Assembly: GCA_964628235.1 (NCBI GenBank)
Contig: CAZVLU010000009.1
Coordinates: 17,473-81,472 of the forward strand
Direction of reading: 5' to 3'
Origin: an uncultured Rhizobium sp.
Lineage (GTDB): Bacteria > Pseudomonadota > Alphaproteobacteria > SMXQ01
DNA: 64,000 nucleotides
Part shown: in pieces, positions 1 to 64,000 of the stretch
Layout of the letters: the number at the start of each line of letters is the position of its first letter
How positions within the stretch are numbered: the first letter of the stretch is position 1
Notes under the pieces: model-generated
Told to the model about the DNA's origin: nothing
The model's database searches: none
The model's input: the letters and a program-made list of their open reading frames with translations, nothing else
Translations under genes and position numbers: made by a program

Positions 1-605
1 TCGGCTTCGTCTTTCAGCAATTCAACCTGGTCGAACGCCTGACCGTCGAGACCAACGTGCTGGTCGGGCTGCTCATCCGCGTGCCGCTGTGGCGCAGCCT
101 GCTGCGTTGGTTCACCAGCGCGGAAAAAGAGATCGCCTTCAACGCCCTGGCCCGCGTCGGCATCAGCGAATGCTGCCCGCAGCGCGCCGGCACCCTGTCG
201 GGCGGCCAGCAGCAGCGCGCCGCCATCGCTCGCGCCTTGGTGCAGAAGGCGGAAGTGATCCTCGCCGATGAGCCGATCGCCTCGCTCGATCCCGAATCTT
301 CGCGGCGCGTCATGGAGACGCTGGCGCGCATCAACCGCGAAGACGGCATCACCGTGCTCGTCTCGCTGCACCAGGTCGGCTACGCGACACGCTACTGCCC
401 GCGCGTCGTCGCGCTGCGCAACGGCGAGATCGTGTTCGACGGCCCGAGCGCGGCGATCACGCCGACCCTGCTCAGCGACATCTACGGCTCCGAGATCGAC
501 GCGATCGGCGACGAAGAATTCTCCGTCGACGACACGCGCCACGCCGCCCGTCCCGCCGCCGCGGCCTTCGCCGACAGCTTGTCCCTCGCCGAGGCGCGCG
601 CCTGA
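1..605 (+). CDS. phnC: Phosphonate ABC transporter ATP-binding protein PhnC (5' end outside window)
   Basis: In-frame from window edge: [23 protein letters not shown] signature [15 protein letters not shown], Walker B ILADEP, H-loop SLHQV. Followed by phnD and phnE. Confidence 0.85.
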
Positions 606-683
606 CGCGCTCGGCAACCGCGTAAGTCGCCTACGCCCCTCACTTCGTCAACCCACGCCCCTAACCCTATGCAAGGAGCTTCC

Positions 684-1739
684 ATGATCCGCACCACGCT
701 CACGGCTTTCGGCCTGTGCGCCGCCGCCGCGCTCGCTGCCCCATCGGCCGCGACCGCCCAGCAAATGACCGAAATCAACTTCGGCATCATCTCGACAGAG
801 TCTTCGCAGAACCTGAAAAGCGTCTGGCAGCCCTTCCTCGCCGATATGGAGAAGAAGACCGGCATGAAGGTGAACGCCTTCTTCGCTCCCGATTATGCCG
901 GCATCATCCAGGCCCAGCGTTTCAAGAAGGTCGATGTCGCCTGGTACGGCAATAAAGCGGCGATCGAGGCCGTTGACCGCGCCGATGGCGAAGTGTTCGT
1001 CCAGAGCGTCGCCGCCAACGGCGACCCGGGCTACTGGTCGCTCATCTTGACCCACAAGGACCATCCGCTGGCCCAGATGGAGCCGGCAAAGTCGATGGGC
1101 GGCGGCGCCAAGTTCGACCCGAACACCTACAAGGGCTGCGAGCCCTGCATGGAGATGTTCTACAAGAACGTCGGCAATTACACCTTCGGCAACGGCGATC
1201 CGAACTCGACCTCGGGCTTCCTGGTGCCGGGCTATTACGTCTTCGCCCAGAAGAATCTCGATCCGAAGCAGGCGTTCAAGCGCATGGTCACCGCCAATCA
1301 CGAGACCAACGCTCTCGCCGTCGCCAACAAGCAGGTCGACGCCGCGACGAACAACACCGAATCGGTCGAGCGCATCAAGCAGAACTTCCCGGCGAAATAT
1401 GAAGAACTGCGGGCCATTTGGATCTCGCCGCTGATCGCGTCCGACCCGATCGTTTGGCGCAAGGATCTGCCGGCCGACGCCAAGGCCAAGATCAAAAACT
1501 TCTTCTTGAGCTATGGCACCACGGGCGTCGAGAGCGAGAAGAAGACCCTCGCCGCCTTGCAATGGGCGCCCTTCAAGGAATCGAGCAACAAGCAGCTCAT
1601 TCCGTTCCGCGAGCTCGATCTCGCCGCGCAGAAGACCAAGCTTGAAGCTTCGAGCATGTCGGCCGCCGACAAAGCCAAGGCGCTTGCCGAAATCGACGCC
1701 AAGCTCGCCGCGCTGAGCAAAGAAGCGATGACCAACTAG
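684..1739 (+). CDS. phnD: Phosphonate ABC transporter periplasmic substrate-binding protein PhnD
   Basis: Signal peptide MIRTTLTAFGLCAAAALAAPSAATA. PhnD/SsuA-type fold. Perfect SD AAGGAG 6 nt upstream of ATG 684 (alternative ATG at 669). Confidence 0.88.
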   Translation: MIRTTLTAFGLCAAAALAAPSAATAQQMTEINFGIISTESSQNLKSVWQPFLADMEKKTGMKVNAFFAPDYAGIIQAQRFKKVDVAWYGNKAAIEAVDRADGEVFVQSVAANGDPGYWSLILTHKDHPLAQMEPAKSMGGGAKFDPNTYKGCEPCMEMFYKNVGNYTFGNGDPNSTSGFLVPGYYVFAQKNLDPKQAFKRMVTANHETNALAVANKQVDAATNNTESVERIKQNFPAKYEELRAIWISPLIASDPIVWRKDLPADAKAKIKNFFLSYGTTGVESEKKTLAALQWAPFKESSNKQLIPFRELDLAAQKTKLEASSMSAADKAKALAEIDAKLAALSKEAMTN

Positions 1740-1829
1740 GTCGTTCGACTGCCTGACGAACGGGCGGCGCTCCGGCATCTCGGACGCCGCCCGTTTCACA
1801 TCAACGCCCTCGCGCAACGGAGACCGACG

Positions 1830-2639
1830 ATGACCGACAACGCTCAAGGCCTGCGGGCCGCGCCGACGCCGCCGACAGGCGCGCTGCGCAACTCCTTCAT
1901 CAAGACCTTGAGCTACGGCGCCGTCGGCGCGTTCCTGATCTGGAGTTGGCAGGGCGCGGAGATGAACCCGCTCGCGCTGGTCCGCGAGTCTGGCAACATC
2001 GCCGAACTGGCCGGCGACTTCTTCCCGCCGGACTTCACCGAATGGCGTTTCTACCTGCGCGAGATGATCGTGACGCTCCAGCTCGCCGTGTGGGGCACGC
2101 TGCTCGCCATCATTCTCGCCGTGCCGTTCGGCCTGCTCTGCTCGGCCAATATCGCGCCTTGGTGGGTTTACCAGCCGATGCGCCGCCTGATGGACGCTTT
2201 CCGCGCCATCAACGAAATGGTCTTCGCCATGCTGTTCGTCGTCGCCGTCGGCCTCGGGCCCTTCGCCGGCGTGCTGGCGCTCTTCGTCCACACCACCGGC
2301 ATTCTCGCCAAACTGTTCTCCGAGGCCGTCGAATCGATCGATCCTCGCCCGGTCGAAGGCATCCGCGCCACCGGCGCGCTGGCCATCGAAGAGATCATCT
2401 TCGGCGTCATCCCCCAGGTCATGCCGCTGTGGATTTCCTATTCGCTCTATCGCTTCGAATCGAATGTCCGCTCGGCCACCGTGGTCGGCATGGTCGGCGC
2501 CGGCGGTATCGGCGTCGTCATGTGGGAGGGTATCCGCGGCTTCTATTTCGCCCAGACCTGCGCCGTCATCATCATGATCATCGTCACCGTCAGCATCGTC
2601 GATCTGATCTCGGCGCAGATCCGCAAACGCTTCATATGA
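1830..2639 (+). CDS. phnE: Phosphonate ABC transporter permease PhnE
   Basis: PhnE-type permease with multiple TM segments and motif [14 protein letters not shown]...[23 protein letters not shown]. Confidence 0.88.
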
Positions 2640-3142
2640 ACGTGCGAACTGCGGCGGATTTCGCCTTTCGCGCGATGAACGAGGCGGACATCGCCGCAGT
2701 CCGCGACCTGCATGCCCGCTCCTTTGCCGGCTTGGCGGGCGCGCAGCATACGCCAGCGGAAATCGCCGGCCATCTGGCGCTGATCGCAGACGAGCATTAC
2801 GCCGAGGAATTGCGCCGATGCCATGTCGGGCTGGCGCTCGACGGCGAGCAAATCGTCGCCACGGCGGGCTGGATCGAAGCTCAGGAGCAGATCGCCACCG
2901 CGCGCATCCGCAAGGTCTTCGTAGATCCCGCCATGGCGCGGCGCGGCCTCGGCAGCCGCATGGTGCGCCGCGCCGAGAGCGAAGCTTTGCGAGCCGGCTA
3001 TCGCCGTCTGATCGTGCGCGCCAACCTCAATGCCGTCTCGCTCTATGAAGCGCTCGGCTACATCGCCATAAGCGAAGCGCGCATGGCCACCCCAAACGGG
3101 GTCGAACTGCCGGTCGTCATGATGGAGAAGCCGCTCGGCTGA
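2636..3142 (+). CDS. GNAT family N-acetyltransferase inside the phn operon (PhnO-like by context)
   Basis: ATGA overlap with phnE stop. GNAT core [36 protein letters not shown]. Position between phnE and phnN. Confidence 0.7.
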
Positions 3143-3175
3143 CCGGCTGACACGTCGCTGTCATGCTCCTGTCCT

Positions 3176-3766
3176 ATGGTCGGAGCTTATCCACAGACGG
3201 ATTTTTCGGCTTTGCGCGGCATTCTTTTTCTCGTGGTCGGCCCGAGCGGCGTCGGCAAGGACAGCCTGCTCGATGGCGCGCGCGTCGCCCTGAGCGGCAA
3301 CAGCCGCTATGCCTTCCCGCAACGGATCATCACGCGCCCGGCCGATGCCGGCGGCGAAGCCCACCGCGCGGTCAGCGTTCAAGAGTTTGCCGAGATGCGC
3401 GCTGTCGGCGCCTTCGCTCTCGCCTGGTACGCCAACGGCTTGGATTACGCCATTCCGGCCGAAATCGATGCCGCGCTCGCCGATGGCCGCCATGTCGTCG
3501 TCAACGTCTCGCGCACCATCGTCGATGAGGCCCGTCGGCGTTATCAGCCGCTGCGCGTGATCGCCGTCACCGCGCCGGCAGACATCGTCGCCGCCCGCCT
3601 AGCCGGTCGCGGCCGCGAAAGCGCCGAACAGATCGCCGAGCGCCTCGCGCGCGGCGCGCTCGCCTTGCCGGAAGGACCCGATGTCGATGTCGTCGTCAAT
3701 GACGGCTGCCTTGAGATCGGCATCGCCCGGATGCTGGCGGCGTTACGCGCGCCGTCTATCGTCTAG
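3176..3766 (+). CDS. phnN: Ribose 1,5-bisphosphate phosphokinase PhnN
   Basis: Guanylate-kinase-like P-loop LVVGPSGVGKDSLL. 196 aa. phn context. Confidence 0.85.
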   Translation: MVGAYPQTDFSALRGILFLVVGPSGVGKDSLLDGARVALSGNSRYAFPQRIITRPADAGGEAHRAVSVQEFAEMRAVGAFALAWYANGLDYAIPAEIDAALADGRHVVVNVSRTIVDEARRRYQPLRVIAVTAPADIVAARLAGRGRESAEQIAERLARGALALPEGPDVDVVVNDGCLEIGIARMLAALRAPSIV

Positions 3767-3776
3767 GCCCCCTCGC

Positions 3777-4463
3777 CTAAGCCAGCGGAAAACGCCGCAG
3801 CAAGCGGAACGGCGCATCCCGGCGGGTTTGCGCGAACAGGCAAATCGTGTCGAGGCGCATCGCCTGCGACAGCAGCGGCTTGAGCAACTCAGCCAGCCCC
3901 GCTTGTAGCCGCTCGCTCTCCTCACCTGGCAGCGGATCGGTCAGCGTCATGTGATAGCGGTAATCTTGGAACACGTAAGGGTAGCCCCAGCGGTCGAGAT
4001 GGTCCGACTGGCGCGTGCTCAGGCCGGCGCGGCGTTTGGCCACCTGTTCGGGCGTCTCGGGCCGGCGAAATCCGTCGAAGGCCTCCACGCAATCGTTCGC
4101 CAGATCGCTGACGGCAGCAATCTCCATCGCCGGAACCAGGGCAAGAAAGCCGCCGATGCGCGCGAGCGTCAGCGGCAGATCGAAGGCACGGCGCGCGGCG
4201 GCGAAATCGGCGAGCGCGGCGGTCAGCTCATCGGCGCTCTTGCCGGCGGCCAGTTCGAATGGCGCTTTGAAGGTGCCATGAAAGCCATAATGGCGGGCGC
4301 GTTTGGTCAAGGCGTCCCAGCGCTCGGTCGTCAGGCCGGACACGACCGGCGGCGTCATGGCCTGTCCCGACTCGGCGTCATAGCCGAGCCATGCCGCGCC
4401 GAAGGCGGCGAGCGCGCTGCCCGCAGGCGGCGCAGCGTAGAGGGCGTATCGAGCGGCGGTCAT
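3777..4463 (-). CDS. DUF1045 / 2H-phosphoesterase-like phosphonate metabolism protein (candidate functional replacement of PhnP)
   Basis: Sits directly downstream of phnL on the same strand. Motifs HGTFKAPF and YRYHMTL. 2H-family assignment is from memory. ORF trimmed to ATG at 4463. Confidence 0.65.
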   Translation of the reverse strand: MTAARYALYAAPPAGSALAAFGAAWLGYDAESGQAMTPPVVSGLTTERWDALTKRARHYGFHGTFKAPFELAAGKSADELTAALADFAAARRAFDLPLTLARIGGFLALVPAMEIAAVSDLANDCVEAFDGFRRPETPEQVAKRRAGLSTRQSDHLDRWGYPYVFQDYRYHMTLTDPLPGEESERLQAGLAELLKPLLSQAMRLDTICLFAQTRRDAPFRLLRRFPLA

Positions 4464-4470
4464 GCGGCGT

Positions 4471-5169
4471 TTAAGCCGCGGCGCGGAATTGGTCCATGTC
4501 GAGCAGGCGGGTCGCCACCGCGTCGCGCACTTCGAGATCATGGAAAATGCCGATCACGGCAGCGCCCCGCGCCCAAGCGGACTGAATCAACTCGATCACC
4601 GTCTGGCGGTTGGCCGCGTCGAGCGACGCCGTCGGCTCGTCGAGCAGCAACACCGGGAACGGATGGACGAAAACCCGCGCGAGATTGACGCGCTGCTGTT
4701 CGCCGCCTGAAAAGGTGCTGGGCGCCAGATGCCACAGGCGCTCCGGAATCCGCAGGCGCGTCAGGATCGCTTTCGACGGCGGCAAAGGATCGCCTTTGAA
4801 GCCGGCGTTGCGCAGGGTGTCGGCGACGATCTCGATCGTCGGCACGCGCGGGATGACGCGCAGGAACTGGCTGACATAGCCGATGGTATTTTTCCGCAAC
4901 CGCAAAATTTCGCGCGGGCTGGCGCTGGCGAGATCGATCTCGCCTTCGCCCTGGCGCAGCACCATGCGGCCGGTCTCGGCGCCGTAATTGCCATAGAGCA
5001 GCCGCAGCACCGTGCTTTTTCCGATGCCGGAGGGACCGGACAAAGCGAGACATTCGCCGGCCGCGACCGAGAAGCTGAGCCCCTGCAACACCGGCAGCTT
5101 GACGCCGTTCTGCGTATGCAACTGGAACGTCTTGGACAGGCCGTCGACGCGGAGCGAGAGATTGTTCAT
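4471..5169 (-). CDS. phnL: C-P lyase complex ATP-binding subunit PhnL
   Basis: Walker A GPSGIGKST, signature FSGGEQQRVNLARV. ATGA overlap with phnK stop. Confidence 0.85.
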   Translation of the reverse strand: MNNLSLRVDGLSKTFQLHTQNGVKLPVLQGLSFSVAAGECLALSGPSGIGKSTVLRLLYGNYGAETGRMVLRQGEGEIDLASASPREILRLRKNTIGYVSQFLRVIPRVPTIEIVADTLRNAGFKGDPLPPSKAILTRLRIPERLWHLAPSTFSGGEQQRVNLARVFVHPFPVLLLDEPTASLDAANRQTVIELIQSAWARGAAVIGIFHDLEVRDAVATRLLDMDQFRAAA

Positions 5170-5975
5170 GGCGGCAATACCGAGGACACGAGAAGCTGGG
5201 TGTAGGGATGCTGCGGATCGTCGAGCACGCGGTCGGTCAAACCGCTCTCGACAACTTCGCCGTCTTTCATGACAAGCAAGCGATGGGCGAGCAGGCGCAC
5301 GACGGCGAGATCATGGGTGACGACGATGGCCGAAAGGCCGAGATCGCGCACCAGGCCGCGCAGCAAATCGAGCAGACGCGCCTGCACCGAGACGTCGAGA
5401 CCGCCGGTCGGCTCGTCCATGAAGACGAGGCGCGGCTTGGTCACCAGCACGCGGGCGATCTGCAGGCGCTGCTGCATGCCGCCGGAAAAGGCGGTCGGCC
5501 GATCGTCGAGCCGGTCGGCGGCGATCTCGACGCGGCCGAGCCAATCGGTCGCCGCGGCGCGAATATTGCCGTAATGACGGTCGCCCACCGCCATCAACCG
5601 CTCGCCGACATTGGCGCCGGCGCTGACCGCCATGCGCAAGCCGTCGCGCGGGTTTTGATGGACGAAGCCCCAGTCGGTGCGCAACAGCAGGCGGCGGTGC
5701 GCTTCTGAGGCGCGATAGACGTCGAGCGGCCCTTCGTGGCGCGTCTCATAGACGACCTCGCCGCCGCTCGGCTCCAACTTGCCCGACAGGCAATTGAGCA
5801 GCGTCGATTTACCCGAACCCGACTCGCCGACGATGCCGAGCACTTCGCCGGGCCATAGATCGAAGCTGATGCCGCGGCAGCCGAGGCGCTGGCCGTAATA
5901 GCGCGAAACGTCGCGCACGGTCAGCAGCGGCAGGTCATTGTCTTGCGAGGCCATATCCCGTTCAAGAGGGCTCAT
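5166..5975 (-). CDS. phnK: C-P lyase complex ATP-binding subunit PhnK
   Basis: Walker A GESGSGKST, signature FSGGMQQRLQIARVL, Walker B FMDEPTGGLD. Start set at ATG 5975, overlapping the phnJ stop as ATGA (ORF track extends to 6110). Confidence 0.82.
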   Translation of the reverse strand: MSPLERDMASQDNDLPLLTVRDVSRYYGQRLGCRGISFDLWPGEVLGIVGESGSGKSTLLNCLSGKLEPSGGEVVYETRHEGPLDVYRASEAHRRLLLRTDWGFVHQNPRDGLRMAVSAGANVGERLMAVGDRHYGNIRAAATDWLGRVEIAADRLDDRPTAFSGGMQQRLQIARVLVTKPRLVFMDEPTGGLDVSVQARLLDLLRGLVRDLGLSAIVVTHDLAVVRLLAHRLLVMKDGEVVESGLTDRVLDDPQHPYTQLLVSSVLPP

Positions 5976-6856
5976 TCGGCGGCGCTCCGGCTCATGGCGG
6001 CGCCCGGTTCGCGGCGGTCGCGGCAATAATCGGTGTCGGAGCAGACATAGAGCCGGCCGCCTTGGTCGTCGGTGACGATCTCGTCGAGAAAGCTCTCGTT
6101 CGAACCGCACAGGCCGCAGCTATGGGGCTGGCGGTCGATGCTGAACGGATGATCCTCGAAATCGAGGCTTTTCACCGGCGTGTAGGGCGGCACGGCGTAG
6201 ATCCGCTTCTCGCGCCCGGCGCCGAACAGTTGCAAGGCCGGCATGCGGTCCATCTTCGGATTGTCGAACTTCGGGATCGGCGACGGCGCCATGACGTAGC
6301 GGCCGTTGACCAGCACCGGATAATCGTAGGATGTCGTGATGCGGCCGTGGCGCGCGATGTCCTCATAGAGCTTCACATGCATGACGCCATATTCCGACAG
6401 CGCGTGCATTTTCTGCGTCTCGGTTTCGCGTGGCTCGAGGTAACGCAAAGGCTCGGGCATCGGCACCTGATAGACGATGATCTGGTCGTCGCGCAGCGGC
6501 GTCTCGGGGATGCGGTGGCGCGTCTGGATGACGCTGGCGTCCACCGTGCGCTCGGTCATGGCGACGCCGGCGGTGCGGTTGAAGAAGCGGCGGATCGAGA
6601 CGGCGTTGGTCGTGTCGTCGGCGCCCTGGTCGATCACTTTCAGCGTATCGTCCGAACCGACGATGGCGGCGGTGATCTGCATGCCGCCGGTGCCCCAGCC
6701 ATAGGCTAGCGGCATCTCACGGCTGCCGAAGGCGACCTGATAGCCGGGGATCGCCACAGCTTTCAGAATCGTGCGGCGGATCATCCGTTTCGTCTGTTCG
6801 TCGAGATAAGCGAAATTGTAGCCGGCGACACCGATTTGTTCGTCACGCTGCGTCAT
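5972..6856 (-). CDS. phnJ: Alpha-D-ribose 1-methylphosphonate 5-phosphate C-P lyase PhnJ
   Basis: Highly conserved PhnJ sequence including the C-terminal Cys cluster CGLCGSNESFLDE...VCSDTDYC. Confidence 0.92.
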   Translation of the reverse strand: MTQRDEQIGVAGYNFAYLDEQTKRMIRRTILKAVAIPGYQVAFGSREMPLAYGWGTGGMQITAAIVGSDDTLKVIDQGADDTTNAVSIRRFFNRTAGVAMTERTVDASVIQTRHRIPETPLRDDQIIVYQVPMPEPLRYLEPRETETQKMHALSEYGVMHVKLYEDIARHGRITTSYDYPVLVNGRYVMAPSPIPKFDNPKMDRMPALQLFGAGREKRIYAVPPYTPVKSLDFEDHPFSIDRQPHSCGLCGSNESFLDEIVTDDQGGRLYVCSDTDYCRDRREPGAAMSRSAAE

Positions 6857-7955
6857 CGGCCGCCTCCTTGGATGCCGCGCGGGCCGCGACCTTGGCGCGC
6901 ATGTCGCGCACCGACAGCAGCTCGGACTGGAAATCGATGTAATGCGGCAATTTCAAATGCTGCACGAAACCGGAGGCTTCGACGCTGTCGGAATGGGCCA
7001 GCACGAATTCTTCGTCCTGCGCCGGGGCGGTAATGTCTTCGCCCAATTCCGTGGCGCGCAAGGCGCGGTCGCACAGCGCCATGGCCATGGCCTTGCGCTC
7101 GCAATAGCCGAACGTCAGGCCATAGCCGCGCGTGAACTGCGGCGGCTTGTCGGCCGAACCTTTGAACTGCGTGATCATCTGGCACTCGGTGACGGTGATG
7201 TCGCCGATCTCGACGGCGAAGCCCAGTTCCTCCGGCTCGATGCTCACGGCGATGTCGCCCATGCGGATCTCGCCGGCGAACGGATGGTTGCGGCCGTAGC
7301 CGCGCTGCGTCGAATAGGCCATCGACAGCAAGAAACCCTCGTCGCCACGGGCTAGGTTCTGCAGGCGCACATCGCGCGACGCGGGAAAGCGCAGCGGTTC
7401 GCGCGTCAAGTCGCCGGGCGCTTGTCCGTCGAGCTCGCCGTCGCCTTCGATCAACCCCTCGTGGCCGAGAATATCGGTGATGCGCGGCAAGGACGCGGCG
7501 TCCGCCAAGGGCGCGGCGTCAGCTTGACCGACAGTCTCTGAGGAAACTTCGTCCATCAGCGCGAAATCGAGCAGGCGATGGCTGTAATCGAAACTCGGCC
7601 CGAGGATTTGCCCGCCCGGAATGTCCTTGAAGGTCGCCGAAATGCGCCGGCGCACCGTCATAGCCGTCGTCTCCAGCGGCGCGGTGACGCCAAAGCGCGG
7701 CAACGTGGTGCGATAGGCGCGCAGCAAGAACACCGCTTCGAACAAATCTCCACACGCTTGCTTGATCGCGAGGGCCGCCAAATCGGCGTCGTAGAGCGAG
7801 CCTTCGCACATGACGCGATCGACCGCCAGACGCATCTGCTGCTTGATCTGCGCCACTGAAAGCTCCGGCACGACGGGATCGCCGCGCCGTTCGCGCGCGA
7901 GCTGCTCGAGCGACGCGTCGATCGCCTGTTCGCCGCCTTTGACCGCGACATACAT
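6843..7955 (-). CDS. phnI: C-P lyase core complex subunit PhnI
   Basis: MYVAVKGGEQAID... PhnI family, 370 aa, overlaps phnJ start. Confidence 0.9.
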   Translation of the reverse strand: MYVAVKGGEQAIDASLEQLARERRGDPVVPELSVAQIKQQMRLAVDRVMCEGSLYDADLAALAIKQACGDLFEAVFLLRAYRTTLPRFGVTAPLETTAMTVRRRISATFKDIPGGQILGPSFDYSHRLLDFALMDEVSSETVGQADAAPLADAASLPRITDILGHEGLIEGDGELDGQAPGDLTREPLRFPASRDVRLQNLARGDEGFLLSMAYSTQRGYGRNHPFAGEIRMGDIAVSIEPEELGFAVEIGDITVTECQMITQFKGSADKPPQFTRGYGLTFGYCERKAMAMALCDRALRATELGEDITAPAQDEEFVLAHSDSVEASGFVQHLKLPHYIDFQSELLSVRDMRAKVAARAASKEAADDAA

Positions 7956-7958
7956 GGC

Positions 7959-8549
7959 TTAGTCCTCCACCTGCGTTGTGCGCGGCAATGCGGCAAGCGC
8001 CGACCCGGCGGAAAAAATGATATCGAGGCCGCGCGGGAACAGCACGCAAGCGGCGGCGCGCTCGACCCAGAACGCATCCGTCGGCCCTTCAATGGCGAGC
8101 AACGCCGTGCCGTCGATGCCGGGGCCTGACAGCCGCTTGCCCCGTCCTGCCGCAAGCCCTGCGACCTGCAAAATCAGCGTCGTCGAGCGCTCGGGCATTT
8201 CATCGCTGCCGAGCGCGAAGCCGTCGAGCGCCGGCAACGCGTTGCTGTCCGTGACCAGGGCGAAGGCCGCCTGATCCGGCGTCGCGGCGAAGGGGCAGCC
8301 GGCATGAAAGGCGAGCCAGGCGCGCGTCTCGGCGATGTCGGCGCCAGCGAGCCAGAGCGGCGTCTCGAAATCGAGCAGCGCCAAGCAGACGGCGGCGGTC
8401 GCCGGATGCAGCGCTGCAGGCATTTCCGGTGGCGCTGGCGGCATGACGAGCCGGCCAGGCCGCGACATGGCATCGAGCAGCGCGCGGAACACCCGCTGGC
8501 TGTCATGCACGCTGTCGTCGAAGCCGGCTTTCAGCGCGACTTGGCTCAT
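7959..8549 (-). CDS. phnH: C-P lyase subunit PhnH
   Basis: Start MSQVALKAGFDDSVHDSQRVFRALLDAMSRPG (typical PhnH N-terminus). ~197 aa. ORF trimmed to ATG 8549 abutting phnG stop. Confidence 0.85.
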   Translation of the reverse strand: MSQVALKAGFDDSVHDSQRVFRALLDAMSRPGRLVMPPAPPEMPAALHPATAAVCLALLDFETPLWLAGADIAETRAWLAFHAGCPFAATPDQAAFALVTDSNALPALDGFALGSDEMPERSTTLILQVAGLAAGRGKRLSGPGIDGTALLAIEGPTDAFWVERAAACVLFPRGLDIIFSAGSALAALPRTTQVED

Positions 8550-9037
8550 TTCGCATCCTCGCCGCGCTCTAGCGCGAAAAAGTTCACCTTGGTGCGCTCG
8601 GCGTCGCCTTGCATCGTCGCCTTGCGCTGCGCTTGCGCGTCGGCGAGCGGCCCGATGACGCTGGCGAGCAAGCTGTCCTGACGCGCGCCGTCCTGCAGCA
8701 AGCCGTCGAACACCGCCGCCAACTCGCATTTGCGCCCGTCGCGTCCCGCGATATAGCCGAATCCCGTAGCGCCGAAGCCGCCCTGACCATCGGCGAGCTG
8801 CGCTGCGCAGCGCGTCACCGCGATTTCGCCAAGATTGAAAGCGCCGCCGGCGCCGCCGACGCGGCCGCGCGCCATCACCAGACCGATCTCCGGCTTGCGC
8901 AACAGGCGATAGGCCGGTTTGTCGGTCAGCGCCGCCCAGGCAGCCTCAAGTTCGCTGATTTCGGCGCGCGCCAGAACCGCCATCCAGCGCTGGCGGGCGG
9001 CAATCTCGGGGGCAGGCGTTACGGCGGCAGCAGACAT
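8546..9037 (-). CDS. phnG: C-P lyase subunit PhnG
   Basis: First gene of phnGHIJKL. 163 aa from ATG 9037. Alternative ATGs at 9052 and 9058. Confidence 0.78.
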   Translation of the reverse strand: MSAAAVTPAPEIAARQRWMAVLARAEISELEAAWAALTDKPAYRLLRKPEIGLVMARGRVGGAGGAFNLGEIAVTRCAAQLADGQGGFGATGFGYIAGRDGRKCELAAVFDGLLQDGARQDSLLASVIGPLADAQAQRKATMQGDAERTKVNFFALERGEDAK

Positions 9038-9153
9038 GATACGCAGGTCCATATTCATATAGACATCTAAACGTCTAGGGCATAACTTAACCCCATTCGT
9101 AGCCCTAGTAAACGACAGCACTGTGAATTCTAAATGACGGGACTAGACAACCT
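9038..9153. promoter_or_regulatory. phnG/phnF divergent promoter region with HutC-like half-palindromes (TAGAC motifs)
   Basis: AT-rich spacer. Motifs aGTCTAGgg at ~9072-9080 and ACTAGACA at ~9142-9149 resemble the GT-N-TA-N-AC consensus of HutC-family operators. Confidence 0.35.
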
Positions 9154-9876
9154 ATGACCCTTGCGCGCATGAGCGGCGTCGCTTTGTGGCGTCAGATCGA
9201 ACAAGAGATCGAAGCCGACATCCGCGCCAAACAATTCGGCCCGGGCGACCGCCTGCCGACCGAAGCGGAATTGTCGCAACGCTTCGCCGTCAACCGTCAC
9301 ACCGTGCGGCGCGCCATGCTCGGCCTGCAGGAACGCGGCCTGATCCGCGTCGAGCAGGGCCGCGGCTCCTTCGTGCAAGAGAACATCGTCGACTACAAGC
9401 TCGGCCGCCGCACGCGCTTCAGCGAGAATATTCTCACGCTGCGCCGCGATCCCTCCGGTGAATTGGTGCGCGTCGCCCGCTTGCCCGCCGACAAGATCAT
9501 GGCGCAGATGCTCGGCTTGCGCGCCGGAGAGCCGGTGCTGCTGCTCGAAACCCTGAAATCGGCCGACGGTCGGCCGATCAACTTCGGCAGCCATCACTTT
9601 CCCTTCCGCCGCTTCAACGGCCTGGCCGAAGCCTTCAAGACCGAGGGCTCGATCACGGCGGCGCTGCGAAAATTCGGCGTCAACGACTACACGCGCAAGG
9701 TGACCCGCGTCACCGCGCGCATGCCCGAGGAAGAAGAGGCACGCCTGCTCGCCCAGCCGCGCAACAGGCCGGTGCTGATCACCGAAAGCGTCAATGTCGA
9801 TGAGGCGGGACTGCCCATCGAATATGGCATGGCGCGCTTCGCCGCCGACCGTGTGCAATTCGTCTTCGAAAGCTGA
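9154..9876 (+). CDS. phnF: GntR/HutC-family phosphonate regulator PhnF
   Basis: N-terminal wHTH (LPTEAELSQRFAVNRHTVRRAMLGLQERGLIRVEQGRGSFV) plus UTRA effector domain. Divergent from phnG. Confidence 0.85.
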   Translation: MTLARMSGVALWRQIEQEIEADIRAKQFGPGDRLPTEAELSQRFAVNRHTVRRAMLGLQERGLIRVEQGRGSFVQENIVDYKLGRRTRFSENILTLRRDPSGELVRVARLPADKIMAQMLGLRAGEPVLLLETLKSADGRPINFGSHHFPFRRFNGLAEAFKTEGSITAALRKFGVNDYTRKVTRVTARMPEEEEARLLAQPRNRPVLITESVNVDEAGLPIEYGMARFAADRVQFVFES

Positions 9877-9906
9877 TCTCAGCCGTTAAAGCCGGGCGAG
9901 CTCCGC

Positions 9907-10518
9907 TCACCACATCGACTGGCGGGCGCGCTCCGGCCAGGCCTTGTCGTAAGCTTCGCCGCCGATGCGTTCCTGGCTGAGCGCGGCCAGGATGGCGCCG
10001 GCGGTCGGCAAATTCGCCGGATCGACATGTTTGGCCGGATTCCACAGATCGGCGCGGATCACGGCGCGGGCGCATTGGAAATAGACGCTGTCGATCTCGA
10101 TGACGATCACCGAGCGCGGCGCTTTGCCTTCCATCGCGAGCGACCCCAGCAGTTCGGCATCGTCCGTCAAATGCGCCCGGCCATTGACGCGCAGGGTCGT
10201 GCCGCTGCCGGGGATGAGAAACAGCAGGGCGACGCGCGGATCGCGCACGATGTTGCGCAGGCTGTCGATGCGGTTGTTGCCGCGCCGATCGGGCAGCATC
10301 AGGGTGCGGTCATCGTGAATATGCACGACAGACCCGACATCGCCACGCGGCGAGCAATCGAGGCCTTCGGGACCCGAGGTCGCCAACGCCACGAAGGGCG
10401 AGGCGTCGATCAGCGCCCGGTAATGCGGCGTGAGATGATCGATTTCCTTGACCGTCGAGGTTTCCAACGGCCGCTCGTAGATCGCTTCCAACTGTTCGAT
10501 GGTGGCGATGCGCGGCAT
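9907..10518 (-). CDS. Pyridoxamine 5'-phosphate oxidase (PPOX) family FMN-binding split-barrel protein
   Basis: Core LATSGPEGLDCSPRGD...LLFLIPGSGTTLRVNGRAHL. Last gene of the second transporter operon. Start trimmed to ATG 10518. Confidence 0.68.
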   Translation of the reverse strand: MPRIATIEQLEAIYERPLETSTVKEIDHLTPHYRALIDASPFVALATSGPEGLDCSPRGDVGSVVHIHDDRTLMLPDRRGNNRIDSLRNIVRDPRVALLFLIPGSGTTLRVNGRAHLTDDAELLGSLAMEGKAPRSVIVIEIDSVYFQCARAVIRADLWNPAKHVDPANLPTAGAILAALSQERIGGEAYDKAWPERARQSMW

Positions 10519-10534
10519 GGCGGACCTTTCAGGG

Positions 10535-11350
10535 CTAGAGAACGCGCCGCCGCAACAGGTCGCTGACGCGTTCGACGACGACGACGAGGGCGAAGATGGC
10601 GAGAATGATCGTCGCCGCCTCGTCATAATTGAACAGATCCATCGCCACTTTCAACTCGATGCCGATGCCGCCGGCGCCGACCAGGCCAAGGATGACCGAC
10701 GAACGGGTCGCTTTCTCCAGGCTGAACAGCGAAGTGTTGATGAACGACGGCAAAGCGGCCGGGATCACCGCGCACATGACGATCGATAGCTTGCTCGCGC
10801 CGATGGCCGATAAAGCTTCTTGCGGGCCGCGGTCGGCTTCTTCCATCGCCTCGGCGAAGAAGCGGCCGCAGAAGCCGATTTTGTCGACGACGATGGCGAG
10901 CGTGCCGGCGAACGGTCCGAGACCGACCGAGACGACGAACAGCAGCGCCCACACCAGGTCAGGCACGGTGCGGAAGAAGGAAATCAAGCCGCGCGCCGCA
11001 TGATAGAATGCCGGATGCGGCGTCAGATGGCGCGTCGCCAAAACGGCGATCGGCACGCTGATCAGCACGCCGACGGCGGTGCCGACAAAGGCCATCTGGA
11101 AGGTTTCGAGCAAAGCGCGGCCGACGGCGTCGAGACGCGCGGTCGAGGGCGGCATCATCTCGCCGATCAAACGGCCCATCTGCGGGAAGCCGCCGAAGAA
11201 ATCGCCGAGCGAGACGCCGGTGCCGTGCAGCGACCAGGCGAAGAACAGCGCGACGACGATATAAGCGGCGAAGGAGCCGAGGCTCGGGCGTTCGAATCTG
11301 GGCGGCAGGCCAGGCGGCGCGCTCGGAGCTGGTTGCGTAAGATCAGTCAT
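10535..11350 (-). CDS. PhnE-family ABC transporter permease (second phosphonate/phosphite-type system)
   Basis: GLGPFAGTLAIVVDKIGFCGRFF...ILGLVGAGGIGIELKVAMDLF. Paralogous to phnE at 1830. Confidence 0.85.
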   Translation of the reverse strand: MTDLTQPAPSAPPGLPPRFERPSLGSFAAYIVVALFFAWSLHGTGVSLGDFFGGFPQMGRLIGEMMPPSTARLDAVGRALLETFQMAFVGTAVGVLISVPIAVLATRHLTPHPAFYHAARGLISFFRTVPDLVWALLFVVSVGLGPFAGTLAIVVDKIGFCGRFFAEAMEEADRGPQEALSAIGASKLSIVMCAVIPAALPSFINTSLFSLEKATRSSVILGLVGAGGIGIELKVAMDLFNYDEAATIILAIFALVVVVERVSDLLRRRVL

Positions 11351-12212
11351 AGAGCGCCCTCAAGGTGGCGACGTTGAGCTCGGACGACGGCGCGTCGAGC
11401 ACGATGGCGCCGCGACGCAAAGCGATAACGCGATCGGCATAAGCGATGGCGTGCGACAAATCGTGCGAGGTAAACAGCAATGTCAGCCCCTCGTGGCGGA
11501 TGAGGTCGGTGAACAGCCGCATCACTTCCTCGCCGGCGCTGGGATCGAGGCTGGCGACCGGCTCGTCGGCGACCATCATCCGCGGCCGCTGCATGAGGGC
11601 GCCGGCGATGGCGACGCGCTGCGATTGGCCGCCAGAAAGCTTGTCGGCGCGGCGGCCGGCGATATGGGCGAGATTGACACGCTCCAGGCAAGCCAAGGCC
11701 TCGTCGCGCAAGGCTTTCGGCGCGCAGCTTTGGAACCAGGGGCGCGCCAGAGCGCTACGCGGCAACGCGCCATGCAGCACGTTGGTCAGCGCCGACAGGC
11801 GCGGCACCAGATTGTGTTTTTGGAAGACGAAGCCGATTTCGGCGCGCAGCTTGCGCAGATCGTTCGGCTTGAGCATCGCCATATTGCGCCCGAGCAGGCG
11901 CACATCGCCGGAATCCGGCTCGATGAGGCGCAGGCAGCAGCGCAGCAGCGTCGATTTCCCCGCGCCGTTGGCGCCGATCAGCGCCACTGATTGGCCGGCC
12001 GGCACGGTAAAATCGACACCGCTGAGGACGCTGGTCGTCTGGTCGAAGCTTTTGCGCAATCCGCGCACCACCAGGTCCGGCGCCCGCGACGGGACGGCCT
12101 CGCCCTGCGGCGCGGCGCCTTCAGCTTGGCGCACCGCGTCGCGGAGCATATCGAGGCCGGCGGGTTCCCGTCGCATGGCGGAGCGTCCGAACGAGGTGGA
12201 TGGCGCGGTCAT
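11343..12212 (-). CDS. PhnC-family ABC transporter ATP-binding protein (second system)
   Basis: Walker A GANGAGKSTLL, signature LSGGQSQRVAIAGAL, Walker B VADEPVASLD. Confidence 0.85.
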   Translation of the reverse strand: MTAPSTSFGRSAMRREPAGLDMLRDAVRQAEGAAPQGEAVPSRAPDLVVRGLRKSFDQTTSVLSGVDFTVPAGQSVALIGANGAGKSTLLRCCLRLIEPDSGDVRLLGRNMAMLKPNDLRKLRAEIGFVFQKHNLVPRLSALTNVLHGALPRSALARPWFQSCAPKALRDEALACLERVNLAHIAGRRADKLSGGQSQRVAIAGALMQRPRMMVADEPVASLDPSAGEEVMRLFTDLIRHEGLTLLFTSHDLSHAIAYADRVIALRRGAIVLDAPSSELNVATLRALYD

Positions 12213-12217
12213 GCGGC

Positions 12218-13090
12218 TCAGTTGCCGACGAAGTCAGCGTACTGCGGCTGGCCGATCGTCGCGTACATCTTGCGGATGTAGTTGTAGTCCTTGTCGGCGA
12301 TCGTCGGAATGAAGGCCATGCCCTGGAACTTCTGGTTCTCGTCGGGGCCGCGCAGCACGGCGTCGATCAAGGTTTGCGAGTTCTCGGTGAACACCTTCTT
12401 CATCTTGGCGACGGTGTCGTCGGAGACATGCGATCCGGCGAGCAACACGTCGTTCGGCAGGTCGCGGCCGCGCGCGATCACCTTGAAGACCACGTCGGGG
12501 AAACGCTTGGCGAGGCCCGGCAGGTCGGTGCGGTTGATGCCGATGGCGGCCACGTCGCCGCGCTTCATGGCTTCGACGCCGACGTTGCGGTTGATGTGCA
12601 TGACCTGCATGTCCTTCGGCGTCACGCCGAGGTCGGACAGAACCTGGATCGGCGAGAGATGGCGCGAGGTCGAGCCGACATCGCCGAGCGCGACCTTCTT
12701 GCCCTTCAAGTCCTCGACGCTATCGACGCCGGAGCCGACGATGGTGACGACCGAGCCGTAATATTCCGGACGGCTGAAGCCGACGACGAGCTTGGCGTCG
12801 GTGCGCTTCTTGAACACGACATATTCGGCAGGTCCCGTCAGGACGAGATCGACCTTCTTGGCATTGAGCGCTTCGACGGCGGCGGTGCGGCTCGGCACCG
12901 GGAAAAGCTGGACTTTCATCCCGGCCTTTTCCGACAGCACGTTTTGGAACGCGCCGAATTCGCGCTGCAGGTTTTCGAGGCCGACGATGTCGGTGACGGC
13001 GAGACGCAGCTCTTGAGCTTGAACGGACGAGGCGGCGGCGAGAACGCCGAGGCCGAAGGCGGCGGCAGTCAGGCGACGGATCATGGTCAT
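12218..13090 (-). CDS. PhnD-family periplasmic substrate-binding protein (second system)
   Basis: Signal peptide MTMIRRLTAAAFGLGVLAAASSVQAQ. PhnD/SsuA fold. Start trimmed to ATG 13090. Confidence 0.82.
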   Translation of the reverse strand: MTMIRRLTAAAFGLGVLAAASSVQAQELRLAVTDIVGLENLQREFGAFQNVLSEKAGMKVQLFPVPSRTAAVEALNAKKVDLVLTGPAEYVVFKKRTDAKLVVGFSRPEYYGSVVTIVGSGVDSVEDLKGKKVALGDVGSTSRHLSPIQVLSDLGVTPKDMQVMHINRNVGVEAMKRGDVAAIGINRTDLPGLAKRFPDVVFKVIARGRDLPNDVLLAGSHVSDDTVAKMKKVFTENSQTLIDAVLRGPDENQKFQGMAFIPTIADKDYNYIRKMYATIGQPQYADFVGN

Positions 13091-13140
13091 GGGTGCATCC
13101 CCTTTGGTGCGGATTGGTGAGGCCATCAATGCCCTCACCA

Positions 13141-13170
13141 CATGACAGATCGTCGGACCTGATCATGACA
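13141..13170 (-). promoter_or_regulatory. Pho-box-like direct repeat (CTGTCAT x2 on minus strand) upstream of the second transporter, divergent from phnM
   Basis: Minus strand reads CTGTCATgatcaggtccgacgatCTGTCAT, 51-80 nt upstream of the SBP start codon. CTGTCAT matches the 7-bp PhoB half-site. Confidence 0.4.
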
Positions 13171-13328
13171 GCCACATGAACGCGGCGCGATTCCGGTGGA
13201 AAAATTTTCACCTAAGCCATTGGAAAGACTTTGTGATTATACCTATCGCCGAGTTGTCTAGATCGGTCCCGTCGCTGTCACAAAGCGGCGCTAAATCTTG
13301 CGCTCCACAATGAGAATCGGACGACGAG

Positions 13329-14507
13329 ATGCACGGAATGGCGCGCTATGCGGTGGTCGGCGGCAAGGTCTTGCTGCCGCAAGGATTCGAGTCCGATGCG
13401 GTCGTCATCGTCGAGGACGGCATCATCGTCGATGTCGCGAGCGAAGCGGGCGCCGCGCGCGCCGTCGACGCGCGCGGGCTCTATGTCATGCCTGGCATCA
13501 TCGATCTGCACGGCGACGCCTTCGAGCGCCAGATCATGCCGCGCCCCGGCGTGCATTTCGATTTGCAGTTGGCGCTTGCCGACACCGACCGCCAGCTCGT
13601 CTCCAACGGCATCACCACGGCCTTTCACGGCGTGACCTATTCCTGGGAGCCGGGCCTGCGCAGCCGCGATACCATCTTGCGGATGATCGCGGCGCTCGAC
13701 GAGGCGCGGCCGCATCTCGCCTGCGACACCAAGCTTCATCTGCGCCAGGAGACCTACAATCTCGACGGCGAAGCCGAGGCGCTCGCCTGGCTCGCCGAGG
13801 GCAAGATCGATCTTCTCGCCTTCAACGACCATACGCCGGACATGCTGAGGAAGCAGTCCGATCCGCAGGAAATGATGACCTATCTGCAGCGCACGCGGCT
13901 GTCGAGCGACGAATTGCGCGCGTTGCTCGCCAAGGTGGCGGCGCGAAAGGACGAAGTCGAAGCCTCGATCAAGCGGCTCGCCGCCGCCGCCGTCGCCGCC
14001 GGCGTGCCGCAATGCTCGCACGACGACCCCTCGCCCGACACGCGGCGCTGGTACCAGGACATCGCCTGCGAGATTTCCGAATTTCCCAAAACCCGCGACA
14101 CCGCGCAGCTCGCCCGCCAGCTCGGCAACCATGTCGTGTTCGGCGCGCCCAACGTGGTGCGCGGCGGCAGCCATCAGAAGGGGGCCGGCGCAGTCGCCGC
14201 CGCCGACATGATCGCCGCCGGCCTCTGCACGGTGCTGACGTCGGACTATTACTATCCGTCGATGTTGCCCGCCGCCTTCCGCCTCGAGCGCGACGGCGTC
14301 TGCGATCTCGCCGCCGCCTGGGCGCTGATCTCGCGCAATCCGGCAGACGCCGCCGGCTTGACCGACCGTGGCCGCCTCGCCGCCGGCCAACGCGCCGACA
14401 TCTTGCTGGTCGAAGCGCCGACAGGCCGCCCGCCCCGCGCCGTCGCCAGCCTGGTCGCCGGCAAGACGGCCCACGCCGGCAAAGGCGCGCCTTCTCCACT
14501 CGGCTGA
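13329..14507 (+). CDS. phnM: Alpha-D-ribose 1-methylphosphonate 5-triphosphate diphosphatase PhnM
   Basis: Amidohydrolase fold (PGIIDLHGDAFE... HDDPS...). PhnM family. Alternative start ATG 13338. Confidence 0.85.
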   Translation: MHGMARYAVVGGKVLLPQGFESDAVVIVEDGIIVDVASEAGAARAVDARGLYVMPGIIDLHGDAFERQIMPRPGVHFDLQLALADTDRQLVSNGITTAFHGVTYSWEPGLRSRDTILRMIAALDEARPHLACDTKLHLRQETYNLDGEAEALAWLAEGKIDLLAFNDHTPDMLRKQSDPQEMMTYLQRTRLSSDELRALLAKVAARKDEVEASIKRLAAAAVAAGVPQCSHDDPSPDTRRWYQDIACEISEFPKTRDTAQLARQLGNHVVFGAPNVVRGGSHQKGAGAVAAADMIAAGLCTVLTSDYYYPSMLPAAFRLERDGVCDLAAAWALISRNPADAAGLTDRGRLAAGQRADILLVEAPTGRPPRAVASLVAGKTAHAGKGAPSPLG

Positions 14508-14637
14508 GCCAACCGTCCTATTATTCTTATTCAACCAGCCACTTGCGTCCTTGCAGAAAACTGCGCGCGCTGCAGGCGGCAGATCCGGCACCTTGGCACC
14601 CCGAGTCCTTAACTGGCTAAGGGAACGATAACCACCG

Positions 14638-15348
14638 TTATGGTTCTATTGGAGGCCACGGAAAGGAGCCTGCAACGTAAAATTGATCCTTCAGGTATCG
14701 GAGGTCCATTTCCCACTGGCGGATAGCTAGTTGATATTTTTGTCGATCGTTCCTTTTAAAGTTGCAACAATTCACGGCTATCACGTTTGCCATTTTTTGC
14801 AGCCTTAATTCGGAACCTGGTTCACCGTATTCATCTCCGCAATATTCCGATACGGCATCCGGTAATGGGTGTCGGAAAAAGTAATTTAAAAAATCTCTCC
14901 GCTCCGTATCGGACATGCCATTAGCGCCCGAACGATAACCAGATATCCATAGTCCACTATGGTCTCTTGTAAAAATGGGGCCTCGCCCGCCGCCCGAAGG
15001 TGCGGGTTCAGAAATAGGCCACGGCCAAGGGGGTTCAGGGCACACAGGTTCTTCGGTTTTAATACCGAGCCAGTTTGCAACAAGGGAAGAAAAATCATCA
15101 AGATGATCGCTGGAGTCGGGATCACTCAATTGCCTCAACTCTAAATATTCCTGCTGCACCTTATTAAGGCTAAGACGAACAAATGCCTTAATCTGGAGAT
15201 CATAAATGCCTCCATCGATGTCGAGATCGCGATTCTCAAACAGCTCGAATAGCAAAGCCTGAATAATTTCCGGACTATTTAATGAGGATGAAAAAAGATC
15301 TTCGATTACATCGTCTTCTAAATTTTCGAGACCCGTAATATCCGCCAT
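14638..15348 (-). CDS. Hypothetical acidic protein in low-GC islet (no recognisable domain)
   Basis: 236-aa ORF filling a ~45% GC islet. Acidic N-terminus (LENLEDDVIEDLF) and Pro/Trp-rich middle (PVCPEPPWPWPISEPAP). Upstream sequence is AT-rich, promoter-like. Confidence 0.5.
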   Translation of the reverse strand: MADITGLENLEDDVIEDLFSSSLNSPEIIQALLFELFENRDLDIDGGIYDLQIKAFVRLSLNKVQQEYLELRQLSDPDSSDHLDDFSSLVANWLGIKTEEPVCPEPPWPWPISEPAPSGGGRGPIFTRDHSGLWISGYRSGANGMSDTERRDFLNYFFRHPLPDAVSEYCGDEYGEPGSELRLQKMANVIAVNCCNFKRNDRQKYQLAIRQWEMDLRYLKDQFYVAGSFPWPPIEP

Positions 15349-15592
15349 GATCTACCCCCGTAATTCACGATGCCCACGGCCACTTATTATATGTCACGCT
15401 CCGTAAGATTTATCGGGATATTATGCTCGCGTAATGAGCACCAGTTGGTGCCTCTGACGCATCGAGAATACAGGCGAAGGAAATGTATCCGAGTGCTTTA
15501 AACCCGTTGATTAAAAGCAGCATCGCTCACGCTAACATCGCCCAATTAGAGCTATTGTCATTTGGCTGCTGCTAAATCCTGGCAACGGTGAT

Positions 15593-16927
15593 GTGGTACC
15601 TTGCCTGCAACATGATCGTCTCGCCGTGAACTTCGCTGCCCGTCTTCAAGCCACGCTCGACCTGATGCAGGAGGTCGATAACGTCGCGCGTCCTGCCGAT
15701 GCTGTCGTCTCGGCGTGGTTTCGCGCCCGCCGCCATATCGGCGACGCCGATCGCGGCCAGATGTCCGACTTGCTCTATGCGCTGCTCCGCCATCACGCCC
15801 GCTTGGGTTGGTGGCTGGCAAAGCACGGCTGCGACGCCACGCCGCGCAGCCGCCTGCTGGCCTGGCTGGCGCTCGGCGAAGGCAAGACGCCGGATCAGCT
15901 TCGCGTCCTGTTCAACGGCGGACAGTCAGCGCCCGCCGCTTTGACGGATGAGGAGCGCGCGCTGCTGGTGAAATTGCAGGGCGGCACCATCGAGCATCCC
16001 GCCATGCCCGACGAGGTGCGCGGCGAATGTCCCGCCTGGGCGGTCGCAGCGTTGCGCAAACGCTTTGGCGATTCGTTTCCGCGCGAGATGGCGGCGCTGC
16101 TGACGACCGCCCCGCTCGATCTGCGCGTCAATCCGCTGAAAACCACGCGCGAGGCGATGCTGCGCGCGTTGCAGAGTCTCGGTCTGCCGGCCGAGGCGAC
16201 GCGCATGGCGCCTTACGGCATCCGCGTGAGCGAGCGGCCTTCGTTGGCCGGCCTGCCGATGTTGAAAGGCGGCGAGGTCGAGATTCAAGACGAAGGCTCG
16301 CAGCTTGTCGCCATGCTGGTCGATGCGAAACCCGGCGAGCGGGTGGTCGATTTCTGCGCCGGCGCCGGCGGCAAGACGCTGGCGATCGCCGTGCAGATGG
16401 AAAACAAAGGCCACGTCATCGCCTGCGACATCCTGGCCAATCGCTTGAAGCGCAGCGCCGAGCGTTTCCGCAATGCCGGGCTGCACAATATCGAGACCAA
16501 GCCGCTCAGCAGCGAAAGGGACCCTTGGGTGAAGCGGCACAAGGGCAATTTCGACCGCGTGCTGGTCGATGCGCCCTGCAGCGGCACCGGCACCTGGCGG
16601 CGCAACCCGGACGCCCGCTGGCGGCCTCTCGGGGCCGGGCTCGAGAGTTTGCTGCCGCTGCAAGCCAGCATTCTCGCCAGCGCCGCGCGCCTCGTGAAGC
16701 CCGGCGGCCGGCTCGTCTATGCCACCTGCTCCATGCTGCCCGAGGAGAACGAGGACCAGGTCGCCGCGTTCGTCGCGGCGCATCCGGACTTTCATGTCGT
16801 GCCGCTGCGGCAAGCCGCGCCGCACCTGACCTCGTCGGCGCATCCCGACTATTTGTCGCTGACGCCGGCGCGGCACAATACCGACGGCTTTTTCGCCGCC
16901 GTCATGCAGCGCGCCGCCAAGCCGTAA
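15593..16927 (+). CDS. RsmB/Sun (NOL1/NOP2) family SAM-dependent rRNA cytosine-C5 methyltransferase
   Basis: SAM-binding region DFCAGAGGKT, catalytic region DAPCSGTGTWRRNPDARW and YATCSMLPEENE. Exact start uncertain (GTG 15593 or ATG 15665). Confidence 0.8.
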   Translation: MVPCLQHDRLAVNFAARLQATLDLMQEVDNVARPADAVVSAWFRARRHIGDADRGQMSDLLYALLRHHARLGWWLAKHGCDATPRSRLLAWLALGEGKTPDQLRVLFNGGQSAPAALTDEERALLVKLQGGTIEHPAMPDEVRGECPAWAVAALRKRFGDSFPREMAALLTTAPLDLRVNPLKTTREAMLRALQSLGLPAEATRMAPYGIRVSERPSLAGLPMLKGGEVEIQDEGSQLVAMLVDAKPGERVVDFCAGAGGKTLAIAVQMENKGHVIACDILANRLKRSAERFRNAGLHNIETKPLSSERDPWVKRHKGNFDRVLVDAPCSGTGTWRRNPDARWRPLGAGLESLLPLQASILASAARLVKPGGRLVYATCSMLPEENEDQVAAFVAAHPDFHVVPLRQAAPHLTSSAHPDYLSLTPARHNTDGFFAAVMQRAAKP

Positions 16928-16936
16928 GGCGGCCGC

Positions 16937-18961
<2,025 letters not shown>

Positions 18962-19048
18962 GCATGGTTGATGGCGGTATTATAGCGCCTACCAACAAGC
19001 GCCGGATCATGTTCAGACGCGGATGATGAATGCTCACCCGACGTCGCG

Positions 19049-19135
19049 TGGTGCCCCCAGCCGGAATCGAACCAGCACGCCCTCACGGGCAACAGATTTT
19101 GAGTCTGCCGCGTCTACCAGTTCCGCCATAGGGGC
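19049..19135 (-). tRNA. tRNA-Leu (anticodon CAA), type II with long variable arm
   Basis: Reverse complement gives GCCCCTATGGCGGAACTGGTAGACGCGGCAGACTCAAAATCTGTTGCCCGTGAGGGCGTGCTGGTTCGATTCCGGCTGGGGGCACCA. 7-bp acceptor stem, CT-CAA-AA anticodon loop, GGTTCGATTCC T-arm, encoded CCA. Confidence 0.82.
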
Positions 19136-19402
19136 CGCGCAGAGGGGCCGTGGTAGGGCGGCCCTGCGGAAGCGGCGGATCATAGCCAGGGACGCGGGCG
19201 GGTCAAGCGGCCCGCAAGTCTCTGCGAAAACTAGCCTTTCCACCCGCCGCCGGCTCCCGGCAGGCTTTCGCGCCGCCCGGCCAGGCGCCAACTCGGCCCC
19301 ATTGTCGCCCAATTGACGGGAGACGATGCCCTGCTGATAATCCAACTTGGCTTTGTAAAACCGCCGCCAAGAAAAAACGTGCCGTCAGTGGAGAGCACCG
19401 CA

Positions 19403-20449
19403 ATGTCGTTCGCGTCCGGGCTGGGCAAAGCCTTTGCCCTTTTGGCGGCCTGCTTTTCGGCGGGCATGACGTCGTGGAGCGCTGCGGCCCAGGAGATCCG
19501 TCCGGTCCAATCGCCCCCGGCGATCGAGATGGCCAGTTTTCCCGGCACCGTCAATCTGCCGGTCTGGATCGCCCAGGACAAAGGCTTCTTCGCCCGCAAC
19601 GGCGTCGCCGTCAATTTGGTGCGCGCCAGCAGCGCCGCGGCGCAGATGTCCGACGTGATGGGCGGCAAATACCCGCTTTTCATCACCGCCATGGACAACA
19701 TCGTCGCCTATCAAGAAGGCCAGGGCATCGCGCAGCTGCCTGGCCATCCCGACATGTTCGCTTTCATGGGGGCGCACCGCGGCCTCAATAGCCTGGTGGT
19801 GAAGCCCGAGTTGAAGACCTATCAAGATCTGCGCGGCCGCACGATGGGCGTCGACAGCCTGACTTCGGGCTACGCTTTCGTGCTCTATCGCCTGCTCGAA
19901 CGCAACGATCTCGAACGCGATGTCGATTACACGGTGGTGGCCCTCGGCGGGCCGGCGGAGCGCTTCGCGGCCCTCAAGGCCGGCCGCATCGACGGCACGC
20001 TGCTCGCGGCCCCCAACGACGATGAAGCGGCGGAAGCCGGCTTCACCATTCTCGCCGAGCCGTCCGATTTGACCGGCGGCTATCAGGGCAGCGTCTATGC
20101 GACGCGGCGCGCCTGGGCCAATCTGCATCCGCGCGAATTGCTGGGCGTCACGCGCGGCCTGATCGCGGCGCACGAATATATCCGCGCCGACAAGGAGGGC
20201 ACCATCGCCGTGCTGCGCGCCCACTTCAAAAGCCTGTCGGCGGAGCGCGCCGAGCTGGTTTATAAGGGCCTGGTGGACGATAAAGGCGGCCTGACCAAGC
20301 GCGGCGAGATCAATATCGCAGGCGTCAAGACGGTGCTGCGGCTGCGCAGCGACATGGGTTGGCCGAAGAAGAAACTGACCGATCCCTATCGCTACATCGA
20401 CACCAGCTACTTCGCCCAAGCCGTCAGCGACCAAGCCCTCAAGCGCTAG
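19403..20449 (+). CDS. NMT1/THI5-like (SsuA/TauA-type) ABC transporter substrate-binding protein, orphan
   Basis: Signal peptide MSFASGLGKAFALLAACFSAGMTSWSAAAQE. SD GGAGAG upstream of ATG 19403. No adjacent permease or ATPase. Confidence 0.68.
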   Translation: MSFASGLGKAFALLAACFSAGMTSWSAAAQEIRPVQSPPAIEMASFPGTVNLPVWIAQDKGFFARNGVAVNLVRASSAAAQMSDVMGGKYPLFITAMDNIVAYQEGQGIAQLPGHPDMFAFMGAHRGLNSLVVKPELKTYQDLRGRTMGVDSLTSGYAFVLYRLLERNDLERDVDYTVVALGGPAERFAALKAGRIDGTLLAAPNDDEAAEAGFTILAEPSDLTGGYQGSVYATRRAWANLHPRELLGVTRGLIAAHEYIRADKEGTIAVLRAHFKSLSAERAELVYKGLVDDKGGLTKRGEINIAGVKTVLRLRSDMGWPKKKLTDPYRYIDTSYFAQAVSDQALKR

Positions 20450-20563
20450 CCCCAGGCTTTATTTTCCGACGCTGGGAGCAAAGACTGGCTCAGGATCGTT
20501 TCTGCGCCACGCTGCCTATTTTTCGGGCGAGCTACAGATAGAAACGGGGTTTCGCTTGCCGGA

Positions 20564-22258
20564 TTGGCCCTCTCGCCGCAGACTTCCGGCATGGCGTCAG
20601 CGCTTTCGAACTTGCGCGCGATCCGCAAGGTCAGGAAGGACGCGACTGGCGCTCGAGACCCTGCAGTTTCCCCCCTTGCCGTGCCCTCCCGCGCCATGAA
20701 AGCCGCCAAAATCAAACCCGCCTCGGCTGCCAAACCCAAGTCCGCGCCAAAATCCCCGCCAAAATCCGTGGTGGCGAAAGCCAAAGCGCCGCCTGCTGCG
20801 CCGAAAGCGGCCGCGAGCCCGCGCAAAGCCCTCGCCTTCGACGAAATGACCGCCTTCGCCGGCAACGGCCCGGTCACGCCGGAAAAAGTGCGCGAGGTTT
20901 ATAAAGTCTTCGCCGAATGGCAGGCGACGGTGCCGGCCAAGGAGTTCGAGCGCAAGCGCAAGGAAGCCGAGCTGCTGTTCCGCCGCCTCGGCATCACCTT
21001 CCTGGTTTACGGCAAGGAGACCTCGACCGAGCGCCTGATCCCGTTCGATGTCATCCCGCGCATCTTCACCGCCGAGGAATGGCAGATCATCCACGATGGC
21101 TGCTGCCAGCGCGTGCGCGCCATCAACGCCTTTCTGGGCGACATCTATCACAACCAGGACATCCTCCATGCCGGCCGCATCCCCGCCGAGGAAGTGCTGA
21201 TCAATCCGCAATATCGCCCCGAGATGCAGGGCCTCGACGTGCCGGGCGGCGTCTATGTCCATATCGCCGGCCTCGACCTGGTGCGCACCGGCGAGCGCGA
21301 CTTCTACGTGCTGGAAGACAATCTGCGGACGCCATCGGGCGTCTCCTACATGCTGGAAAACCGCAACGTCATGATGCGGCTGTTCCCCGACCTGTTCTCG
21401 GCCCACAAGGTGGCGCCCGTCGACAATTATCCGGCGCATATGATGGCGAGCCTGCGCGCCCTGGCGCCCGGCGGCGCGAACAACCCGACCGTCGTGCTGC
21501 TGTCGCCCGGCGCTTACAACAGCGCCTATTTCGAGCATGTGTTCCTGGCCGACCAAATGGGCATCGACGTCGTCGAAGGCCAGGATTTGTTCGTGAAAAA
21601 CGGCCATGTCTTCATGCGCACCACCAAAGGTCCGCAGCAAGTCGACGTGATTTATCGCCGCGTCGACGACGATTTCCTCGATCCCTTGGCCTTCCACCGC
21701 GATTCGATGCTCGGCGTGCCCGGCTTGCTCGCCGCCTACCGCGCCGGCAACGTCACGCTGGCCAACGCCATCGGCACCGGCGTCGCCGACGACAAGTCGA
21801 TGTACGTCCATGTGCCCGAGATGATCCGCTTCTATCTCGGCGAAGAGCCGATCCTGCAAAACGTGCCGACTTACGTGCTGCGCGACGACAAGGACCGCGC
21901 TTACGTGCTCGACAACCTCGACAAGCTGGTGGTCAAGGAAGTGCACGGCTCAGGCGGCTACGGCATGCTCGTCGGCCCCGCCGCGACGACGAAGGAGCTT
22001 CAGGACTTCGCCAAGCGCATCGTCGCCAATCCGGGCAATTACATCGCCCAGCCGACGCTCGCGCTGTCGACCTGCCCGACCTTCGTCAGCAAGGGCATCG
22101 CGCCGCGCCATGTCGACTTCCGTCCCTTCGTCGTCACCGGCAAGACGCAGACCCTGGTGCCCGGCGGCCTGACCCGCGTCGCCCTGATCAAAGGCTCGCT
22201 GGTGGTCAATTCGTCGCAGGGCGGCGGCACCAAAGACACTTGGATTTTGGAGAACTGA
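20564..22258 (+). CDS. Circularly permuted type-2 ATP-grasp protein (COG2308 / DUF404-DUF407 amidoligase); N-terminal A/K/P-rich extension uncertain
   Basis: Core from ~FDEMTAFAGNGP... through C-terminal ...GLTRVALIKGSLVVNSSQGGGTKDTWIL matches cpATP-grasp. Internal ATG at 20846 would give a canonical-length protein. Confidence 0.8.
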   Translation: MALSPQTSGMASALSNLRAIRKVRKDATGARDPAVSPLAVPSRAMKAAKIKPASAAKPKSAPKSPPKSVVAKAKAPPAAPKAAASPRKALAFDEMTAFAGNGPVTPEKVREVYKVFAEWQATVPAKEFERKRKEAELLFRRLGITFLVYGKETSTERLIPFDVIPRIFTAEEWQIIHDGCCQRVRAINAFLGDIYHNQDILHAGRIPAEEVLINPQYRPEMQGLDVPGGVYVHIAGLDLVRTGERDFYVLEDNLRTPSGVSYMLENRNVMMRLFPDLFSAHKVAPVDNYPAHMMASLRALAPGGANNPTVVLLSPGAYNSAYFEHVFLADQMGIDVVEGQDLFVKNGHVFMRTTKGPQQVDVIYRRVDDDFLDPLAFHRDSMLGVPGLLAAYRAGNVTLANAIGTGVADDKSMYVHVPEMIRFYLGEEPILQNVPTYVLRDDKDRAYVLDNLDKLVVKEVHGSGGYGMLVGPAATTKELQDFAKRIVANPGNYIAQPTLALSTCPTFVSKGIAPRHVDFRPFVVTGKTQTLVPGGLTRVALIKGSLVVNSSQGGGTKDTWILEN

Positions 22259-22261
22259 CGC

Positions 22262-23203
22262 ATGCTGGGACGCAGCGCCAATCACCTCTACTGGATGTCG
22301 CGCTACATCGAGCGCGCCGAGAACACCGCGCGCATCTTGGAGATCAGCCAGCGCATGGCGCTGCTGCCCCATGTCGCCAAGAAGGGCGCCAGCGAATGGC
22401 AGGCCGTGCTCGAGATCGCCGGCGACGTCGAGGATTACACCAAGCGCTATGGCGACATCACCGCTGCCAAGGTGACGGCCTATCTCACGCTCGACCGCGA
22501 GAACTCGTCGAGCATTTGGTCGACGATCCGCGCCGCGCGCGAGAACGCCCACGCCGAACGCGTCTGCATCACCTCGGAAATGTGGGAAAGCCTCAACGCC
22601 ACCTGGCTCGAGGTGAAAGATCTGACGCCGGCGATGCTCGGCAAGAACGGCCAGCGCGACTTCTTCGACTGGATCAAGGAGCGCTCGCATCTGTTCCGCG
22701 GCATCACCTTCGGCACCATGCTGCGCGACGAAGCCTATCACTTCGGCCGCCTCGGCACCTTCGTCGAGCGCTCCGACAATGTCGCGCGAATCCTCGACGT
22801 GAAATATCACGTGCTGCTGCCCTCGGTCGACGATGTCGGCGGCGTGATCGACAATTTCCAGTGGGGCGCGCTGCTGCGCTCGGTCTCCGGCTTTCGCGCC
22901 TATCATCGCGTCTATCACGACACGATCGAGCCGCGCCGCGTCACCGAACTGCTGATCCTCAATGATTCGATGCCGCGCTCGCTGCATTCCTGCCTCGATG
23001 CCACCATCGGCCTGCTCGCCATGCTCAGCGCCGAGAAGCCGACGGAAGCGGCGCGCCTCGCCGGCGAACTGCATGCCTCGTTGCATTACGGCAAGATCGG
23101 CGACATCTTCAAGACCGGCCTGCACGAGTTTCTGACGGTCTTCCTGAAGCGCAACAACGCGCTATCGGCCGAAATTCAGCACAGCTTCCATTTGGCGGCT
23201 TAA
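22262..23203 (+). CDS. Alpha-E domain protein (COG2307 / DUF403)
   Basis: MLGRSANHLYWMSRYIERAENTARILEI... is the hallmark alpha-E N-terminus. Immediately downstream of the ATP-grasp gene. Confidence 0.85.
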   Translation: MLGRSANHLYWMSRYIERAENTARILEISQRMALLPHVAKKGASEWQAVLEIAGDVEDYTKRYGDITAAKVTAYLTLDRENSSSIWSTIRAARENAHAERVCITSEMWESLNATWLEVKDLTPAMLGKNGQRDFFDWIKERSHLFRGITFGTMLRDEAYHFGRLGTFVERSDNVARILDVKYHVLLPSVDDVGGVIDNFQWGALLRSVSGFRAYHRVYHDTIEPRRVTELLILNDSMPRSLHSCLDATIGLLAMLSAEKPTEAARLAGELHASLHYGKIGDIFKTGLHEFLTVFLKRNNALSAEIQHSFHLAA

Positions 23204-23208
23204 ACAGC

Positions 23209-24063
23209 ATGAAACTCGCCATCCAGCACGCCACGGTTTACCGCTACGAAGCGCCGGTGAACTACAGCATCCAATATCTGCACCTGACGCCGCGCACGGC
23301 GGCCTGCCAGCGCGTGTTGCGCTGGCGCCTGGAAACGCCCGGCCAGGTGATCGAGATGCCCGACGCCTTCGGCAACATCATGCATGTGCTGGTGGTCGAC
23401 AAGCCGCACGACGAAATCGCCATCCGCGTCAGCGGCGAAGTCGAGACCACCGACACCGCCGGCATCATCGGCAGCGAGACCGAAACCCTGCCGCCCGGCG
23501 TTTATCTGCGCCGCTCGCACCTGACAGAAGGCGGCGCGCCCGTCGCCGATTTGGTCGCGCCGTTGCGCAAGATCGTCGCCAAAGACCGCCTCGACGGCCT
23601 GCATGAACTGCTCCTCAAGGTGAACGGCGCGGTCGCCTACCGCCAAGGCGAGACCGACGCGCAGACCACCGCCGCCGACGCGCTCGCCCAAGGGTCGGGC
23701 GTCTGCCAGGACCAGGCCCATGTCTTCGTCTCGGCGGCACGCGCGTTGGGAATTCCGGCGCGTTATGTCTCCGGCTATCTGCATGTCGGCATCGGCGCCG
23801 GCGAAAACGCCTCGCATGCTTGGGCCGAGGCCTGGGTCGACGCGCTGGGCTGGGTCGGCTTCGACATCACCAACGGCATCTCGCCGACCGAATCGCATTT
23901 GCGCCTCGCCGTCGGGCTCGATTACCTCGCTTGCGCCCCCGTGCGCGGCGTGCGCCGCGGCGGCGGCTCGGAAGCGCTCGACGTCTCCGTGCAAGTTAAC
24001 CAGGGCAGCCTCGCTGTCACACCGACGGCGCCGCTGTCGCCCCACGGCGGGCAAGCCCAATAG
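23209..24063 (+). CDS. Transglutaminase-like cysteine peptidase family protein (COG1305)
   Basis: Catalytic Cys region QGSGVCQDQAHVFVSAARALGIPARYVSGYL, followed by His/Asp region ASHAWAEAWVDALGWVGFDITNG. Confidence 0.85.
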   Translation: MKLAIQHATVYRYEAPVNYSIQYLHLTPRTAACQRVLRWRLETPGQVIEMPDAFGNIMHVLVVDKPHDEIAIRVSGEVETTDTAGIIGSETETLPPGVYLRRSHLTEGGAPVADLVAPLRKIVAKDRLDGLHELLLKVNGAVAYRQGETDAQTTAADALAQGSGVCQDQAHVFVSAARALGIPARYVSGYLHVGIGAGENASHAWAEAWVDALGWVGFDITNGISPTESHLRLAVGLDYLACAPVRGVRRGGGSEALDVSVQVNQGSLAVTPTAPLSPHGGQAQ

Positions 24064-24218
24064 CCGGCAGCCCCTCCCCAGCGAAAATACCCCGCAAAGC
24101 CCGGCGCTCGCGCAGCCCGCAATCGCCCGGCGCACGCCCGCTTTCCTATAGAGCCGCTCCCCCCGCTCCGATATGCTCGCGCACCAAGCGCCCCCCAGCA
24201 GACGATGACCCCGCATCC

Positions 24219-24950
24219 ATGACTTACGCCGTCGGTTTCCTTCTCCAATCCGGTCTTCTCTTTGCCGCCGACACCCGCACCAACGCGGGCGTCGACCATG
24301 TCTCGACCTTCCGCAAACTCACCGTCTTCGACAAGCCGGGCGACCGCGTCATGACGCTGCTCACCGCCGGCAATCTGGCGATCAGCCAGGCGGTGATCGA
24401 AGAGCTGCGCGAGGGCGTGCGCACCAAGCGCAAAGAAAACCTGATGAACGTGCGCAGCCTGTTCGCCGCCGCGCGCCTGGTGGGAACCGCCGTCCGCAAG
24501 GTCCACGACGTCGACGGCGAAGCGCTGCGCCAGCACGACACCGATTTCAACGTCTCCTTCATCTTCGGCGGCCAGATCAAGGGCGAGCATCACCGCTTGT
24601 TCCAGGTCTATTCCGCCGGCAATTTCATCGAAGCGACGATCGACAGCCCTTACTTCCAGATCGGCGAGAACAAATACGGCAAGCCGATCATCGACCGCGT
24701 CATCCGCCACAAGTCGAGCTTGATGGAAGCGGCAAAATGCACGCTGCTGTCGTTCGATTCGACCATGCGAAGCAACGTCTCGGTCGGCCTGCCGATCAAC
24801 CTGATGGCCTATCGCAAGGACAGCTACAAGCGCGGCTTCGAAGTCGAAGTCGACGCCGCCAACGATTATTACCGCAGCGTCGGCGGCTATTGGAGCGACG
24901 CGCTGCGCTTCGCCTTTCAGGAAATGCCCAATCCCGACTGGAAACTCTGA
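24219..24950 (+). CDS. Anbu (ancestral beta-subunit) proteasome-type peptidase (COG3484)
   Basis: MTYAVGF... with Thr directly after the initiator Met, beta-subunit-like fold. Fourth gene of the cluster. Confidence 0.78.
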   Translation: MTYAVGFLLQSGLLFAADTRTNAGVDHVSTFRKLTVFDKPGDRVMTLLTAGNLAISQAVIEELREGVRTKRKENLMNVRSLFAAARLVGTAVRKVHDVDGEALRQHDTDFNVSFIFGGQIKGEHHRLFQVYSAGNFIEATIDSPYFQIGENKYGKPIIDRVIRHKSSLMEAAKCTLLSFDSTMRSNVSVGLPINLMAYRKDSYKRGFEVEVDAANDYYRSVGGYWSDALRFAFQEMPNPDWKL

Positions 24951-25036
24951 GGCGCGCCGAAGCCGCGCGGGCTTGTGATTTTGCCCAGCGATGCCGCCAT
25001 GCTGAACTGCCGCCTCGACATCCTTGAGGACCCGCC

Positions 25037-25579
25037 ATGCCGCTGATGCCCGGCGCTTTCTTGCAGCCGCGCGGCGATGCCACCGCCCGCGCCGCTTTCC
25101 TCGCACTGCTCGCCGCCAGCGTCCTGATTCTCGGCGCCGCCTTCGCCTTTCAGTTCGTCGGCGGGCTGCATCCTTGCGCGCTCTGCCTGTGGCAGCGCTA
25201 TCCCTATGCCGTCGTCATCGGCCTCGCCGGCATCGGCGCCGGCCTGTCGCGCGCCGGCGTCAAGCGCCCGCAACTCGCCATCCTGATGGGGCTCTGCGCC
25301 CTCGCCTTCGTGATCGACGCCGGTATCGCCGGGTTCCATGTCGGCGTCGAGCAAAAATGGTGGGAGGGGCTCGCCACCTGCTCGGGCACGGTGAGCGGCG
25401 CTAACAGCCTCGATGACTTGCGCGATCGCCTGCTCGCCGCCCCGGTGGTGCGCTGCGACGAGATCGCCTGGTCGCTGTTCGGCATCTCGATGGCGGGCTA
25501 TAATTTTCTCTTGGCCCTGGCGCTCGGCCTCATCAGCCTGCGCCTCACCGCGCATCTTCTCAGGACCCCGACGCCATGA
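25037..25579 (+). CDS. dsbB: Disulfide bond formation protein B (DsbB family)
   Basis: Four TM segments, GLHPCALCLWQRYPY (CxxC in first periplasmic loop), second Cys pair ...VVRCDEIAW. Confidence 0.8.
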   Translation: MPLMPGAFLQPRGDATARAAFLALLAASVLILGAAFAFQFVGGLHPCALCLWQRYPYAVVIGLAGIGAGLSRAGVKRPQLAILMGLCALAFVIDAGIAGFHVGVEQKWWEGLATCSGTVSGANSLDDLRDRLLAAPVVRCDEIAWSLFGISMAGYNFLLALALGLISLRLTAHLLRTPTP

Positions 25580-26130
25580 GCGAACCCTCTCGCCCTCGTC
25601 GCCTACCAGGCGACCCCGATCGCAAAGCCATGATCGAGCGCATGATCCGCGTCGACCATGCCGGCGAGCATGGCGCTGTCCGCATCTACGACGGTCAGAT
25701 GGCGGTGCTCAAGCGCGGCCCGGCGGCACGCGCCATCCGCCATATGGCGGCGCAGGAGCAGCGCCACCTCGACAAGTTCGACAAGCTGATGCTGGAGCGC
25801 CGCGTGCGCCCGACGGCGCTGTCGCCGATCTGGGAGGTCGCCGGCTTCGCGCTCGGCGCCGCGTCGGCCCTGCTCGGCCCCAAGGCCGCGATGGCTTGCA
25901 CGGTGGCCGTGGAAGAAGTGATCGAGGAACATTACCGCCATCAGGCCGAAGCGATCGGCGACGACGATCCGGCGCTAAAGGCAACGATCGACGAATTTCG
26001 CGCCGACGAGATGAGCCACGGCGCCACGGCGCTCGATTACGGCGCCAAGGATGCGCCGCTCTACGAAGCTTTCTCGTCCGTGGTGAAGGGCGGCGCGCGC
26101 CTCGCCATCTGGCTGTCGACGAGAATCTAA
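25576..26130 (+). CDS. coq7: Demethoxyubiquinone hydroxylase Coq7 (ubiquinone biosynthesis)
   Basis: Di-iron carboxylate motifs EHGAVRIY, AAQEQRHL, EEVIEEHY, ADEMSHG. ATGA overlap with dsbB. Confidence 0.85.
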   Translation: MSEPSRPRRLPGDPDRKAMIERMIRVDHAGEHGAVRIYDGQMAVLKRGPAARAIRHMAAQEQRHLDKFDKLMLERRVRPTALSPIWEVAGFALGAASALLGPKAAMACTVAVEEVIEEHYRHQAEAIGDDDPALKATIDEFRADEMSHGATALDYGAKDAPLYEAFSSVVKGGARLAIWLSTRI

Positions 26131-26145
26131 GCGCGCAGCCGCGCC

Positions 26146-26610
26146 TTAGACCGGCCTGAGGATCAGCACGGTTCCATCATTGCCGACGACTTCGACCATC
26201 GCGCCGGCCGGCAAGGGCGAGCCGTCGACCGATTTGGCCGTCCACCAGCTATCGTCGATCTGAATTTGCCCGCGCCCCTCGGGCAGCTCGCGTGTCAGAT
26301 GCAGACGCCGGCCGAGATAGCTCTGGCCACGGTTGTTGAGACGCTCCTCGCCGTCCGCCGCCTGGCGGCGCGGCGCGAGCCTCGCCCAGACCACGCCGGT
26401 GGCGATGGACAGCAGGGCGAAGGCGAGCACCTGCAAGCGCCAGTCGAACGGCCCGATCACGGCGACGACGGCGCCGATCACGGCGGCGGAAATCGCCGGC
26501 CACAGCAGATAGGTCGTCGGCGTCATCACCTCGATGGCGATCAACAGGCCGGCGAGCGCCCACCAATGCCAGAACGAGACGTTCCACACCCACTCGATCA
26601 ACGCGTCCAT
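26146..26610 (-). CDS. NfeD-family membrane protein (stomatin operon partner)
   Basis: Two TM helices plus C-terminal OB-fold (GQIQIDDSWWTAKSVDGSPLPAGAMVEVVGNDGTVLILRPV). Overlaps SPFH gene stop. Trimmed from longer ORF. Confidence 0.75.
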   Translation of the reverse strand: MDALIEWVWNVSFWHWWALAGLLIAIEVMTPTTYLLWPAISAAVIGAVVAVIGPFDWRLQVLAFALLSIATGVVWARLAPRRQAADGEERLNNRGQSYLGRRLHLTRELPEGRGQIQIDDSWWTAKSVDGSPLPAGAMVEVVGNDGTVLILRPV

Positions 26611-27587
26611 GGGCCACCCTGTCCTGGTTGACCGCCCTGCGATTGGCCTTTCTCGCCGCCGCCGCCGAACGCTGCCTTGGCCAGTTCGGTGATGCCGCCA
26701 AGGCTGCCGAGCACGGCGCTGGCTTCCACCGGCATCATCAGCACCTTCTGGTTCGGCGCCGAGGCGAGCTTCTCCAGCGCCTCGATATAGCGCTGGGCGA
26801 CGAAATAATTGACTGCCTGAATGTCGCCGCTGGAAATCGCCTGCGACACCGACAGCGTCGCCTTGCCCTCGGCTTCGGCTTCGCGCTCGCGCGCTTCGGC
26901 GTCGCGGAAGGCAGCTTCGCGGCGGCCTTCGGCTTCGAGGATGGCGGCCTGCTTTTGGCCTTCGGCGCGCAAGATGGCCGACTGCTTCTGGCCTTCTGCC
27001 GTCAAAATCTCGGCGCGCTTCAAACGCTCGGCCTTCATCTGCTGGCCCATGGCGTCGGTCAGGTCGGCCGGTGGCGCCAGTTCCTTGATCTCGATGCGCG
27101 TGACCTTGATGCCCCACGGCGTCGTCGCAGAATCGATGACGCGCAACAGCCGCTCATTGATGTCGTCGCGCTTGGAGAGCACGTCGTCGAGCGACATCGA
27201 GCCGATCACCGAGCGCGTGTTGGTCATGGCGAGATTGGTCACAGACTGGCGCAAATTCTCGACCTCATAAGCCGCGGCGGCGGCATCGACCACCTGGAAG
27301 AACACCACGGCGTCGGTCGTCACCGAGGCGTTGTCGTAAGTGATGACGTCTTGCGAGGGGATGTCGATCACAGTCTCGCGCATCGACAATTTCGCGCCGA
27401 TGCGGTCGACGAAGGGGATGATGAGATTGAGGCCGGGGGCCAGGGTGCGGGTATATTTGCCGAAACGCTCGATCGTCCATTCCTCGGCCTGCGGCACGGT
27501 TTTCACGCCGGAATAGATGACGACGAAGGCGACGATGGCCACGCTGATGACGAAAATCAGAAAGGGACTGGGCGCGAACGCTTCCAT
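26598..27587 (-). CDS. SPFH/Band-7 (stomatin/prohibitin-like) membrane protein
   Basis: N-terminal TM, SPFH domain, coiled-coil AEGQKQ repeat region, Gly/Gln-rich C-terminus. Confidence 0.85.
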   Translation of the reverse strand: MEAFAPSPFLIFVISVAIVAFVVIYSGVKTVPQAEEWTIERFGKYTRTLAPGLNLIIPFVDRIGAKLSMRETVIDIPSQDVITYDNASVTTDAVVFFQVVDAAAAAYEVENLRQSVTNLAMTNTRSVIGSMSLDDVLSKRDDINERLLRVIDSATTPWGIKVTRIEIKELAPPADLTDAMGQQMKAERLKRAEILTAEGQKQSAILRAEGQKQAAILEAEGRREAAFRDAEAREREAEAEGKATLSVSQAISSGDIQAVNYFVAQRYIEALEKLASAPNQKVLMMPVEASAVLGSLGGITELAKAAFGGGGEKGQSQGGQPGQGGPWTR

Positions 27588-27710
27588 AACGGGAGCCTCC
27601 TGGCTGGCGGTGCGACGACCGAGGCGCTCGAAGCGCTTCTTGCTGGAAGTTTAGCCGGTTCCCTGGACTTGCCGAGAACTTTTGCGCCCGCCGCGAACCG
27701 TGAAAAAGGC

Positions 27711-28274
27711 CTAAGCCTGCTCCAGCTCGCTGTCCCAATAGAGAAAGTCGCGCCAGCTTTCGTGCAGATAATTGGGCGGATAGGCGCGCCCGTTCTCCTG
27801 CAACTGGATCGTCGTCGGCTGCATCGGGCGGACGCGCGGGAACATCTGCGCCTCGGCCGGCATCAGGCCGCCCTTGTGCAGATTGCACGGCTCGCAAGCG
27901 GCGACCACGTTCGACCAGCTGGTGCGCCCGCCGAGCGATTTGGGAATGACATGGTCGAAGGTCAGCCCCTCGGCCGGGCTGCGCACGCCGCAATATTGGC
28001 AAGAGAAGCGGTCGCGCAAAAACACGTTGAAACGGGTGAAGGCGGGGCGGCGCGCCGCCGGGATGTAGTCCTTGAGCGAGACGACCGACGGCAGCCGCAT
28101 GGCGCGCGACGGCGAGTGAACCTCGCGGTCATATTCCGAGACGATGTTGACGCGACCGAGGAATACCGCTTTGACGGCTTCCTGCCACGGCCACAATGAC
28201 AACGGGAAATAGGACAACGGCCGAAAATCGGCGTTCAGAACCAGCGCAGGACAGCTATCTGGCGAGGCGAGCAA
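27711..28274 (-). CDS. HNH endonuclease family protein
   Basis: HNH/Zn motif CQYCGVRS...LTFDHVIPKSLGGRTSWSNVVAACEPCNLHKG. Confidence 0.8.
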   Translation of the reverse strand: MLASPDSCPALVLNADFRPLSYFPLSLWPWQEAVKAVFLGRVNIVSEYDREVHSPSRAMRLPSVVSLKDYIPAARRPAFTRFNVFLRDRFSCQYCGVRSPAEGLTFDHVIPKSLGGRTSWSNVVAACEPCNLHKGGLMPAEAQMFPRVRPMQPTTIQLQENGRAYPPNYLHESWRDFLYWDSELEQA

Positions 28275-28422
28275 CGCACACTCCCTGGGGATAAGTCGCT
28301 TCCACGGCGCATATCAAACAACAGGGCGATGACCGTTTCAAGACCGCTGCGCAGTTTTTCGCAAGCCCTGGTAGGACGCGGTCTTTCGAACCCCCAAAGG
28401 GGGTATTCCAGTAAGAAAGTTT

Positions 28423-29091
28423 CTAAGCCGGCCGCTGAAAGGCGCGGCGCAGGAAATCGACCCCGAGGGCCAGCCCTTCGGCGTCGATGCTATGGCCGAG
28501 ACCGGGCCGGGTGTGGCCTTCGACCGGCACGTCGAGGGCTTCCAGCGTCGAGAGCGAAACCTGATGGAGACTGTAGGCCACCACCGGATCGTCGTCGCCA
28601 TGAATGAGCATGACCGGCGGGCGCACGCGCATTTCATCGCCCAAACTGTCGGCGCCGACCAGCACGCCGGAGTAACCAAGGATGCCGGCGGGCGGCGTGA
28701 CGCGGCGCAGCCCGACATGCAGCGCCGTCATGGTGCCCTGCGAAAAGCCGACCAAGGCGAGATCGGCGTCGGTCAGCTTGCGGTTGGCCAATTCGAGATC
28801 GAGATAGCGCTCGAGGATCGGCGCGCACATCTGCGCGCCTTCCATCATGCGCGCCGGGGCGCGGTCGTTCAGGCTGAACCATTGCTTGCCGTAGGGCGCC
28901 ATCTCGCAAGGAAACGGCGCGTGCGGCGAGACGAAGGCGGCGTCGGGCAGCGCCTGCGCCAGATGCGGCGCCAGGCCGATCAGGTCGTTGCCGTCGGCGC
29001 CGTAGCCATGCAGCAGCACGACGAGCTGCCGGGCCGGACCGCCCGAGGCGGGCTCGAGCGAGGGCCCTTCGAGTTTCGGAAAACTGCTCAT
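28423..29091 (-). CDS. Alpha/beta hydrolase, phospholipase/carboxylesterase family
   Basis: LHGYGADGNDL, nucleophile elbow GFSQGT, IHGDDDPVV. Start trimmed to ATG 29091. Confidence 0.75.
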   Translation of the reverse strand: MSSFPKLEGPSLEPASGGPARQLVVLLHGYGADGNDLIGLAPHLAQALPDAAFVSPHAPFPCEMAPYGKQWFSLNDRAPARMMEGAQMCAPILERYLDLELANRKLTDADLALVGFSQGTMTALHVGLRRVTPPAGILGYSGVLVGADSLGDEMRVRPPVMLIHGDDDPVVAYSLHQVSLSTLEALDVPVEGHTRPGLGHSIDAEGLALGVDFLRRAFQRPA

Positions 29092-29996
29092 GGCCTTATC
29101 CCCTGTTGTCCGCCGAATTCGATCATGTCGCCCGACGCGGCTCCGCCGACCCAACGGCGCAGGCCGGCGACCAGCGCGAGATAGTCCGGCTCGTCCGGGC
29201 CGATCAAGCCTTCGCGGATGAGAAAATCGATGATGACGAGGTTGCAATTGAACTTGAAGTCGAAGCTGCCGCGCACCGTTTGCAGCACGCGCCCGATCGG
29301 CCATAGCTCGAAGCCGGCGCTTTCGCCGTCATTCGGCTTGGGCGTGAAATCCGCCGGCAGCTCCAGATCGTAGACAAACAAGATATCAGGGCGCAGGCCG
29401 CCGTCGCGCTCGCAGCAATAGGTGATGGCGCTGGCAGGCCGCGCGCCCGTCGCGATATTCGGCGGAATGCTTGCTTCCTCGCCGGCTTCTTTCACCAGCG
29501 TATCGAACACGCCATGCCCGAAGGAGATGCCGCCGGCGCAGAGATTGTCCAACTCGTTGGGATAGGTCGCCTTCACGGCGCTGCGCCGCGACACCCACAT
29601 GCTGAGGTTTTGACCGTCACGCACGATGCCGTTGAGATGCACGCCGAGTGAGGTGACGCCGAATTTCGGCGCGGCAGCGCGCTCGACCTTGAACAAGGGC
29701 GCTGCGCCGAAGCGTGGCGCCACGGCGTAGTACTCGTCGCGCCAGGCCGTTATCGTGCCGTCGGCGCGCAAGGCATCGGTCACGGTCTTCATCGCCGCCG
29801 TGCGCGCGTCGAAGTCGGCAAGCGTCTCGCGCAGGGCGATGGCGTCAGGCGTGATCGTGAAGACGTCGGCAAAGGCCTTGAGGCGGACGGCGAAGCTGCG
29901 CGCGACCCAGCCGACGCGCTGCCCCGCCGCCGAGAACGGCAGATAGCGCTCGGGATCGTGGTCGTTGCAGACGCGGATATGATCGAGAAACGTCAT
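29088..29996 (-). CDS. NUDIX hydrolase with N-terminal DUF4743-like domain
   Basis: 302 aa. NUDIX-fold region; family assignment from overall similarity only. Confidence 0.55.
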   Translation of the reverse strand: MTFLDHIRVCNDHDPERYLPFSAAGQRVGWVARSFAVRLKAFADVFTITPDAIALRETLADFDARTAAMKTVTDALRADGTITAWRDEYYAVAPRFGAAPLFKVERAAAPKFGVTSLGVHLNGIVRDGQNLSMWVSRRSAVKATYPNELDNLCAGGISFGHGVFDTLVKEAGEEASIPPNIATGARPASAITYCCERDGGLRPDILFVYDLELPADFTPKPNDGESAGFELWPIGRVLQTVRGSFDFKFNCNLVIIDFLIREGLIGPDEPDYLALVAGLRRWVGGAASGDMIEFGGQQGIRP

Positions 29997-30182
29997 GGTG
30001 CTCTTGCTTGGTTCCTGTCTCGCTTAACCGGTGCCTCGCCTTGACGCAAGCGCCACGCAGCGCCAGAGTGCCCAGCTTAATAAAAAAGCGCCTGAGCAGG
30101 GACAGAGCGGCGTAAAATCCTTATCCACCATTGATGATCCGCACCATATCCGCCCCCATCGGTTCCGTTTTTCGACAGCGCC

Positions 30183-31889
30183 ATGACCCTTTCCGCCGCC
30201 AGCGAACAATCTGCCGAAGCTGCCGTGGCCCTGCCCGCCGCGCGCTTGATGCCGCTGTGCGACAGCGCGCTCGCCGCAGCGCGCGCCTATGGCGAAGCGG
30301 CGCACCAGTCGGTCGCCGCTATGGTCGCGCCCAGCGGAAAGATCGATAGCGCAAAACTCGATCGCCACCAGTTCGCCGCCCATGCGCTCGCCTGGACAGC
30401 GACTTATGTCGAAGCGCTGGCGCAAATGCTCGCCTGGGCGCAGCGGCTCGACGAGAACGGCAAGTTCGACGAGTTGGAACGCCTCATTCTGCAAGCGGCT
30501 TACGGCGAATATCTCGCCCAGCTTGCCGGCGGCATCGCGCTCAGCCAAGGCGAGATCGCCCGCCACGGCGACATGGGCTTGCCGCATGACGCATTGCGCG
30601 CGCTGTTCGTGCCGGCCGTCAGCGCATTGATCGTCGCCGGCAACACGGCGGCGGCGCGCCAGCGTCTCGCCGAACTGGTCGGCGACAGCCGCTTCGGCGA
30701 CGGCGGGCTCGGCGACGAGACGCTCGAAGCCGTGCAGAGCGAATTTCACCGTTTCACCGAACAGGCCATCGCGCCCGACGCGCATGGCTGGCATCTCAAG
30801 AACGAGCTGATCCCGCTCGAAGTCGTCAACAAGCTCGCCGAGCTTGGCGTCTTCGGGCTCACCGTGCCGGAAGAATATGGCGGCCTGGCGATGAACCGCA
30901 TCGCGCTCTGCGTCGTCACCGAGGAGCTGAGTCGCGGCTATATCGGCGTCGGCTCGCTCGGCACGCGCTCGGAGATCGCCGGCGAATTGATCCGCCTCGG
31001 CGGCACCGAAGCGCAAAAGCAGAAATACCTGCCGAAGATCGCCAGCGGCGAACTGTTGCCCACCGCCGTCTTCACCGAACCCAACACCGGTTCCGACCTC
31101 GGCGCCTTGCGCACCCGCGCTGTGCGGGCGAAACGCGACGGCCAGGATGTCTATCTCATCACCGGCAACAAGACCTGGATCACCCACGCGGCGCGCTCCG
31201 ACATGATGACGCTGCTGGCGCGCACCGATCCCAATGAGGCCGGCTGGAAAGGCCTCTCGATGTTCCTCGCGGAAAAGCCGCGCGGCAGCGACGACAACCC
31301 GTTCCCCGCCCCCGGCATGAGCGGCGGCGAGATCGAAGTGCTCGGCTATCGCGGCATGAAGGAATATGAGCTGGCCTTCGACGAATTCGTCGTGCCGGCG
31401 GAAAATCTGCTCGGCGGCGTCGAGGGCCAGGGCTTCAAGCAGTTGATGCAGACCTTCGAGGTGGCGCGCATCCAGACTGCGGCGCGCGCCGTCGGCGTGG
31501 CGCAGAACGCCATGGAGTTGGCGCTATCTTACGCGCAAGGGCGCAAGCAATTCGGCAAGGCCATCGCCGAATTCCCCCGCGTCGCCGGCAAGATCGCCTG
31601 GATGGCGGTCGAGACCATGATCGCCCGCCAACTCGCCTATTTCGCCGCGCGCGAGAAGGATTCCGAGCGGCGCTGCGACCGCGAGGCCGGCATGGCGAAG
31701 CTGCTCGCCGCCCGCGTCGCCTGGTCGAACGCCGACAATGCCTTGCAAATTCATGGCGGCAACGGCTATGCCCTCGAATATCAAATCAGCCGCGTGCTGT
31801 GCGATGCGCGCATCCTCAATATTTTCGAAGGAGCGGCGGAGATCCAAGCGCAAGTGATCGCCCGCGGCATCCTCGACGGCAGGAACTAG
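30183..31889 (+). CDS. Acyl-CoA dehydrogenase family protein with ~190-aa N-terminal extension
   Basis: ACAD core (TEPNTGSDLGALRT...GNKTWITHA...; C-terminal ...IHGGNGYALEYQISRVLCDARILNIFEGAAEIQ). Confidence 0.8.
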   Translation: MTLSAASEQSAEAAVALPAARLMPLCDSALAAARAYGEAAHQSVAAMVAPSGKIDSAKLDRHQFAAHALAWTATYVEALAQMLAWAQRLDENGKFDELERLILQAAYGEYLAQLAGGIALSQGEIARHGDMGLPHDALRALFVPAVSALIVAGNTAAARQRLAELVGDSRFGDGGLGDETLEAVQSEFHRFTEQAIAPDAHGWHLKNELIPLEVVNKLAELGVFGLTVPEEYGGLAMNRIALCVVTEELSRGYIGVGSLGTRSEIAGELIRLGGTEAQKQKYLPKIASGELLPTAVFTEPNTGSDLGALRTRAVRAKRDGQDVYLITGNKTWITHAARSDMMTLLARTDPNEAGWKGLSMFLAEKPRGSDDNPFPAPGMSGGEIEVLGYRGMKEYELAFDEFVVPAENLLGGVEGQGFKQLMQTFEVARIQTAARAVGVAQNAMELALSYAQGRKQFGKAIAEFPRVAGKIAWMAVETMIARQLAYFAAREKDSERRCDREAGMAKLLAARVAWSNADNALQIHGGNGYALEYQISRVLCDARILNIFEGAAEIQAQVIARGILDGRN

Positions 31890-31891
31890 AT

Positions 31892-32098
31892 ATGACGGAC
31901 GGAATGAACATCACCTTCGTGGTGATGATCGGCATCGCCGCTTTCGCCACTCTCGCGGTGGTGGTGATCGGCGTCGTCAATATGGCGCGCAAGGGCCACG
32001 ACCCGCGCACTTCGAACAAGCTGATGCGCTGGCGCATCCTGCTGCAAGCGCTCGCCATCCTGCTCATCATCGGCTTCGTCCTGATCGCGAAACGCTGA
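31892..32098 (+). CDS. Twin transmembrane helix small protein (~68 aa)
   Basis: MTDGMNITFVVMIGIAAFATLAVVVIGVVNMARKG...LLQALAILLIIGFVLIAKR. Two TM helices. Coupled to neighbours (TGATG overlap with next gene). Confidence 0.6.
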   Translation: MTDGMNITFVVMIGIAAFATLAVVVIGVVNMARKGHDPRTSNKLMRWRILLQALAILLIIGFVLIAKR

Positions 32099-32661
32099 TG
32101 GTCAAGCTCACCAAGATCTACACGCGCGGCGGAGATGCGGGCGAAACCTCGCTCGGCGACGGCGCGCGCCGGCCAAAGCACGACCTGCGCGTCGCCGCCA
32201 TGGGCACCGTCGATGAAGCCAACGCCGCCATCGGCCTCGTCCGGCTGCACACGACTCATGAGTTCGACGCCATGCTGGCGCGCATCCAGAACGACCTGTT
32301 CGATCTCGGCGCCGATCTCTGCGTGCCGGAAGGCGCGGAACGGCGGAACGGCGAGTTGCGCATCGTCCAAGCGCAGATCGACCGGCTGGAGCGCGAGATC
32401 GACGCGATGAACGCCAAGCTGAAGCCGCTCGACTCCTTCGTGCTGCCCGGCGGCAGCCCGGCCGCCGCCCATCTGCATCTGGCGCGCACCATCACGCGCC
32501 GCGCCGAACGGCTGATGACCGATCTGGCGGCGCGCGAAACGGTCAATCCGCTCGCCATCGCCTACATCAATCGGCTGTCGGACCATCTCTTCGTCTTGGC
32601 TCGCGCCTGCAACGACGATGGCGCCACGGATGTCCTATGGAAGCCCGGCGCGAACCGCTAA
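32098..32661 (+). CDS. PduO-type ATP:cob(I)alamin adenosyltransferase
   Basis: KIYTRGGDAGETSL...AAMGTVDEANAAIGL...DLGADL is the PduO-type ATR signature. Confidence 0.85.
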   Translation: MVKLTKIYTRGGDAGETSLGDGARRPKHDLRVAAMGTVDEANAAIGLVRLHTTHEFDAMLARIQNDLFDLGADLCVPEGAERRNGELRIVQAQIDRLEREIDAMNAKLKPLDSFVLPGGSPAAAHLHLARTITRRAERLMTDLAARETVNPLAIAYINRLSDHLFVLARACNDDGATDVLWKPGANR

Positions 32662-32808
32662 GCGCATAAAAACTCTCATCATTTCGCATTACGGGCGATT
32701 CCCTCGCCGATCTAGCCCCTTGCCAGCCCCCTGCGGATAGTGGTTATGTTGCGCCGCAACATAACCCGGCGCGCCGTTCGGCCGCGCCGCACCATTCAGA
32801 GGGCATCC

Positions 32809-33681
32809 ATGATCGAGAAAGTCGGCGTCATCGGCGCAGGGCAGATGGGCAGCGGCATCGCGCATGTCATGGCGCAAACCGGCATCGACGTGACGATGGT
32901 CGACGTCAATCCGCAGCAGCTCGAAAAAGCGCTGGCGACGATCCGCAAGAACATGGACCGCCAGGTCGCCAAGGGCGTCATCCAGGCCGCCGACGTCGAC
33001 GCCGCGCTCGCCCGCATCAAGACCAGCACCGCGATGGCCGATCTCGGCGACCGCGACCTGGTGATCGAAGCCGCGACCGAGAACGAGAAGGTCAAGGTCG
33101 CCATCTTCAAGGACCTGGTGCCGCATCTCAAGGCCGACGCCATGATCGCGTCGAACACCTCGTCGATCTCGATCACCCGCCTCGCCGCCGCCACCGACCG
33201 GCCCGACAAGTTCATCGGCATGCATTTCATGAATCCGGTGCCGATCATGAAGCTGGTCGAGGTCATCCCCGGCATCGCCACGGCGAAGACGACGCTGGAG
33301 AGCGTGCGCAACCTCGCCGAAAAGGTCGGCAAAACGCCGGTCAGCTCCGAAGATTATCCCGCCTTCATCGTCAACCGCATCCTGTTGCCGATGATCAACG
33401 AAGCGGTTTACGCGCTCTATGAAGGCGTCGGCACCGTCTCCGCCATCGACACGGCGATGAAGCTCGGCGCCAACCATCCGATGGGCCCGCTCGAATTGGC
33501 CGACTTCATCGGCCTCGATACCTGCCTCAGCATCATGCAGGTGCTCTACGAGGGCCTCGCCGACAGCAAATACCGGCCGTGCCCGCTGCTGGTGAAGTAC
33601 GTTGAAGCCGGCTGGCTCGGCCGCAAGTCGGGCAAGGGCTTCTACGATTATTCCGGCGAGAAGCCCGTCCCGACGCGTTAG
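32809..33681 (+). CDS. hbd: 3-hydroxybutyryl-CoA / 3-hydroxyacyl-CoA dehydrogenase
   Basis: Rossmann [30 protein letters not shown]-terminal dimerisation domain. Start trimmed to ATG 32809. Confidence 0.85.
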
Positions 33682-33691
33682 AGCCAGCGCG

Positions 33692-34117
33692 CTAAATCTC
33701 CGTCGCGGGATTCATCATCTCGTCATAGCCGCGCCCGCGCATCTCGAGCAGGCAGAAGCCATTGCCGAAGGGATCGGCCATGTTGGCCATGCGGCCCCAG
33801 GGCCGTTCGACGATGTCGCGGTCGAGCGTCGCGCCGGCGAGCCTGGCGCGAGTCACAGCCTCGTCGAGATCGTCGACGACGAAATCGAGATGCACCGGCG
33901 TCCAATGCCGGTCGTAATCGCGCAGCATATGGGCATCGGGACAGGGCACGCTGCCGGCGGGATTAGCCAATAGATCGATCGGCGAGGTCGCGCCGAGCAA
34001 TTCGCACCAGTCGGCGTCGAGCCGGCGTCCGACCGTCAGCTCGAACGCCGTGGTGTAGAAGGCGATGCCCGCCTCCAGGTCGCGCACGTCGATGCAGGTC
34101 CGGATGGCGATGGTCAT
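33692..34117 (-). CDS. VOC (glyoxalase/bleomycin-resistance) family protein
   Basis: 141 aa with paired beta-alpha-beta-beta-beta modules (AFYTTAFELTV...DPFGNGFCLLE). Confidence 0.68.
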   Translation of the reverse strand: MTIAIRTCIDVRDLEAGIAFYTTAFELTVGRRLDADWCELLGATSPIDLLANPAGSVPCPDAHMLRDYDRHWTPVHLDFVVDDLDEAVTRARLAGATLDRDIVERPWGRMANMADPFGNGFCLLEMRGRGYDEMMNPATEI

Positions 34118-34139
34118 CGGGCCTCTCCCCGCTGGATGG

Positions 34140-34760
34140 TTATTGGGCGAGCGCCGCCTTGATCAAAGCCTTGGCGGCGTCGCTGTCCCAGGCGGCGGGA
34201 CCCGACAGGCGGCCCAGCTCGCGCCCGTTGCGGTCGATCAGAATCGTCACCGGCAGTTCGCGGATGGCGAAGGCGCGGCCGGCCTCGCCGCGTGAATCGA
34301 ACCGCATGGCGAGCGCGCGCAGGTCCAGTTTCTTATAAAACGGCTCGACCACGGCGAGGCCCGTGCGGTCCTGCGACAGCGCCAGCACGGTCAAACCGTC
34401 CGACTTCAAAGCCGCCTGCAAGCGATCGAGCGCCGCCATCTCGGCAACGCAGGGCGCGCACCAGGTGGCCCAGAAATTGATCAAAACCACCTCGCCCTGC
34501 AGACCGGAAAGTTGCAACCGGCGGCCTTTTTCATCGAGAAAGGCCACGTCGGGCGCTGGCTGGGGCGGCATCGCCGGGCTAAAGTCCTGAAATTCGCCGC
34601 GAAATGCCGGCAAGGCGATCCGTTCCGGGGTTGATCCGAGCTCCGATTTGCCCGATACCAGCAGCGCGCCGACGCCGACGGCGGCGACGACAAACACCGC
34701 CGCCGCGAACGTCGCCAGCATCAGTCTGTTTCGCCGCCAACCGCCAGATTTCGCCGTCAT
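34140..34760 (-). CDS. TlpA-family thiol:disulfide interchange protein (thioredoxin-like, membrane-anchored)
   Basis: N-terminal TM anchor, active site [14 protein letters not shown]. Start trimmed to ATG 34760. Confidence 0.75.
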
Positions 34761-34806
34761 GAAACGCCCAGTCAAAAAAAACGCCGCCAAGAAGAACGCC
34801 AACACG

Positions 34807-36180
34807 ATGTGGGGCGGCCGTTTCGAGACCGGCCCCGACACGCTGATGGCGCGCATCAACGCGTCCATCGACTTCGACAAGCGGCTCTATGCCCAAGACA
34901 TCGCCGCCTCGATCGCGCACGCCCGGATGCTGGGCCAGCAGCGCATCATCGCGGCCAAAGACGTCGCCGCCATCGTGAACGGCCTGCAGAAGATACTGCA
35001 ACAGATCGAAAGCGGCGAGTTCGAATTCAAGACCGAGCTGGAGGACATCCATCTCAACGTCGAGAAGCGCCTGACCGACATGATCGGCGCCGCCGGCGGC
35101 CGCCTGCACACCGGGCGCTCGCGCAACGACCAGGTGGCGACCGATTTCCGCCTTTGGGTGCGCGACTGCATCGACGCCACCGACCGCGCGCTGCAAGCGC
35201 TGCAAGCGGCGCTGATCGGCAAAGCCGAAGCACATGCCGCGACCGTGATGCCGGGCTTCACCCATCTGCAGAGCGCCCAGCCGGTGACCTTCGGCCACCA
35301 TATGCTCGCCTATGTCGAGATGATCGGTCGCGACCGCGGACGCTTTGGCGATGCCCGCGCCCGCGTCAACGAATCGCCGCTCGGCGCCGCGGCGCTGGCC
35401 GGCACCTCCTTTCCCATCGACCGCGAAGCGACGGCCAAGGCGCTCGGCTTCGCCAGGCCGCTCGCCAATTCGATGGACGCCGTCTCGGCGCGCGACTTCG
35501 CGCTCGAATTCCTCGCGGCCTCGGCGATTTGCGCGACGCATCTGTCGCGCTTGGCCGAAGAGCTGGTGATCTGGTCGTCGCCGCAATTCGCTTTCGTGAA
35601 ACTGTCGGACGGCTTCACCACCGGCTCGTCGATCATGCCGCAAAAGCGCAACCCGGACGCCGCCGAACTGATCCGCGCCAAGACCGGCCGCATCGCCGGC
35701 GCGCTGGTCGGCCTGCTCACGGTGATGAAGGGCCTGCCGCTCGCCTACAGCAAAGACATGCAGGAAGACAAAGAGCCGCTGTTCGACGCCGCCGATTCGC
35801 TGTCGCTGTCGATCCACGCCATGACCGGCATGATGGGTTCGCTGACCGTCAACGAAGCGCGGCTGCGCGCGGCGGCCTCCGCCGGCTTCTCGACGGCGAC
35901 CGATTTGGCCGATTGGCTGGTGCGCGAGGCCGGCCTGCCGTTCCGCGACGCCCATCACGTCACCGGCGGCTTGGTGAAGCTCGCCGAATCGAAGAACTGC
36001 GAACTGGCCGATCTATCGTTGAAAGAGATGCAGGCCGCAGATTCGCGCATCACTAAGAGCGTTTACGGCGTCCTGTCGGTCGACAAATCGGTGGCGAGCC
36101 GCACCAGCTTGGGCGGCACCGCGCCGTCGCGCGTGCGCGCCGCCGCCAAGGCCGCGCGCAAACGCTTTTTGAAGGGCTGA
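34807..36180 (+). CDS. argH: Argininosuccinate lyase
   Basis: [11 protein letters not shown]... fumarate lyase signature [12 protein letters not shown]. 457 aa. The upstream in-frame ATG at 34759 would collide with the tlpA start, so 34807 is used. Confidence 0.9.
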
Positions 36181-36182
36181 TC

Positions 36183-36323
36183 ATGCATAAGCTCCTGCGC
36201 GCCCTCGCGCTTCTCGTCCTCGTCGCAGCTCTCGCCGCGCCGCTCGCCGCCTGCGGCAAAAAAGGCCCGCCGACCGCGCCAGACGAGAACAGCGACTATC
36301 CGCGCACTTATCCCAGGCGTTGA
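36183..36323 (+). CDS. Small lipoprotein between argH and lysA (LptM/YifL-like)
   Basis: 46 aa, MHKLLRALALLVLVAALAAPLAACGKKGPPTAPDEN... Lipobox LAAC followed by GKKGPP. Not in the ORF track because it is under 60 aa. Confidence 0.5.
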   Translation: MHKLLRALALLVLVAALAAPLAACGKKGPPTAPDENSDYPRTYPRR

Positions 36324-36330
36324 TCGGGCG

Positions 36331-37596
36331 ATGACCGCATTCGCTTATCAGAACGGCGCGCTCGCCTGCGAAAGCGTGCCGCTGGCCAAGATCGCCGCAG
36401 CCGTCGGCACGCCGGTCTATGTTTATTCGAGCGCCGCGCTCGAAGCGCAGTACCGCGCTTTCGCCGACGCTTTCGCCGGCCAGCCGGCGCGCATCTGCTT
36501 CGCCGTGAAGGCCAATTCCAACCAGGCCGTGATCCGCACGTTTGCCGCATTGGGCGGCGGCGCGGACGTCCTATCGGAAGGCGAACTGCGCCGCGCGCTG
36601 GCCGCCGGCGTGCCGCCCGAGCAGGTCGTGTTCTCCGGCGTCGGCAAGTCGCGCGACGAGATGGCCTTCGCGCTCAATGCCGGCATCGGCCAGTTCAATG
36701 TCGAATCGCTGCCCGAGTTGCGCCAATTGAGCGACGTGGCGACGCGCCTCAACAAAACCGCCGCCATCGCCATCCGGGTGAACCCGGACGTCGACGCCAA
36801 GACACACGCCAAGATCACCACCGGCAAAAAAGAAAACAAGTTCGGCATCGATTACGATGTCGCGCCCGCCGTCTATGGCGAAGCCGCCAAGCTGCCGGGC
36901 ATTCAAGCGCTCGGCATCGCCGTGCATATCGGCTCGCAGCTTTTGGATCTCACGCCGTTCCGCGACGCCTTTCTGCTGATCGCCGATCTGGCGACTCGGC
37001 TGCGCGCCGAGGGCCATGACATCCGCCGCCTTGACCTCGGCGGCGGCCTTGGCATTTCCTATCGCGACGAAACGCCGCCGCCGCCCGCCGCTTATGCGGC
37101 GGTCGTGAAGGAAACCGTCGGCCACATCGGTTGCGAATTGACCTTCGAGCCCGGTCGCCTGCTCGTCGGCAATGCCGGCGTGATGGTCTCGCGCGTGCTC
37201 TATGTCAAGGACGGCTCGGATCGCCGCTTCGTCATCGTCGATGCTGCCATGAACGATCTGATGCGTCCGGCGCTCTATGACGCCTGGCACGACATCCGCC
37301 CGCTCGCCGAGCCGGCCAAAGGCGCGAAAAGCGCGCCGGTCGATGTCGTCGGCCCGGTCTGCGAGACCACCGACATTTTCGCCAAGGACCGCGTCCTGCC
37401 GCCGCTCGGGGCAGACGATCTCGTCGCCTTCGGCTCGGCTGGCGCCTATGGCGCGGTGATGGCATCGGACTACAACAGCCGTCCGCTGGTGCCCGAAGTC
37501 CTGGTCAAAGGCGCTGAATACGCCGTGATCCGCCCGCGCCAGAGCTACGATGACATGCTCGGGCGCGACCATCTGCCCCCGTGGCAGGACAAATAG
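36331..37596 (+). CDS. lysA: Diaminopimelate decarboxylase
   Basis: PLP-fold residues FAVKANSN, GGGLGI, EPGRLLVGNAG. 421 aa. Confidence 0.9.
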   Translation: MTAFAYQNGALACESVPLAKIAAAVGTPVYVYSSAALEAQYRAFADAFAGQPARICFAVKANSNQAVIRTFAALGGGADVLSEGELRRALAAGVPPEQVVFSGVGKSRDEMAFALNAGIGQFNVESLPELRQLSDVATRLNKTAAIAIRVNPDVDAKTHAKITTGKKENKFGIDYDVAPAVYGEAAKLPGIQALGIAVHIGSQLLDLTPFRDAFLLIADLATRLRAEGHDIRRLDLGGGLGISYRDETPPPPAAYAAVVKETVGHIGCELTFEPGRLLVGNAGVMVSRVLYVKDGSDRRFVIVDAAMNDLMRPALYDAWHDIRPLAEPAKGAKSAPVDVVGPVCETTDIFAKDRVLPPLGADDLVAFGSAGAYGAVMASDYNSRPLVPEVLVKGAEYAVIRPRQSYDDMLGRDHLPPWQDK

Positions 37597-37713
37597 TCCG
37601 ACCGGCCAATAGCTTGCCCAAAATTTGGCAATCTGCGCAGAGCTAACGCAGCGGTGATCAGCCATGCTCGAATCGCCGGTGCGGTTCCGGCCAAAGCATG
37701 GCATCGTTCCAAG

Positions 37714-40356
37714 ATGACCGACTTGCCCGATCAGCCCCGCGCCGCATCGGCGGGCGCCTTGTCGAATAGCCAAGCCCTGGACCAGCCGCCGGGCCTGGAC
37801 GGACGGCTTTGGCTCGCGCGCAGCGCGCTGTTTTGGGAAAAGCTGTGGCCGGATATGTGGCCGACGCTGGCGGTCATCGGCGTCTTTCTCGTGCTCGCCC
37901 TGTTCGATCTGTTGCCCGCGCTGCCGCTCTGGGCGCATATCGCCGCGCTCATCCTGTTCGCCGGCGCGCTGACCGCCGCGCTGTGGCGCGGTTTGCGCCG
38001 CCTGCGCTGGCCCGGCTTCGGCCTGGCGCGCCGCCGGATCGAGACCAACAGCGGCCTGACGCACCGCCCGCTCGAGACGCTGCGCGATACTCTCGCCGCC
38101 GGCGCTGAAGACCCCGCCGCTGCCGCCTTGTGGGCGCTGCATCAGCAGCGCGCCCGCGACAGCATCGAACGCCTGCGTGTCGGCCTGCCGGCGCCCGGCC
38201 TTGCCAAACGCGATCCCTATGCCTTGCGCGCCGGCCTGCTGCTCGTCCTTGCGGTCGGCGTCATCGCCGCTTGGGGCGACGGGCGCAACCGCATCCTGCG
38301 CGCTGTTTTGCCCGGCAGCGCCACAGCCGCCGCGCAACTCGCCCTCGATGTCTGGATCACGCCGCCGAGCTACACCGGGCTGGCGCCGATCCATCTGGCG
38401 CGCGGGTCGCAAACCAACATCGTCGCGCCAAATATCTTAATGGGCGGCACCGTCGGCCAGGATGGCCCGATCGCCATTCCCGTCGGCGCCACCGTGCTTG
38501 CCCAAGTACAGGGCGGCCGCAAGGCGCCGAACCTGACGCTCGGCGACTGGCACAAGCCGTTTGACACGGTCGATAGCGGCGCCTTCCGCCTGAGCGCGCC
38601 GCTCGCCGAAGTCAGCGACGGGCCGCAACGCCTGAGCGTGACGCAGAACGGCAAGGAGATCGCCGGCTGGAGCGTCACCGTGCTGCCCGATCTCGACCCC
38701 GAAGTGACGATGCCGACGCCGCCGGGCCGCACCGAACGCGGGGCGCTGCGCTTATCCTACGAAGCCACAGACGATTATGGCGTCGTCAGTCTGCAAGGCG
38801 TCGTGCGCCGCGCCGCGAGCGGCGATGGCATCGTCGCCGAGCCCTTGGCGCTCGATATGCCGCTGTCCGGCCGCAACGCCAAAGCCGTCAAAGGCAGCGG
38901 CTTTCACGATCTCACCGCCCACGCCTGGGCCGGCCTGCCGGTTACGCTGCAGCTCGTCGCCAAGGACGCCCTCGGCCAGATCAGCGTCACCGATCCCATC
39001 CCCTTCGTGCTGCCCGAGCGCGAATTCCAGCATCCGGTGGCACGCGCCATCGTCGAATTGCGCAAATTGCTGGCGCTATCCCCGCGCAACCGCAACGCCG
39101 TGCGCAACGGCCTCAGCGACATCTCAGAAGCGCCGCAAGCCTTCGGCCATGACACCGTCGTGTTCCTCGCGCTGCGCTCGGTCGTCGCCCGCCTGCGCCA
39201 TAACGGCGACGACGCCACCATCGCGTCGGTGCAATCGCTGCTGTGGGACACCGCGCTGCGCATCGAGGATGGCCGCCTGTCGCTCGCCGAACGCGAATTG
39301 CGCGACATTCAGCGCGCGCTGCAAGACGCGCTGCAGCGCAACGCGCCGCAAAACGAGATCGACCGCCTGATCAACCAATTGCAGCAGGCGCTCAATAAAT
39401 TCATCGAACAGATGATGCGCAACGCGCAAAATATGCCGCCGCAGCAGATGCCGTTCGACCCCAATGCCCGCTTCGTCACCAGCGACGAGCTGCAAAAGAT
39501 GATCGAGGCGGCGCGCGAGATGGCGCGCAGCGGCAATATAGACGCGGCGAAGGAGATGCTGGCGCAATTGCAGCAGATGCTCGAAAGCCTGCAATCGGGC
39601 CAGTTCGCCCAGTCGCAACAACAGCAGCAGCAACAGCAGCAGGCGAACGAGATGATGCGCCAGATGCAGGAGCTGATGAAACGTCAACGCGAGCTGATGG
39701 AGCAGACCTATCGCGACGCCCAACAGGGCCAGCAAAGCCAGCGCGGACAACAAGGCCAGCGTGGACAGCAGGGTCAACAAGGCCAGCAAGGTCAGCAGCC
39801 GGGCCAGAACAGCGAGCAGAGCCAAGCGGAGCAGGAAGCGTTGCGCCGGATGCTCGGCGAGATGATGCGCCAGCTCGGCGAAATGGGCGGCCAGATTCCC
39901 GAAGGCTTCGGCAACGCCGAACGCTCGATGAACGACGCCGGCCAGGCGCTCGGCAGCGGCCAGCCCGGACAGGCGCTGGGGCCGCAAGCCAACGCGCTCG
40001 AACAATTGCAGCAGGGTGCCGGCCAGATGATGCAGCAATTGCAGCAGATGATGGGTCAGGGGCAAGGCCCCGGCCAGGGCCAGCCCGGCGGCCCGCAGAT
40101 GGGTCAAGGCCAGCCCGGTCAGCCCGGCGGCCCCTCGGCGCCGCGCCAGGGCGATCCGCGCAGCTTCGATCCCCTGGGCCGCCAGCCGCCGTCGAGCGGC
40201 GTCGCCGGCGAAGACACGCTCGGGCGCGAACTGCCCAAAGCTGGCGATCTGTTGCGCTCGCGCGAGATTCTCGAAGAGCTGCGCAAACGCGCTGGCGAAG
40301 CCGAACGGCCGCGCATCGAGCTCGATTACATCGATCGGCTCCTGCGCCGTTTCTAA
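37714..40356 (+). CDS. Large DUF4175 / TIGR02302-like membrane protein with C-terminal Q-rich low-complexity region
   Basis: ~880 aa. N-terminal TM helices, central conserved region, then (Q)10 and GQQGQRGQQGQQ repeats, ending ELDYIDRLLRRF. argH-lysA-DUF4175 order is typical of Rhizobiales. Start uncertain (GTG 37654 / ATG 37714). Confidence 0.62.
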   Translation: MTDLPDQPRAASAGALSNSQALDQPPGLDGRLWLARSALFWEKLWPDMWPTLAVIGVFLVLALFDLLPALPLWAHIAALILFAGALTAALWRGLRRLRWPGFGLARRRIETNSGLTHRPLETLRDTLAAGAEDPAAAALWALHQQRARDSIERLRVGLPAPGLAKRDPYALRAGLLLVLAVGVIAAWGDGRNRILRAVLPGSATAAAQLALDVWITPPSYTGLAPIHLARGSQTNIVAPNILMGGTVGQDGPIAIPVGATVLAQVQGGRKAPNLTLGDWHKPFDTVDSGAFRLSAPLAEVSDGPQRLSVTQNGKEIAGWSVTVLPDLDPEVTMPTPPGRTERGALRLSYEATDDYGVVSLQGVVRRAASGDGIVAEPLALDMPLSGRNAKAVKGSGFHDLTAHAWAGLPVTLQLVAKDALGQISVTDPIPFVLPEREFQHPVARAIVELRKLLALSPRNRNAVRNGLSDISEAPQAFGHDTVVFLALRSVVARLRHNGDDATIASVQSLLWDTALRIEDGRLSLAERELRDIQRALQDALQRNAPQNEIDRLINQLQQALNKFIEQMMRNAQNMPPQQMPFDPNARFVTSDELQKMIEAAREMARSGNIDAAKEMLAQLQQMLESLQSGQFAQSQQQQQQQQQANEMMRQMQELMKRQRELMEQTYRDAQQGQQSQRGQQGQRGQQGQQGQQGQQPGQNSEQSQAEQEALRRMLGEMMRQLGEMGGQIPEGFGNAERSMNDAGQALGSGQPGQALGPQANALEQLQQGAGQMMQQLQQMMGQGQGPGQGQPGGPQMGQGQPGQPGGPSAPRQGDPRSFDPLGRQPPSSGVAGEDTLGRELPKAGDLLRSREILEELRKRAGEAERPRIELDYIDRLLRRF

Positions 40357-40407
40357 CGGCGTCGTGGGGGATCGTTTGCGGCGGCGGTTCTAACGGCGCA
40401 GCAACTT

Positions 40408-40513
40408 CCAGCCTCTACAACTATCGTCATGCCCGGGCTTGGCCCGGGCATCCACGCCTTCTCTTTTATCCGCACCGCAAGGCGTGGATACCCGCACCAA
40501 GTGCGGGCATGAC
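40408..40513. repeat. REP-like double-hairpin palindromic element, copy 1 (inverted orientation relative to copies 2 and 3)
   Basis: tcgtCATGCCCGGGCttgGCCCGGGCATccacgcc...ggcgtggatacccgcaccaagtgcgggcatgacg. Reverse complement of the copies at ~53363 and ~56042. Lies between convergent genes. Confidence 0.8.
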
Positions 40514-40565
40514 GGTTGAGATAAGGCGACAGCGAAACCAGGAAACAAAAGCGAAAGCCCGCCGG

Positions 40566-40928
40566 TTATTTCCCGGCGAGCGCGGCTTCCGCCGCGTCGC
40601 AGATTTCCTTCAAGCTGAACGGCTTCGGCACGACCTTGTGGATCAAGACATCCAGGTTGTGCGCGCGCTGGCGTTCGGCGCTATAGCCCGACATCATCAA
40701 GATGCGCAGCTCGGGCTTGTCCTTCGCCATCTTGAGGGCGAGGGCGATGCCGTCGAGGCCGGGCATGACGATGTCGGTGATCAGCAGATCGAAGGTCTCG
40801 GTCTGCAGCACGGTCAGCGCCTGCAGGCCGTCTTCGACGGTGGTCACGTCATGGCCGCGATGATCGAGGGCGCGTTTGACGAATTCGCGAACCGCCCGAT
40901 CGTCTTCCGCCACCAAAATGCGCGCCAT
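40566..40928 (-). CDS. cpdR: Single-domain CheY-like response regulator (CpdR-like)
   Basis: 120 aa receiver domain: ILVAEDD (acid pocket), phospho-Asp in LLITDIVMPGLDG, PKPF motif. Resembles alphaproteobacterial CpdR (from memory). Trimmed from 368-aa ORF. Confidence 0.75.
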   Translation of the reverse strand: MARILVAEDDRAVREFVKRALDHRGHDVTTVEDGLQALTVLQTETFDLLITDIVMPGLDGIALALKMAKDKPELRILMMSGYSAERQRAHNLDVLIHKVVPKPFSLKEICDAAEAALAGK

Positions 40929-40939
40929 GCGGGCCCCCG

Positions 40940-41608
40940 TCACTTGTCGGCGGTAAATGTGATGGTCAATCCCGTCGCGCCCGGCGGCGGGTTGCGCAAG
41001 CTGGTGACGAAGGAGGCGCTTTCGCCCGGCAGCAGTCGCGACTGCGCCGCCTTGAAGGTCCAGCTCTGCACCTCTTTGTCGTCGGCCTTGACGATCGCGC
41101 GCATGGTCGGCACGTCGCGCGCCGCAGTGGAGATATTGGCGACCTCGCCCTCGATGGCGAAGATCGGGGTGCCGTCTTCGCTGCGACTGGCTGAGGAAAC
41201 ATTGCGCAATTCGAGGCCGCTGCCGATTTCCTCGCTGGCGAAACCCGCCAATTCGTAGAGTTTGGCTGCTGGCGGCCAAGCGGCGACGATGTCGTGACGG
41301 CCCAGGACGATGCCGCCGGCCAAGCCGCCGATGATCAGCAACAGCACAGCCCAGGCGATCACGCCGCTGCGCGGCCGCTGTTGCGACTGCAAGGCCGGCA
41401 GATTGCTCCCTGGCGGGCGGGCAGCGCCAGGAATGGCGCGGAAATCGCTTTCGAGCGGCGGCAATTCCACTTGCCGCGGCAAATCCTCCGGCGGCGTCTG
41501 CGTCCATTGATGGCCGCATTTGGCGCAGCGCACGACGCGCCCCTCCGGGCCCAGAAGGGCCGGATTGATCAAATAGCGTGTGCCGCAAGCTGTACAGGAA
41601 AGGATCAT
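40940..41608 (-). CDS. MJ0042-type zinc-ribbon + DUF3426 domain protein
   Basis: N-terminal CTACGTRYLINPALLGPEGRVVRCAKCGH zinc ribbon, TM segment, DUF3426-like C-terminal domain. Confidence 0.7.
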   Translation of the reverse strand: MILSCTACGTRYLINPALLGPEGRVVRCAKCGHQWTQTPPEDLPRQVELPPLESDFRAIPGAARPPGSNLPALQSQQRPRSGVIAWAVLLLIIGGLAGGIVLGRHDIVAAWPPAAKLYELAGFASEEIGSGLELRNVSSASRSEDGTPIFAIEGEVANISTAARDVPTMRAIVKADDKEVQSWTFKAAQSRLLPGESASFVTSLRNPPPGATGLTITFTADK

Positions 41609-41891
41609 CGCGCCTGGCGGGGAAAAGCGGGGAACGCGGGAAAAGCGCGCGTTTATAGGCTTTCATCCACAAGCTGGCAAGCCGCGCCAGCGAATAGACA
41701 GCCTACACGCATGATCTTGCCGCACGCAGCGGCGAGACGCCAGCGCGCAACGTCATTATAACACTGAGATCGGTCGCTCTGGACGATGATAAGCTCCCGT
41801 GCGATTCTCAAGAGACGTTCAGCGACGCCCGGCTCGGATCGAGAGCGGACGCCGCATTAACCATTCTCTCGCGCGCAGAACGGCCCCGCCC

Positions 41892-42569
41892 TTGGTTCGC
41901 TTTCAGAATGTCGGCATGCGCTACGGCGTCGGGCCGGAAGTCCTGCATGATGTCAACTTCGCCCTGGCGCCCGGCTCCTTCCACTTTCTGGTCGGGCCGA
42001 GCGGCGCCGGCAAGTCGTCGTTGCTGCGCCTGATGTATCTGGCGCATCGGCCGTCGCGCGGCCTCATCACCCTGTTCGACCGCGACATCGCCACCACGCC
42101 GCGCCGCGACTTGCCGGAACTCCGCCGCAAGATCGGCGTCGTGTTCCAGGAATTCCGCCTGCTCGACCATTTGAGCGTGCTCGACAATGTCGCCCTGCCG
42201 CTGCGCGTCGCCGGCATGGGCGAAAAGCAGATCAGGGACTATGCCGAGGAACTGCTGAGCTGGGTCGGTCTCGCCGACCATATGCAGGCGCGCCCGGCCA
42301 TCCTGTCGGGCGGCCAGAAGCAGCGCGTCGCCATCGCCCGCGCTGTCATCAGCCGGCCCAAATTGCTGCTCGCCGACGAACCGACCGGCAACGTCGACGA
42401 CAAGATCGCGCTGCGCCTGCTCTATCTGTTCGAAGAGTTGAACAAGCTCGGCACCACGATCGTCATCGCTACCCATAACGAGGCGCTGATTTCGCGCTTC
42501 GGCCATCCGCAGCTCCATCTCGAAAACGGCGAGATCTCCGTGCGCCCTGCCGCCAAGCGGGGGGCCTGA
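41892..42569 (+). CDS. ftsE: Cell division ATP-binding protein FtsE
   Basis: Walker [12 protein letters not shown], signature [15 protein letters not shown], Walker [12 protein letters not shown]. Start likely TTG 41892 ([12 protein letters not shown], typical FtsE N-terminus); ORF track begins at GTG 41799. Confidence 0.82.
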
Positions 42570-42571
42570 GC

Positions 42572-43480
42572 ATGTTCGGACTGTTCGAAAGCCGCAGCGA
42601 CCTGCCGCTCCGCACCGACGCGTCGCGCCGCTTTCTGCCGTGGCTGGTGGCGCTCAACGTCTATCTTGCCGCCCTCGCTCTGGCTGGCTTGATGGCGCTC
42701 GGCGATGCCGTGTCGGCGTGGGACAAGGGCCTGACCGGCGCGATGACGGTGCAGATTCCCGCCCCCGTTTCCAAAGACGGCGAACGGCTCGGCGACAACG
42801 CCCCGCGCATCACGCGCGCACTCGAACTGTTGCGCGCCCAGCCCGGCGTCGCCGCCGCCAATGCCTTGTCGCAGGGCGAGATGGCGGCGTTGATGGAGCC
42901 TTGGCTCGGCAGCGCCGGCGGCCTCGTCGCCGAACTGCCGCTGCCCGCCCTGATCGACGTGAAAATCCGCGACGGCGCCGGCCTCAATGCCGAAGGGCTG
43001 CAAAGCGTGTTGGCCGCCGCCGTGCCGGGCGCCACGGTCGACGACCATAAGAAATGGCTCGACCGGCTGCTGCTGCTGATCCGTTCGGTCGAATTGGTTG
43101 CCGCCGCCGTCGTGCTGCTGGTCGCCGGCGCGGCCGTCGTCACGGTGATCTTCATCACCCGCACCGGCCTCTCGCTGCATCACGACGTCATCGGCCTGCT
43201 GCATGTCATCGGCGCGCAGGACGACTATATCGCCAAGCAATTCCAATCCCAGGCGCTCGCGCTGGGCTTGAAAGGCGGCCTGATCGGCTTCGCGCTGGCG
43301 GCGCTCACGCTCGGCGGACTCGGTCTGCTCGCCGGCCGGCTCGGCTCGCAATTCTTGCCGCCACTGGCGCTGGGGCCGCTGCAATGGGCGCTGCTCGCCG
43401 GCTTGCCGCTCGCAGTGGCGCTGATCGGCATGGCGACCGCGCGCGTCACCGTCATGCGCACCTTGGCGCGGTTGCCATGA
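42572..43480 (+). CDS. ftsX: Cell division permease-like protein FtsX
   Basis: 302 aa, four TM segments, FtsX topology, immediately after ftsE. Confidence 0.85.
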   Translation: MFGLFESRSDLPLRTDASRRFLPWLVALNVYLAALALAGLMALGDAVSAWDKGLTGAMTVQIPAPVSKDGERLGDNAPRITRALELLRAQPGVAAANALSQGEMAALMEPWLGSAGGLVAELPLPALIDVKIRDGAGLNAEGLQSVLAAAVPGATVDDHKKWLDRLLLLIRSVELVAAAVVLLVAGAAVVTVIFITRTGLSLHHDVIGLLHVIGAQDDYIAKQFQSQALALGLKGGLIGFALAALTLGGLGLLAGRLGSQFLPPLALGPLQWALLAGLPLAVALIGMATARVTVMRTLARLP

Positions 43481-44136
43481 GCGACCCCGCCGCTATAGAT
43501 CGCACGCCGCGCCGTCATAGCAAGATACAATGGGCGCTGATCGGCCTCGTGGCGCTCGCCGCGACATGGCTCGGCGGCCTCGTCTGGTACGCCAACGACA
43601 TTCCGCGCGCCATCGACGACACCACGACCATGACCGACGCCGTGGTGGTGCTGACCGGCGGCTCGGGCCGCGTCGATGTCGGCCTGGCGCTGCTCGCCGA
43701 GCGGCGGGCGAGCAAACTGTTCGTCTCCGGCGTGGCGCGCGACGTCGATCTCGACCAACTGCTCAAAGTCTCGATGCGCCAAGATGCGCGCAACTTGCGC
43801 GACCGCATCGCGCTCGGCCACGAAGCCGGCGACACGCCGGGCAACGCCCGCGAGACGGCCGATTGGATGGCCAAAGAAGGTTTCGCCTCGTTGCGCCTCG
43901 TGACGGCGAGCTATCATATGCGCCGCAGCCTGCGCGAATTCCGCCGCGCTTTGCCTGACGCCGTCATCATCCCCCACCCGGTATTCCCGACCGGCTTTCG
44001 CCTCGCCGAATGGTGGCGCTGGCCCGGCACGCTCTCGCTGCTCGCCAGCGAATATAGCAAATATCTGATCGCCGCCGGCGCCGGCGCCCTCGGCATCACG
44101 CTGCCGGACACGCCACAACCGCCAGCGAAGCCATGA
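43477..44136 (+). CDS. YdcF / DUF218 (ElyC/SanA-like) family protein
   Basis: ATGA overlap with ftsX. N-terminal TM. DAVVVLTGGSGR...ASKLFVSGV...DTPGNARE are DUF218 core motifs. Confidence 0.75.
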   Translation: MSDPAAIDRTPRRHSKIQWALIGLVALAATWLGGLVWYANDIPRAIDDTTTMTDAVVVLTGGSGRVDVGLALLAERRASKLFVSGVARDVDLDQLLKVSMRQDARNLRDRIALGHEAGDTPGNARETADWMAKEGFASLRLVTASYHMRRSLREFRRALPDAVIIPHPVFPTGFRLAEWWRWPGTLSLLASEYSKYLIAAGAGALGITLPDTPQPPAKP

Positions 44137-44867
44137 CAAGCTTGCGCGCGCTGCTGTTCAACCTTGCTTTCTACTGCGTCACAACCCTGCTCGCCCTCGT
44201 CTATCTGCCGTTGCTGCTGATTCCCGGCAAAGCGGGTACCCAGGCGATGATGGCGGCGGGCCGCGCTTGGTCGGCGCTCATGCTCTGGCTTCTCAAGGCG
44301 ATCGTCGGCCTCGATTTCATCGTGCGTGGACGTCAGCACCTGCCGGACGGGCCGGCGCTGATCGCCGCCAAACATCAGTCGGCCTGGGACACCCTGATGC
44401 TGCCGGTGCTGCTCGGCCGCCCCGTGGTGATCCTCAAGCACGAGCTGTTCTGGATTCCGTTCTATGGCTGGTACGCCAAGCGCGCCGGCATGATCGCCAT
44501 CGACCGCAAGGGCGGCGGCAAAGCGCTGCGCGCCATGCTGCGCGATGCCAAGCAGCGCACCGTGGAAGACGGCCGACCGCTGGTGATCTTCCCGCAGGGC
44601 ACACGCACTGCGCCGGGGGCGTCAGCGCCGTACCAGCCCGGCGTCGCGGCGCTCTACGGCGATCTCGGCCTGCCCTGCGTGCCGTTGGCGCTCAATTCCG
44701 GCTTGTTCTGGGGACGGCGCGCCTTTACCAAACGCGCCGGCCGCATCACCGTCGAATTTCTCCCCGCCCTGCCGCCCGGCCTGCCCAAACGCGAATTTCT
44801 CGCTCGCTTAGAAGCCGCTATCGAGCCGGCGACGCGTCGCCTTGAAAATCAGGCCCTTGATAAATAA
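44133..44867 (+). CDS. plsC: 1-acyl-sn-glycerol-3-phosphate acyltransferase (lysophospholipid acyltransferase)
   Basis: HxxxxD motif AAKHQSAWD, FPQGTR motif. 244 aa. Confidence 0.85.
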   Translation: MTSLRALLFNLAFYCVTTLLALVYLPLLLIPGKAGTQAMMAAGRAWSALMLWLLKAIVGLDFIVRGRQHLPDGPALIAAKHQSAWDTLMLPVLLGRPVVILKHELFWIPFYGWYAKRAGMIAIDRKGGGKALRAMLRDAKQRTVEDGRPLVIFPQGTRTAPGASAPYQPGVAALYGDLGLPCVPLALNSGLFWGRRAFTKRAGRITVEFLPALPPGLPKREFLARLEAAIEPATRRLENQALDK

Positions 44868-44952
44868 GCGGAATATTTATTTACACAAATAATATATGTA
44901 AATTTCAATATAAAACATTTTTTATACGTTGATTTGGCCAGGAACGACCCTT
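44868..44952 (+). promoter_or_regulatory. AT-rich promoter region of the sulfate transporter operon with inverted repeat TTTACA-N11-TGTAAA
   Basis: 85-bp spacer, >75% A+T. IR at ~44880-44902 (aTTTTACAcaaataatataTGTAAAtt). Confidence 0.4.
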
Positions 44953-46098
44953 ATGTTCCCGCCGTTGCTTTCCTTTGGGGCGTATCCCGTGACCATCGAC
45001 ATTCAGAGCCTCTACAAGCGTTTCGGCACGCAGCCGGTCCTGCGCGGCGTCGATCTCGATATCGGCGACGGCGAACTGGTGGCGCTGCTCGGCGCGTCGG
45101 GTTCGGGCAAGACGACTTTGCTGCGCATTCTCGCCGGCCTCGAGTTTCCCGACGGCGGCGACATCCTGGTCGACGGCGAAAGCTGGATCGCCAAGCCGAC
45201 GCAGGCGCGCAAGGTCGGCTTCGTCTTCCAGCATTACGCCCTGTTCGGCCATCTCACCGTCGCCGAGAACATCGCCTTCGGCTTGCGCGTGCGCGACAAA
45301 AAGCAGCGTCCCGATGAAGCGGCGATCCAAGCCAAGATCAAAGAGCTGCTCGAACTGATCCAACTGGGTACGCTAGGCCACCGCTATCCGTCGCAGCTCT
45401 CGGGCGGCCAGCGCCAGCGCGTGGCGCTCGCCCGCGCCCTCGCCATCGAGCCGGCGGTGCTGCTGCTCGACGAGCCGTTCGGCGCGTTGGATGCCGGCGT
45501 GCGCAAGGATCTCCGCCAATGGCTGCGCGATCTGCACAAGCAACTCGGCATGACCACGGTCTTCGTGACGCACGACCAGGAAGAAGCGCTGGAATTGGCC
45601 GACCGCGTCGTCATCCTCAACGAAGGCCGCATCGAGCAGATCGGCACGCCGGAAGAGGTTTACGACCATCCGGCGACGCCTTACGTGCTGCGTTTCCTCG
45701 GCGGCGCCAACGAATTGCCCGGCCATCTGCGCGCCGGCCGGATCGAAGTGGACGGCTTGGACACCAGCGCCGTCGAGCGCATCGCCGCCGGCGACGGCGC
45801 CGCCAGCCTGTTCGTCCGCCCGCATGACATCGACGTGCAGCCTGCCGACGACGGTGCGGCCAACATCCGTTCGGTCTTCATCACCGGCGCCCAGGCCCAT
45901 GTCGAGCTGACTCTCGCGGGTAAGCCGCTCACGGCGGACATCCGCCGCGACGTGGCGCGCGCCCGCGGCCTCAAGCCCGGCCAGCGCGTCCGCCTGAAAG
46001 CCATGCACGGCCGGTTGTTCACCGCGCCGCACGCCGCTGCGGCGAGCGCCCCAACCGCGTCGGACGCGCAAGACCGCGCCTGTATCGCGCGGCCCTGA
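44953..46098 (+). CDS. cysA: Sulfate/thiosulfate ABC transporter ATP-binding protein CysA
   Basis: Walker [12 protein letters not shown], signature [15 protein letters not shown], Walker [16 protein letters not shown]-like C-terminal domain. ATG 44953 chosen. Confidence 0.85.
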
Positions 46099-46166
46099 GC
46101 CGCCGGACCCGCGCGCCGCGCCGCGCACATTCATCGCATCTCGCTTACATCCGTGAACGAAAGACC

Positions 46167-47201
46167 ATGACCATGAAGACGCTCACCTCTCTCGCGCTCG
46201 CCGCCTCGCTGCTGGCCAGCACCCCCGCTTTCGCGCAAGTCAACGCGCCGGCCGACTACAAGGGCCCCAAGGAGATCCTCAACGTCTCCTACGACATCGC
46301 CCGCGAGCTCTACGTGAAGATCAACGAAGCCTTCACCGCCGACTGGCAGAAGAAGACCGGTCAGAAGATCGAAGTGAAGCAGTCGCATGCCGGCACTTCG
46401 ACGCAGGCGCGCGCCATTCTCGAAGGCCTGCCCGCCGATCTCGTCACCTTCAACCAGGTGCTCGACGTTCAAGTGCTGGCCGACAAGGGCAAGCTGATCC
46501 CCGCCGACTGGGCCAAGCGCCTGCCCAACGCCTCGTCGCCCTACTACTCGCTGCCGGCCTTCCTGGTGCGTCCGGGCAATCCGAAGAACATCAAGGACTG
46601 GAACGATCTGGTCCGCGCCGATGTGAAGTCCGTGTTCCCGAATCCGAAGACCTCGGGCAACGCGCGCTACACCTATCTCGGCGCTTACGCCTACGCTCTG
46701 TCGCAGAACAACAACGATCACGCCAAGGCGCAGGACTTCGTCAAAGCCTTCCTCGCCAACGTGCCGGTGTTCGACACCGGCGGCCGCGGCTCGACCACCA
46801 CCTTCGTCGAGCGCGGCATCGGCGACGTCCTCATCACCTTCGAGGCCGAAGTCAACGCGGTGAAGAAGGAATATGGCGACAAGGGCTACCAGATCGTCAT
46901 TCCGTCGCAGAGCATCCTGGCGGAATTCCCGGTGGCGCTGATCGACCGCAACGCCGACCGCAAGGGCACGCGTCCGCTCGCCCAGGCCTATCTCGACTAC
47001 CTCTACAGCGAGGAAGGCCAGGAGATCGTCGCCGGCTTCGCCAACCGCGTGCATCACCCGAAGGTGGTCGAGCGCCACAAGGCGTCCTATCCGCCGGTCA
47101 AGCTGGTCACCATCGACGAGGTGTTCGGCGGCTGGGAGAAGGCCAACAAAGACCACTTCGCCGAAGGCGGCATCCTCGACAAAGTCTTCGTGAAGCGTTG
47201 A
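46167..47201 (+). CDS. sbp: Sulfate ABC transporter periplasmic sulfate-binding protein
   Basis: Signal peptide MTMKTLTSLALAASLLASTPAFAQ. Sulfate-binding protein family (...KTSGNARYTYLGAYAYAL...). Confidence 0.88.
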   Translation: MTMKTLTSLALAASLLASTPAFAQVNAPADYKGPKEILNVSYDIARELYVKINEAFTADWQKKTGQKIEVKQSHAGTSTQARAILEGLPADLVTFNQVLDVQVLADKGKLIPADWAKRLPNASSPYYSLPAFLVRPGNPKNIKDWNDLVRADVKSVFPNPKTSGNARYTYLGAYAYALSQNNNDHAKAQDFVKAFLANVPVFDTGGRGSTTTFVERGIGDVLITFEAEVNAVKKEYGDKGYQIVIPSQSILAEFPVALIDRNADRKGTRPLAQAYLDYLYSEEGQEIVAGFANRVHHPKVVERHKASYPPVKLVTIDEVFGGWEKANKDHFAEGGILDKVFVKR

Positions 47202-47208
47202 GGCTTTA

Positions 47209-48105
47209 GTGACTCTCGCCGCAACCCCAGCCCTTTCTTTGGGCGATCAAGCGCAACCGCCGCGCCCTGCCGTCAAGGCTCGGGCGCGGCGTCGCGTGCT
47301 GCCCGGCTTCGGGCTGACGATGGGCGCGACATTGTTCTATCTCGCGCTGATCGTGCTGCTGCCGGTGGCGGCGCTCATTCTGAAAACCGCCGACGGCGGC
47401 TGGTTGCGCTTCTGGCAGGTGATCTCGAGCGAGCGTGCCGTCGCGGCCTTCCAGGTGACGATCGGCGCGGCGATTCTCGCCACGATTTTCAACGCTCTTT
47501 ACGGGCTGCTGATGGCCTGGGTGCTGGCGCGCTACCGTTTTCCCGGCCGGCGCAGTCTCGACGCGCTGATCGACCTGCCCTTCGCCCTGCCCACCGCCGT
47601 CGCCGGCATCGCGCTCACCGCGCTCTACGCCGGCAACGGCTGGTTCGGCGCGGTCTTGGAGCCGGCCGGCCTCAAAGTCGTCTACACCATCGTCGGCGTC
47701 GCCGTCGCCATGGCCTTCACCAGCGTGCCCTTCGTCGTGCGCACGGTGCAGCCGGTGATCGAGGAGCTGAAAGCCGAGACGGAAGAAGCCGCGCGCACGC
47801 TCGGCGCCAGCGACTGGCAAGTCTTCACCCGGGTAATCTATCCGGCGATTTTTCCCGCCCATCTCGCCGGCTGCGCCATGTCGTTCGCGCGCAGCATGGG
47901 CGAGTTCGGCGCGGTCATCTTCATCGCCGGCAACTTGCCGTTCCAGACCGAGATCGCGCCCTTGCTGATCTTCATCCGGCTGGAGGAGTACGATTATCCG
48001 GCCGCCAGCGCGATCGCCGTCGTGCTGCTCGCCGTCGCCTTCGTCCTGCTGCTGACCACCAACGCCATCCAGGCCTGGCGGCTCAAGCGGGTCGTGAAGG
48101 ACTAG
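47209..48105 (+). CDS. cysT: Sulfate ABC transporter permease CysT
   Basis: CysT-type permease, EAA-like loop (EEAARTLGASDWQVFTRV). GTG start. Confidence 0.85.
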   Translation: MTLAATPALSLGDQAQPPRPAVKARARRRVLPGFGLTMGATLFYLALIVLLPVAALILKTADGGWLRFWQVISSERAVAAFQVTIGAAILATIFNALYGLLMAWVLARYRFPGRRSLDALIDLPFALPTAVAGIALTALYAGNGWFGAVLEPAGLKVVYTIVGVAVAMAFTSVPFVVRTVQPVIEELKAETEEAARTLGASDWQVFTRVIYPAIFPAHLAGCAMSFARSMGEFGAVIFIAGNLPFQTEIAPLLIFIRLEEYDYPAASAIAVVLLAVAFVLLLTTNAIQAWRLKRVVKD

Positions 48106-48108
48106 GCC

Positions 48109-48954
48109 ATGGCGATCGCGCAGCCCGATACTCTTCTGCAAGCGCCGCCGAGCCGCGCGCCGCGCTGGCTGATCGGCGCCGGCATCGTGTTGACCGCGCT
48201 GTTCATCGTCGGGCCCTTGCTGATGATCTTCGACCAAGCCCTCGCCAAGGGCCTCGCGGTCTTTCGCCAGAACCTGTTCCACCCCGAGACGCTGCATGCC
48301 GTCTATCTGACCGTGCTCACCGCGCTGGTCGTCGTGCCGCTCAACATCCTGTTCGGCGTCGCCGCCGCCTGGGCCATCACCAAGTTCGAATTCCCCGGCA
48401 AGAAGCTGCTGCTGACCGCCATCGATATTCCCTTCTCGGTATCGCCGATCGTCGCCGGCGTCTGCTACCTGCTGCTCTACGGCTCGAACGGCCTGTTCGG
48501 CCCCTGGCTCGAAGCGGCCGACGTGCGCATCATGTTCAGCGTGCCGGCGATCATGCTGGTGACTCTGTTCGTCACCAGCCCCTTCGTGGCGCGCGAACTG
48601 ATTCCGCTGATGCAGGTGCAGGGCCGCGACCAGGAAGAGGTCGCCGCCACCTTGGGCGCCAGCGGCTGGCAGATTTTCCGCCGCGTCACCCTGCCCAACA
48701 TCAAATGGGCGCTGCTCTACGGCGCGGTGCTGTGCAACGCGCGCGCCATGGGCGAGTTCGGCGCCGTGTCGGTCGTCTCCGGCAACATCCGCGGCGAGAC
48801 CAACACCTTGCCGCTGCAAGTGCAGTTGCTCTATCACGACTACAACGCGACCGGCGCCTTCGCCGCCGCGACGATCCTCACGCTGCTCGCCTTCGTGACG
48901 CTGATCCTCAAGGCCTGGCTCGAACGCCACACGCGGGGACAGGGCGGGCATTGA
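48109..48954 (+). CDS. cysW: Sulfate ABC transporter permease CysW
   Basis: CysW-type permease (EEVAATLGASGWQIFRRVTLP). Confidence 0.85.
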   Translation: MAIAQPDTLLQAPPSRAPRWLIGAGIVLTALFIVGPLLMIFDQALAKGLAVFRQNLFHPETLHAVYLTVLTALVVVPLNILFGVAAAWAITKFEFPGKKLLLTAIDIPFSVSPIVAGVCYLLLYGSNGLFGPWLEAADVRIMFSVPAIMLVTLFVTSPFVARELIPLMQVQGRDQEEVAATLGASGWQIFRRVTLPNIKWALLYGAVLCNARAMGEFGAVSVVSGNIRGETNTLPLQVQLLYHDYNATGAFAAATILTLLAFVTLILKAWLERHTRGQGGH

Positions 48955-49021
48955 GGTTGCAAATAGCTGAAACGATTCTTCTTTTTTAAGGCCTTGATTT
49001 TCTTAAATAAACAACTACATT

Positions 49022-49780
49022 TTGAGTAAGCTATATGGGATAGATTTTATCCGCATGCCTTACTTAAAAGCTCCGATCACTGAGGCCGTATTGGATATCC
49101 GCGTGTCGCCACGCGCCGATATAACAGTCGAAGAGCTTGGCCAATTATCTAAGATATTTGGGTCGCGCTATCCCTCGTCTGAGGACGTTCTGCATTTCAC
49201 TGGAACGTACGAAATAGGCTCATCGAAAACTGAACCTGTTACCTCAGAAAAAATAGGCTTCATTTTTAAAAATGCCGAGCAAAGCAAAGTTTTTCAGGCC
49301 CAAAAACTAGGCTTCAGCTTTAACAAATTAGCTCCCTATGAAAGTTGGGAACTTTTTAGTGCCGAAGCTAAAGAGCTTTGGAAGCAATATAAGGCTATCG
49401 CAAAACCTCTAAATATTACCCGTGTAGGCCTGCGATATATCAACAAGCTCAATCTTCCCGTTGGCTTGAAGGACTTTGGAAAATACCTGAAGCAAGCTCC
49501 AGAATTGGCCCCGGGATTGCCTCAGGGGCTATCTAATTTTTTTACTCAATTTCAAATTCCATATGCAGATGTAGAAGCCATGTTGATCATAAACATGACT
49601 ATGGCCCCGCCCCCCGATAAAGAAACGGCATCGGTTATCTTGGATTTAGACGTGTTTCGCGCGCACTCAGTGCCGCAAGGCGATGCTGACTTATGGGCAT
49701 ATTTTGAAAAGCTACGCGCAAAGAAGAATGAGGCTTTTGAAGCCTGCATCACAGACGCCACAAGGGAGCTATTTAAATAA
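49022..49780 (+). CDS. Hypothetical protein, gene 1 of low-GC three-gene cassette (possibly TIGR04255-like; unverified)
   Basis: AT-rich codon usage, 252 aa from TTG 49022 (ATG at 49055 gives MPYLKAPITEAVLDIRV...). Contains RVGLRYINKLNLP. No motif I can assign with confidence. Confidence 0.55.
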   Translation: MSKLYGIDFIRMPYLKAPITEAVLDIRVSPRADITVEELGQLSKIFGSRYPSSEDVLHFTGTYEIGSSKTEPVTSEKIGFIFKNAEQSKVFQAQKLGFSFNKLAPYESWELFSAEAKELWKQYKAIAKPLNITRVGLRYINKLNLPVGLKDFGKYLKQAPELAPGLPQGLSNFFTQFQIPYADVEAMLIINMTMAPPPDKETASVILDLDVFRAHSVPQGDADLWAYFEKLRAKKNEAFEACITDATRELFK

Positions 49781-50115
49781 TGGCAACTGCCTTCTTCGCT
49801 GAACCTTTTACTGCGGATAGTGCTGTCGAGCAAAAGGAGCCGCTCTACATGTCGTTTTCACGAATGCACGAACTGCCTCGCATTCAGCACAAATATTTCA
49901 CCAAGCCTGAGACTGCGTTTGGCGCTGAATCTATGCATGTCAGTATCGTGGCACATGATGCCTTCCGCCGTATTATTCAACTAATTGGACCTTACAACTC
50001 TGTTATATCTCATGACCCATATGAGTATTTCAGTGTTGAATTGCCAACTCGCGAAGCTCGTGCTCGCGTAAATAATATTGGGCGAATTGTCCCTATGCAT
50101 CTAACTGATGATTAA
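49780..50115 (+). CDS. Hypothetical protein, gene 2 of low-GC cassette
   Basis: 111 aa. Start overlaps gene-1 stop (TAATG). No recognisable domain. Confidence 0.45.
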   Translation: MATAFFAEPFTADSAVEQKEPLYMSFSRMHELPRIQHKYFTKPETAFGAESMHVSIVAHDAFRRIIQLIGPYNSVISHDPYEYFSVELPTREARARVNNIGRIVPMHLTDD

Positions 50116-50117
50116 GC

Positions 50118-50639
50118 ATGCCGGCTTGGTGGCAACAGATCGATGGCCCCACTCTTAATCAGGGGGATCTGTTGAGAGGAATTTCTATTCCCATTATCAA
50201 ATCTAATTTTCCGGAAGCTGACGAAAACGGCAATGTACCGTTTGATATTGCGACCACGGACGTTCTCGTCCTTACCCAAAGCTGTGATTTGGTGAATGGT
50301 AAATCTGCAAATGTTCTAGTTGCTGTTGTCCACTCACTAATTGAGTTTGAGAAAACCAACCCGGCTTACGAAAAGGACAAAAGCAAGTGGGGGATGGTTT
50401 CAAAAGGCCGTGTCGAAGGATTGCACTTGTTGCAATCGCCTGAAGCGATGCCAGATGGGCGCAATTATTTACTGGCTGATTTTCGACATATCGTCAGTTT
50501 GCCTTATCAATACACTTCGCAATTTGCAGAAACTGCTGGTCAGAGATGGCGATTAACCTCGCCTTATCTAGAAGCTATGTCTCAAGCCTTTGGGAATCTC
50601 TTTATGCGAGTCGCGATCCCTAATCCAATACGTTTGTGA
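50118..50639 (+). CDS. Hypothetical protein, gene 3 of low-GC cassette
   Basis: 173 aa. ATG 2 nt after gene-2 stop. No recognisable domain. Followed by hairpin CGGGATAAcaaaatTTATCCCG at ~50713-50735. Confidence 0.5.
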   Translation: MPAWWQQIDGPTLNQGDLLRGISIPIIKSNFPEADENGNVPFDIATTDVLVLTQSCDLVNGKSANVLVAVVHSLIEFEKTNPAYEKDKSKWGMVSKGRVEGLHLLQSPEAMPDGRNYLLADFRHIVSLPYQYTSQFAETAGQRWRLTSPYLEAMSQAFGNLFMRVAIPNPIRL

Positions 50640-50924
50640 TTACTCCTGATCGTCTGTGGATAAACCTGTGGGCAATCCCCATATCTGTCCCTCGGATATT
50701 CGCGGTGGAAAGCCGGGATAACAAAATTTATCCCGAGAATTTCTCAGGTTTTTCAGTGGGTTATTGACTACCCATCCTCTGTGAAACATATCGCGAACAT
50801 TGTTTTGCGCGCGGCCCCGCCGTACACTCGTTTTTGCCCCAGTAAGGCAATTCCCCAGCGTTGCGCGTTTGGCCGCCATGACCTTCGAGTCTCGGCGGCG
50901 TTTTTATCGTCGGAGAAGCGGTCC

Positions 50925-53300
50925 ATGGCCTCGGTTGCAGCGATTTCCCAACAGATCTGGGACATGAAATACCGCCTCAAGGACGCCCAGGGCGTGCCTG
51001 TGGATAAATCCATCGAGGACACTTGGCGGCGCATCGCCGACGCCCTGGCCGAGGTCGAAGCCGACAAGGCCGCCTGGTCCGACAAGTTCTACGGCGCGCT
51101 GGAAGACTTCGCCTTCCTGCCGGCCGGCCGCATCATCGCCGGCGCCGGCACGGGCCGCAGCGTCACCCTGTTCAACTGCTTCGTCATGGGCACCGTGCCC
51201 GACGCCATGGGCGGCATCTTCGCGCATCTGCGCGAAGCGGCGCTGACCATGCAGCAGGGCGGCGGCATCGGTTACGACTTCTCGACGCTGCGCCCCAAGG
51301 GCGCGCCGGTGAAGGGCGTCGGGGCCGACGCCTCCGGCCCGCTCAGCTTCATGGACGTGTGGGACGCCATGTGCCGCACCATCATGTCGGCCGGCAGCCG
51401 CCGCGGCGCCATGATGGCGACCATGCGCTGCGACCACCCCGACATCGAAGCCTTCATCGAGGCCAAGCGCGAGCCGGGCCGGCTGCGCATGTTCAACCTC
51501 TCGGTCCTCGTCACCGACCCCTTCATGGACGCGGTGAAACACAATCTGCCGTGGGATTTGACGTTCGACGGCACGGTCTATCGCACGATCGAAGCCCGCG
51601 CGTTGTGGGACAAAATCATGCACGCGACCTATTCCTATGCGGAACCCGGCGTGATCTTCATCGACCGCATCAACCGCCGCAACAACCTCAGCTATTGCGA
51701 GAGCATCAGCGCCACCAACCCCTGCGGCGAGCAACCCCTGCCGCCCTATGGCGCATGCCTGCTCGGCTCGATCAACCTCGCCCGCCTGGTGCGCGAGCCG
51801 TTCGAGGAAAACGCCCATCTCGACATGGATCGCCTGCGCGAGCTGGTGCCGCTCGCCGTGCGCATGATGGACAATGTGGTCGACGTCTCGCGCTTCCCGC
51901 TCGAAGAGCAGACGCGCGAAGCCCAGGCCAAGCGCCGCATCGGCCTCGGCGTCACCGGCCTGGCCGACGCGCTGATCATGTGCCGCGCCCGCTACGGCTC
52001 GACCGAAGCCCTGCGCCTGACGGCGGAATGGATGAGCGCCATCGAGCGCACCGCTTATTTGGCGTCCACCGAGCTCGCGCGCGAAAAAGGCGCCTTCCCG
52101 CTGTTCGACAAAGACGCTTACTTGGCCGGCGAGACGATTCGCGGGCTCGATGCCGACGTGCAGGCCGCCATCGCCAAGCACGGCATCCGCAACGCGCTGC
52201 TCACCTCGATCGCGCCGACCGGCACCATCTCGCTGCTCGCCGACAATGTCTCGTCGGGGTTGGAGCCGGTGTTCAGCTTCACCTACACGCGCCGTATCCT
52301 GCTGCCCGACGGCACCCGCCAGGAGGAAGAAGTCAGCGATTACGCCTTCCGCCTGTTCAAGCGCCTGAAGGGCGACAACCTGCCGCTGCCCGACTACTTC
52401 GTCGACGCCCAGGTGCTGGCGCCCGCCGACCATGTCGCCATGCAGGCCGTGGTGCAGAAATACGTCGACAGCTCGATCTCCAAGACCATCAACATGCCGG
52501 TCGACATCGACTTCGAGGATTTCAAGAGCGTCTATATGCAAGCCTACGAGCAGGGCTGCAAAGGCTGCACGACCTACCGCCCGAACGACATCACCGGCTC
52601 GGTGCTGGAAGTGAAGCCGCAGAAGGACAAGGAAGAAGGCCAGCAGGAGCTGCCGCTGGAAAAGCAGCCGGCGCGCTTCGCCGATCCGTTCGAGGCCGGC
52701 GGCGTCGTTTACATGACGCAGCCGCTCGACCGCCCGGGCGAGCTTGCGGGGCGCACCTACAAGCTGCGCTGGCCCGAGAGCGAGCACGCCATGTACATCA
52801 CGATCAACGACATCGTGCAGGACGGCCGCACCCGCCCCTTCGAGATCTTCGTGAATTCGAAGAACATGGAGCATTTCGCCTGGACCGTCGGCCTGACGCG
52901 CATGATCTCGGCGGTGTTCCGCCGCGGCGGCGATGTCTCGTTCGTGGTCGAGGAATTGAAAGCCGTGTTCGATCCGCGCGGCGGCCAATGGATGGAAGGC
53001 CGCTATGTGCCCTCGCTCCTCGCCGCCATCGGCGACGTCATCGAGCAGCATATGATCGAGATCGGCTTCATGCCCAACTCGAAGGAAAAGCGCGAAGGCC
53101 ATTTGGAGCGCCAGGTGGTCAACCTCGCCGAGGCGCGCGGCCACGAGGATCATGGGCATGACCACAAGGGCCACGATCACGCCCCTAAAGCCAGCCCCGA
53201 CTCGCGCTACCGCCAATGCCCGAAATGCGGCCAAGCCAGCCTGATCAAACAAGAAGGCTGCGATAGCTGCCAGAGCTGCGCTTATTCGAAGTGCGGGTGA
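50925..53300 (+). CDS. nrdJ: Class II (adenosylcobalamin-dependent) ribonucleotide reductase NrdJ, with C-terminal His-rich / Cys-cluster tail
   Basis: RNR 10-strand barrel motifs (NPCGEQPLPPYGACLLGSINL; thiyl-radical Cys loop). ~791 aa from ATG 50925, SD GGAGAAG upstream. C-terminus HEDHGHDHKGHDH...CPKCG...CDSCQSCAYSKCG. Confidence 0.9.
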   Translation: MASVAAISQQIWDMKYRLKDAQGVPVDKSIEDTWRRIADALAEVEADKAAWSDKFYGALEDFAFLPAGRIIAGAGTGRSVTLFNCFVMGTVPDAMGGIFAHLREAALTMQQGGGIGYDFSTLRPKGAPVKGVGADASGPLSFMDVWDAMCRTIMSAGSRRGAMMATMRCDHPDIEAFIEAKREPGRLRMFNLSVLVTDPFMDAVKHNLPWDLTFDGTVYRTIEARALWDKIMHATYSYAEPGVIFIDRINRRNNLSYCESISATNPCGEQPLPPYGACLLGSINLARLVREPFEENAHLDMDRLRELVPLAVRMMDNVVDVSRFPLEEQTREAQAKRRIGLGVTGLADALIMCRARYGSTEALRLTAEWMSAIERTAYLASTELAREKGAFPLFDKDAYLAGETIRGLDADVQAAIAKHGIRNALLTSIAPTGTISLLADNVSSGLEPVFSFTYTRRILLPDGTRQEEEVSDYAFRLFKRLKGDNLPLPDYFVDAQVLAPADHVAMQAVVQKYVDSSISKTINMPVDIDFEDFKSVYMQAYEQGCKGCTTYRPNDITGSVLEVKPQKDKEEGQQELPLEKQPARFADPFEAGGVVYMTQPLDRPGELAGRTYKLRWPESEHAMYITINDIVQDGRTRPFEIFVNSKNMEHFAWTVGLTRMISAVFRRGGDVSFVVEELKAVFDPRGGQWMEGRYVPSLLAAIGDVIEQHMIEIGFMPNSKEKREGHLERQVVNLAEARGHEDHGHDHKGHDHAPKASPDSRYRQCPKCGQASLIKQEGCDSCQSCAYSKCG

Positions 53301-53362
53301 GTCCTCGCCTAGCTCGCGCTGATCGCTGAAGGCGGCCCTAACCCGCTAACGCACGGCGCTCA

Positions 53363-53463
53363 CCTCATCCTCAATCGTCATGCCCGCACTTGGTGCGGGT
53401 ATCCACGCCTTTTGCGGATACATCGCAAGGCATGGATGCCCGGGCCAAGCCCGGGCATGACGG
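53363..53463. repeat. REP-like double-hairpin palindromic element, copy 2
   Basis: caatcgtCATGCCCGCACttgGTGCGGGtatccacgcc...ggcatggatGCCCGGGCcaaGCCCGGGCatgacg. Lies between convergent nrdJ and chaC-like genes. Confidence 0.8.
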
Positions 53464-53472
53464 GTCTTGATG

Positions 53473-54024
53473 TCAGACGCCAGTCGGCCAGCGCGCCGCG
53501 TCCACCTCGGCCTTGAGCTTCTGCAGATAGGGATCGTGAATCCCCAGCTCGTTGAGGTGAGCCAGCGTGCTGTCGAGATAATCGCGGTTGCTGCCGCTGT
53601 TGCCGCAGGCGCCTTGGATCAGGCGGGCGGCGTCCGCCGTTTCCAATTTTCCGACATATTGCGCGTGGGCCCGGTCGGTGATGTAGGCCCAGGCTGTTGC
53701 CATGCGGCCGTGCGTCGGCTCGCCGATCTGGATGGTGACTTCGCGCCGCTGATAGACGCCGGTGACGAGTTCGCGCTCGTCGACCGTCTTCAGCACCGCC
53801 TCGACATCGGCATGGCCGACATGGAAGGCGACGCCGTGACAGGAGCCGCCGCGATCTAGGCCCAAGACGAGGCCGGGCTTGTCCGGCGTGCCGCGATAGC
53901 GCACCGAGCGGACGCAGAAGGCGCGGTGCCAGCCGCGCAAATAGGCCGGCTCGGATTCGATATGCGGAAAGCCGGGATTCCACATCAACGAGCCGTAAGC
54001 AAAAATCCACATATCCGACGACAT
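53473..54024 (-). CDS. Gamma-glutamylcyclotransferase (ChaC-like) family protein
   Basis: MWIFAYGSLMWNPGF is the ChaC/GGCT N-terminal motif. Trimmed from 285-aa ORF to ATG 54024 (alternative 54012). Confidence 0.72.
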   Translation of the reverse strand: MSSDMWIFAYGSLMWNPGFPHIESEPAYLRGWHRAFCVRSVRYRGTPDKPGLVLGLDRGGSCHGVAFHVGHADVEAVLKTVDERELVTGVYQRREVTIQIGEPTHGRMATAWAYITDRAHAQYVGKLETADAARLIQGACGNSGSNRDYLDSTLAHLNELGIHDPYLQKLKAEVDAARWPTGV

Positions 54025-54210
54025 GGCGCGCGATACACCAGATGAGGTGGGCGGTCCGGACCCGCTCCGGGCGCCGATAATCCGCAAAGGCCGCTGCGGC
54101 GGCTTCGACTCCGCCGGGCTTTCGGCTAGTATAACGGTCGCTGGTCCCGCCCGCATCTGTCGACCCATATCCGTCGCCCCGCACTCGTCGCAAAGTTTCG
54201 CCCCGCGTTC

Positions 54211-55260
54211 ATGACGAATATCACCCGCCGTTTGATGATCGCCACGCTGCTGGTCTTCCTGCTGGCGGGCCTCGGCCTGTCCGCCTTTTGGGTGTTCGGC
54301 GCCGACAAGCTGCGCGCCAACGTCGGCCAATGGGCGGCGGCCTGGCGCGCCGACGGCAATCTCGTCGCCTACAAGCCCTTCGCCGTCACCGGCTTCCCGC
54401 TCTATTTCCGCGCCCGACTCGAGGACTTCGCCATCGCCGGCGGCGGCGCCTCATCGCCCTGGCGCTGGCAAGCGCCGGCGATCCGCTTGCGCGCGTCCCC
54501 CTTCGCGCCGACCCGCGCGCGCGCCGATTTCGCCGGCGAGCATAAGGTCGTCGCCGAACTGTTCGGCGTCTCCGTCGCCTTCTCCGCCGCCAGCAAGGCC
54601 GGCATCGCCCGCGTGCAGCGGCGCGGCGAGCAATATATGGGCGGCTTGGAATTGCGCGATTCGTCGCTCGTCATTGAGGGCGTGAGCGGCATTTTCACGC
54701 TCAAAGAGGCGTTGATCGACGCCTTCCATACGCGCCGCGCCGCCGGCCTGAGCGTGCCGAGCGCCGGCCTGACCGTGGCGCTCGACGACCTCACGCTGCC
54801 GTCCGGCCTGCTGCCCGGCACGCTGGGAACCCGCATCGACGCTCTGGCGCTCGAAGCCGAGGTAATGGGCGCCATCGGCCCCGAGGTCAACACGGCCACC
54901 GTGGCCGCCTGGCGCGACGCCGGCGGCACCGTCGAGGTCGAGGAATTCACCCTGCGCTGGGGCCCGTTGCGCGTCAAAGCCGCCGGCACAGTGGCGCTCG
55001 ACGGCAGCCTGCAGCCGCTCGCCGCCTTCACCGCGACCATGAGCGGCTTTGCCGAGACAATCGATTTGCTGGTCGCGCAAGGCGCGCTCGACGCCAATGA
55101 TGCCGCGGCAGCCAAGACGTTGCTGTCGCTGCTGGCGAAAACGCCGCTGACGGGCGGCGCGCCGGAAATCGCCGTGCCGCTGACGATCCAGAATCAGCGG
55201 CTTTCGGTCGGCCCGGTGCCGCTCTTCACGCTGCGGCCCATCGTTTGGCCGGCGACATGA
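54211..55260 (+). CDS. DUF2125-like periplasmic/membrane-anchored protein
   Basis: N-terminal TM/signal MTNITRRLMIATLLVFLLAGLGLSAFWVFG. 349 aa, Ala/Gly-rich. Family assignment tentative. Confidence 0.55.
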   Translation: MTNITRRLMIATLLVFLLAGLGLSAFWVFGADKLRANVGQWAAAWRADGNLVAYKPFAVTGFPLYFRARLEDFAIAGGGASSPWRWQAPAIRLRASPFAPTRARADFAGEHKVVAELFGVSVAFSAASKAGIARVQRRGEQYMGGLELRDSSLVIEGVSGIFTLKEALIDAFHTRRAAGLSVPSAGLTVALDDLTLPSGLLPGTLGTRIDALALEAEVMGAIGPEVNTATVAAWRDAGGTVEVEEFTLRWGPLRVKAAGTVALDGSLQPLAAFTATMSGFAETIDLLVAQGALDANDAAAAKTLLSLLAKTPLTGGAPEIAVPLTIQNQRLSVGPVPLFTLRPIVWPAT

Positions 55261-55997
55261 CGGCGTCGGATCGACCGGGAATCGCCATGACCACGCCGAG
55301 CGACAATCTGCCGCCCAACGCAGACCCGAACGCGGCTCCGCATGAAGCGGTCAGCGAGCATCCCAAGCGCGAGTCCCATATCAAGACCTCCGAGGTGCTG
55401 CGCCGGCTCGCCGAGGACGTCAAAGGCCAAGAGAGTATCACCGTCGGTTGGCTGGTCGGCCGGCTCGGCACCCGCGCCTTCGGCGCGATTATCCTGCTGA
55501 TGGCGCTGCCCAACATCACGCCGCAGATTCCCGGCATGTCGACCATCTTCGGGCTGCTCATCATGCTGCCGGCGGTGCAGATCATGATCGGCCTCAGCCA
55601 GATGTGGCTGCCCGGCTTCCTCGGCAACCGCCATATGCCGGGCCCGACCGTCGTGAAAATTCTCGCCTTCGCGATTCCCTGGGTCGAGCGCATGGAAAAG
55701 CTGATCAAGCCGCGCTTTGAATTCCTCATGAGCCCGCCGTTTGAAAACATCGTCGGCGGCGCTGTGCTGTGGCTCGGCTTCATCCTGTTCCTGCCGATTC
55801 CCGGCGCCAACTTCCTGCCGGCCCTGGCCTGCGCCTTCATGGCGCTCGGCATGCTGGAGCGCGACGGCCTGTTCATCATGGCCGGCCTCGGCATCGCCGT
55901 GGCCTCGATGGTCGTGCTGGTGCTGATCGTCGGCGGCCTGTGGCATGTGCTCGACCAGAATTGGCAAATAGTGGTCGATTTCGTGACGCGCTGGTAG
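55257..55997 (+). CDS. exoD: Exopolysaccharide synthesis ExoD-family membrane protein
   Basis: ExoD-like topology and motifs (GWLVGRLGTRAFGAIILLMALPN...). ATGA overlap with upstream gene at 55257. Confidence 0.68.
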   Translation: MTASDRPGIAMTTPSDNLPPNADPNAAPHEAVSEHPKRESHIKTSEVLRRLAEDVKGQESITVGWLVGRLGTRAFGAIILLMALPNITPQIPGMSTIFGLLIMLPAVQIMIGLSQMWLPGFLGNRHMPGPTVVKILAFAIPWVERMEKLIKPRFEFLMSPPFENIVGGAVLWLGFILFLPIPGANFLPALACAFMALGMLERDGLFIMAGLGIAVASMVVLVLIVGGLWHVLDQNWQIVVDFVTRW

Positions 55998-56041
55998 GGC
56001 GTACCAGCCCTTAGGACTTGATCTGAGGCGCACAGCACTAG

Positions 56042-56143
56042 CCCCATCCTCAATCGTCATGCCCGAACTTGGTGCGGGTATCCACGCCTTTTTGTGGATA
56101 CATCGTCAGGCGTGGATGCCCGGGCCAAGCCCGGGCATGACGA
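56042..56143. repeat. REP-like double-hairpin palindromic element, copy 3
   Basis: Near-identical to copy 2 (caatcgtCATGCCCGaACttgGTGCGGGtatccacgcc...ggcgtggatGCCCGGGCcaaGCCCGGGCatgacg). Lies between convergent exoD and tyrC. Confidence 0.8.
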
Positions 56144-56190
56144 CAAATGGAGAAATCGCGGATGTTGTATTTGCTTAGGCGCTCAGCGCC

Positions 56191-57129
56191 CTAAGCTTGG
56201 CCGGCCTTGACGATGCTGCGGCGGATGGCGCGGGTCTTGGCGAATTTCTTTTCCAGCTTGTCGCCCTGGTTCCAGCGGATCGCTCGCTGCATCGCCGACA
56301 AATCCTCGTTCAAGCGGCCGAGCATCTCGAGCACGGCCTCCTTGTTGTTGAGGAAGATGTCGCGCCACATCACCGGATCGGAGGCGGCGATGCGGGTGAA
56401 ATCGCGAAAGCCGCTGGCGGCATATTTGATGACTTCGCCGCGCAGATGCTTTTCCAGCTCGGTCGCCGTGCCGACGATGGTGAAGGCGATCAGATGCGGC
56501 AGATGCGAGGTGATCGCCAGCACGCGGTCATGATGCGCCGCGTCCATGACATCGACGTTCGAGCCGATGCCTTCCCAGAAGGCCCGCAGCTTGGCGGTCG
56601 CCTTCGGATCGCCGCCCTTGAGCGGCGTGAGAATCGTCCAGCGGCCCTGGAACAGTTCGGCGAAGCCCGACGTCGGGCCGGAGTTTTCCGTGCCGGCGAG
56701 CGGATGGCCGGGGACGAAATGCACGCCCTTGGGCAGGAACGGCGCCATGTCGTTGACCACCGTCTGCTTGACCGAGCCGACATCGGTGACGATGGCGCCG
56801 GGCGCCAGATGCGGCCCGATGGCTTGCGCGATCGCCTTGCAAGCGCCGACCGGTACGCAGACGATCACGAGATCGGCGCCCTTCACGGCCTTGGCCGGAT
56901 CGCTGACCGCCGCGTCGATGAAGCCGAGCTTCTTGGCGGTATTGCGCGTGGCCGCCGTGCGCGCCGTGCCGACGATCTCGCCGACCAGGCCGTGCTTCTT
57001 CGCCGCCCAGGCGATCGACGAGCCGATATGGCCGAGGCCGATCAGCGCCATCTTGTGAAACAGCGGGGCGCGCTTCGCAGCTTTCTTGACGGCCTTTTTC
57101 TTGGCCGGCAATTTCTTGGTCACAGCCAT
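56191..57129 (-). CDS. tyrC: Prephenate/arogenate (cyclohexadienyl) dehydrogenase
   Basis: Rossmann IGLGHIGSSIA, TyrA-family core (HPLAGTENSG). Lys/Ala-rich N-terminal tail. Alternative start ATG 57051. Confidence 0.82.
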   Translation of the reverse strand: MAVTKKLPAKKKAVKKAAKRAPLFHKMALIGLGHIGSSIAWAAKKHGLVGEIVGTARTAATRNTAKKLGFIDAAVSDPAKAVKGADLVIVCVPVGACKAIAQAIGPHLAPGAIVTDVGSVKQTVVNDMAPFLPKGVHFVPGHPLAGTENSGPTSGFAELFQGRWTILTPLKGGDPKATAKLRAFWEGIGSNVDVMDAAHHDRVLAITSHLPHLIAFTIVGTATELEKHLRGEVIKYAASGFRDFTRIAASDPVMWRDIFLNNKEAVLEMLGRLNEDLSAMQRAIRWNQGDKLEKKFAKTRAIRRSIVKAGQA

Positions 57130-57130
57130 C

Positions 57131-58273
57131 TCAGACGCCCTTCTTGAAATCGGCGAGCGCCGCGACGACGGCTTTCATTTCGTCCTCTAGCCCGATGGTG
57201 ATGCGCAAGCTATCGGGCAGGCCGTATTTCGGCACTTGGCGCACGATGATGCCGCGCGCGGTGAGGAATTTGTCGGCGGCGTCTGCCGTCGCCGCATTGG
57301 CGAAGCGCACCAACACGAAATTGCCGACGCTCGGCGCGACGCGATAATTCAGCTTGGTCAGCTCATCGGTCAGCCAGATGCGCCAGCGCTCGTTGTGGTC
57401 GCGCGCTTGGCTCATGAAAGCGACGTCCTCGACGGCGGCGATGCCGGCGGCTTGCGTCGCCGACCCGACGTTGAACGGCATGCGGATGCGGTTGAGATGG
57501 TCGATCATGCGCGCCGGCGCGTAGGCCCAGCCGAGCCGCAAGCCGCCCATGGCGTAAATCTTCGAGAAGGTGCGCGTCATGATGACGTTGTCGCCCTTGC
57601 CGACCGAGGCGTCGACCAGCTCGACGCCCGCCTCGTAATCGTTGGCGGTGACGAATTCGGCATAAGCCGCATCGATCACCAGCACGACATTGTCGGCCAA
57701 GCCGGCGCGCAGCCGCGTCATCTCTGCATTCGACAGATAGCTGCCGGTCGGGTTGTTCGGATTGGAGATGTACACCAGCTTGGTGCGCGGCGTGACCTTG
57801 GCCAACAGCTTGTCGACATCGGCCGTGAGATTCGTCTCGCCCGCCGTCACCGGCAGGGCGCCGACCGAATGGGCGGCGATCGGATAGATCAAAAAGCCAT
57901 GCTCGGAGTAAAGCACTTCGTCGCCGGGGCCGGCATAGGCGCGCGCCAACAGGCCGAGAATCTCGTCCGAGCCGGCGCCGCAGATGATGCGGTCGGGATC
58001 GAGGCCATGGCGCGCGCCGATGGCTTCGCGCAGCGCAATCGCGCCGCCGTCGGGGTAGCGATGCATGCTGGCGGCAGCGGCGTTGTAAGCCGCGACGGCG
58101 CGCGGGCTGGGCCCGAGCGCGCTTTCGTTCGACGACAGCTTGATGGGATTGGCGTTGCCGGCAATCTTCGACTTGCCGCCGACATAAGCTTCGATGGCGT
58201 CGATGCCGGGTCTTAACTCAGGGGCGCGCAGCACTGGGCCGCGCGCGACCAGATCGGTCCTGTCGTCGCTCAT
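57131..58273 (-). CDS. hisC: Histidinol-phosphate aminotransferase
   Basis: Class-II aminotransferase with PLP-Lys in TFSKIYAMGGLRLGW. 380 aa, trimmed from 600-aa ORF to ATG 58273. Confidence 0.9.
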   Translation of the reverse strand: MSDDRTDLVARGPVLRAPELRPGIDAIEAYVGGKSKIAGNANPIKLSSNESALGPSPRAVAAYNAAAASMHRYPDGGAIALREAIGARHGLDPDRIICGAGSDEILGLLARAYAGPGDEVLYSEHGFLIYPIAAHSVGALPVTAGETNLTADVDKLLAKVTPRTKLVYISNPNNPTGSYLSNAEMTRLRAGLADNVVLVIDAAYAEFVTANDYEAGVELVDASVGKGDNVIMTRTFSKIYAMGGLRLGWAYAPARMIDHLNRIRMPFNVGSATQAAGIAAVEDVAFMSQARDHNERWRIWLTDELTKLNYRVAPSVGNFVLVRFANAATADAADKFLTARGIIVRQVPKYGLPDSLRITIGLEDEMKAVVAALADFKKGV

Positions 58274-59187
58274 TGGCGCTGTCCGACGCTCTTGCGCGGG
58301 GCGCTTTCTTCGTCCGACAGGGTGGCGGCATAAGCGCCGAGCACGGCGAGGCGGGCGAGCGACGCGCCGAGGCCGGCGGAGAGCTGGGCGAGCCGGCCAT
58401 CCGACAATTCGACGAAGCCGTCGATCTCCGCGAGATAGCGCCGCGCCCCGCTGCGCCCCTCGTCGACGATGACGACCGGCGGCAGCCCGGCGGCGGACAA
58501 GGCAGAGGTCAGTCGAGTGCGGCTCATATCCTCGGAAACTTCGATGGCGAGCAGCGAACGGTCCTCGCCGGTCGCTTCCGGCGCGACGCGGGCGATGGCG
58601 ACGGCGCCGAGCGCGCCGCGGTCGATCGTCGGCTCGAAGAACGGCAGGCGGGCGAAAACGCGCGGCTCGTCCGGCCCGGCGCCGATCAGCATCGGCCACC
58701 AGGGGGCAGTCTCGCCCTGTTCCGGGAACGGCAGCACGCCGACCGTGGCGCGGCCTTCGCTGACCTCGCGCATAACCTGCGAAACGCCCTGGCAGGCGAT
58801 CATCGGGGTGGTGGCGCCATAATAGTCGCGCGCCAGGTCCCATAGGCCAGGCGGGGTGTCCGGTCCGCCCGACAGCACGGCGACCGAAAAGGGCCCCTGC
58901 AGGCGCAGCAGCGACGACATGATCTCGCGCCACAGCCGCACGAGGGACTGGACGGGGAACGGGCCGCTATGGCGGCGCACCAGGCGGCGCAGCACCAGGG
59001 CCTCGCGGCCCGGGCGGAGATATAGGGCCGAGGGCTTGGCGCTACCCGGCACGGCGGCAGGGTCCAGCTTGGCCTGGCCGATCTGCTCGGCGAGGGCAGC
59101 GCGGCGCATCAGCAGATCGTGGATCGCGTTATCGATCCCGTCGATCTCCGCGCGCAGACCGTCGAGGGGCGTTTTGCCGTCGCTCAT
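58270..59187 (-). CDS. Chorismate mutase (AroQ-type N-terminal domain) with prephenate-dehydratase-like C-terminal region
   Basis: LDGLRAEIDGIDNAIHDLLMRRAALAEQIG is the AroQ helix-1 signature. Conserved hisC-tyrC neighbourhood. Confidence 0.7.
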   Translation of the reverse strand: MSDGKTPLDGLRAEIDGIDNAIHDLLMRRAALAEQIGQAKLDPAAVPGSAKPSALYLRPGREALVLRRLVRRHSGPFPVQSLVRLWREIMSSLLRLQGPFSVAVLSGGPDTPPGLWDLARDYYGATTPMIACQGVSQVMREVSEGRATVGVLPFPEQGETAPWWPMLIGAGPDEPRVFARLPFFEPTIDRGALGAVAIARVAPEATGEDRSLLAIEVSEDMSRTRLTSALSAAGLPPVVIVDEGRSGARRYLAEIDGFVELSDGRLAQLSAGLGASLARLAVLGAYAATLSDEESAPRKSVGQRQ

Positions 59188-59381
59188 GGGGGGCTAAAAC
59201 CGTGGAAAAAGGGGCATAATTCATAGTCCTAGCGGGTTGCAAAATCAAAGAAAACATTGACAGTCCAAGCCCCGGACCCTAGCTATCACAACCGATGAAA
59301 CCGCCTGGCCGGGCCGGTTTTTGGCGGCCCCAATCGGGCGTCACACCCTCCCGGCGCCCGGAAAAGCCGGGGTCAGCGAAG

Positions 59382-60566
59382 ATGAGCATCCCGCACAGCC
59401 AAGACAGCAGCGAGACCGCCGCGCACGGCGACGCAGCCCCCCAGACGGGGCATCGCGTCGTGCTGGGCGCGCCGACGCCGATGAAGCTCGACAGCGGCCT
59501 CGATCTCGCCGGCTTCACCCTCGCCTACCAGACCTACGGCAGGCTCAACGCCGCGCGCTCGAACGCCATCTTGGTGTGCCATGCCCTGACCGGCGACCAA
59601 TTCGCCGCCGGCCTGCATCCGGTGACCGGCAAGCGCGGCTGGTGGGACAACGCCATCGGCCCGGGCAAGCCGCTCGACACCGACAAATATTTCATCATCT
59701 GCTCGAACATCCTGGGCGGCTGCATGGGCACCATCGGGCCCAAGGAGATCAATCCGGCGACCGGCAAGCCCTTCAGCCTCGCCTTCCCGGTCATCACCAT
59801 CGGCGACATGGTCAAGGCGCAAAAGCTGCTGATCGACCAGCTCGGCATCGATCAATTGTTCTGCGTCATCGGCGGCTCGATGGGCGGCATGCAAGTGCTC
59901 GATTGGGCGGCGCGCTACCCCGAGCGGCTGTTTGCCGCCATCCCCATCGCCACGGCGGCGCGCTGCTCGGCGCAGAACATCGCCTTTCACGAAGTCGGCC
60001 GCCAAGCGATCATGGCCGATCCGGAGTGGCGCGGCGGCGATTACCTTGCCCAGAACACGCGGCCGGAGCGCGGATTGGCCGTGGCGCGCATGAGCGCACA
60101 TATCACTTACTTGTCGGAAGCCGCCCTGCACCGCAAATTCGGCCGTTCGCTGCAAGATCGCCAAGCCGTAACCTACGGATTCGACGCCGATTTCCAGGTC
60201 GAGAGCTATCTGCGCCACCAAGGCATCACTTTCGTCGACCGCTTCGACGCGAACTCCTATCTCTACATCACGCGCGCTATCGATTACTTCGACATGGCGA
60301 GCGAGCATGGCTCGGTGGCCGAAGCCTTCAAGGGCACCAAGCTGCGGTTCTGCGTGCTGTCTTTCTCGAGCGACTGGATGTTTCCGACCTACGAGAGCCG
60401 GGCGCTGGTGCATGGGTTGAATGCCGCCGCCGCCAACGTCAGCTTCGTCGAGATCCAGACCGACCAGGGCCATGATTCGTTCCTGCTCGACATTCCCGAC
60501 TATCACCGCACGCTGACCGGCTTTCTTAACGGCGCGGCGGCGCACCGGGGACTCGTTAGCAAATGA
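59382..60566 (+). CDS. metX: Homoserine O-acetyltransferase MetX
   Basis: Alpha/beta hydrolase with nucleophile GGSMGG, Asp and His regions (...[10 protein letters not shown]). Start ATG 59382 (MSIPHSQ). Confidence 0.9.
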
Positions 60567-61192
60567 CCCTGCCGAGCCTGCCGAAAGTTCATGGCCGCAT
60601 CCGCGCCGACCTGCAGCTCGTTGCCGACTTGGTCGCGCCGAACGCGCGCGTGCTCGATGTCGGCTGCGGCGAAGGCGCGCTGCTGCACCATCTGGCGCAG
60701 ACCAAGAACGTCGACGCGCGCGGCATCGAACTGCGCCAGGAAGGCGTGAACGCTTGCGTGCAGCAAGGCCTGTCGGTTGTGCAAGGCAACGCCGAGACCG
60801 ACTTGAAGGACTATCCGTCCGACGCCTTCGACTATGTGATACTCAGCCAGACGTTGCAGGCGATGCGCGATCCGCGCGGCATCCTCGCCGAGCTGCTGCG
60901 CATCGGCAAACACGCCATCATCTCGTTCGACAATTTCGGTTATTGGGCCATGCGTCTCGGCCTGATGTTCGACGGCCGCGTGCCGGTCGCCGACGGCACC
61001 CGCCATAAATGGTACGACACCGCCAATATCCGGCCCTGCACGATCGGCGATTTCCTGACGCTGTGCGGCGATCTCGGCATCGAGCCCGAGCGTTGCTTCA
61101 CCGTGCATGGCGGCGGCCGCACCCGCGAGGTCGCGCCCGACAGTTGGCGCGCCCGCCTCACCGCCCGTCAGGCGGTCTTTCTGCTGAAGTGA
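60563..61192 (+). CDS. metW: Methionine biosynthesis protein MetW
   Basis: ATGA overlap with metX. SAM-binding [12 protein letters not shown]. Conserved MetW sequence. Confidence 0.85.
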
Positions 61193-61961
61193 TCTCGCGG
61201 CGGTCCAACAGGCCAGGACATGCGTCCCGGCGGGGCTGTCCATTAGATAGCGGCGCGAAGACGCGAGACTTGCGCCGCGCGCGCGCCGGCTCGGCGAAAC
61301 CGCTCGGCGCATAGATCTGTTTCACCGCTTCGACCATCACCACGCCGGCAAAGCTGGGAAACCAGCGCAAGCCGAGCTTTTCCCAGGCCGGCGCCGAGGC
61401 GATCATCATGCGCGACTGGCTCGGCGGCACAAACAGCGCGCCGGTGGTGACGACCGGCGTGAATAGGCTGTCGCGCAGCAAGCGCGAGAGCTGGCCGGCG
61501 CTGTAGGGCGAGCCCTGGCCGAACGGCGTGCGGTCGAGCTGCGCCCACAAACTGCGTCGATTGGGCACGACGACGATCATCCGCCCGCCCGCCGCCAGCA
61601 CACGCCAGGCTTCGCGCAGCATCGGGCGCAACTGTTCGGTCTGTTCCACGGCATGGATCAGCAGCACGCGGTCCATCGACAGATCGGGCAACGGCAATTC
61701 CGCCTCGTCGGCCAGCAGCGCCTGGTTCTGGCTGGCAGACGGCCAATGCAGCACCCCTTGCGCCGGCGGCATGGCGGCGATGACGCGATCGGCTTCGTCC
61801 ATGAAGGGGCGCAGGTAGGGCACCGCGTAGCCGAGACCGAGGACGCGCTGGCCGTGGACGTCGGGCCAAATGTCGCGCAGACGGCGGCGCAGCATCCGGC
61901 TTACCGCCTGGCCGAGGCTGGTGGCGTAGAAATCGCGCAAATCGATGACATCGGTCCACAT
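61158..61961 (-). CDS. Class I SAM-dependent methyltransferase-like protein
   Basis: VLGLGYAVPYL / RVLLIHAVE regions. 3' end overlaps metW by ~35 nt (convergent). Start ATG 61961. Confidence 0.6.
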   Translation of the reverse strand: MWTDVIDLRDFYATSLGQAVSRMLRRRLRDIWPDVHGQRVLGLGYAVPYLRPFMDEADRVIAAMPPAQGVLHWPSASQNQALLADEAELPLPDLSMDRVLLIHAVEQTEQLRPMLREAWRVLAAGGRMIVVVPNRRSLWAQLDRTPFGQGSPYSAGQLSRLLRDSLFTPVVTTGALFVPPSQSRMMIASAPAWEKLGLRWFPSFAGVVMVEAVKQIYAPSGFAEPARARRKSRVFAPLSNGQPRRDACPGLLDRREITSAERPPDGR

Positions 61962-62005
61962 GGCGGAAGAGTAGCATAGCGCGGGCCGCATGGTATTCTC
62001 ACGCT

Positions 62006-62773
62006 ATGCTCGACATTCGCCGCATCCCCGCCCTGACCGACAATTATCTGTGGCTCGTCCGCGAGCCGGCAAGCGGCATGGTCGCCGTGGTCGATCCCGC
62101 CGAAGCGGAGCCGATCGACGCGGCGCTTGCCATGCTCGGCTGGCGCCTCACGCATATTCTCAACACGCACCACCACAAGGATCACGTCGGCGGCAACATC
62201 GCGCTGAAAGCGGCGTGGAACGCCACCGTCGTCGGTCCGGCGGCCGACGCAGACCGCATTCCCGGCATCGATATCGAGGTCGGCGACGGCGAGACCTATC
62301 GCTTCGGCGAAGAGAGCGCCGAAGTGTTCGACGTGCCGGGCCACACGCGCGGCCATATCGCCTTCTGGTTTCCCGACAGCGACGCGCTGTTCTGCGGCGA
62401 CACCTTGTTCGCGCTCGGCTGCGGCCGGCTGTTCGAAGGCACGCCGGCGCAGATGTGGACGTCCCTCGGCAAGTTCGGCCCGCTGCCCGACGAGACGCGG
62501 GTGTTTTGCGCCCATGAATATACCCAGTCGAATGCCCGCTTCGCGCTCACAGTCGATGGCGGGAACGCAGCCCTCGTCGCCCGCGCCCGCGCCGTCGACG
62601 AAGCGCGCGCCAAAGGCCAAGCCACTGTCCCCTCGACGCTCGGCGAGGAACGCGCCACCAACCCGTTCCTGCGCGCCGATGACAGCGAATTGGCGAAGAA
62701 TCTCGGCCTCGACGCGCGCGATCCCGTCGCCGTCTTCGCCGAAATCCGTCAGCGTAAAGATCACTTCAAATAA
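62006..62773 (+). CDS. gloB: Hydroxyacylglutathione hydrolase (glyoxalase II)
   Basis: Metallo-beta-lactamase motif THHHKDHVGG, DVPGHTRGH, CGDTLF, HEYT. Confidence 0.88.
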   Translation: MLDIRRIPALTDNYLWLVREPASGMVAVVDPAEAEPIDAALAMLGWRLTHILNTHHHKDHVGGNIALKAAWNATVVGPAADADRIPGIDIEVGDGETYRFGEESAEVFDVPGHTRGHIAFWFPDSDALFCGDTLFALGCGRLFEGTPAQMWTSLGKFGPLPDETRVFCAHEYTQSNARFALTVDGGNAALVARARAVDEARAKGQATVPSTLGEERATNPFLRADDSELAKNLGLDARDPVAVFAEIRQRKDHFK

Positions 62774-62798
62774 GACTCATATCGACCAGGGGAGCCCC

Positions 62799-63401
62799 AT
62801 GAAACTGTTTTATTCGCCGTCGTCGCCCTATGTCCGCATGGCCCACACCGTCGCGATCCTCAAGGGGCTCGACGGCAAACTGGAAAAGCCGCCGGCGCGC
62901 GAAGCCGGCGTCAATCTCGACAAGCTCAATCCGCTCAACAAAATTCCGACGCTGCTCACCGACGAAGGCGAGACGCTGATCGAGTCGCGCTTGATCTGCC
63001 AATATTTTGACGAGGTCGGTAGCGGCCCGAAGCTTTACGGCCAAGACCCGCAGACGCGCCGCCGGGTTTTGCAGCAGGAAGCTCTCGGCCATGGCGTGCT
63101 CGACGCCGCCGTGCTCTGCCGCATGGAAGAGCGCATACGCAAACCGGAGATGCGCTCCGCCGAATGGATCGAGCGCCAGAAGAGCAAGATCGAACTCGGC
63201 TTCGCCGCCATCGAAACCATCGTCGGCCAGCTCGGCCCGTCGCTCGGCGTGCCGCATGTGACGTTCGCCTGCATGCTGTTCTTCATCGAGCAGCATAAGA
63301 TTTACGAAGGCTGGCGCGAAGCGTTCCCCAAGCTTGCCGCTTGGTATGACGCCGTGCGCAAGCAGGCGGCACTGGTCGCGACCGAGCCGAAGCTCGGCTG
63401 A
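62799..63401 (+). CDS. Glutathione S-transferase family protein
   Basis: MKLFYSPSSPYVRMA...IPTL GST N-terminal thioredoxin-like domain plus helical C-domain. Confidence 0.78.
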   Translation: MKLFYSPSSPYVRMAHTVAILKGLDGKLEKPPAREAGVNLDKLNPLNKIPTLLTDEGETLIESRLICQYFDEVGSGPKLYGQDPQTRRRVLQQEALGHGVLDAAVLCRMEERIRKPEMRSAEWIERQKSKIELGFAAIETIVGQLGPSLGVPHVTFACMLFFIEQHKIYEGWREAFPKLAAWYDAVRKQAALVATEPKLG

Positions 63402-63403
63402 GC

Positions 63404-63832
63404 ATGGCCGAGAGCGAGGCTGACGCCATCATCGCGGCCCTCGGCCTCGCGCCGCATCCCGAAGGCGGTTCTTTTCGCGAAACGTGGCGCGACCCCTCCG
63501 TGCCGCGCGGCCATGGCACGGCGATCTACTATCTGCTGAAAGCCGGAGAAGTCTCGCGCTGGCATCGCGTCGATGCCGCCGAGATCTGGCATTACTATGC
63601 CGGCGCGCCCCTGGCCCTCAGCATCGCCGCGCCGAACGACAAGCCCACGCTCTATCGTCTCGGGCCCGACATCGCCGCTGGCGAACGCCCGCAAATTCTG
63701 GTGCCGCCGAAACATTGGCAGAGCGCGCAGAGCGAGGGCGACTGGACATTGGTCGGCTGCACCGTCTCGCCGGCCTTCGAATTCGCCGGCTTCGAGATGG
63801 CCGCTCCTGAGTGGGAGCCGAACACGGCTTAG
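63404..63832 (+). CDS. Cupin (DUF985-like) domain protein
   Basis: 142 aa. PHPEGGSFRETWR...WHRVDAAEIWHYYAG are cupin barrel motifs. Confidence 0.68.
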   Translation: MAESEADAIIAALGLAPHPEGGSFRETWRDPSVPRGHGTAIYYLLKAGEVSRWHRVDAAEIWHYYAGAPLALSIAAPNDKPTLYRLGPDIAAGERPQILVPPKHWQSAQSEGDWTLVGCTVSPAFEFAGFEMAAPEWEPNTA

Positions 63833-64000
63833 GCCTTCGCGCACCAGTCGCGCCACAGCGCGCGATAGGCGTCTTCCAGCGACCGCGTGAAGCCGGCAGC
63901 GTCCATCAGCGGCGAGGCTTCGACGCGGGCGCGCATGCCGGCGCGCAACTCGGCGAGGCGCGCGCGGTCGGCGGCGAGCTTCGCGGCAATCGCCACGTAA
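63830..64000 (-). CDS. C-terminal fragment of a TPR / O-GlcNAc-transferase-like (GT41) protein (gene continues beyond window)
   Basis: Minus-strand frame ending TAA at 63830-63832 encodes ...YVAIAAKLAADRARLAELRAGMRARVEASPLMDAAGFTRSLEDAYRALWRDWCAKA. Not in ORF track because <60 aa in window. Confidence 0.4.

What the first reader, a model, noticed from the sequence alone, without database searches (positions are those of the whole stretch)
14508..15592. Second low-GC islet carrying a single acidic hypothetical gene between phnM and the RsmB-like gene
- About 1.1 kb of ~45% GC DNA (by eye) is embedded in ~68% GC flanks.
- It holds one 236-aa minus-strand ORF (14638..15348) with its own AT-rich upstream region (15349-15592).
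- The protein is strongly acidic at the N-terminus (LENLEDDVIEDLFSSS, DLDIDGGIYDLQI) and has a Pro/Trp-rich segment (PVCPEPPWPWPISEPAPSGGGRGP).
- No recognisable catalytic motif. No mobility gene. No flanking repeats found.
- Small acidic orphan proteins in AT-rich islets are sometimes anti-defence or DNA-mimic proteins, or remnants of prophage cargo.
Basis: partly seen in the sequence, partly recalled or inferred. Interest (0 to 1): 0.55.

Follow-up and report, generated by a model that had tools for sequence, protein, structure and literature searches.

The report
Foreign single-gene islet, uncharacterised defence-island protein
A ~1 kb piece of foreign, low-GC DNA inserted just upstream of the rsmB gene carries one intact gene. 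Its protein belongs to a widespread but undescribed family that mostly sits beside restriction-modification and other anti-phage systems, so it is a reasonable but unproven candidate for a new immunity-related protein.

Summary
GC is 47% across 14508-15592 (ORF 45%, GC3 0.41) against about 65-70% in the flanks (GC3 0.83-0.87), and the 236-aa minus-strand ORF is at 14638-15348. The closest syntenic relative (L009) has phnM and rsmB about 120 bp apart. The foreign segment is therefore about 14604-15614 and ends about 11 bp before the likely rsmB start. Four independent SRA assemblies reproduce both junctions exactly.

The protein is not an orphan. Its C-terminal ~130 aa (WPWP...GYxVG...R...RLxKMA...DLxxL...FPWP) occurs in 1,105 cluster representatives. 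That domain has varied N-termini, including HU, Sel1, Clp_N and Mrr_N. Pfam, NCBIfam, PADLOC, PHROGs and PDB sequence searches found nothing. AlphaFold models are confident (pLDDT 92-93) but have no Foldseek match in PDB or BFVD.

In about 14 of 20 readable neighbourhoods, homologues lie next to type I R-M, BREX or MmeI-type methylases, Dpd, Mrr, DarTG or SLATT genes. None was found in phages, and plasmid matches are rare.

Best reading: a horizontally acquired, standalone member of a new defence-island family, probably a non-catalytic binding protein. Conflict-related context is supported. Prophage cargo is not supported, and DNA mimicry is untested. The mechanism is still inferred.

The parts
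14508..14603 (.). Native phnM-rsmB spacer retained on the left of the insert. It is not part of the foreign DNA.
   Evidence: Window 14588-14603 (GCACCTTGGCACCCCG) matches L009 5991-6006 at 14/16 positions. GC of 14508-14637 is 0.57.
14604..15614 (.). Foreign low-GC insert of about 1,011 bp, consisting of one gene plus its upstream region. It replaces about 13 bp of the ancestral spacer.
   Evidence: L009 has 6006 and 6020 separated by 13 bp. The window has 14603 and 15615 separated by 1,011 bp. GC is 0.43-0.50. Four SRA assemblies are identical to the window here; L004-L006 cover both junctions.
14638..15348 (-). Intact 236-aa ORF. It is a member of an undescribed two-domain family.
   Evidence: ORF listed. 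There are 19 homologues at about 40% identity, aligned along the full length. The AF2 model has pLDDT 92.1.
15064..15348 (-). N-terminal acidic four-helix domain (aa 1-95). It is poorly conserved and is replaced by other domains in distant members.
   Evidence: pI 4.05, net charge -16. It is acidic in all 17 subfamily members with an N-domain long enough to score (pI 4.05-4.97). Helices are 12-20, 26-39, 46-75 and 82-93. A profile of this domain found no relatives.
14959..15063 (-). Linker (aa 96-130) carrying the conserved WPWP motif (aa 108-111, nt 15016-15027).
   Evidence: W108, W110 and P111 are invariant or nearly so. pLDDT is 68-86. The linker is a poly-Asp/Glu run in P0011 and P0013.
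14641..14958 (-). Conserved C-terminal alpha-helical domain (aa 131-236): SxLxxxGYxVG, ER, LP, YGxPGSxxRLxKMAxxIA, AIxxWExDLxYL, FPWP.
   Evidence: 1,105 cluster representatives at E<=1e-3. Y138, R150 and L162 are invariant in 109 sequences, and R182 and D215 nearly so. The domain-only model has pLDDT 92.6 and pTM 0.86. There is no Foldseek or HMM match.
15349..15614 (-). Upstream non-coding part of the insert. It holds a perfect TATAAT on the minus strand (15386-15391) 37 nt before the ATG, and a GGGGG Shine-Dalgarno-like run (15355-15359).
   Evidence: Read directly from the sequence. The consensus promoter scan found no full -35/-10 pair. There is no Rfam match and no similarity to the flanks of homologues.
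15626..16927 (+). RsmB-like gene from its probable true start (GTG, MNFAARLQ...). The insert ends about 11 bp upstream.
   Evidence: The start position agrees with ATG in L012 and GTG in L008. The motif ATCGTCTCnCCGTGA is conserved in L009, L010 and the window. PF01189 matches at 2.6e-47.

Best explanation
The islet is a recent horizontal insertion of about 1 kb (about 14604-15614) into the phnM-rsmB spacer. It carries a single intact gene with its own upstream region.

The gene encodes a standalone member of an undescribed protein family whose usual home is the variable, defence-island or mobile part of bacterial chromosomes. There it most often sits next to DNA-modification-based immunity: type I R-M, MmeI/BREX-type methylases, Dpd and Mrr-type nucleases.

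Inferred mechanism:
- The conserved, usually basic, all-alpha C-terminal domain is a non-catalytic binding module for a conserved ligand, either nucleic acid or a DNA-processing enzyme. It has few invariant polar residues (Y138, R150, R182, D215) and Trp/Pro clasps at both ends.
- The variable N-terminal module gives targeting or regulation. In this subfamily it is an acidic helical domain, sometimes followed by a poly-Asp/Glu linker. It plausibly masks the C-domain or mimics nucleic acid. In other subfamilies it is replaced by HU, Mrr_N, Sel1 or Clp_N.
- The protein would then act as a single-gene immunity factor or as an accessory or modulator of restriction-type systems.

Shown: foreign origin, insertion site, intact conserved gene, domain architecture, family size, neighbourhood bias, and absence from phages.

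Inferred: expression, binding function, role of the acidic domain, and whether it acts for or against defence.
For: Foreign origin and insertion:
- GC and GC3 differ sharply from the flanks.
- L009 has phnM and rsmB about 120 bp apart with no low-GC DNA. None of the 10 closest relatives has a low-GC stretch upstream of rsmB.
- L004-L006, three of four independent SRA assemblies identical to the window, reproduce both junctions.

Real gene:
- Homologues at about 40% identity align end to end, with 23 invariant columns.
- AF2 models have pLDDT 92.1 and 92.6.

Family:
- 1,105 representatives at E<=1e-3 and 337 at E<=1e-10. The domain is almost always C-terminal, behind varied N-termini.
- Fusions found: Sel1, Clp_N and a weak Mrr_N, and HU.

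Neighbourhoods:
- Type I R-M: P0010, P0173, and P0188, where the gene is directly upstream of hsdM and follows two integrases.
- Eco57I/MmeI-type methylase with a SLFN-like helicase: P0022.
- BREX PglX/PglZ in Aeromonas.
- N6_N4 methylase, ResIII and UvrD: P0185.
- Dpd: P0172.
- Mrr_cat: L105 and P0181.
- Large DEAD/Helicase_C protein next to the gene: P0072.
- JetA/JetD fragments, HNH, DUF499 and Fic: P0013.
- DarT/NADAR: P0019.
- SLATT, nucleotidyltransferase, DUF4365, IS91 and integrase: Rhizobium plasmid.
- radC, DUF2787 and a methylase/helicase/nuclease cluster: Proteus plasmid.
- In total, about 14 of 20 readable contexts.

Repeated horizontal transfer: the gene has lower GC than its surroundings in L088 (-0.125), L106 (-0.120), L108 (-0.094) and L104 (-0.090). 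The window is the extreme case at -0.197.

Charge pattern: N-domain pI 4.05-4.97 in all 17 scored members of the close subfamily; C-domain pI 7.7-9.8 in 16 of those 18 proteins.
Against: - In this genome the gene is solitary, with no defence gene beside it. The same is true in L088 and L104. The context argument is therefore borrowed from homologues.
- There is no PADLOC hit, no recognisable effector domain and no transmembrane segment. A 236-aa all-helical protein has no obvious way to stop a phage alone.
- No conserved partner gene was found.
- Expression is not shown. The consensus promoter scan found nothing.
- In the window protein the C-domain is not basic (pI 5.8), which weakens the masking idea for this member.
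- The neighbourhood count is small (20), was not compared with a measured background, and defence islands collect unrelated cargo.
- Small helical domains are hard for Foldseek, so 'no structural relative' is weak evidence of a new fold.
Confidence: 0.45

Rival explanations
1. It is an anti-restriction or anti-defence protein of a mobile element. The acidic N-domain and linker mimic DNA and block type I R-M, BREX or similar enzymes, while the C-domain dimerises or docks it. It travels with integrative islands and plasmids and was left behind here.
For: - N-domain net charge is -16 over 95 aa, a charge density that I recall (own knowledge, not computed here) as similar to ArdA.
- Poly-Asp/Glu linkers (net -19 to -20) occur in P0011 and P0013.
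- The gene is repeatedly adjacent to methylase-based systems.
- In P0188 it is the first gene after two integrases.
- It is on conjugative plasmids next to radC/DUF2787 in Proteus, and in a long run of small same-strand genes with a ParB-like gene in a Pseudomonas megaplasmid.
- There is no enzymatic motif.
Against: - No phage matches: two tblastn queries of 50,697 records, an IMG/VR pattern scan, PHROGs and BFVD.
- Only 7-8 of 72,556 plasmid records match, whereas known anti-restriction genes are concentrated on such elements (own knowledge).
- The acidic part is the least conserved part and is swapped for DNA-binding HU or Mrr_N in other members.
- The conserved C-domain is basic in most members.
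- There is no ArdA, Ocr or KlcA hit by HMM or by fold.
Confidence: 0.2
2. It is functionally inert here. The gene is a leftover of a once larger island, or a chance illegitimate-recombination insert. It may be silent or on its way to decay, and its main local consequence is to separate rsmB from its former upstream sequence.
For: - There is no partner gene, no mobility gene and no clear target-site duplication.
- No consensus promoter was found.
- The gene is solitary among housekeeping genes.
- The very large GC3 gap (0.41 against about 0.85) implies recent arrival with no amelioration.
- The insert ends 11 bp from the rsmB start.
Against: - The reading frame is intact along its full length. 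All family-invariant residues are present and the N-terminus aligns with homologues.
- A perfect TATAAT and a Shine-Dalgarno-like run lie at sensible distances upstream.
- The identical sequence was recovered in four independent sequencing runs.
- Solitary single-gene inserts of the same family recur in unrelated genomes, L088 and L104. This suggests the gene is retained on its own.
Confidence: 0.2
3. It is a nucleoid-associated or gene-regulatory protein carried by foreign DNA, for example a modulator of xenogeneic silencing or a transcription-factor or RNA-polymerase binder. On this reading the C-domain is a DNA- or polymerase-binding module and has no direct role in immunity.
For: - Three distinct HU-fusion sequences exist (P0165, P0197, P0198). 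There is also a weak Mrr_N winged-helix fusion.
- The C-domain is basic in most members.
- The gene lies in AT-rich foreign DNA.
- Very few polar residues are conserved, which fits binding rather than catalysis.
Against: - No helix-turn-helix or other DNA-binding family was detected.
- No structural match to nucleoid proteins or sigma or anti-sigma factors was found.
- The neighbourhood bias is towards R-M and defence genes rather than regulated operons.
- The C-domain in the window protein is near neutral.
Confidence: 0.1

Closest known systems
ArdA / Ocr DNA-mimic anti-restriction proteins
   Same: Both are small, strongly acidic in part and lack catalytic motifs. Both are genetically linked to type I restriction-modification conflicts and mobile DNA.
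   Different: - There is no sequence hit at E<=10 in Pfam or in PDB sequences, and no Foldseek hit in PDB or BFVD.
- Acidity is confined to the variable N-domain, and the conserved domain is basic in most members.
- The family is absent from phages and rare on plasmids.
Accessory or 'restriction-linked' ORFs embedded in or beside type I R-M and BREX loci (for example the DUF4268, DUF4357 and DUF6615 proteins seen next to homologues; PrrC-type add-ons from own knowledge)
   Same: The genomic niche is the same. In P0188 the gene lies directly upstream of hsdM, in P0010 it is tail-to-tail with hsdR, and in P0022 and Aeromonas it follows a MmeI/BREX-type methylase. Like these ORFs, its function is unknown or auxiliary.
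   Different: It is a different protein family that matches none of those DUFs. It is also found away from any R-M system, including in this window.
Single-gene abortive-infection or defence candidates catalogued in PADLOC
   Same: It is a standalone gene in defence islands, with a conserved module plus a variable module. It is sporadically distributed and horizontally mobile.
   Different: There is no hit to any of the 5,027 PADLOC models. It has no recognisable effector such as a nuclease, a transmembrane segment, or a TIR, SIR2 or HEPN domain.
Small foreign single-gene or few-gene low-GC islets such as the TIGR04255-family islet at 49022-50639 in the same window
   Same: Both have low GC (0.45-0.48) in a 65% GC chromosome, no mobility genes, and a sporadically distributed hypothetical protein.
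   Different: The proteins are unrelated. The islet-2 proteins do not co-occur with the family in any fetched locus.

Membership tests
ArdA (PF07275), Ocr, KlcA/ArdB anti-restriction proteins | Sequence match to the family HMM or to solved members | tested here: not met
   Pfam hmmscan at E<=10 gave only a 0.17 chance hit to PI_PP_I. PDB sequence searches with the protein and with profiles A2 and A3 gave nothing relevant.
ArdA (PF07275), Ocr, KlcA/ArdB anti-restriction proteins | Fold resembling a DNA mimic | tested here: not met
   Foldseek of the full model and of the C-domain model against PDB gave best E of about 2 and TM <=0.30. The BFVD best E was about 1.2.
ArdA (PF07275), Ocr, KlcA/ArdB anti-restriction proteins | Negative charge spread over the whole protein, imitating a DNA backbone | tested here: inconclusive
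   The whole protein has pI 4.43 and net charge -19, but -16 of that lies in residues 1-95. The C-domain is near neutral here and basic in most homologues.
ArdA (PF07275), Ocr, KlcA/ArdB anti-restriction proteins | Inhibits restriction in vivo or in vitro | not testable with these tools
   Needs plating, transformation or enzyme assays.
Known anti-phage defence systems (PADLOC-DB v2) | Match to a model of a known or candidate defence protein | tested here: not met
   0 families at E<=10.
Defence-island gene (guilt by association) | Homologues are enriched next to known defence genes | tested here: met
   About 14 of 20 neighbourhoods of at least 4 kb contain R-M, BREX, Dpd, Mrr, DarTG, SLATT, Wadjet-fragment or large helicase genes within 10 kb. 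No measured background was available, and the window itself lacks such neighbours.
Phage or prophage cargo | Homologues in phage genomes or phage protein families | tested here: not met
   PHROGs gave 0 hits. tblastn of 50,697 phage records with two divergent queries gave 0 hits. An IMG/VR pattern scan gave 0 confirmed hits. No phage genes lie beside the islet.
Integron gene cassette | attC recombination site (about 57-141 bp imperfect palindrome with RYYYAAC...GTTRRRY) after the ORF | tested here: not met
   Only 34 bp of foreign DNA follow the stop codon. By my reading of the sequence there are no core sites. The 3' region folds no better than shuffled sequence, z = 0.47.
Insertion sequence, transposon or integrative element | Transposase or integrase gene, terminal inverted repeats, target-site duplication, tRNA target | tested here: not met
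   There is no such ORF. No terminal inverted repeats were found, and only a 9/11 direct match. The nearest tRNA, Leu-CAA, is 3.4 kb away at 19049-19135.
New 'WPWP-GYxVG' C-terminal domain family (defined here) | All nearly invariant positions are present: W110, P111, L133, G137, Y138, G141, R150, L162, P163, R182, L183, A208, I209, D215, L216, L219, W231, P232 | tested here: met
   The window protein carries every one of them. phmmer gives E-values of 1e-54 to 1e-14 to 150 listed representatives.

The most novel reading that the evidence does not exclude
The conserved WPWP-GYxVG C-terminal domain is a previously undescribed fold that defines a new, widespread class of single-gene immunity or restriction-modulating proteins. 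On this reading, interchangeable N-terminal modules (acidic nucleic-acid-like domain, HU, Mrr_N, Sel1, Clp_N) direct a common binding domain to a DNA-processing target. The window gene would be a minimal, self-contained, horizontally mobile example.
Probability: 0.3. Interest if true: 0.7.

Novelty: new variant of a known kind. Interest (0 to 1): 0.42.

Why it matters
As a genomic event it is ordinary. Small foreign islets carrying a hypothetical gene are common.

The value lies in the protein. It belongs to a family of at least 1,100 sequence clusters that has no Pfam, NCBIfam, PADLOC or PHROGs model. Its predicted structure is confident but matches nothing in PDB or BFVD. Its neighbourhoods are biased towards restriction-modification, BREX and Dpd systems.

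If the family proves to be a defence factor or a modulator of restriction, it would add a new module to the bacterial immunity catalogue. This 236-aa standalone version, only about 1 kb with its own upstream region, would be a convenient construct to test.

The insert also sits 11 bp from the start of rsmB. It may therefore have rewired expression of a ribosomal RNA methyltransferase in this lineage.

Tried and rejected
- Family libraries (Pfam, NCBIfam, PADLOC, PHROGs) and PDB sequence searches, with the single protein and with profiles A2, A3 and A6, gave nothing meaningful.
- Foldseek of the full model against PDB and BFVD, and of the C-domain model against PDB, gave nothing.
- A conserved partner gene was sought. 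The small genes next to P0010, P0013, P0181 and P0185 are unrelated to each other, so the two-gene-system idea was rejected.
- A profile search with the N-domain alone, looking for other architectures, returned no hits.
- A genome-contig scan for the family with A1 gave 0 confirmed hits. The wider alignments A2 and A3 were too diverse for the pattern tool. The metagenome scan gave only 6 loci.
- The integron-cassette, IS and tRNA-island explanations for the insertion were rejected.
- An RNA element in the islet was sought. Rfam at E<=1 gave nothing, and there is no intrinsic terminator or unusual fold 3' of the ORF.
- Pseudogene remnants in the 266-bp upstream region were sought by tblastx against all fetched loci, with no hits.
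- A link between this islet and the second low-GC islet was tested. Its proteins do not co-occur with the family.
- Literature searches for the WPWP motif and for DUF2787 with RadC returned nothing relevant.
- The Pseudomonas megaplasmid was checked for a plasmid leading-region signature. The result was inconclusive: long runs of unnamed genes.
Full report
OBSERVATION

The low-GC islet is real.
- 300-bp windows from 14500 to 15699 have GC 0.43-0.52, against 0.63-0.73 on both sides.
- GC of 14508-15592 is 0.472 and of the whole window 0.647.
- The ORF has GC3 0.41, against 0.83-0.87 for phnM, rsmB, phnC and phnD.
- The ORF at 14638..15348 (-) is 236 aa and contains the quoted peptides.

- The upstream gene is a PhnM-subfamily amidohydrolase (NF011987, 472 bits, cutoff 253).
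- The downstream gene is an RsmB/F-type methyltransferase (PF01189, 2.6e-47). It scores below the RsmB equivalog cutoffs, so 'RsmB-like' is correct.

The sequence is not an assembly chimera. Four contigs from independent SRA runs are 100% identical to the window; L004-L006 span both junctions.

INSERTION SITE

The RsmB-like protein was used to fetch relatives. The closest are uncultured Alphaproteobacteria/Rhodospirillaceae MAGs at 82-85% identity. Azospirillum is at about 61%.

Only L009 keeps phnM next to rsmB, separated by about 120 bp of GC-rich spacer. None of the ten closest relatives has a low-GC stretch upstream of rsmB.

Local alignment places window 14588-14603 opposite L009 5991-6006 (14/16 matches). 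Window 15615 onwards lies opposite L009 6020 onwards. This gives three conclusions:
- The foreign segment is about 14604-15614 (about 1,011 bp) and replaces about 13 bp of ancestral spacer.
- 14508-14603 is native spacer.
- Comparison with L012 (ATG) and L008 (GTG) puts the real rsmB start at GTG 15626. The insert therefore ends about 11 bp upstream of it.

No signature of a known insertion mechanism was found.
- There is no transposase or integrase gene and there are no terminal inverted repeats. Only a 9/11 direct match flanks the insert.
- There is no adjacent tRNA.
- There is no attC-like structure. Only 34 foreign bp follow the stop codon, and their fold is no better than shuffled sequence.
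- There is no Rfam match.

THE PROTEIN

No match was found in Pfam, NCBIfam, PADLOC, PHROGs or PDB sequences. The protein is nevertheless not an orphan.
- The indexed search found 19 relatives at about 40% identity that align end to end.
- The exhaustive phmmer search found 1,105 cluster representatives at E<=1e-3, and 337 at E<=1e-10. These match residues about 100-236.

The conserved unit starts with a WPWP motif. It continues through SxLxxxGYxVG, ER..FL..FF, LP, YGxPGSxxRLxKMAxxIA and AIxxWExDLxYL, and ends in FPWP. In 109 sequences Y138, R150 and L162 are invariant, and R182 and D215 nearly so.

The domain is almost always C-terminal, and the N-termini vary.
- Most are unannotated helical segments.
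- Some are Sel1 repeats, Clp_N or a weak Mrr_N.
- Three distinct sequences carry HU.
- No Pfam family covers the domain in any of 109 members.
- Every named member is called 'hypothetical protein'.

AlphaFold2 gives confident models.
- Full length: pLDDT 92.1 and pTM 0.64. It shows a four-helix N-domain (1-95), a linker (96-130) and a helical C-domain (131-236).
- C-domain alone: pLDDT 92.6 and pTM 0.86.
- Foldseek finds nothing in PDB for either model (best E about 2, TM <=0.30), and nothing in BFVD for the full model.

Charge is split between the domains.
- The N-domain has pI 4.05 and net charge -16 in the window protein. It is acidic in all 17 scored members of the close subfamily (pI 4.05-4.97).
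- Two members have poly-Asp/Glu linkers with net charge -19 to -20.
- The C-domain is basic in most members (pI 7.7-9.8) but near neutral here (pI 5.8).

WHERE THE FAMILY LIVES

I could read about 20 neighbourhoods.
- Three contain type I R-M. P0010 lies tail-to-tail with hsdR. P0173 is in an integrase/AbiJ island. P0188 follows two integrases and lies directly upstream of hsdM-hsdS-DUF6615-hsdR.
- P0022 follows an Eco57I/MmeI-type methylase and a SLFN-like helicase.
- The Aeromonas caviae copy follows BREX PglX/AAA_21/PglZ plus an IS, and precedes ResIII helicases.
- P0185 lies in a tight array after a 1,044-aa N6_N4 methylase, with ResIII, UvrD and an excisionase-like HTH nearby.
- P0172 is 2.3 kb from a Dpd cluster.
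- L105 and P0181 are next to Mrr_cat nucleases.
- P0181 and P0072 both flank a DEAD helicase of about 1,200 aa.
- P0013 sits among JetA/JetD fragments, HNH, PDDEXK, DUF499 and Fic genes.
- P0019 is near DarT/NADAR.
- A Rhizobium plasmid copy is next to IS91, an integrase, SLATT with a nucleotidyltransferase, and DUF4365.
- In Proteus plasmids the domain is inside an 850-aa protein beside radC/DUF2787 and a methylase/helicase/GIY-YIG/endonuclease cluster.

That makes about 14 of 20 neighbourhoods with recognisable conflict genes.

The rest are solitary or uninformative. These are the window itself, L088 (a Geminicoccaceae MAG, among metabolic genes), L104 (beside a TonB receptor), L101, a Pseudomonas megaplasmid and a Rhizobium leguminosarum replicon.

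In several high-GC hosts the gene again has lower GC than its surroundings: L088 -0.125, L106 -0.120, L108 -0.094 and L104 -0.090. The window is the extreme case at -0.197. Repeated horizontal arrival as a single gene is therefore a property of the family.

No conserved partner gene exists.

The family is absent from phages. Two divergent tblastn queries against 50,697 records, an IMG/VR pattern scan, PHROGs and BFVD all found nothing. It is rare on plasmids, at 7-8 of 72,556 records.

INTERPRETATION

Shown:
- A recent horizontal insertion of one intact, conserved gene with its own upstream DNA.
- Membership of a large undescribed family with a bias towards defence islands.

Inferred:
- The C-domain is a binding module rather than an enzyme. 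It has few invariant polar residues, and most conservation falls on Gly, Pro, Trp and hydrophobic positions.
- The swappable N-terminal modules target or regulate it.
- In this subfamily the acidic N-domain and linker may mask the usually basic C-domain or imitate nucleic acid.

Whether the protein defends, modulates restriction or counteracts it cannot be decided here. I favour a host-side role, either defence or accessory. The family is chromosomal and absent from phages, and the acidic part is the variable part. The anti-restriction reading remains a serious rival (0.2). Inert leftover is also a serious rival (0.2), and a nucleoid or regulatory role gets 0.1.

Expression is plausible but unproven. 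A perfect TATAAT lies on the minus strand at 15386-15391, 37 nt before the ATG, and a GGGGG run lies 6-11 nt before it. The consensus scan found no full promoter.

COMPARISON WITH KNOWN SYSTEMS

The protein resembles ArdA and Ocr only in being acidic and linked to R-M. It fails their sequence and fold tests. It matches no PADLOC defence model, no phage family and no integron or IS feature.

The nearest description is a restriction-linked or defence-island accessory ORF of a new family.

VERDICT

As an event it is ordinary. As a protein family it is a worthwhile, testable candidate. Interest 0.42.

Noticed in passing
window 49022-50639: Another low-GC islet (GC 0.45-0.48 over about 1.7 kb) lies between an ABC permease gene and a ribonucleotide-reductase-like gene. 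It has three co-directional ORFs: a TIGR04255-family protein (252 aa, 7.6e-39) and two unknowns of 111 and 173 aa with no Pfam hit. Their proteins do not co-occur with the family studied here.
   Followed up: partly
window 15593-15628: The mechanical rsmB ORF starts at GTG 15593. Relatives (L012 ATG, L008 GTG) indicate that the real start is GTG 15626 (MNFAARLQ...). The foreign insert ends about 11 bp upstream, so rsmB transcription may now depend on sequence inside the islet.
   Followed up: partly
L088 10001-10681; L104 9656-10438: The same family occurs as a solitary, lower-GC single-gene insert among housekeeping genes in a Geminicoccaceae MAG and in a metagenome contig beside a TonB receptor. 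This mirrors the situation in the window.
   Followed up: partly
proteins P0165, P0197, P0198 (JGI metagenomes): In 250-aa proteins a complete HU (PF00216) DNA-binding domain replaces the acidic N-domain in front of the conserved C-domain.
   Followed up: partly
L090 5900-9511 and L109 3095-6652: Two distant family members each sit next to a DEAD/Helicase_C protein of about 1,190-1,200 aa. In L090 it also carries Zn_ribbon_Top1 and DUF559. This is a possible recurrent association and was not tested for homology.
   Followed up: no
window 15410-15523 (-): A 37-aa hydrophobic mechanical ORF (MLLLINGFKALGYISFACIL...) lies in the non-coding upstream part of the insert, on the same strand as the gene. 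There is no evidence that it is real.
   Followed up: no
L092 6549-9101 (Proteus mirabilis plasmid pHFK418-NDM): The domain is embedded mid-protein in an 850-aa hypothetical protein with no other Pfam domain. That protein lies beside radC, two DUF2787 genes, an AlpA-type regulator and a methylase/DEAD helicase/GIY-YIG/endonuclease cluster.
   Followed up: partly
window 19049-19135 (-): tRNA-Leu(CAA) is the only tRNA in the window. It is 3.4 kb from the islet and not adjacent to any low-GC DNA.
   Followed up: no

Follow-up and report, generated by a model that had tools for sequence, protein, structure and literature searches.

[quoted passage not shown] All four assignments held up against Pfam and the PDB, and the cluster is present in its complete version, including Anbu, as had been claimed. 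The genes and associated features are as follows.

20450..20590, + strand: leader and putative promoter region of the operon (DNA alignment with related loci L001, L003, L004, L005 and L023)
20591..22258, + strand: gene 1, circularly permuted ATP-grasp amidoligase, 555 residues if read from ATG 20591 (Pfam and PDB)
20696..20836, + strand: Lys/Ala/Pro-rich N-terminal extension of gene 1, 47 residues (composition)
22262..23203, + strand: gene 2, alpha-E domain protein, 313 residues (Pfam)
23209..24063, + strand: gene 3, transglutaminase-like Cys-His-Asp enzyme, 284 residues (Pfam and model)
24064..24218, + strand: spacer of 155 nt between gene 3 and Anbu (comparison of relatives)
24219..24950, + strand: gene 4, Anbu, subtype Anbu-1, a proteasome-type Thr peptidase, 243 residues (PDB matches)
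24960..24984, + strand: hairpin resembling a terminator, its tail T-rich, 10 nt past the Anbu stop codon (consensus scan)

Gene 1 matched the Pfam families CP_ATPgrasp_2 (PF14403, E = 5e-165) and CP_ATPgrasp_1 (PF04174, E = 4e-153), as well as PDB entry 3n6x (E = 1e-221), which is its only solved homologue and was deposited as a 'putative glutathionylspermidine synthase'. The Yersinia ATP-grasp protein has been found to free Pi from ATP (Piasecka 2018, PMC6376114). The cluster had originally been given as 20564-24950; its right-hand end is correct, but 20564 is the limit of the mechanical open reading frame (20564-22258, opening with TTG), not the likely start of the gene. Judged from its relatives, the likely start is ATG 20591 or ATG 20696, the latter giving a protein of 520 residues. 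The upstream ATG is the only in-frame ATG in L003, L004, L033 and L023; in L001 and L005 it has been lost and the downstream ATG is used. The N-terminal extension, with 11 Lys, 16 Ala and 9 Pro among its 47 residues and a pI of 11.6, was present only in the closest clade of the window (L001, L003, L004, L005 and L033). More distant relatives have no such extension, and their proteins begin about five residues before a conserved FDEM motif.

Gene 2 matched Pfam Alpha-E (PF04168) over its full length with E = 4e-98, and at least 7998 homologues were detected at E <= 1e-10. Its AlphaFold2 model was all helical (pLDDT 82.5); no relative was found in the PDB by sequence, and a Foldseek search with the model gave no match at E <= 0.001. 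Gene 3 matched both Bact_transglu_N (PF08379) and Transglut_core (PF01841), each at about 1e-22, and its Cys166, His203 and Asp219 were invariant in 24 homologues. The best fold match of its model (pLDDT 91.3) was 3isr, with a TM score of 0.74.

Gene 4 gave full-length matches to all solved Anbu structures, i.e., 5loy (6e-85), 5nyj (8e-79), 5nyf (3e-78), 5nyw (1e-71) and 5lox (3e-61), with residues 2-242 aligning with residues 1-240 of 5loy, including the C-terminal extension. The protein starts MTYAVG, so that Thr directly follows the initiator Met, as the first reading of the sequence had it, and there is no propeptide. Thr1, Asp17 and Lys32 (T2, D18 and K33 in precursor numbering) were invariant in 30 homologues; Thr1, Asp17 and Lys32/33 are published criteria for Anbu (PMC6376114, PMC5666114). 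The S1 pocket is identical to that of Pseudomonas aeruginosa Anbu-1, where it is defined by T20, F30, T48, L52 and S55 (PMC5666114), as opposed to the basic pocket of Anbu-2. The catalytic Thr1 of the P. aeruginosa protein binds the proteasome inhibitors MG132 and epoxomicin (PMC5666114).

Identity of the operon

The locus is almost certainly the canonical Anbu operon, of the Anbu-1 type, on the chromosome of an uncultured alphaproteobacterium. The domain and structure matches, the intact catalytic residues and the Anbu-1 S1 pocket all argue for this, as do the published gene order and its recurrence in related loci and annotated genomes, the gaps of only 3 nt (genes 1 and 2) and 5 nt (genes 2 and 3) that precede the 155 nt before Anbu, and the absence of an AAA+ ATPase nearby. 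Pfam scans of 24 open reading frames (the four genes and 20 others), covering every neighbour up to about 5 kb away on each side, revealed neither an AAA+ ATPase nor a second proteasome subunit, and there was no paralogue within the 64,000-nt window. The gene order matches the published Anbu operon (PMC6376114), and it is in print in Valas & Bourne 2008, Iyer 2009, Fuchs 2017 and Piasecka 2018. Of 31 related loci, 24 show it as well, as do annotated genomes of Ralstonia, Klebsiella, Yersinia, Aeromonas and Paracoccus (five genomes), where its annotation is routine, and it recurs across Alpha-, Beta- and Gammaproteobacteria amid otherwise differing neighbourhoods. The locus is the textbook arrangement of an already known operon; the four-gene order is not new, and a further orthologue in itself adds little, the operon having been known since 2008.

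The Anbu operons of P. aeruginosa (in which Anbu is PA1733), Yersinia bercovieri and Hyphomicrobium sp. MC1 contain the same four families in the same order as the window, share Thr1/Asp17/Lys32 and the Anbu-1 S1 pocket, and likewise have no AAA+ partner; the window's Anbu matches the solved structures with E values of 1e-61 to 1e-85. Compared with these operons, the Lys/Ala/Pro-rich tail of the ligase is an addition of the window's clade.

The definition of the cluster goes back to Valas & Bourne 2008 (PMC3235984), and Iyer et al. 2009, as cited in PMC5666114 and PMC6376114, predicted a peptide-ligation or tagging system, a prediction that the first-pass annotation had named correctly. Piasecka 2018 (PMC6376114) observed no peptidase activity of Anbu, including on proteasome substrates; the four proteins formed no stable complex, and Anbu did not stimulate the ATPase. 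In line with the first-pass annotation and with the papers up to Piasecka 2018, which assign the operon no function, our search of the literature up to 2026 found neither newer work nor a functional assignment.

Terminator-like sites were no more numerous in the region than expected from shuffled sequence, which weakens the case for the hairpin at 24960-24984. Further downstream, DsbB and COQ7 are syntenic in about 20 loci, and are clearly unrelated to the operon.

Terminal glutamine of the transglutaminase-like protein

The C-terminal tail of gene 3 (residues 270-284) was disordered in the model (pLDDT < 50) and ends ...GGQAQ, the terminal Gln being encoded by CAA at 24058-24060, followed by the stop codon TAG at 24061-24063. 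Among 238 homologues of the transglutaminase-like protein, 89-96% had Gln as the last residue (107 of 120 clusters in an alphaproteobacterial set and 113 of 118 clusters in a gammaproteobacterial set, both being phylogenetically non-independent samples). As controls, a C-terminal Gln was found in 7 of 120 alpha-E proteins and in 8 of 150 Anbu proteins, the background frequency of Gln being 3-5%. This residue sits on a flexible, sequence-variable tail; 220 tails contained 186 distinct last-8-mers and ranged in length from 10 to more than 45 residues. We found no earlier report of the terminal Gln in the literature.

The terminal Gln is absent in Ralstonia (...AEAA) and Sinorhizobium meliloti (S. 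meliloti; ...QAQN), and it was also seen in clusters that lack Anbu, e.g., in Hymenobacter. Because the codon was CAA in 24 of 27 loci, and because the DNA around the stop codon was conserved in one clade, part of the signal could reflect constraint at the nucleotide level.

Leader, spacer and promoters

Alignment of the window with L001, L003, L004, L005 and L023 revealed a clade-conserved leader block, GGGGTTTCGCTTGCCGGATTGGC.CTCTCGCCGCAGACTTCC, with a 13-mer core at 20546-20558. In the window the 13-mer has no second copy, and each of these five loci likewise has a single copy upstream of gene 1; the core has GG-N10-GC spacing, but is a poor match to the sigma-54 -24 element. The leader contained no sigma-70 consensus site and gave no match in Rfam. 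In L007, L021, L022, L025, L035, L037 and L044, strong sites of the TGGCAC-N5-TTGC type were found about 50-100 nt ahead of gene 1, and the beta- and gammaproteobacterial relatives have good sigma-54-type promoters at this position. By contrast, neither the window nor its alphaproteobacterial relatives yielded a convincing sigma-54 promoter; in place of the promoter found in gammaproteobacterial operons, the window's clade has its different conserved leader. According to a note added in proof to PMC3235984, no gene set of P. putida was upregulated more strongly under nitrogen limitation than the Anbu operon. The sigma-54 promoters of the beta- and gammaproteobacterial copies fit this induction, and those copies are probably driven by sigma-54 under nitrogen limitation.

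A gap of about 90-170 nt between gene 3 and Anbu was present in nearly all alphaproteobacterial relatives; in the 22 that were measured it spanned 91-166 nt. The motif GCTCCGATATGCTC, a possible internal promoter for Anbu at 24165-24178 within the 155-nt spacer of the window, was conserved in L001, L002, L003, L005 and L033, whereas its conservation in L004 was partial. In Yersinia and Klebsiella, by contrast, the spacer before Anbu is only 14-16 nt.

What this analysis adds for the family as a whole is the terminal Gln on a disordered tail and the sigma-54 promoters of the beta- and gammaproteobacterial copies. The conserved leader, the N-terminal tail of the ligase and the motif in the pre-Anbu spacer are additions that concern the window's own clade.

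Possible functions and related systems

The near-universal terminal Gln and the sigma-54 promoters together point to glutamine/amide chemistry under nitrogen control. We tentatively propose, mostly by inference, that the operon may encode an ATP-driven module for both forming and cleaving amide bonds at Gln/Glu-type groups of peptides or proteins, serving nitrogen economy. The cpATP-grasp protein, with alpha-E as helper, would activate a carboxylate as an acyl-phosphate and ligate it to an amine. The transglutaminase-like enzyme, as its fold suggests, would work on Gln side-chain amides, freeing or transferring NH3 by deamidation or transamidation. Its flexible tail would, given the conservation of the final Gln, either serve the ligase as primer or acceptor, or gate the active site as a pseudo-substrate. 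Finally, the Anbu-1 split-ring dodecamer would hydrolyse the resulting peptide or isopeptide products; in the window's clade, Anbu may also have its own promoter. Release of Pi by the Yersinia protein, inhibitor binding by P. aeruginosa Anbu, induction in P. putida, the sigma-54 sites and the terminal Gln on a disordered tail all argue for this proposal. Against it stand the negative results of Piasecka 2018, the lack of a convincing alphaproteobacterial sigma-54 promoter, the possible nucleotide-level constraint, the non-independence of the homologues, and the Ralstonia and S. meliloti proteins without the terminal Gln.

A more specific version, which we regard as a long shot, is that the end of this tail is what the cpATP-grasp/alpha-E ligase acts on in the cell, as substrate or primer, and that Anbu reads or removes the modification. 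Candidates for the modification are a C-terminal extension of the RimK/TTL type, or deamidation and then ligation as with Pup. If so, the C-terminal FLAG tag on the Yersinia transglutaminase-like protein would partly explain the earlier negative biochemistry, and the Lys/Ala/Pro-rich tail would tether the clade's ligase to a polyanionic surface (nucleoid, ribosome or polyphosphate).

An alternative that we think doubtful is that the operon makes and turns over a small molecule or short peptide, similar to glutathionylspermidine or cyanophycin, and that proteins are not its substrates. The ATP-grasp enzyme would build a gamma-glutamyl-type amide, and two hydrolases, the transglutaminase-like Cys enzyme and the Ntn enzyme Anbu, would dismantle it. 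In GspS, a synthetase is paired with a papain-fold amidase, and the ligase and amidase of the operon mirror this pairing, as they do the make-and-break logic of GspSA and of eukaryotic-type glutathione synthetase, i.e., a permuted ATP-grasp-type amide synthetase with a Cys amidohydrolase of the papain superfamily. The deposited name of 3n6x and the inactivity of Anbu on proteasome substrates (PMC6376114) point the same way, as does the core of ATP-grasp and alpha-E genes, which is widespread without Anbu and sometimes also lacks the transglutaminase-like gene. However, the two activities are on separate proteins in the window, the Cys enzyme has a Bact_transglu_N domain and is transglutaminase-like whereas that of GspSA is of the CHAP type, and alpha-E and Anbu have no counterpart there. 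The dodecameric ring of Anbu and its proteasome-like S1 pocket favour peptide or protein substrates (PMC5666114), and turnover of a metabolite leaves the conserved terminal Gln of a protein tail unexplained.

Induction in nitrogen-limited P. putida (PMC3235984) and the sigma-54 promoters of the beta- and gammaproteobacterial relatives would also be accounted for if Anbu carried out non-specific, bulk proteolysis during nitrogen starvation while the transglutaminase-like enzyme stripped amide nitrogen from Gln, the ligase being separate or regulatory. Nitrogen scavenging was put forward in PMC6376114, but we consider it unlikely, since it gives no role to ATP-grasp and alpha-E, the most conserved pair; in addition, Anbu had no general peptidase activity (PMC6376114), and no sigma-54 site was found in the window's clade.

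A further alternative is tagging of proteins in the manner of Pup; tagging was put forward by Iyer 2009, as cited in PMC6376114. A terminal Gln, whether that of the transglutaminase-like protein or one on a different protein, would be deamidated to Glu at the Cys-His-Asp site, the Glu phosphorylated by ATP-grasp/alpha-E and joined to target lysines, and the conjugate degraded or de-conjugated by Anbu, whose compartment-like ring binds proteasome inhibitors (PMC5666114). We regard this as improbable. A 27-31 kDa enzyme would be an unusual tag, the leader and spacer contained no conserved small Pup-like reading frame, no unfoldase was encoded among the 24 open reading frames scanned, neither conjugates nor complexes were reported by Piasecka 2018, and the terminal Gln persists in the Hymenobacter clusters without Anbu.

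A ligase acting on carboxylates and amines with ATP also lies beside a proteasome-family Thr peptidase in the Pup-proteasome of Actinobacteria (Pup, Dop, PafA, Mpa, PrcAB), and there too a flexible protein tail carries a terminal Gln. Pup itself ends in GGQ, which the tail of gene 3 resembles, and its chemistry is established. The locus does not belong to this system, however: its ligase has an ATP-grasp fold, whereas the Pup ligase is glutamine-synthetase-like, and its leader, spacer and 24 scanned open reading frames contain no small tag protein, Dop, AAA+ unfoldase or alpha subunit. The ring described for Anbu is open and split (a lock-washer), that of the 20S proteasome a closed barrel.

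That the four genes merely adjoin by chance or lineage synteny is effectively refuted, despite the 155-nt gap and conserved motif before Anbu and the equally syntenic, unrelated DsbB and COQ7, by the same order in three proteobacterial classes with differing surroundings, the 3-5 nt between genes 1-3 and the co-regulation in P. putida (PMC3235984).

The proteasome may descend from Anbu, and the partner genes of Anbu suggest an ATP-dependent system in bacteria that modifies peptides or proteins, the substrate of which has been elusive over 17 years; the operon also occurs in model bacteria that are tractable. HslVU is likewise a bacterial proteasome-family Thr peptidase built of beta-type subunits only, but HslV needs the AAA+ protein HslU, which is encoded adjacent to it, responds to heat shock rather than nitrogen, and forms closed, hexameric rings.

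An ordinary Anbu-1 operon

The window, which has a G+C content of 64-67% over most of its length, carries four consecutive open reading frames (ORFs) on the forward strand, as the first-pass annotation had proposed. They were recovered by an ORF scan, and the coding frames of all four were also picked by a screen based on GC3:

20564-22258, + strand, gene 1, circularly permuted (cp) ATP-grasp protein, as a mechanical ORF (ORF scan)
22262-23203, + strand, gene 2, alpha-E protein (ORF scan, Pfam)
23209-24063, + strand, gene 3, transglutaminase-like protein (ORF scan, Pfam)
24219-24950, + strand, gene 4, Anbu, a proteasome-type Thr peptidase (ORF scan, PDB matches)

The families to which these genes had been assigned were borne out by Pfam and, for Anbu, by PDB alignments. 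Gene 1 matched CP_ATPgrasp_2 (5e-165) and CP_ATPgrasp_1 (4e-153) and, in the PDB, 3n6x (1e-221), while gene 2 matched Alpha-E (4e-98) and gene 3 Bact_transglu_N and Transglut_core (~1e-22 each). Gene 4 gave only a weak Pfam match, to Proteasome (3e-6), and aligned over its whole length with all of the Anbu entries in the PDB, i.e., 5loy (6e-85), 5nyj (8e-79), 5nyf (3e-78), 5nyw (1e-71) and 5lox (3e-61). The sequence of gene 3 matched 3isr, and an AlphaFold2 model of this protein (pLDDT 91.3) superposed on 3isr with a TM score of 0.74. For the alpha-E protein, a sequence search found no solved relative; its AlphaFold2 model was all helical (pLDDT 82.5), and a Foldseek search of the PDB with that model returned zero matches at E <= 0.001.

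The catalytic residues of both enzymes are intact and invariant among homologues, i.e., Thr1, Asp17 and Lys32 in Anbu, with Thr1 directly after the initiator Met as originally read, and Cys166, His203 and Asp219 in the gene 3 protein. Because the S1 residues of Anbu (T20/F30/T48/L52/S55) are identical to those of P. aeruginosa Anbu (Pa-Anbu), the window protein belongs to the Anbu-1 subtype.

The cluster is real, was correctly interpreted in the first-pass annotation and belongs to a class already described (PMC3235984, PMC5666114, PMC6376114). Anbu was named, and its operon with COG2308, COG2307 and COG1305 defined, by Valas & Bourne (2008; PMC3235984); the four genes were later reported to lie "in conserved order" (Piasecka et al., 2018; PMC6376114), and the complete set in the window, Anbu included, follows the published order. 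The window copy is an ordinary Anbu-1 operon with minor clade-specific features. The question of interest is what the family does, and the two leads described below, i.e., a terminal Gln and sigma-54-type sites, belong to the family at large and are not peculiar to the window.

Terminal glutamine and proposed amide chemistry

The gene 3 protein ends in ...GGQAQ. A terminal Gln was present in 27 of 31 context-verified transglutaminase-like genes, including those of Klebsiella, Aeromonas and Paracoccus, and outside that table in Hymenobacter and Yersinia, the Yersinia orthologue ending in ...RRDMSQ within a verified four-gene operon. In samples that are phylogenetically related, the last residue was Gln in 107/120 of the best clusters to the window protein and in 113/118 of the full-length best clusters to the Aeromonas protein, the latter sample taking in Yersinia, Klebsiella, Dickeya, Serratia, Erwinia and Alcanivorax. 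The corresponding controls were 7/120 for alpha-E homologues and 8/150 for Anbu representatives. Gln was also found at position -2 in ~60% and at -3 in 30-37% of transglutaminase-like homologues, against a background of 3-5%, and terminal runs of up to eight Gln residues occurred. The tails beyond the conserved GGGxE motif vary from 10 to >45 residues, and the last eight residues took 186 distinct forms among 220; the terminal Gln fraction was nevertheless >=88% in every tail-length bin. Residues 270-284 of gene 3 had pLDDT < 50 in the AlphaFold2 model, in which the tail is predicted to be disordered.

The terminal Gln codon was CAA in 24 of the 27 Gln-ending loci, in genomes of 60-71% G+C (in the window it lies within 24058-24063), and the Gln at -2 was always encoded by CAG, so that some constraint at the nucleotide level is possible. 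The stop codon that follows was TAG or TAA in 23/31, and in one clade CAATAGGTATAGA was kept across it. Our literature search, which took in work other than Iyer et al. (2009), found no paper mentioning the terminal Gln. In the sole published co-expression pull-down, a FLAG tag had been placed at the C terminus of the transglutaminase-like protein from Yersinia (PMC6376114).

We infer that the chemistry of the operon centres on Gln/Glu-type amides, because a Gln-specific enzyme fold occurs together with a Gln-terminated flexible tail, and because the amphiphilic S1 pocket of Anbu-1 has hydrogen-bonding residues and that of Anbu-2 is proposed to be specific for acidic residues. The reading that we tentatively prefer is a module tied to nitrogen economy that would make and break amides, and for which the tail of the transglutaminase-like protein would be a primer, an acceptor or a pseudo-substrate. 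The ATP-grasp protein has been shown to turn over ATP (PMC6376114). Anbu itself forms a dodecameric open ring, and its Thr1 binds MG132 and epoxomicin (structures of P. aeruginosa Anbu, PA1733, and of a consensus Anbu; Fuchs et al., 2017; PMC5666114). Neither Anbu peptidase activity nor a stable complex was found by Piasecka et al. (2018; PMC6376114). The standard LLVY, VGR and LLE substrates gave negative results with Anbu. Our search for functional work later than that study found nothing. Synthesis and turnover of a small metabolite is a somewhat doubtful alternative.

The link to nitrogen comes from expression and from promoters. In nitrogen-limited P. putida the operon was the most upregulated gene set (PMC3235984, note added in proof). 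In copies from beta- and gammaproteobacteria, good sigma-54 promoter sites of the TGGCAC-N5-TTGC type lie ~50-100 nt 5' of gene 1, i.e., in loci L007, L021, L022 and L025 and those of Klebsiella (L035), Aeromonas (L037) and Yersinia (L044). Because sites scoring >=14 of 15.5 numbered only ~14 in the 0.88 million positions scanned, this placement is not due to chance, and it agrees with the induction published for nitrogen-limited cells. No such site was found 5' of gene 1 in the window or in its relatives among the alphaproteobacteria. The same nitrogen response could be taken to mean bulk nitrogen scavenging, which we consider unlikely.

Peptide ligation or tagging had been predicted by Iyer et al. 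(2009), as cited in PMC5666114 and PMC6376114, and to the extent of those citations the prediction given in the first-pass annotation is correct. The scanned neighbours and the window included neither an AAA+ ATPase nor a second proteasome subunit, and none of the four genes had a paralogue there. We regard tagging of the Pup type as distinctly improbable.

Gene order and distribution

That the four genes are adjacent by chance can be dismissed as extremely improbable: the order ATP-grasp, alpha-E, transglutaminase-like, Anbu on one strand was found in 24 of 31 informative related loci. Among the other loci, two from betaproteobacteria had Anbu before a divergent transglutaminase-like gene, two had rearranged versions, and three from Opitutales (L028, L029 and L031) had Anbu alone, each at 6001-6726. 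The Opitutales Anbu homologues are ~40% identical, and the 6 kb to each side of them carry none of the other three kinds of gene (cpATP-grasp, alpha-E, transglutaminase-like).

Among public sequences, those closest to the window are metagenome-assembled genomes of alphaproteobacteria, with an Anbu identity of 86-93%, and a JGI contig whose alpha-E is 98% identical; the window Anbu protein itself is not on record. Annotated Ralstonia, Klebsiella, Aeromonas, Paracoccus and Yersinia genomes have the four-gene set as well; in Ralstonia, Klebsiella and Paracoccus the genes are annotated as "circularly permuted type 2 ATP-grasp protein", "alpha-E domain-containing protein", "transglutaminase family protein" and "peptidase" or "proteasome-type protease". 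In S. meliloti pSymB and Hymenobacter the first three genes are present and Anbu is missing, and Agrobacterium, Azospirillum and Chondrinema have only the first two within the stretch compared. The alpha-E family gave at least 7998 matches at E <= 1e-10, and Anbu gave 255 clusters (50% identity) at E <= 1e-30 and 1604 at E <= 1e-10. We take ATP-grasp and alpha-E to be the conserved core, with the transglutaminase-like protein as a frequent partner and Anbu as an accessory.

Starts, spacer and flanking genes

Position 20564 is merely the first TTG after a stop codon, and gene 1 appears to have two alternative starts. ATG 20591 (MASAL...) is the sole in-frame ATG in the related loci L003, L004, L033 and L023, whereas L001 and L005, where the upstream start is lost, begin at ATG 20696 (MKAAKIK...). 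From 20696, a Lys/Ala/Pro-rich stretch of 47 residues (pI 11.6), limited to the closest clade of the window, precedes the conserved FDEM motif at which most homologues begin. A separate leader peptide or uORF starting MASAL... was rejected: some relatives have it in the frame of gene 1, in L005 a stop lies between the two, and in L001 its ATG is lost; judged from these alignments, it is better read as a shifting start codon. Further upstream is a clade-conserved block whose core, GGGGTTTCGCTTG (20546-20558), is unique in the window and holds the same place in five relatives. A sigma-54 promoter in the window was rejected: the conserved 13-mer has GG-N10-GC spacing, yet its -24 element is poor, and its -12 GC is lost in L023.

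Genes 1-3 are separated by 3 and 5 nt, and Anbu is preceded by a spacer of 155 nt, spacers of 90-170 nt being typical across nearly all alphaproteobacterial relatives, with 91-166 nt in those that were measured. A spacer motif conserved in the close clade, GCTCCGATATGCTC (24165-24178), may be an internal promoter. An ATG inside GATATGCTC was rejected as the start of a small ORF or propeptide: it shares the Anbu frame in L001, L002, L005 and L033, but in the window and L003 it opens another frame that runs into a stop, and L004 does not have it. In the window (24064-24222), L001, L002, L005, L033 and L034, the reading frame of gene 3 continues uninterrupted beyond its stop codon as far as a TGA overlapping the Anbu ATG (ATGA), the spacers (155, 152, 146, 146, 110 and 83 nt) all being 2 mod 3. 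Readthrough was rejected, as the amino acids of that frame are unconserved and other clades have immediate second stops; the open frame is probably chance plus shared ancestry. Leader and spacer had no Rfam match to a riboswitch or known RNA, and a weak terminator-like hairpin lies 3' of Anbu.

The operon is flanked by housekeeping genes. Upstream lie rsmB, a ygiQ-type radical SAM gene that is split, tRNA-Leu and a gene for an NMT1-like binding protein, and downstream dsbB, COQ7, a Band 7 protein and others. The window held no second or fused cpATP-grasp/alpha-E/transglutaminase set; an ORF of 839 aa encodes a class II ribonucleotide reductase (50781-53300; Ribonuc_red_lgC and TSCPD) and one of 900 aa is DUF4175. 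G+C falls to 0.55-0.58 at 48001-52000, immediately before the reductase gene and in its first part, where neither a cobalamin riboswitch nor another Rfam family reached gathering score. The YgiQ-family gene (16937-18961, - strand; Radical_SAM_N, then Radical_SAM and DUF3362) is split by a single in-frame TAG (17846-17848) into same-frame ORFs of 371 and 285 aa, which could reflect a pseudogene, a sequencing error or readthrough. The adjacent tRNA-Leu(CAA) (19049-19135, - strand) is the sole Rfam or ARAGORN match in the 64-kb window. In most relatives a 193-aa VTT/DedA-type (YqaA-like) membrane protein gene lies between Anbu and dsbB (L001 6736-7317, L012 6743-7324, L033 6273-6854); in the window (24951-25036) and L005 this gene is missing and the interval is only ~90 nt. 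Synteny of dsbB and COQ7 3' of Anbu extends to ~20 alphaproteobacterial loci.

What the first reader, a model, noticed from the sequence alone, without database searches (positions are those of the whole stretch)
48955..50760. Compositionally foreign three-gene cassette of unknown function inserted between cysW and nrdJ
- **Composition:** immediately after the cysW stop the sequence switches from ~65-70% GC to roughly 40-45% GC (by eye) for ~1.8 kb, then returns to high GC in the nrdJ leader.
- **Gene content:** three same-strand ORFs of 252, 111 and 173 aa, translationally coupled (TAATG overlap at ~49778-49782; 2-nt spacer before ATG 50118).
- **Codon usage:** A/T-ending codons (AAA, GAA, TTT, ATT) atypical for this genome.
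- **Domains:** I can place none of the three in a characterised family. There is no P-loop, HNH, PD-(D/E)xK, HEPN or HTH that I can see. Gene 1 has an RVGLRYINKL stretch that I loosely associate with a sporadically distributed uncharacterised family (TIGR04255-like), unverified.
- **Termination:** a hairpin (CGGGATAA-caaaat-TTATCCCG, ~50713-50735) follows gene 3.
- **Mobility:** no integrase, transposase or flanking direct repeats were found, so the insertion mechanism is not evident.

A compact, coupled, compositionally alien operon of small unknown proteins between two housekeeping loci is the typical footprint of accessory cargo (anti-phage defence, toxin-antitoxin or anti-MGE module). It is the best candidate for an undescribed system in this window.
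Basis: partly seen in the sequence, partly recalled or inferred. Interest (0 to 1): 0.8.

Follow-up and report, generated by a model that had tools for sequence, protein, structure and literature searches.

The report
Foreign three-gene toxin–antitoxin-like cassette
A 1.8-kb piece of foreign DNA between a sulfate-transporter gene and a ribonucleotide-reductase gene carries what looks like a three-part toxin–antitoxin (possibly anti-phage) module: a MazF-shaped toxin that no database recognises, a fast-evolving antitoxin, and an uncharacterised 'TIGR04255' protein that heads similar modules with other toxins on plasmids and phages.

Summary
Window 48955-50760 has 44.5% GC against 64.7% for the window, and third-codon-position GC (GC3) of 0.39-0.45 against 0.85-0.91 in the flanking genes. 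It lies between confirmed cysW and nrdJ and holds three coupled genes.

- **g1 (49055-49780, 241 aa):** a true TIGR04255 member (134 bits, cutoff 30).
- **g2 (49780-50115, 111 aa):** varies greatly in sequence but keeps a C-terminal motif with an acidic tail, wherever a g3 homologue occurs. Where g1 is absent, this motif sits behind classic antitoxin-type N-terminal domains.

The triad recurs in about 60 of 80 loci across many phyla, and the three genes co-evolve. Other TIGR04255 genes head the same three-gene layout with Zeta, HEPN or unknown third genes, on plasmids, viral contigs and a Ralstonia phage.

Best reading: a horizontally acquired tripartite type II TA-like module. The role of the TIGR04255 protein is inferred only (regulator, stabiliser or sensor). 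I found no literature on it. No toxicity, target or defence function has been tested.

The parts
48955..50760 (+). Low-GC island (foreign cassette) between the cysW stop (48954) and the nrdJ leader
   Evidence: GC is 0.445 against 0.647 for the window. GC3 is 0.39-0.45 against 0.85-0.91 in the flanking genes.
48955..49054 (+). AT-rich leader upstream of g1. It is the presumed promoter or operator region, which is inferred. Read-through from cysW is also possible.
   Evidence: Read from the sequence. The consensus scan found no sigma-70-like site here.
49055..49780 (+). g1: TIGR04255-family protein, 241 aa. It is the conserved 'head' gene of the module.
49780..50115 (+). g2: putative antitoxin, 111 aa. 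The N-terminus is hypervariable. The conserved C-terminal motif is EYFSVELPTREARARVNNIGRIVPMHLTDD, ending in an acidic tail.
   Evidence: Its start overlaps the g1 stop (TAATG). The C-terminal motif aligns across 75 loci. Mean pairwise identity is 0.27, against 0.49 for g1 and 0.58 for g3. In two-gene relatives the motif is fused to antitoxin-type N-terminal domains.
50118..50639 (+). g3: putative toxin with a MazF/Kid/CcdB fold, 173 aa. It belongs to a sequence family with no database annotation.
50714..50735 (+). 8-bp hairpin, CGGGATAA-CAAAAT-TTATCCCG, 75 nt after the g3 stop. It is at best a weak terminator.
   Evidence: Read from the sequence. No T-run follows it, and the scan did not report it on the + strand.

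Best explanation
The island is a horizontally acquired tripartite type II toxin-antitoxin-like module, possibly an abortive-infection or defence module. Steps marked 'inferred' are not shown by any result here.

- **Expression.** The three genes form one operon with translational coupling.
- **g3, the toxin.** g3 is a toxin with the MazF/CcdB SH3-like barrel fold. It most probably arrests growth as an endoribonuclease (inferred). The fold is shown, but the MazF catalytic residues cannot be aligned.
- **g2, the antitoxin.** g2 is its labile cognate antitoxin. Its conserved C-terminal hairpin-like motif and acidic tail are inferred to occupy the toxin's substrate groove, as MazE does in MazF.
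- **g1, the accessory protein.** g1 (TIGR04255) is a third, accessory component. It is inferred to bind the N-terminal part of g2. It would supply what two-gene relatives get from a folded N-terminal antitoxin domain: stabilisation, regulated release or operator binding. This is comparable to the SecB-like chaperone of TAC systems or to omega in omega-epsilon-zeta.
- **Common ligand.** g1's invariant polar cluster is kept regardless of which toxin pair follows. This suggests that g1 recognises a common ligand or trigger.
- **Outcome.** Loss or titration of g1 or g2 would free g3.
For: **Foreign origin**
- Composition and codon usage are far from the host's.
- In 62 other hosts the cassette has lower GC than its flanks (mean -0.053, and never more than 0.05 higher).

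**Toxin**

**Antitoxin**
- g2 sits immediately upstream of g3, in mazE-mazF order.
- It evolves fastest of the three genes (identity 0.27).
- It keeps one C-terminal motif with an acidic tail in all 75 unique g2 sequences aligned.
- About 15 loci, and further contigs, have only g2-g3, inserted among housekeeping genes as chromosomal TA pairs usually are.
- In these two-gene loci the motif follows classic antitoxin-type N-termini:
  - L035: PF01954 AF2212-like, 35.7 bits against a gathering threshold of 21.6.
  - L083: sub-threshold RHH hits.

**Functional unit**
- g1 lies upstream of g3 in about 60 of 80 genome loci, from Planctomycetota, Cyanobacteria, Proteobacteria, Nitrospirota, Acidobacteriota and others.
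- It is again upstream of 29-32% identical g3 homologues in viral contigs L192-L195.
- Pairwise identities of g1 and g3 correlate at r = 0.915 (Mantel, 0 of 999 permutations).

**Modularity of g1.** Other TIGR04255 genes head the same overlapping three-gene layout with different third genes:
- Zeta_toxin (Vibrio plasmid, 46.8 bits).
- HEPN (Thermus pTB1, 27.4 bits).
- An unknown 124-157-aa family in 10 viral contigs and in Ralstonia phage YO139_2.

**Mobile or defence context**
- L001 lies next to DndB, GIY-YIG and N6_Mtase/Eco57I genes.
- L008 lies next to a tyrosine integrase.
- In Oscillatoria PCC 7112 the triad lies between the pump (ACR_tran) and membrane-fusion-protein genes of an RND efflux cluster.

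**Conserved site in g1**
- Invariant residues include R127, Y128, N130, D197, D199 and T233, with E10, R123 and N225 nearly invariant. They hold across partners.
Against: - No sequence-level link to MazF/PemK exists. Pfam PF02452 does not match.
- The MazF Arg/Thr catalytic dyad has no clear counterpart. The invariant TQSCD motif, with a Cys at a helix N-terminus, could mean a different chemistry or a non-enzymatic poison like CcdB.
- g2 of the window has no recognisable domain. The N-terminal 'QGxEGR' motif seen in many triads is degenerate in it.
- PADLOC has no model for any of the three proteins.
- g3 was not found in the phage or plasmid reference collections.
- Toxicity, neutralisation and any phage phenotype are untested.
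Confidence: 0.65

Rival explanations
1. It is a plain selfish addiction module with no defence role. g1 would simply be the operon's transcriptional autorepressor, like omega, compensating for an antitoxin that lacks a DNA-binding domain.
For: - Two-gene relatives carry antitoxin-type N-terminal domains, whereas triad g2 proteins lack them.
- g1 is always the first gene.
- Foldseek's most frequent hits are the DNA-binding TBP (E about 1e-4).
- Many copies sit alone among housekeeping genes.
Against: - TM-scores to TBP are only about 0.3, with rmsd above 10 A.
- No HTH or RHH domain was detected in g1.
- Invariant acidic residues (E10, D197, D199) are unusual for a DNA-binding surface.
- TIGR04255 triads occur in temperate-phage and viral contigs and next to restriction or Dnd genes, which fits defence cargo.
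Confidence: 0.2
2. g1 is an enzyme rather than a passive partner. It would be a minimal ATP-dependent kinase or ligase of the glutamine-synthetase/guanido-kinase 'cradle' type, modifying g2, g3 or a target, as McsB or PafA mark proteins for degradation.
For: - Invariant Arg and Asp/Glu residues lie on beta-strands (R123, R127, D197, D199, E10). They are conserved regardless of the partner toxin.
Against: - Foldseek prefers TBP and AdoMetDC.
- No nucleotide-binding motif was recognised by Pfam or NCBIfam.
- Active-site superposition could not be done with the tools available.
Confidence: 0.1
3. The cassette is not a TA system. g3 would be a Cys-dependent hydrolase or peptidase, or a non-toxic nucleic-acid-binding protein, and the triad would serve some other accessory function. 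Alternatively the cassette is a decaying remnant.
For: - C56 is invariant at a helix N-terminus, preceded by invariant Q54, and H103 is nearly invariant.
- No known TA or defence HMM matches.
Against: - MazF, CcdB and CptN hits score two to three times higher than peptidase hits.
- The antitoxin-like behaviour of g2, and the swapping with Zeta and HEPN toxins in sister modules, argue for a toxin role.
- All three ORFs are intact with their invariant residues. A JGI metagenome contig carries the same three genes between the same flanking genes, with 96-100% identical products, and two Logan read-set contigs carry the cassette genes with identical g1.
Confidence: 0.05

Closest known systems
MazEF / Kid-Kis / CcdAB type II toxin-antitoxin systems (MazF/CcdB fold)
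   Same: - The gene order is antitoxin then toxin, with near-overlap.
- The antitoxin evolves fast and has an acidic C-terminus.
- The distribution is patchy and consistent with horizontal transfer.
   Different: - There is no sequence-level membership in PemK_toxin (PF02452).
- The toxin is 173 aa against about 110, with extra helices.
- It has a different set of invariant residues (TQSCD, R143, R164).
- The antitoxin lacks an AbrB or RHH domain.
- A third conserved gene, TIGR04255, heads the operon.
Toxin-antitoxin-chaperone (TAC) systems, e.g. M. tuberculosis HigBA-SecB-like, and CmdTAC
   Same: - The architecture is tripartite, with an accessory protein inferred to act through a non-neutralising extension of the antitoxin.
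- The accessory gene combines with different toxin families.
- Relatives occur on phages and in defence contexts.
   Different: - It is encoded first rather than last.
- The putative recognition segment is at the antitoxin's N-terminus, not the C-terminus.
- No interaction has been shown.
omega-epsilon-zeta (three-gene TA with a separate regulator)
   Same: - The first gene is a separate accessory or regulatory component upstream of an antitoxin-toxin pair.
- A sister TIGR04255 module on a Vibrio plasmid does carry a Zeta-family toxin.
   Different: - omega is a 71-aa RHH repressor. TIGR04255 is a protein of about 245 aa with a double beta-alpha-beta4-alpha repeat and no recognisable DNA-binding motif.
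- The toxin in this window is not a zeta kinase.
Panacea (DUF4065) hyperpromiscuous antitoxin domain (PMC8832971, PMC10440598)
   Same: One conserved component is combined in evolution with many unrelated toxin domains. It can act as an accessory part while a separate short element does the neutralising.
   Different: - Panacea is a domain within the antitoxin, whereas TIGR04255 is a separate protein.
- There is no sequence or fold relationship.

Membership tests
TIGR04255 family (NCBIfam) | Full-length match to the curated HMM above its cutoff of 30 bits | tested here: met
   g1 scores 134 bits, E 7.6e-39, covering profile positions 4-252 of 252.
MazF/PemK toxin family (Pfam PF02452) | Sequence match to the PemK_toxin HMM | tested here: not met
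   No Pfam family matches at E <= 1. PDB profile searches found no MazF.
MazF/CcdB structural superfamily | SH3-like barrel fold shared by MazF, Kid and CcdB | tested here: met
   [not shown]
MazF/PemK toxin family | Catalytic Arg (beta1-beta2 loop) and Thr/Ser dyad for RNA cleavage | tested here: inconclusive
   No conserved Arg falls in the corresponding loop (residues 27-42, variable, pLDDT 73). The invariant residues lie elsewhere (T53, Q54, C56, D57, R143, R164). Structural superposition was not available.
Type II toxin-antitoxin system | Small co-directional, overlapping or adjacent gene pair that moves as a unit and is patchily distributed | tested here: met
   There is a 2-nt spacer between g2 and g3. 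The g2-g3 pair is present in all loci with a readable upstream region. The pair is found across many phyla and at different insertion sites.
Type II toxin-antitoxin system | The toxin inhibits growth, and the antitoxin protein binds and neutralises it | not testable with these tools
   This needs expression and rescue assays, or at least a complex prediction. No multimer prediction was available.
Toxin-antitoxin-chaperone (TAC) | SecB-like chaperone as the third component | tested here: not met
   [not shown]
omega-epsilon-zeta | RHH omega repressor and zeta kinase toxin | tested here: not met
   There is no RHH or Zeta_toxin in the window's genes. Zeta_toxin appears only in the sister module on Vibrio plasmid CP063527.
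Known anti-phage defence systems (PADLOC-DB v2) | Match of any component to a defence-system HMM | tested here: not met
   All three proteins give 0 families at E <= 1. Only sister modules show weak PDC-M32A/B similarity, at 15-21 bits.

The most novel reading that the evidence does not exclude
TIGR04255 proteins define a widespread class of tripartite conflict modules that has not been recognised. A conserved head protein of about 245 aa has a TBP-like double-repeat topology and an invariant polar site. It would act as the common sensor, regulator or stabiliser for interchangeable antitoxin-toxin pairs. The partners seen here are the unannotated MazF-fold family of this window, Zeta, HEPN and at least one unknown effector family. 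The modules occur on chromosomes, plasmids and temperate phages. This would be functionally analogous to the SecB chaperone of TAC defence systems but structurally unrelated to it.
Probability: 0.4. Interest if true: 0.75.

Novelty: new variant of a known kind. Interest (0 to 1): 0.6.

Why it matters
- **A function for two unannotated families.** If confirmed, this would assign one to two sizeable families with no known function. The g3 family has about 3,000 clusters at 50% identity and no Pfam or NCBIfam model. TIGR04255 is named but uncharacterised.
- **A new accessory component.** It would add a new kind of accessory protein to the short list of tripartite TA and defence architectures (SecB-type TAC, omega-epsilon-zeta, HipBST).
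- **A discovery handle.** TIGR04255 heads modules with several unrelated toxins, including on phages. It could therefore be used to find new toxins and antitoxins, as Panacea and SecB-like chaperones have been. It is also a candidate phage-sensing element.
- **Testability.** The system is compact (1.6 kb), so it is easy to test.

Tried and rejected
- **Curated libraries.** Pfam, PADLOC and PHROGs gave nothing usable for any of the three proteins. NCBIfam recognised only g1.
- **PDB sequence searches.** Searches with profiles of g1 and g3 gave only spurious hits: a portal protein, RpoS, and a repeat protein (9hnh) that looks designed.
- **'TQS' motif.** From memory I thought g3's 'TQS' matched the E. 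coli MazF 'CTTQSK' motif. The hhalign register and the secondary structure place TQSCD after beta2, not at the MazF Thr52 position, so I dropped the idea.
- **Empty-site and synteny test.**
  - An exact-protein lookup of CysW found nothing.
  - The single metagenome scan with CysW returned only relatives at 65% identity or less. None had nrdJ, g1 or g3 nearby.
  - The insertion therefore could not be dated, and no empty site can be shown.
- **Insertion mechanism.** No flanking direct or inverted repeats of note, no nearby tRNA gene and no Rfam element were found.
- **Promoter and terminator scans.** They were no better than shuffled controls.
- **Reference phages and plasmids.** g3 gave no tblastn match.
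- **Crinalium plasmid.** The third gene of its TIGR04255 module is unrelated to g3.
- **Literature.** No paper mentions TIGR04255, CHP04255 or IPR026349. The NetFlax paper and a 2026 defence-discovery paper do not describe this triad.
- **afdb50 fold search.** It was unavailable.
- **Host taxon.** It could not be established.
Full report
**1. The observation.**
- Between the cysW stop (48954) and about 50760, GC drops from 0.63-0.72 to 0.41-0.47.
- The 1806-bp island is 0.445 GC. The window is 0.647 (sd 0.034 for windows of this size), and the lowest non-overlapping window is 0.552.
- GC3 is 0.446, 0.393 and 0.425 for the three genes. It is 0.85-0.91 for the five flanking genes.
- The flanks are confirmed as CysW (TIGR02140, 388 bits) and adenosylcobalamin-dependent NrdJ (TIGR02504, 594 bits).
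- g1 more likely begins at ATG 49055 (241 aa). Homologues start 'M.Y..APITEA', and an independent JGI gene call on a near-identical contig gives 241 aa.
- The hairpin at 50714-50735 exists but has no T-run.
- There are no flanking repeats, no nearby tRNA gene and no Rfam element.

**2. Gene 1.**
- It is a bona fide TIGR04255 protein (134 bits against a cutoff of 30). Pfam, PADLOC and PHROGs do not recognise it.
- A confident AF2 model (pLDDT 88.6) shows two beta-alpha-beta4-alpha repeats.
- Foldseek lists TBP and AdoMetDC at E about 1e-4, but with TM about 0.3.
- The fold is therefore a TBP-like or 'cradle' topology with no assignable family.
- Twelve diverse members (22-52% identity to g1) share these invariant residues: Y95, W98, R127, Y128, I129, N130, P135, D197, D199, F228 and T233. 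E10, R123 and N225 are nearly invariant.

**3. Gene 3.**
- No curated library recognises it.
- It is not an orphan. The word-indexed search found 104 homologues. An exhaustive profile search found 3067 clusters at 50% identity with E <= 1e-3, and 619 with E <= 1e-30. Nearly all of the 150 best-scoring hits listed are single-domain proteins of about 170-190 aa.
- At sequence level no link to MazF is detectable.
- The invariant residues are Q15, G16, D17, T53, Q54, S55, C56, D57, H103, R143, R145 and R164. They do not map onto the MazF Arg/Thr dyad.
- The fold is therefore shown, and the activity is inferred.

**4. Gene 2.**
- By the word-indexed search it is almost an orphan. The only hit is a 96% identical protein on a metagenome contig with the same cysW-triad synteny.
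- Reading the gene immediately upstream of g3 homologues in 75 loci shows a shared C-terminal module, consensus Y..VPPK....V.VR....GR.KP.PY..D(E)n, behind a hypervariable N-terminus. The window's g2 fits it: EYFSVELPTREARARVNNIGRIVPMHLTDD.
- g2 is the fastest-evolving of the three genes. Mean pairwise identity is 0.27, against 0.49 for g1 and 0.58 for g3.
- About 15 of 80 genome loci, plus further contigs, have only g2-g3.
- In these loci the same C-terminal motif follows classic antitoxin-type N-terminal regions:
  - L035 carries an AF2212-like/DUF104 domain, 35.7 bits against a gathering threshold of 21.6.
  - L083 gives sub-threshold RHH hits.
  - L056 looks Phd-like, by eye only.
- L034 is a deletion that fuses the g1 N-terminus to the g2 motif.
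- This is the pattern expected of a type II antitoxin: a toxin-binding C-terminus and an exchangeable N-terminal module.

**5. The triad is a unit.**
- TIGR04255 lies about 300 bp upstream of g3 in about 60 of 80 genome loci. These come from Planctomycetota, Cyanobacteria (including a Nostoc plasmid), Alpha-, Beta- and Gammaproteobacteria, Nitrospirota, Acidobacteriota, Chlamydiota and others.
- It is again upstream of 29-32% identical g3 homologues in IMG/VR contigs L192-L195 (TIGR04255 at 75-118 bits).
- g1 and g3 pairwise identities correlate at r = 0.915 (Spearman 0.70; Mantel 0 of 999 permutations).
- Insertion sites differ:
  - between the pump (ACR_tran) and membrane-fusion-protein genes of an RND efflux cluster in Oscillatoria PCC 7112;
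  - next to DndB, GIY-YIG and a type II/IV-like methylase in L001;
  - next to a tyrosine integrase in L008.
- In 62 hosts the cassette has on average 5.3 GC points less than its flanks, and never more than 5 points more.

**6. TIGR04255 heads other modules.** More distant TIGR04255 genes, all above the curated cutoff, start the same overlapping three-gene layout with other third genes:
- a Zeta_toxin on Vibrio parahaemolyticus plasmid CP063527 (PF06414, 46.8 bits);
- a HEPN protein on Thermus brockianus pTB1 (PF05168, 27.4 bits);
- an unknown 124-157-aa family in viral contigs L092-L103 and at the end of Ralstonia phage YO139_2, a P2-like phage;
- unrelated proteins on a Crinalium plasmid.

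The middle and third genes of the viral type show only weak similarity to the PADLOC candidate system PDC-M32.

**7. Interpretation.**
- The best-supported reading is a horizontally acquired tripartite type II TA-like module. It has a MazF/CcdB-fold toxin (g3), its cognate antitoxin (g2) and a TIGR04255 accessory protein (g1).
- *Shown:* foreign composition, family membership of g1, the fold of g3, conservation and co-evolution of the triad, motif conservation in g2, and modular reuse of TIGR04255 with Pfam-defined toxins.
- *Inferred:* toxicity and RNA targeting by g3, neutralisation through the g2 C-terminus, binding of g1 to the g2 N-terminus, and g1's role as stabiliser, regulator or sensor.
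- The argument for the g1 role has two parts. First, two-gene relatives have a folded N-terminal antitoxin domain where triads have g1. Second, g1's polar invariant residues are independent of the partner toxin, which points to a common ligand or trigger rather than mere partner binding.
- A defence (abortive-infection) function is plausible from the phage and defence-island contexts, but it is untested.

**8. Rivals.**
- g1 is an omega-like autorepressor in a purely selfish module.
- g1 is a minimal ATP-dependent modifying enzyme. The hits to phosphagen kinases, McsB, GCL and PafA are fold-level only.
- g3 is a Cys-dependent hydrolase or is non-toxic.

**9. Novelty.**
- No paper in the searchable library mentions TIGR04255.
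- Recent TA-network and defence-discovery papers that I read do not describe this triad.
- Membership fails for PemK_toxin, SecB-type TAC, omega-epsilon-zeta and PADLOC systems, or cannot be shown (see the membership table).
- I rate it a new variant of a known kind: a tripartite type II TA-like system with a new accessory component and an unannotated toxin family.

**10. Limits.**
- The host taxon could not be established.
- No empty cysW-nrdJ site was found, because no close relatives were retrieved.
- No multimer prediction or structural superposition was available.
- The afdb50 library was unavailable.

Noticed in passing
window 14600-15600 (ORF 14638-15348, - strand): A second low-GC islet (0.41-0.54 against about 0.65). 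It holds a single 236-aa ORF with no Pfam or NCBIfam match, so it may be another horizontally acquired gene.
   Followed up: partly
window 19049-19135 (- strand): The only tRNA gene in the window, tRNA-Leu(CAA). It lies 30 kb from the cassette, so it is not an integration site for it.
   Followed up: yes
window 44929-48954: A sulfate ABC transporter cluster lies directly upstream of the cassette. Its order is ATPase (CysA-type), substrate-binding protein, CysT, CysW, all with NCBIfam support. The cassette begins immediately after the cysW stop.
   Followed up: yes
L034:2363-2590 (Pirellulales MAG): A deletion derivative. The N-terminal residues of the TIGR04255 gene (YPSAPMSEALIDVQV) are fused in frame to the antitoxin C-terminal motif, directly upstream of a g3 homologue.
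   Followed up: no
L033:698-1219 (+) and 2417-2959 (-) (Dehalococcoidia MAG contig): Two g3-family genes in opposite orientation on one 4.6-kb contig.
   Followed up: no
L104:371-2061 (Ralstonia phage YO139_2, ON170239, record end): An unannotated P2-like phage record carries a TIGR04255 gene (151 bits), then a 165-aa gene and a 146-aa gene, at its genome end. The same module type occurs in IMG/VR contigs L094 and L095. Its third gene has no Pfam match.
   Followed up: partly
L196:3122-3346 (IMG/VR contig): A two-gene variant. Its antitoxin seems to have a C2H2-like zinc-finger N-terminus (CPKCP...HLSDVH, by eye only) in front of the conserved C-terminal motif.
   Followed up: no
L003:4953-6537 (Oscillatoria nigro-viridis PCC 7112, CP003614): The triad sits between the pump (ACR_tran) and membrane-fusion-protein genes of an RND efflux cluster next to copper-related genes (HMA, P-type ATPase). 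This is another example of insertion within a housekeeping or operon context.
   Followed up: no
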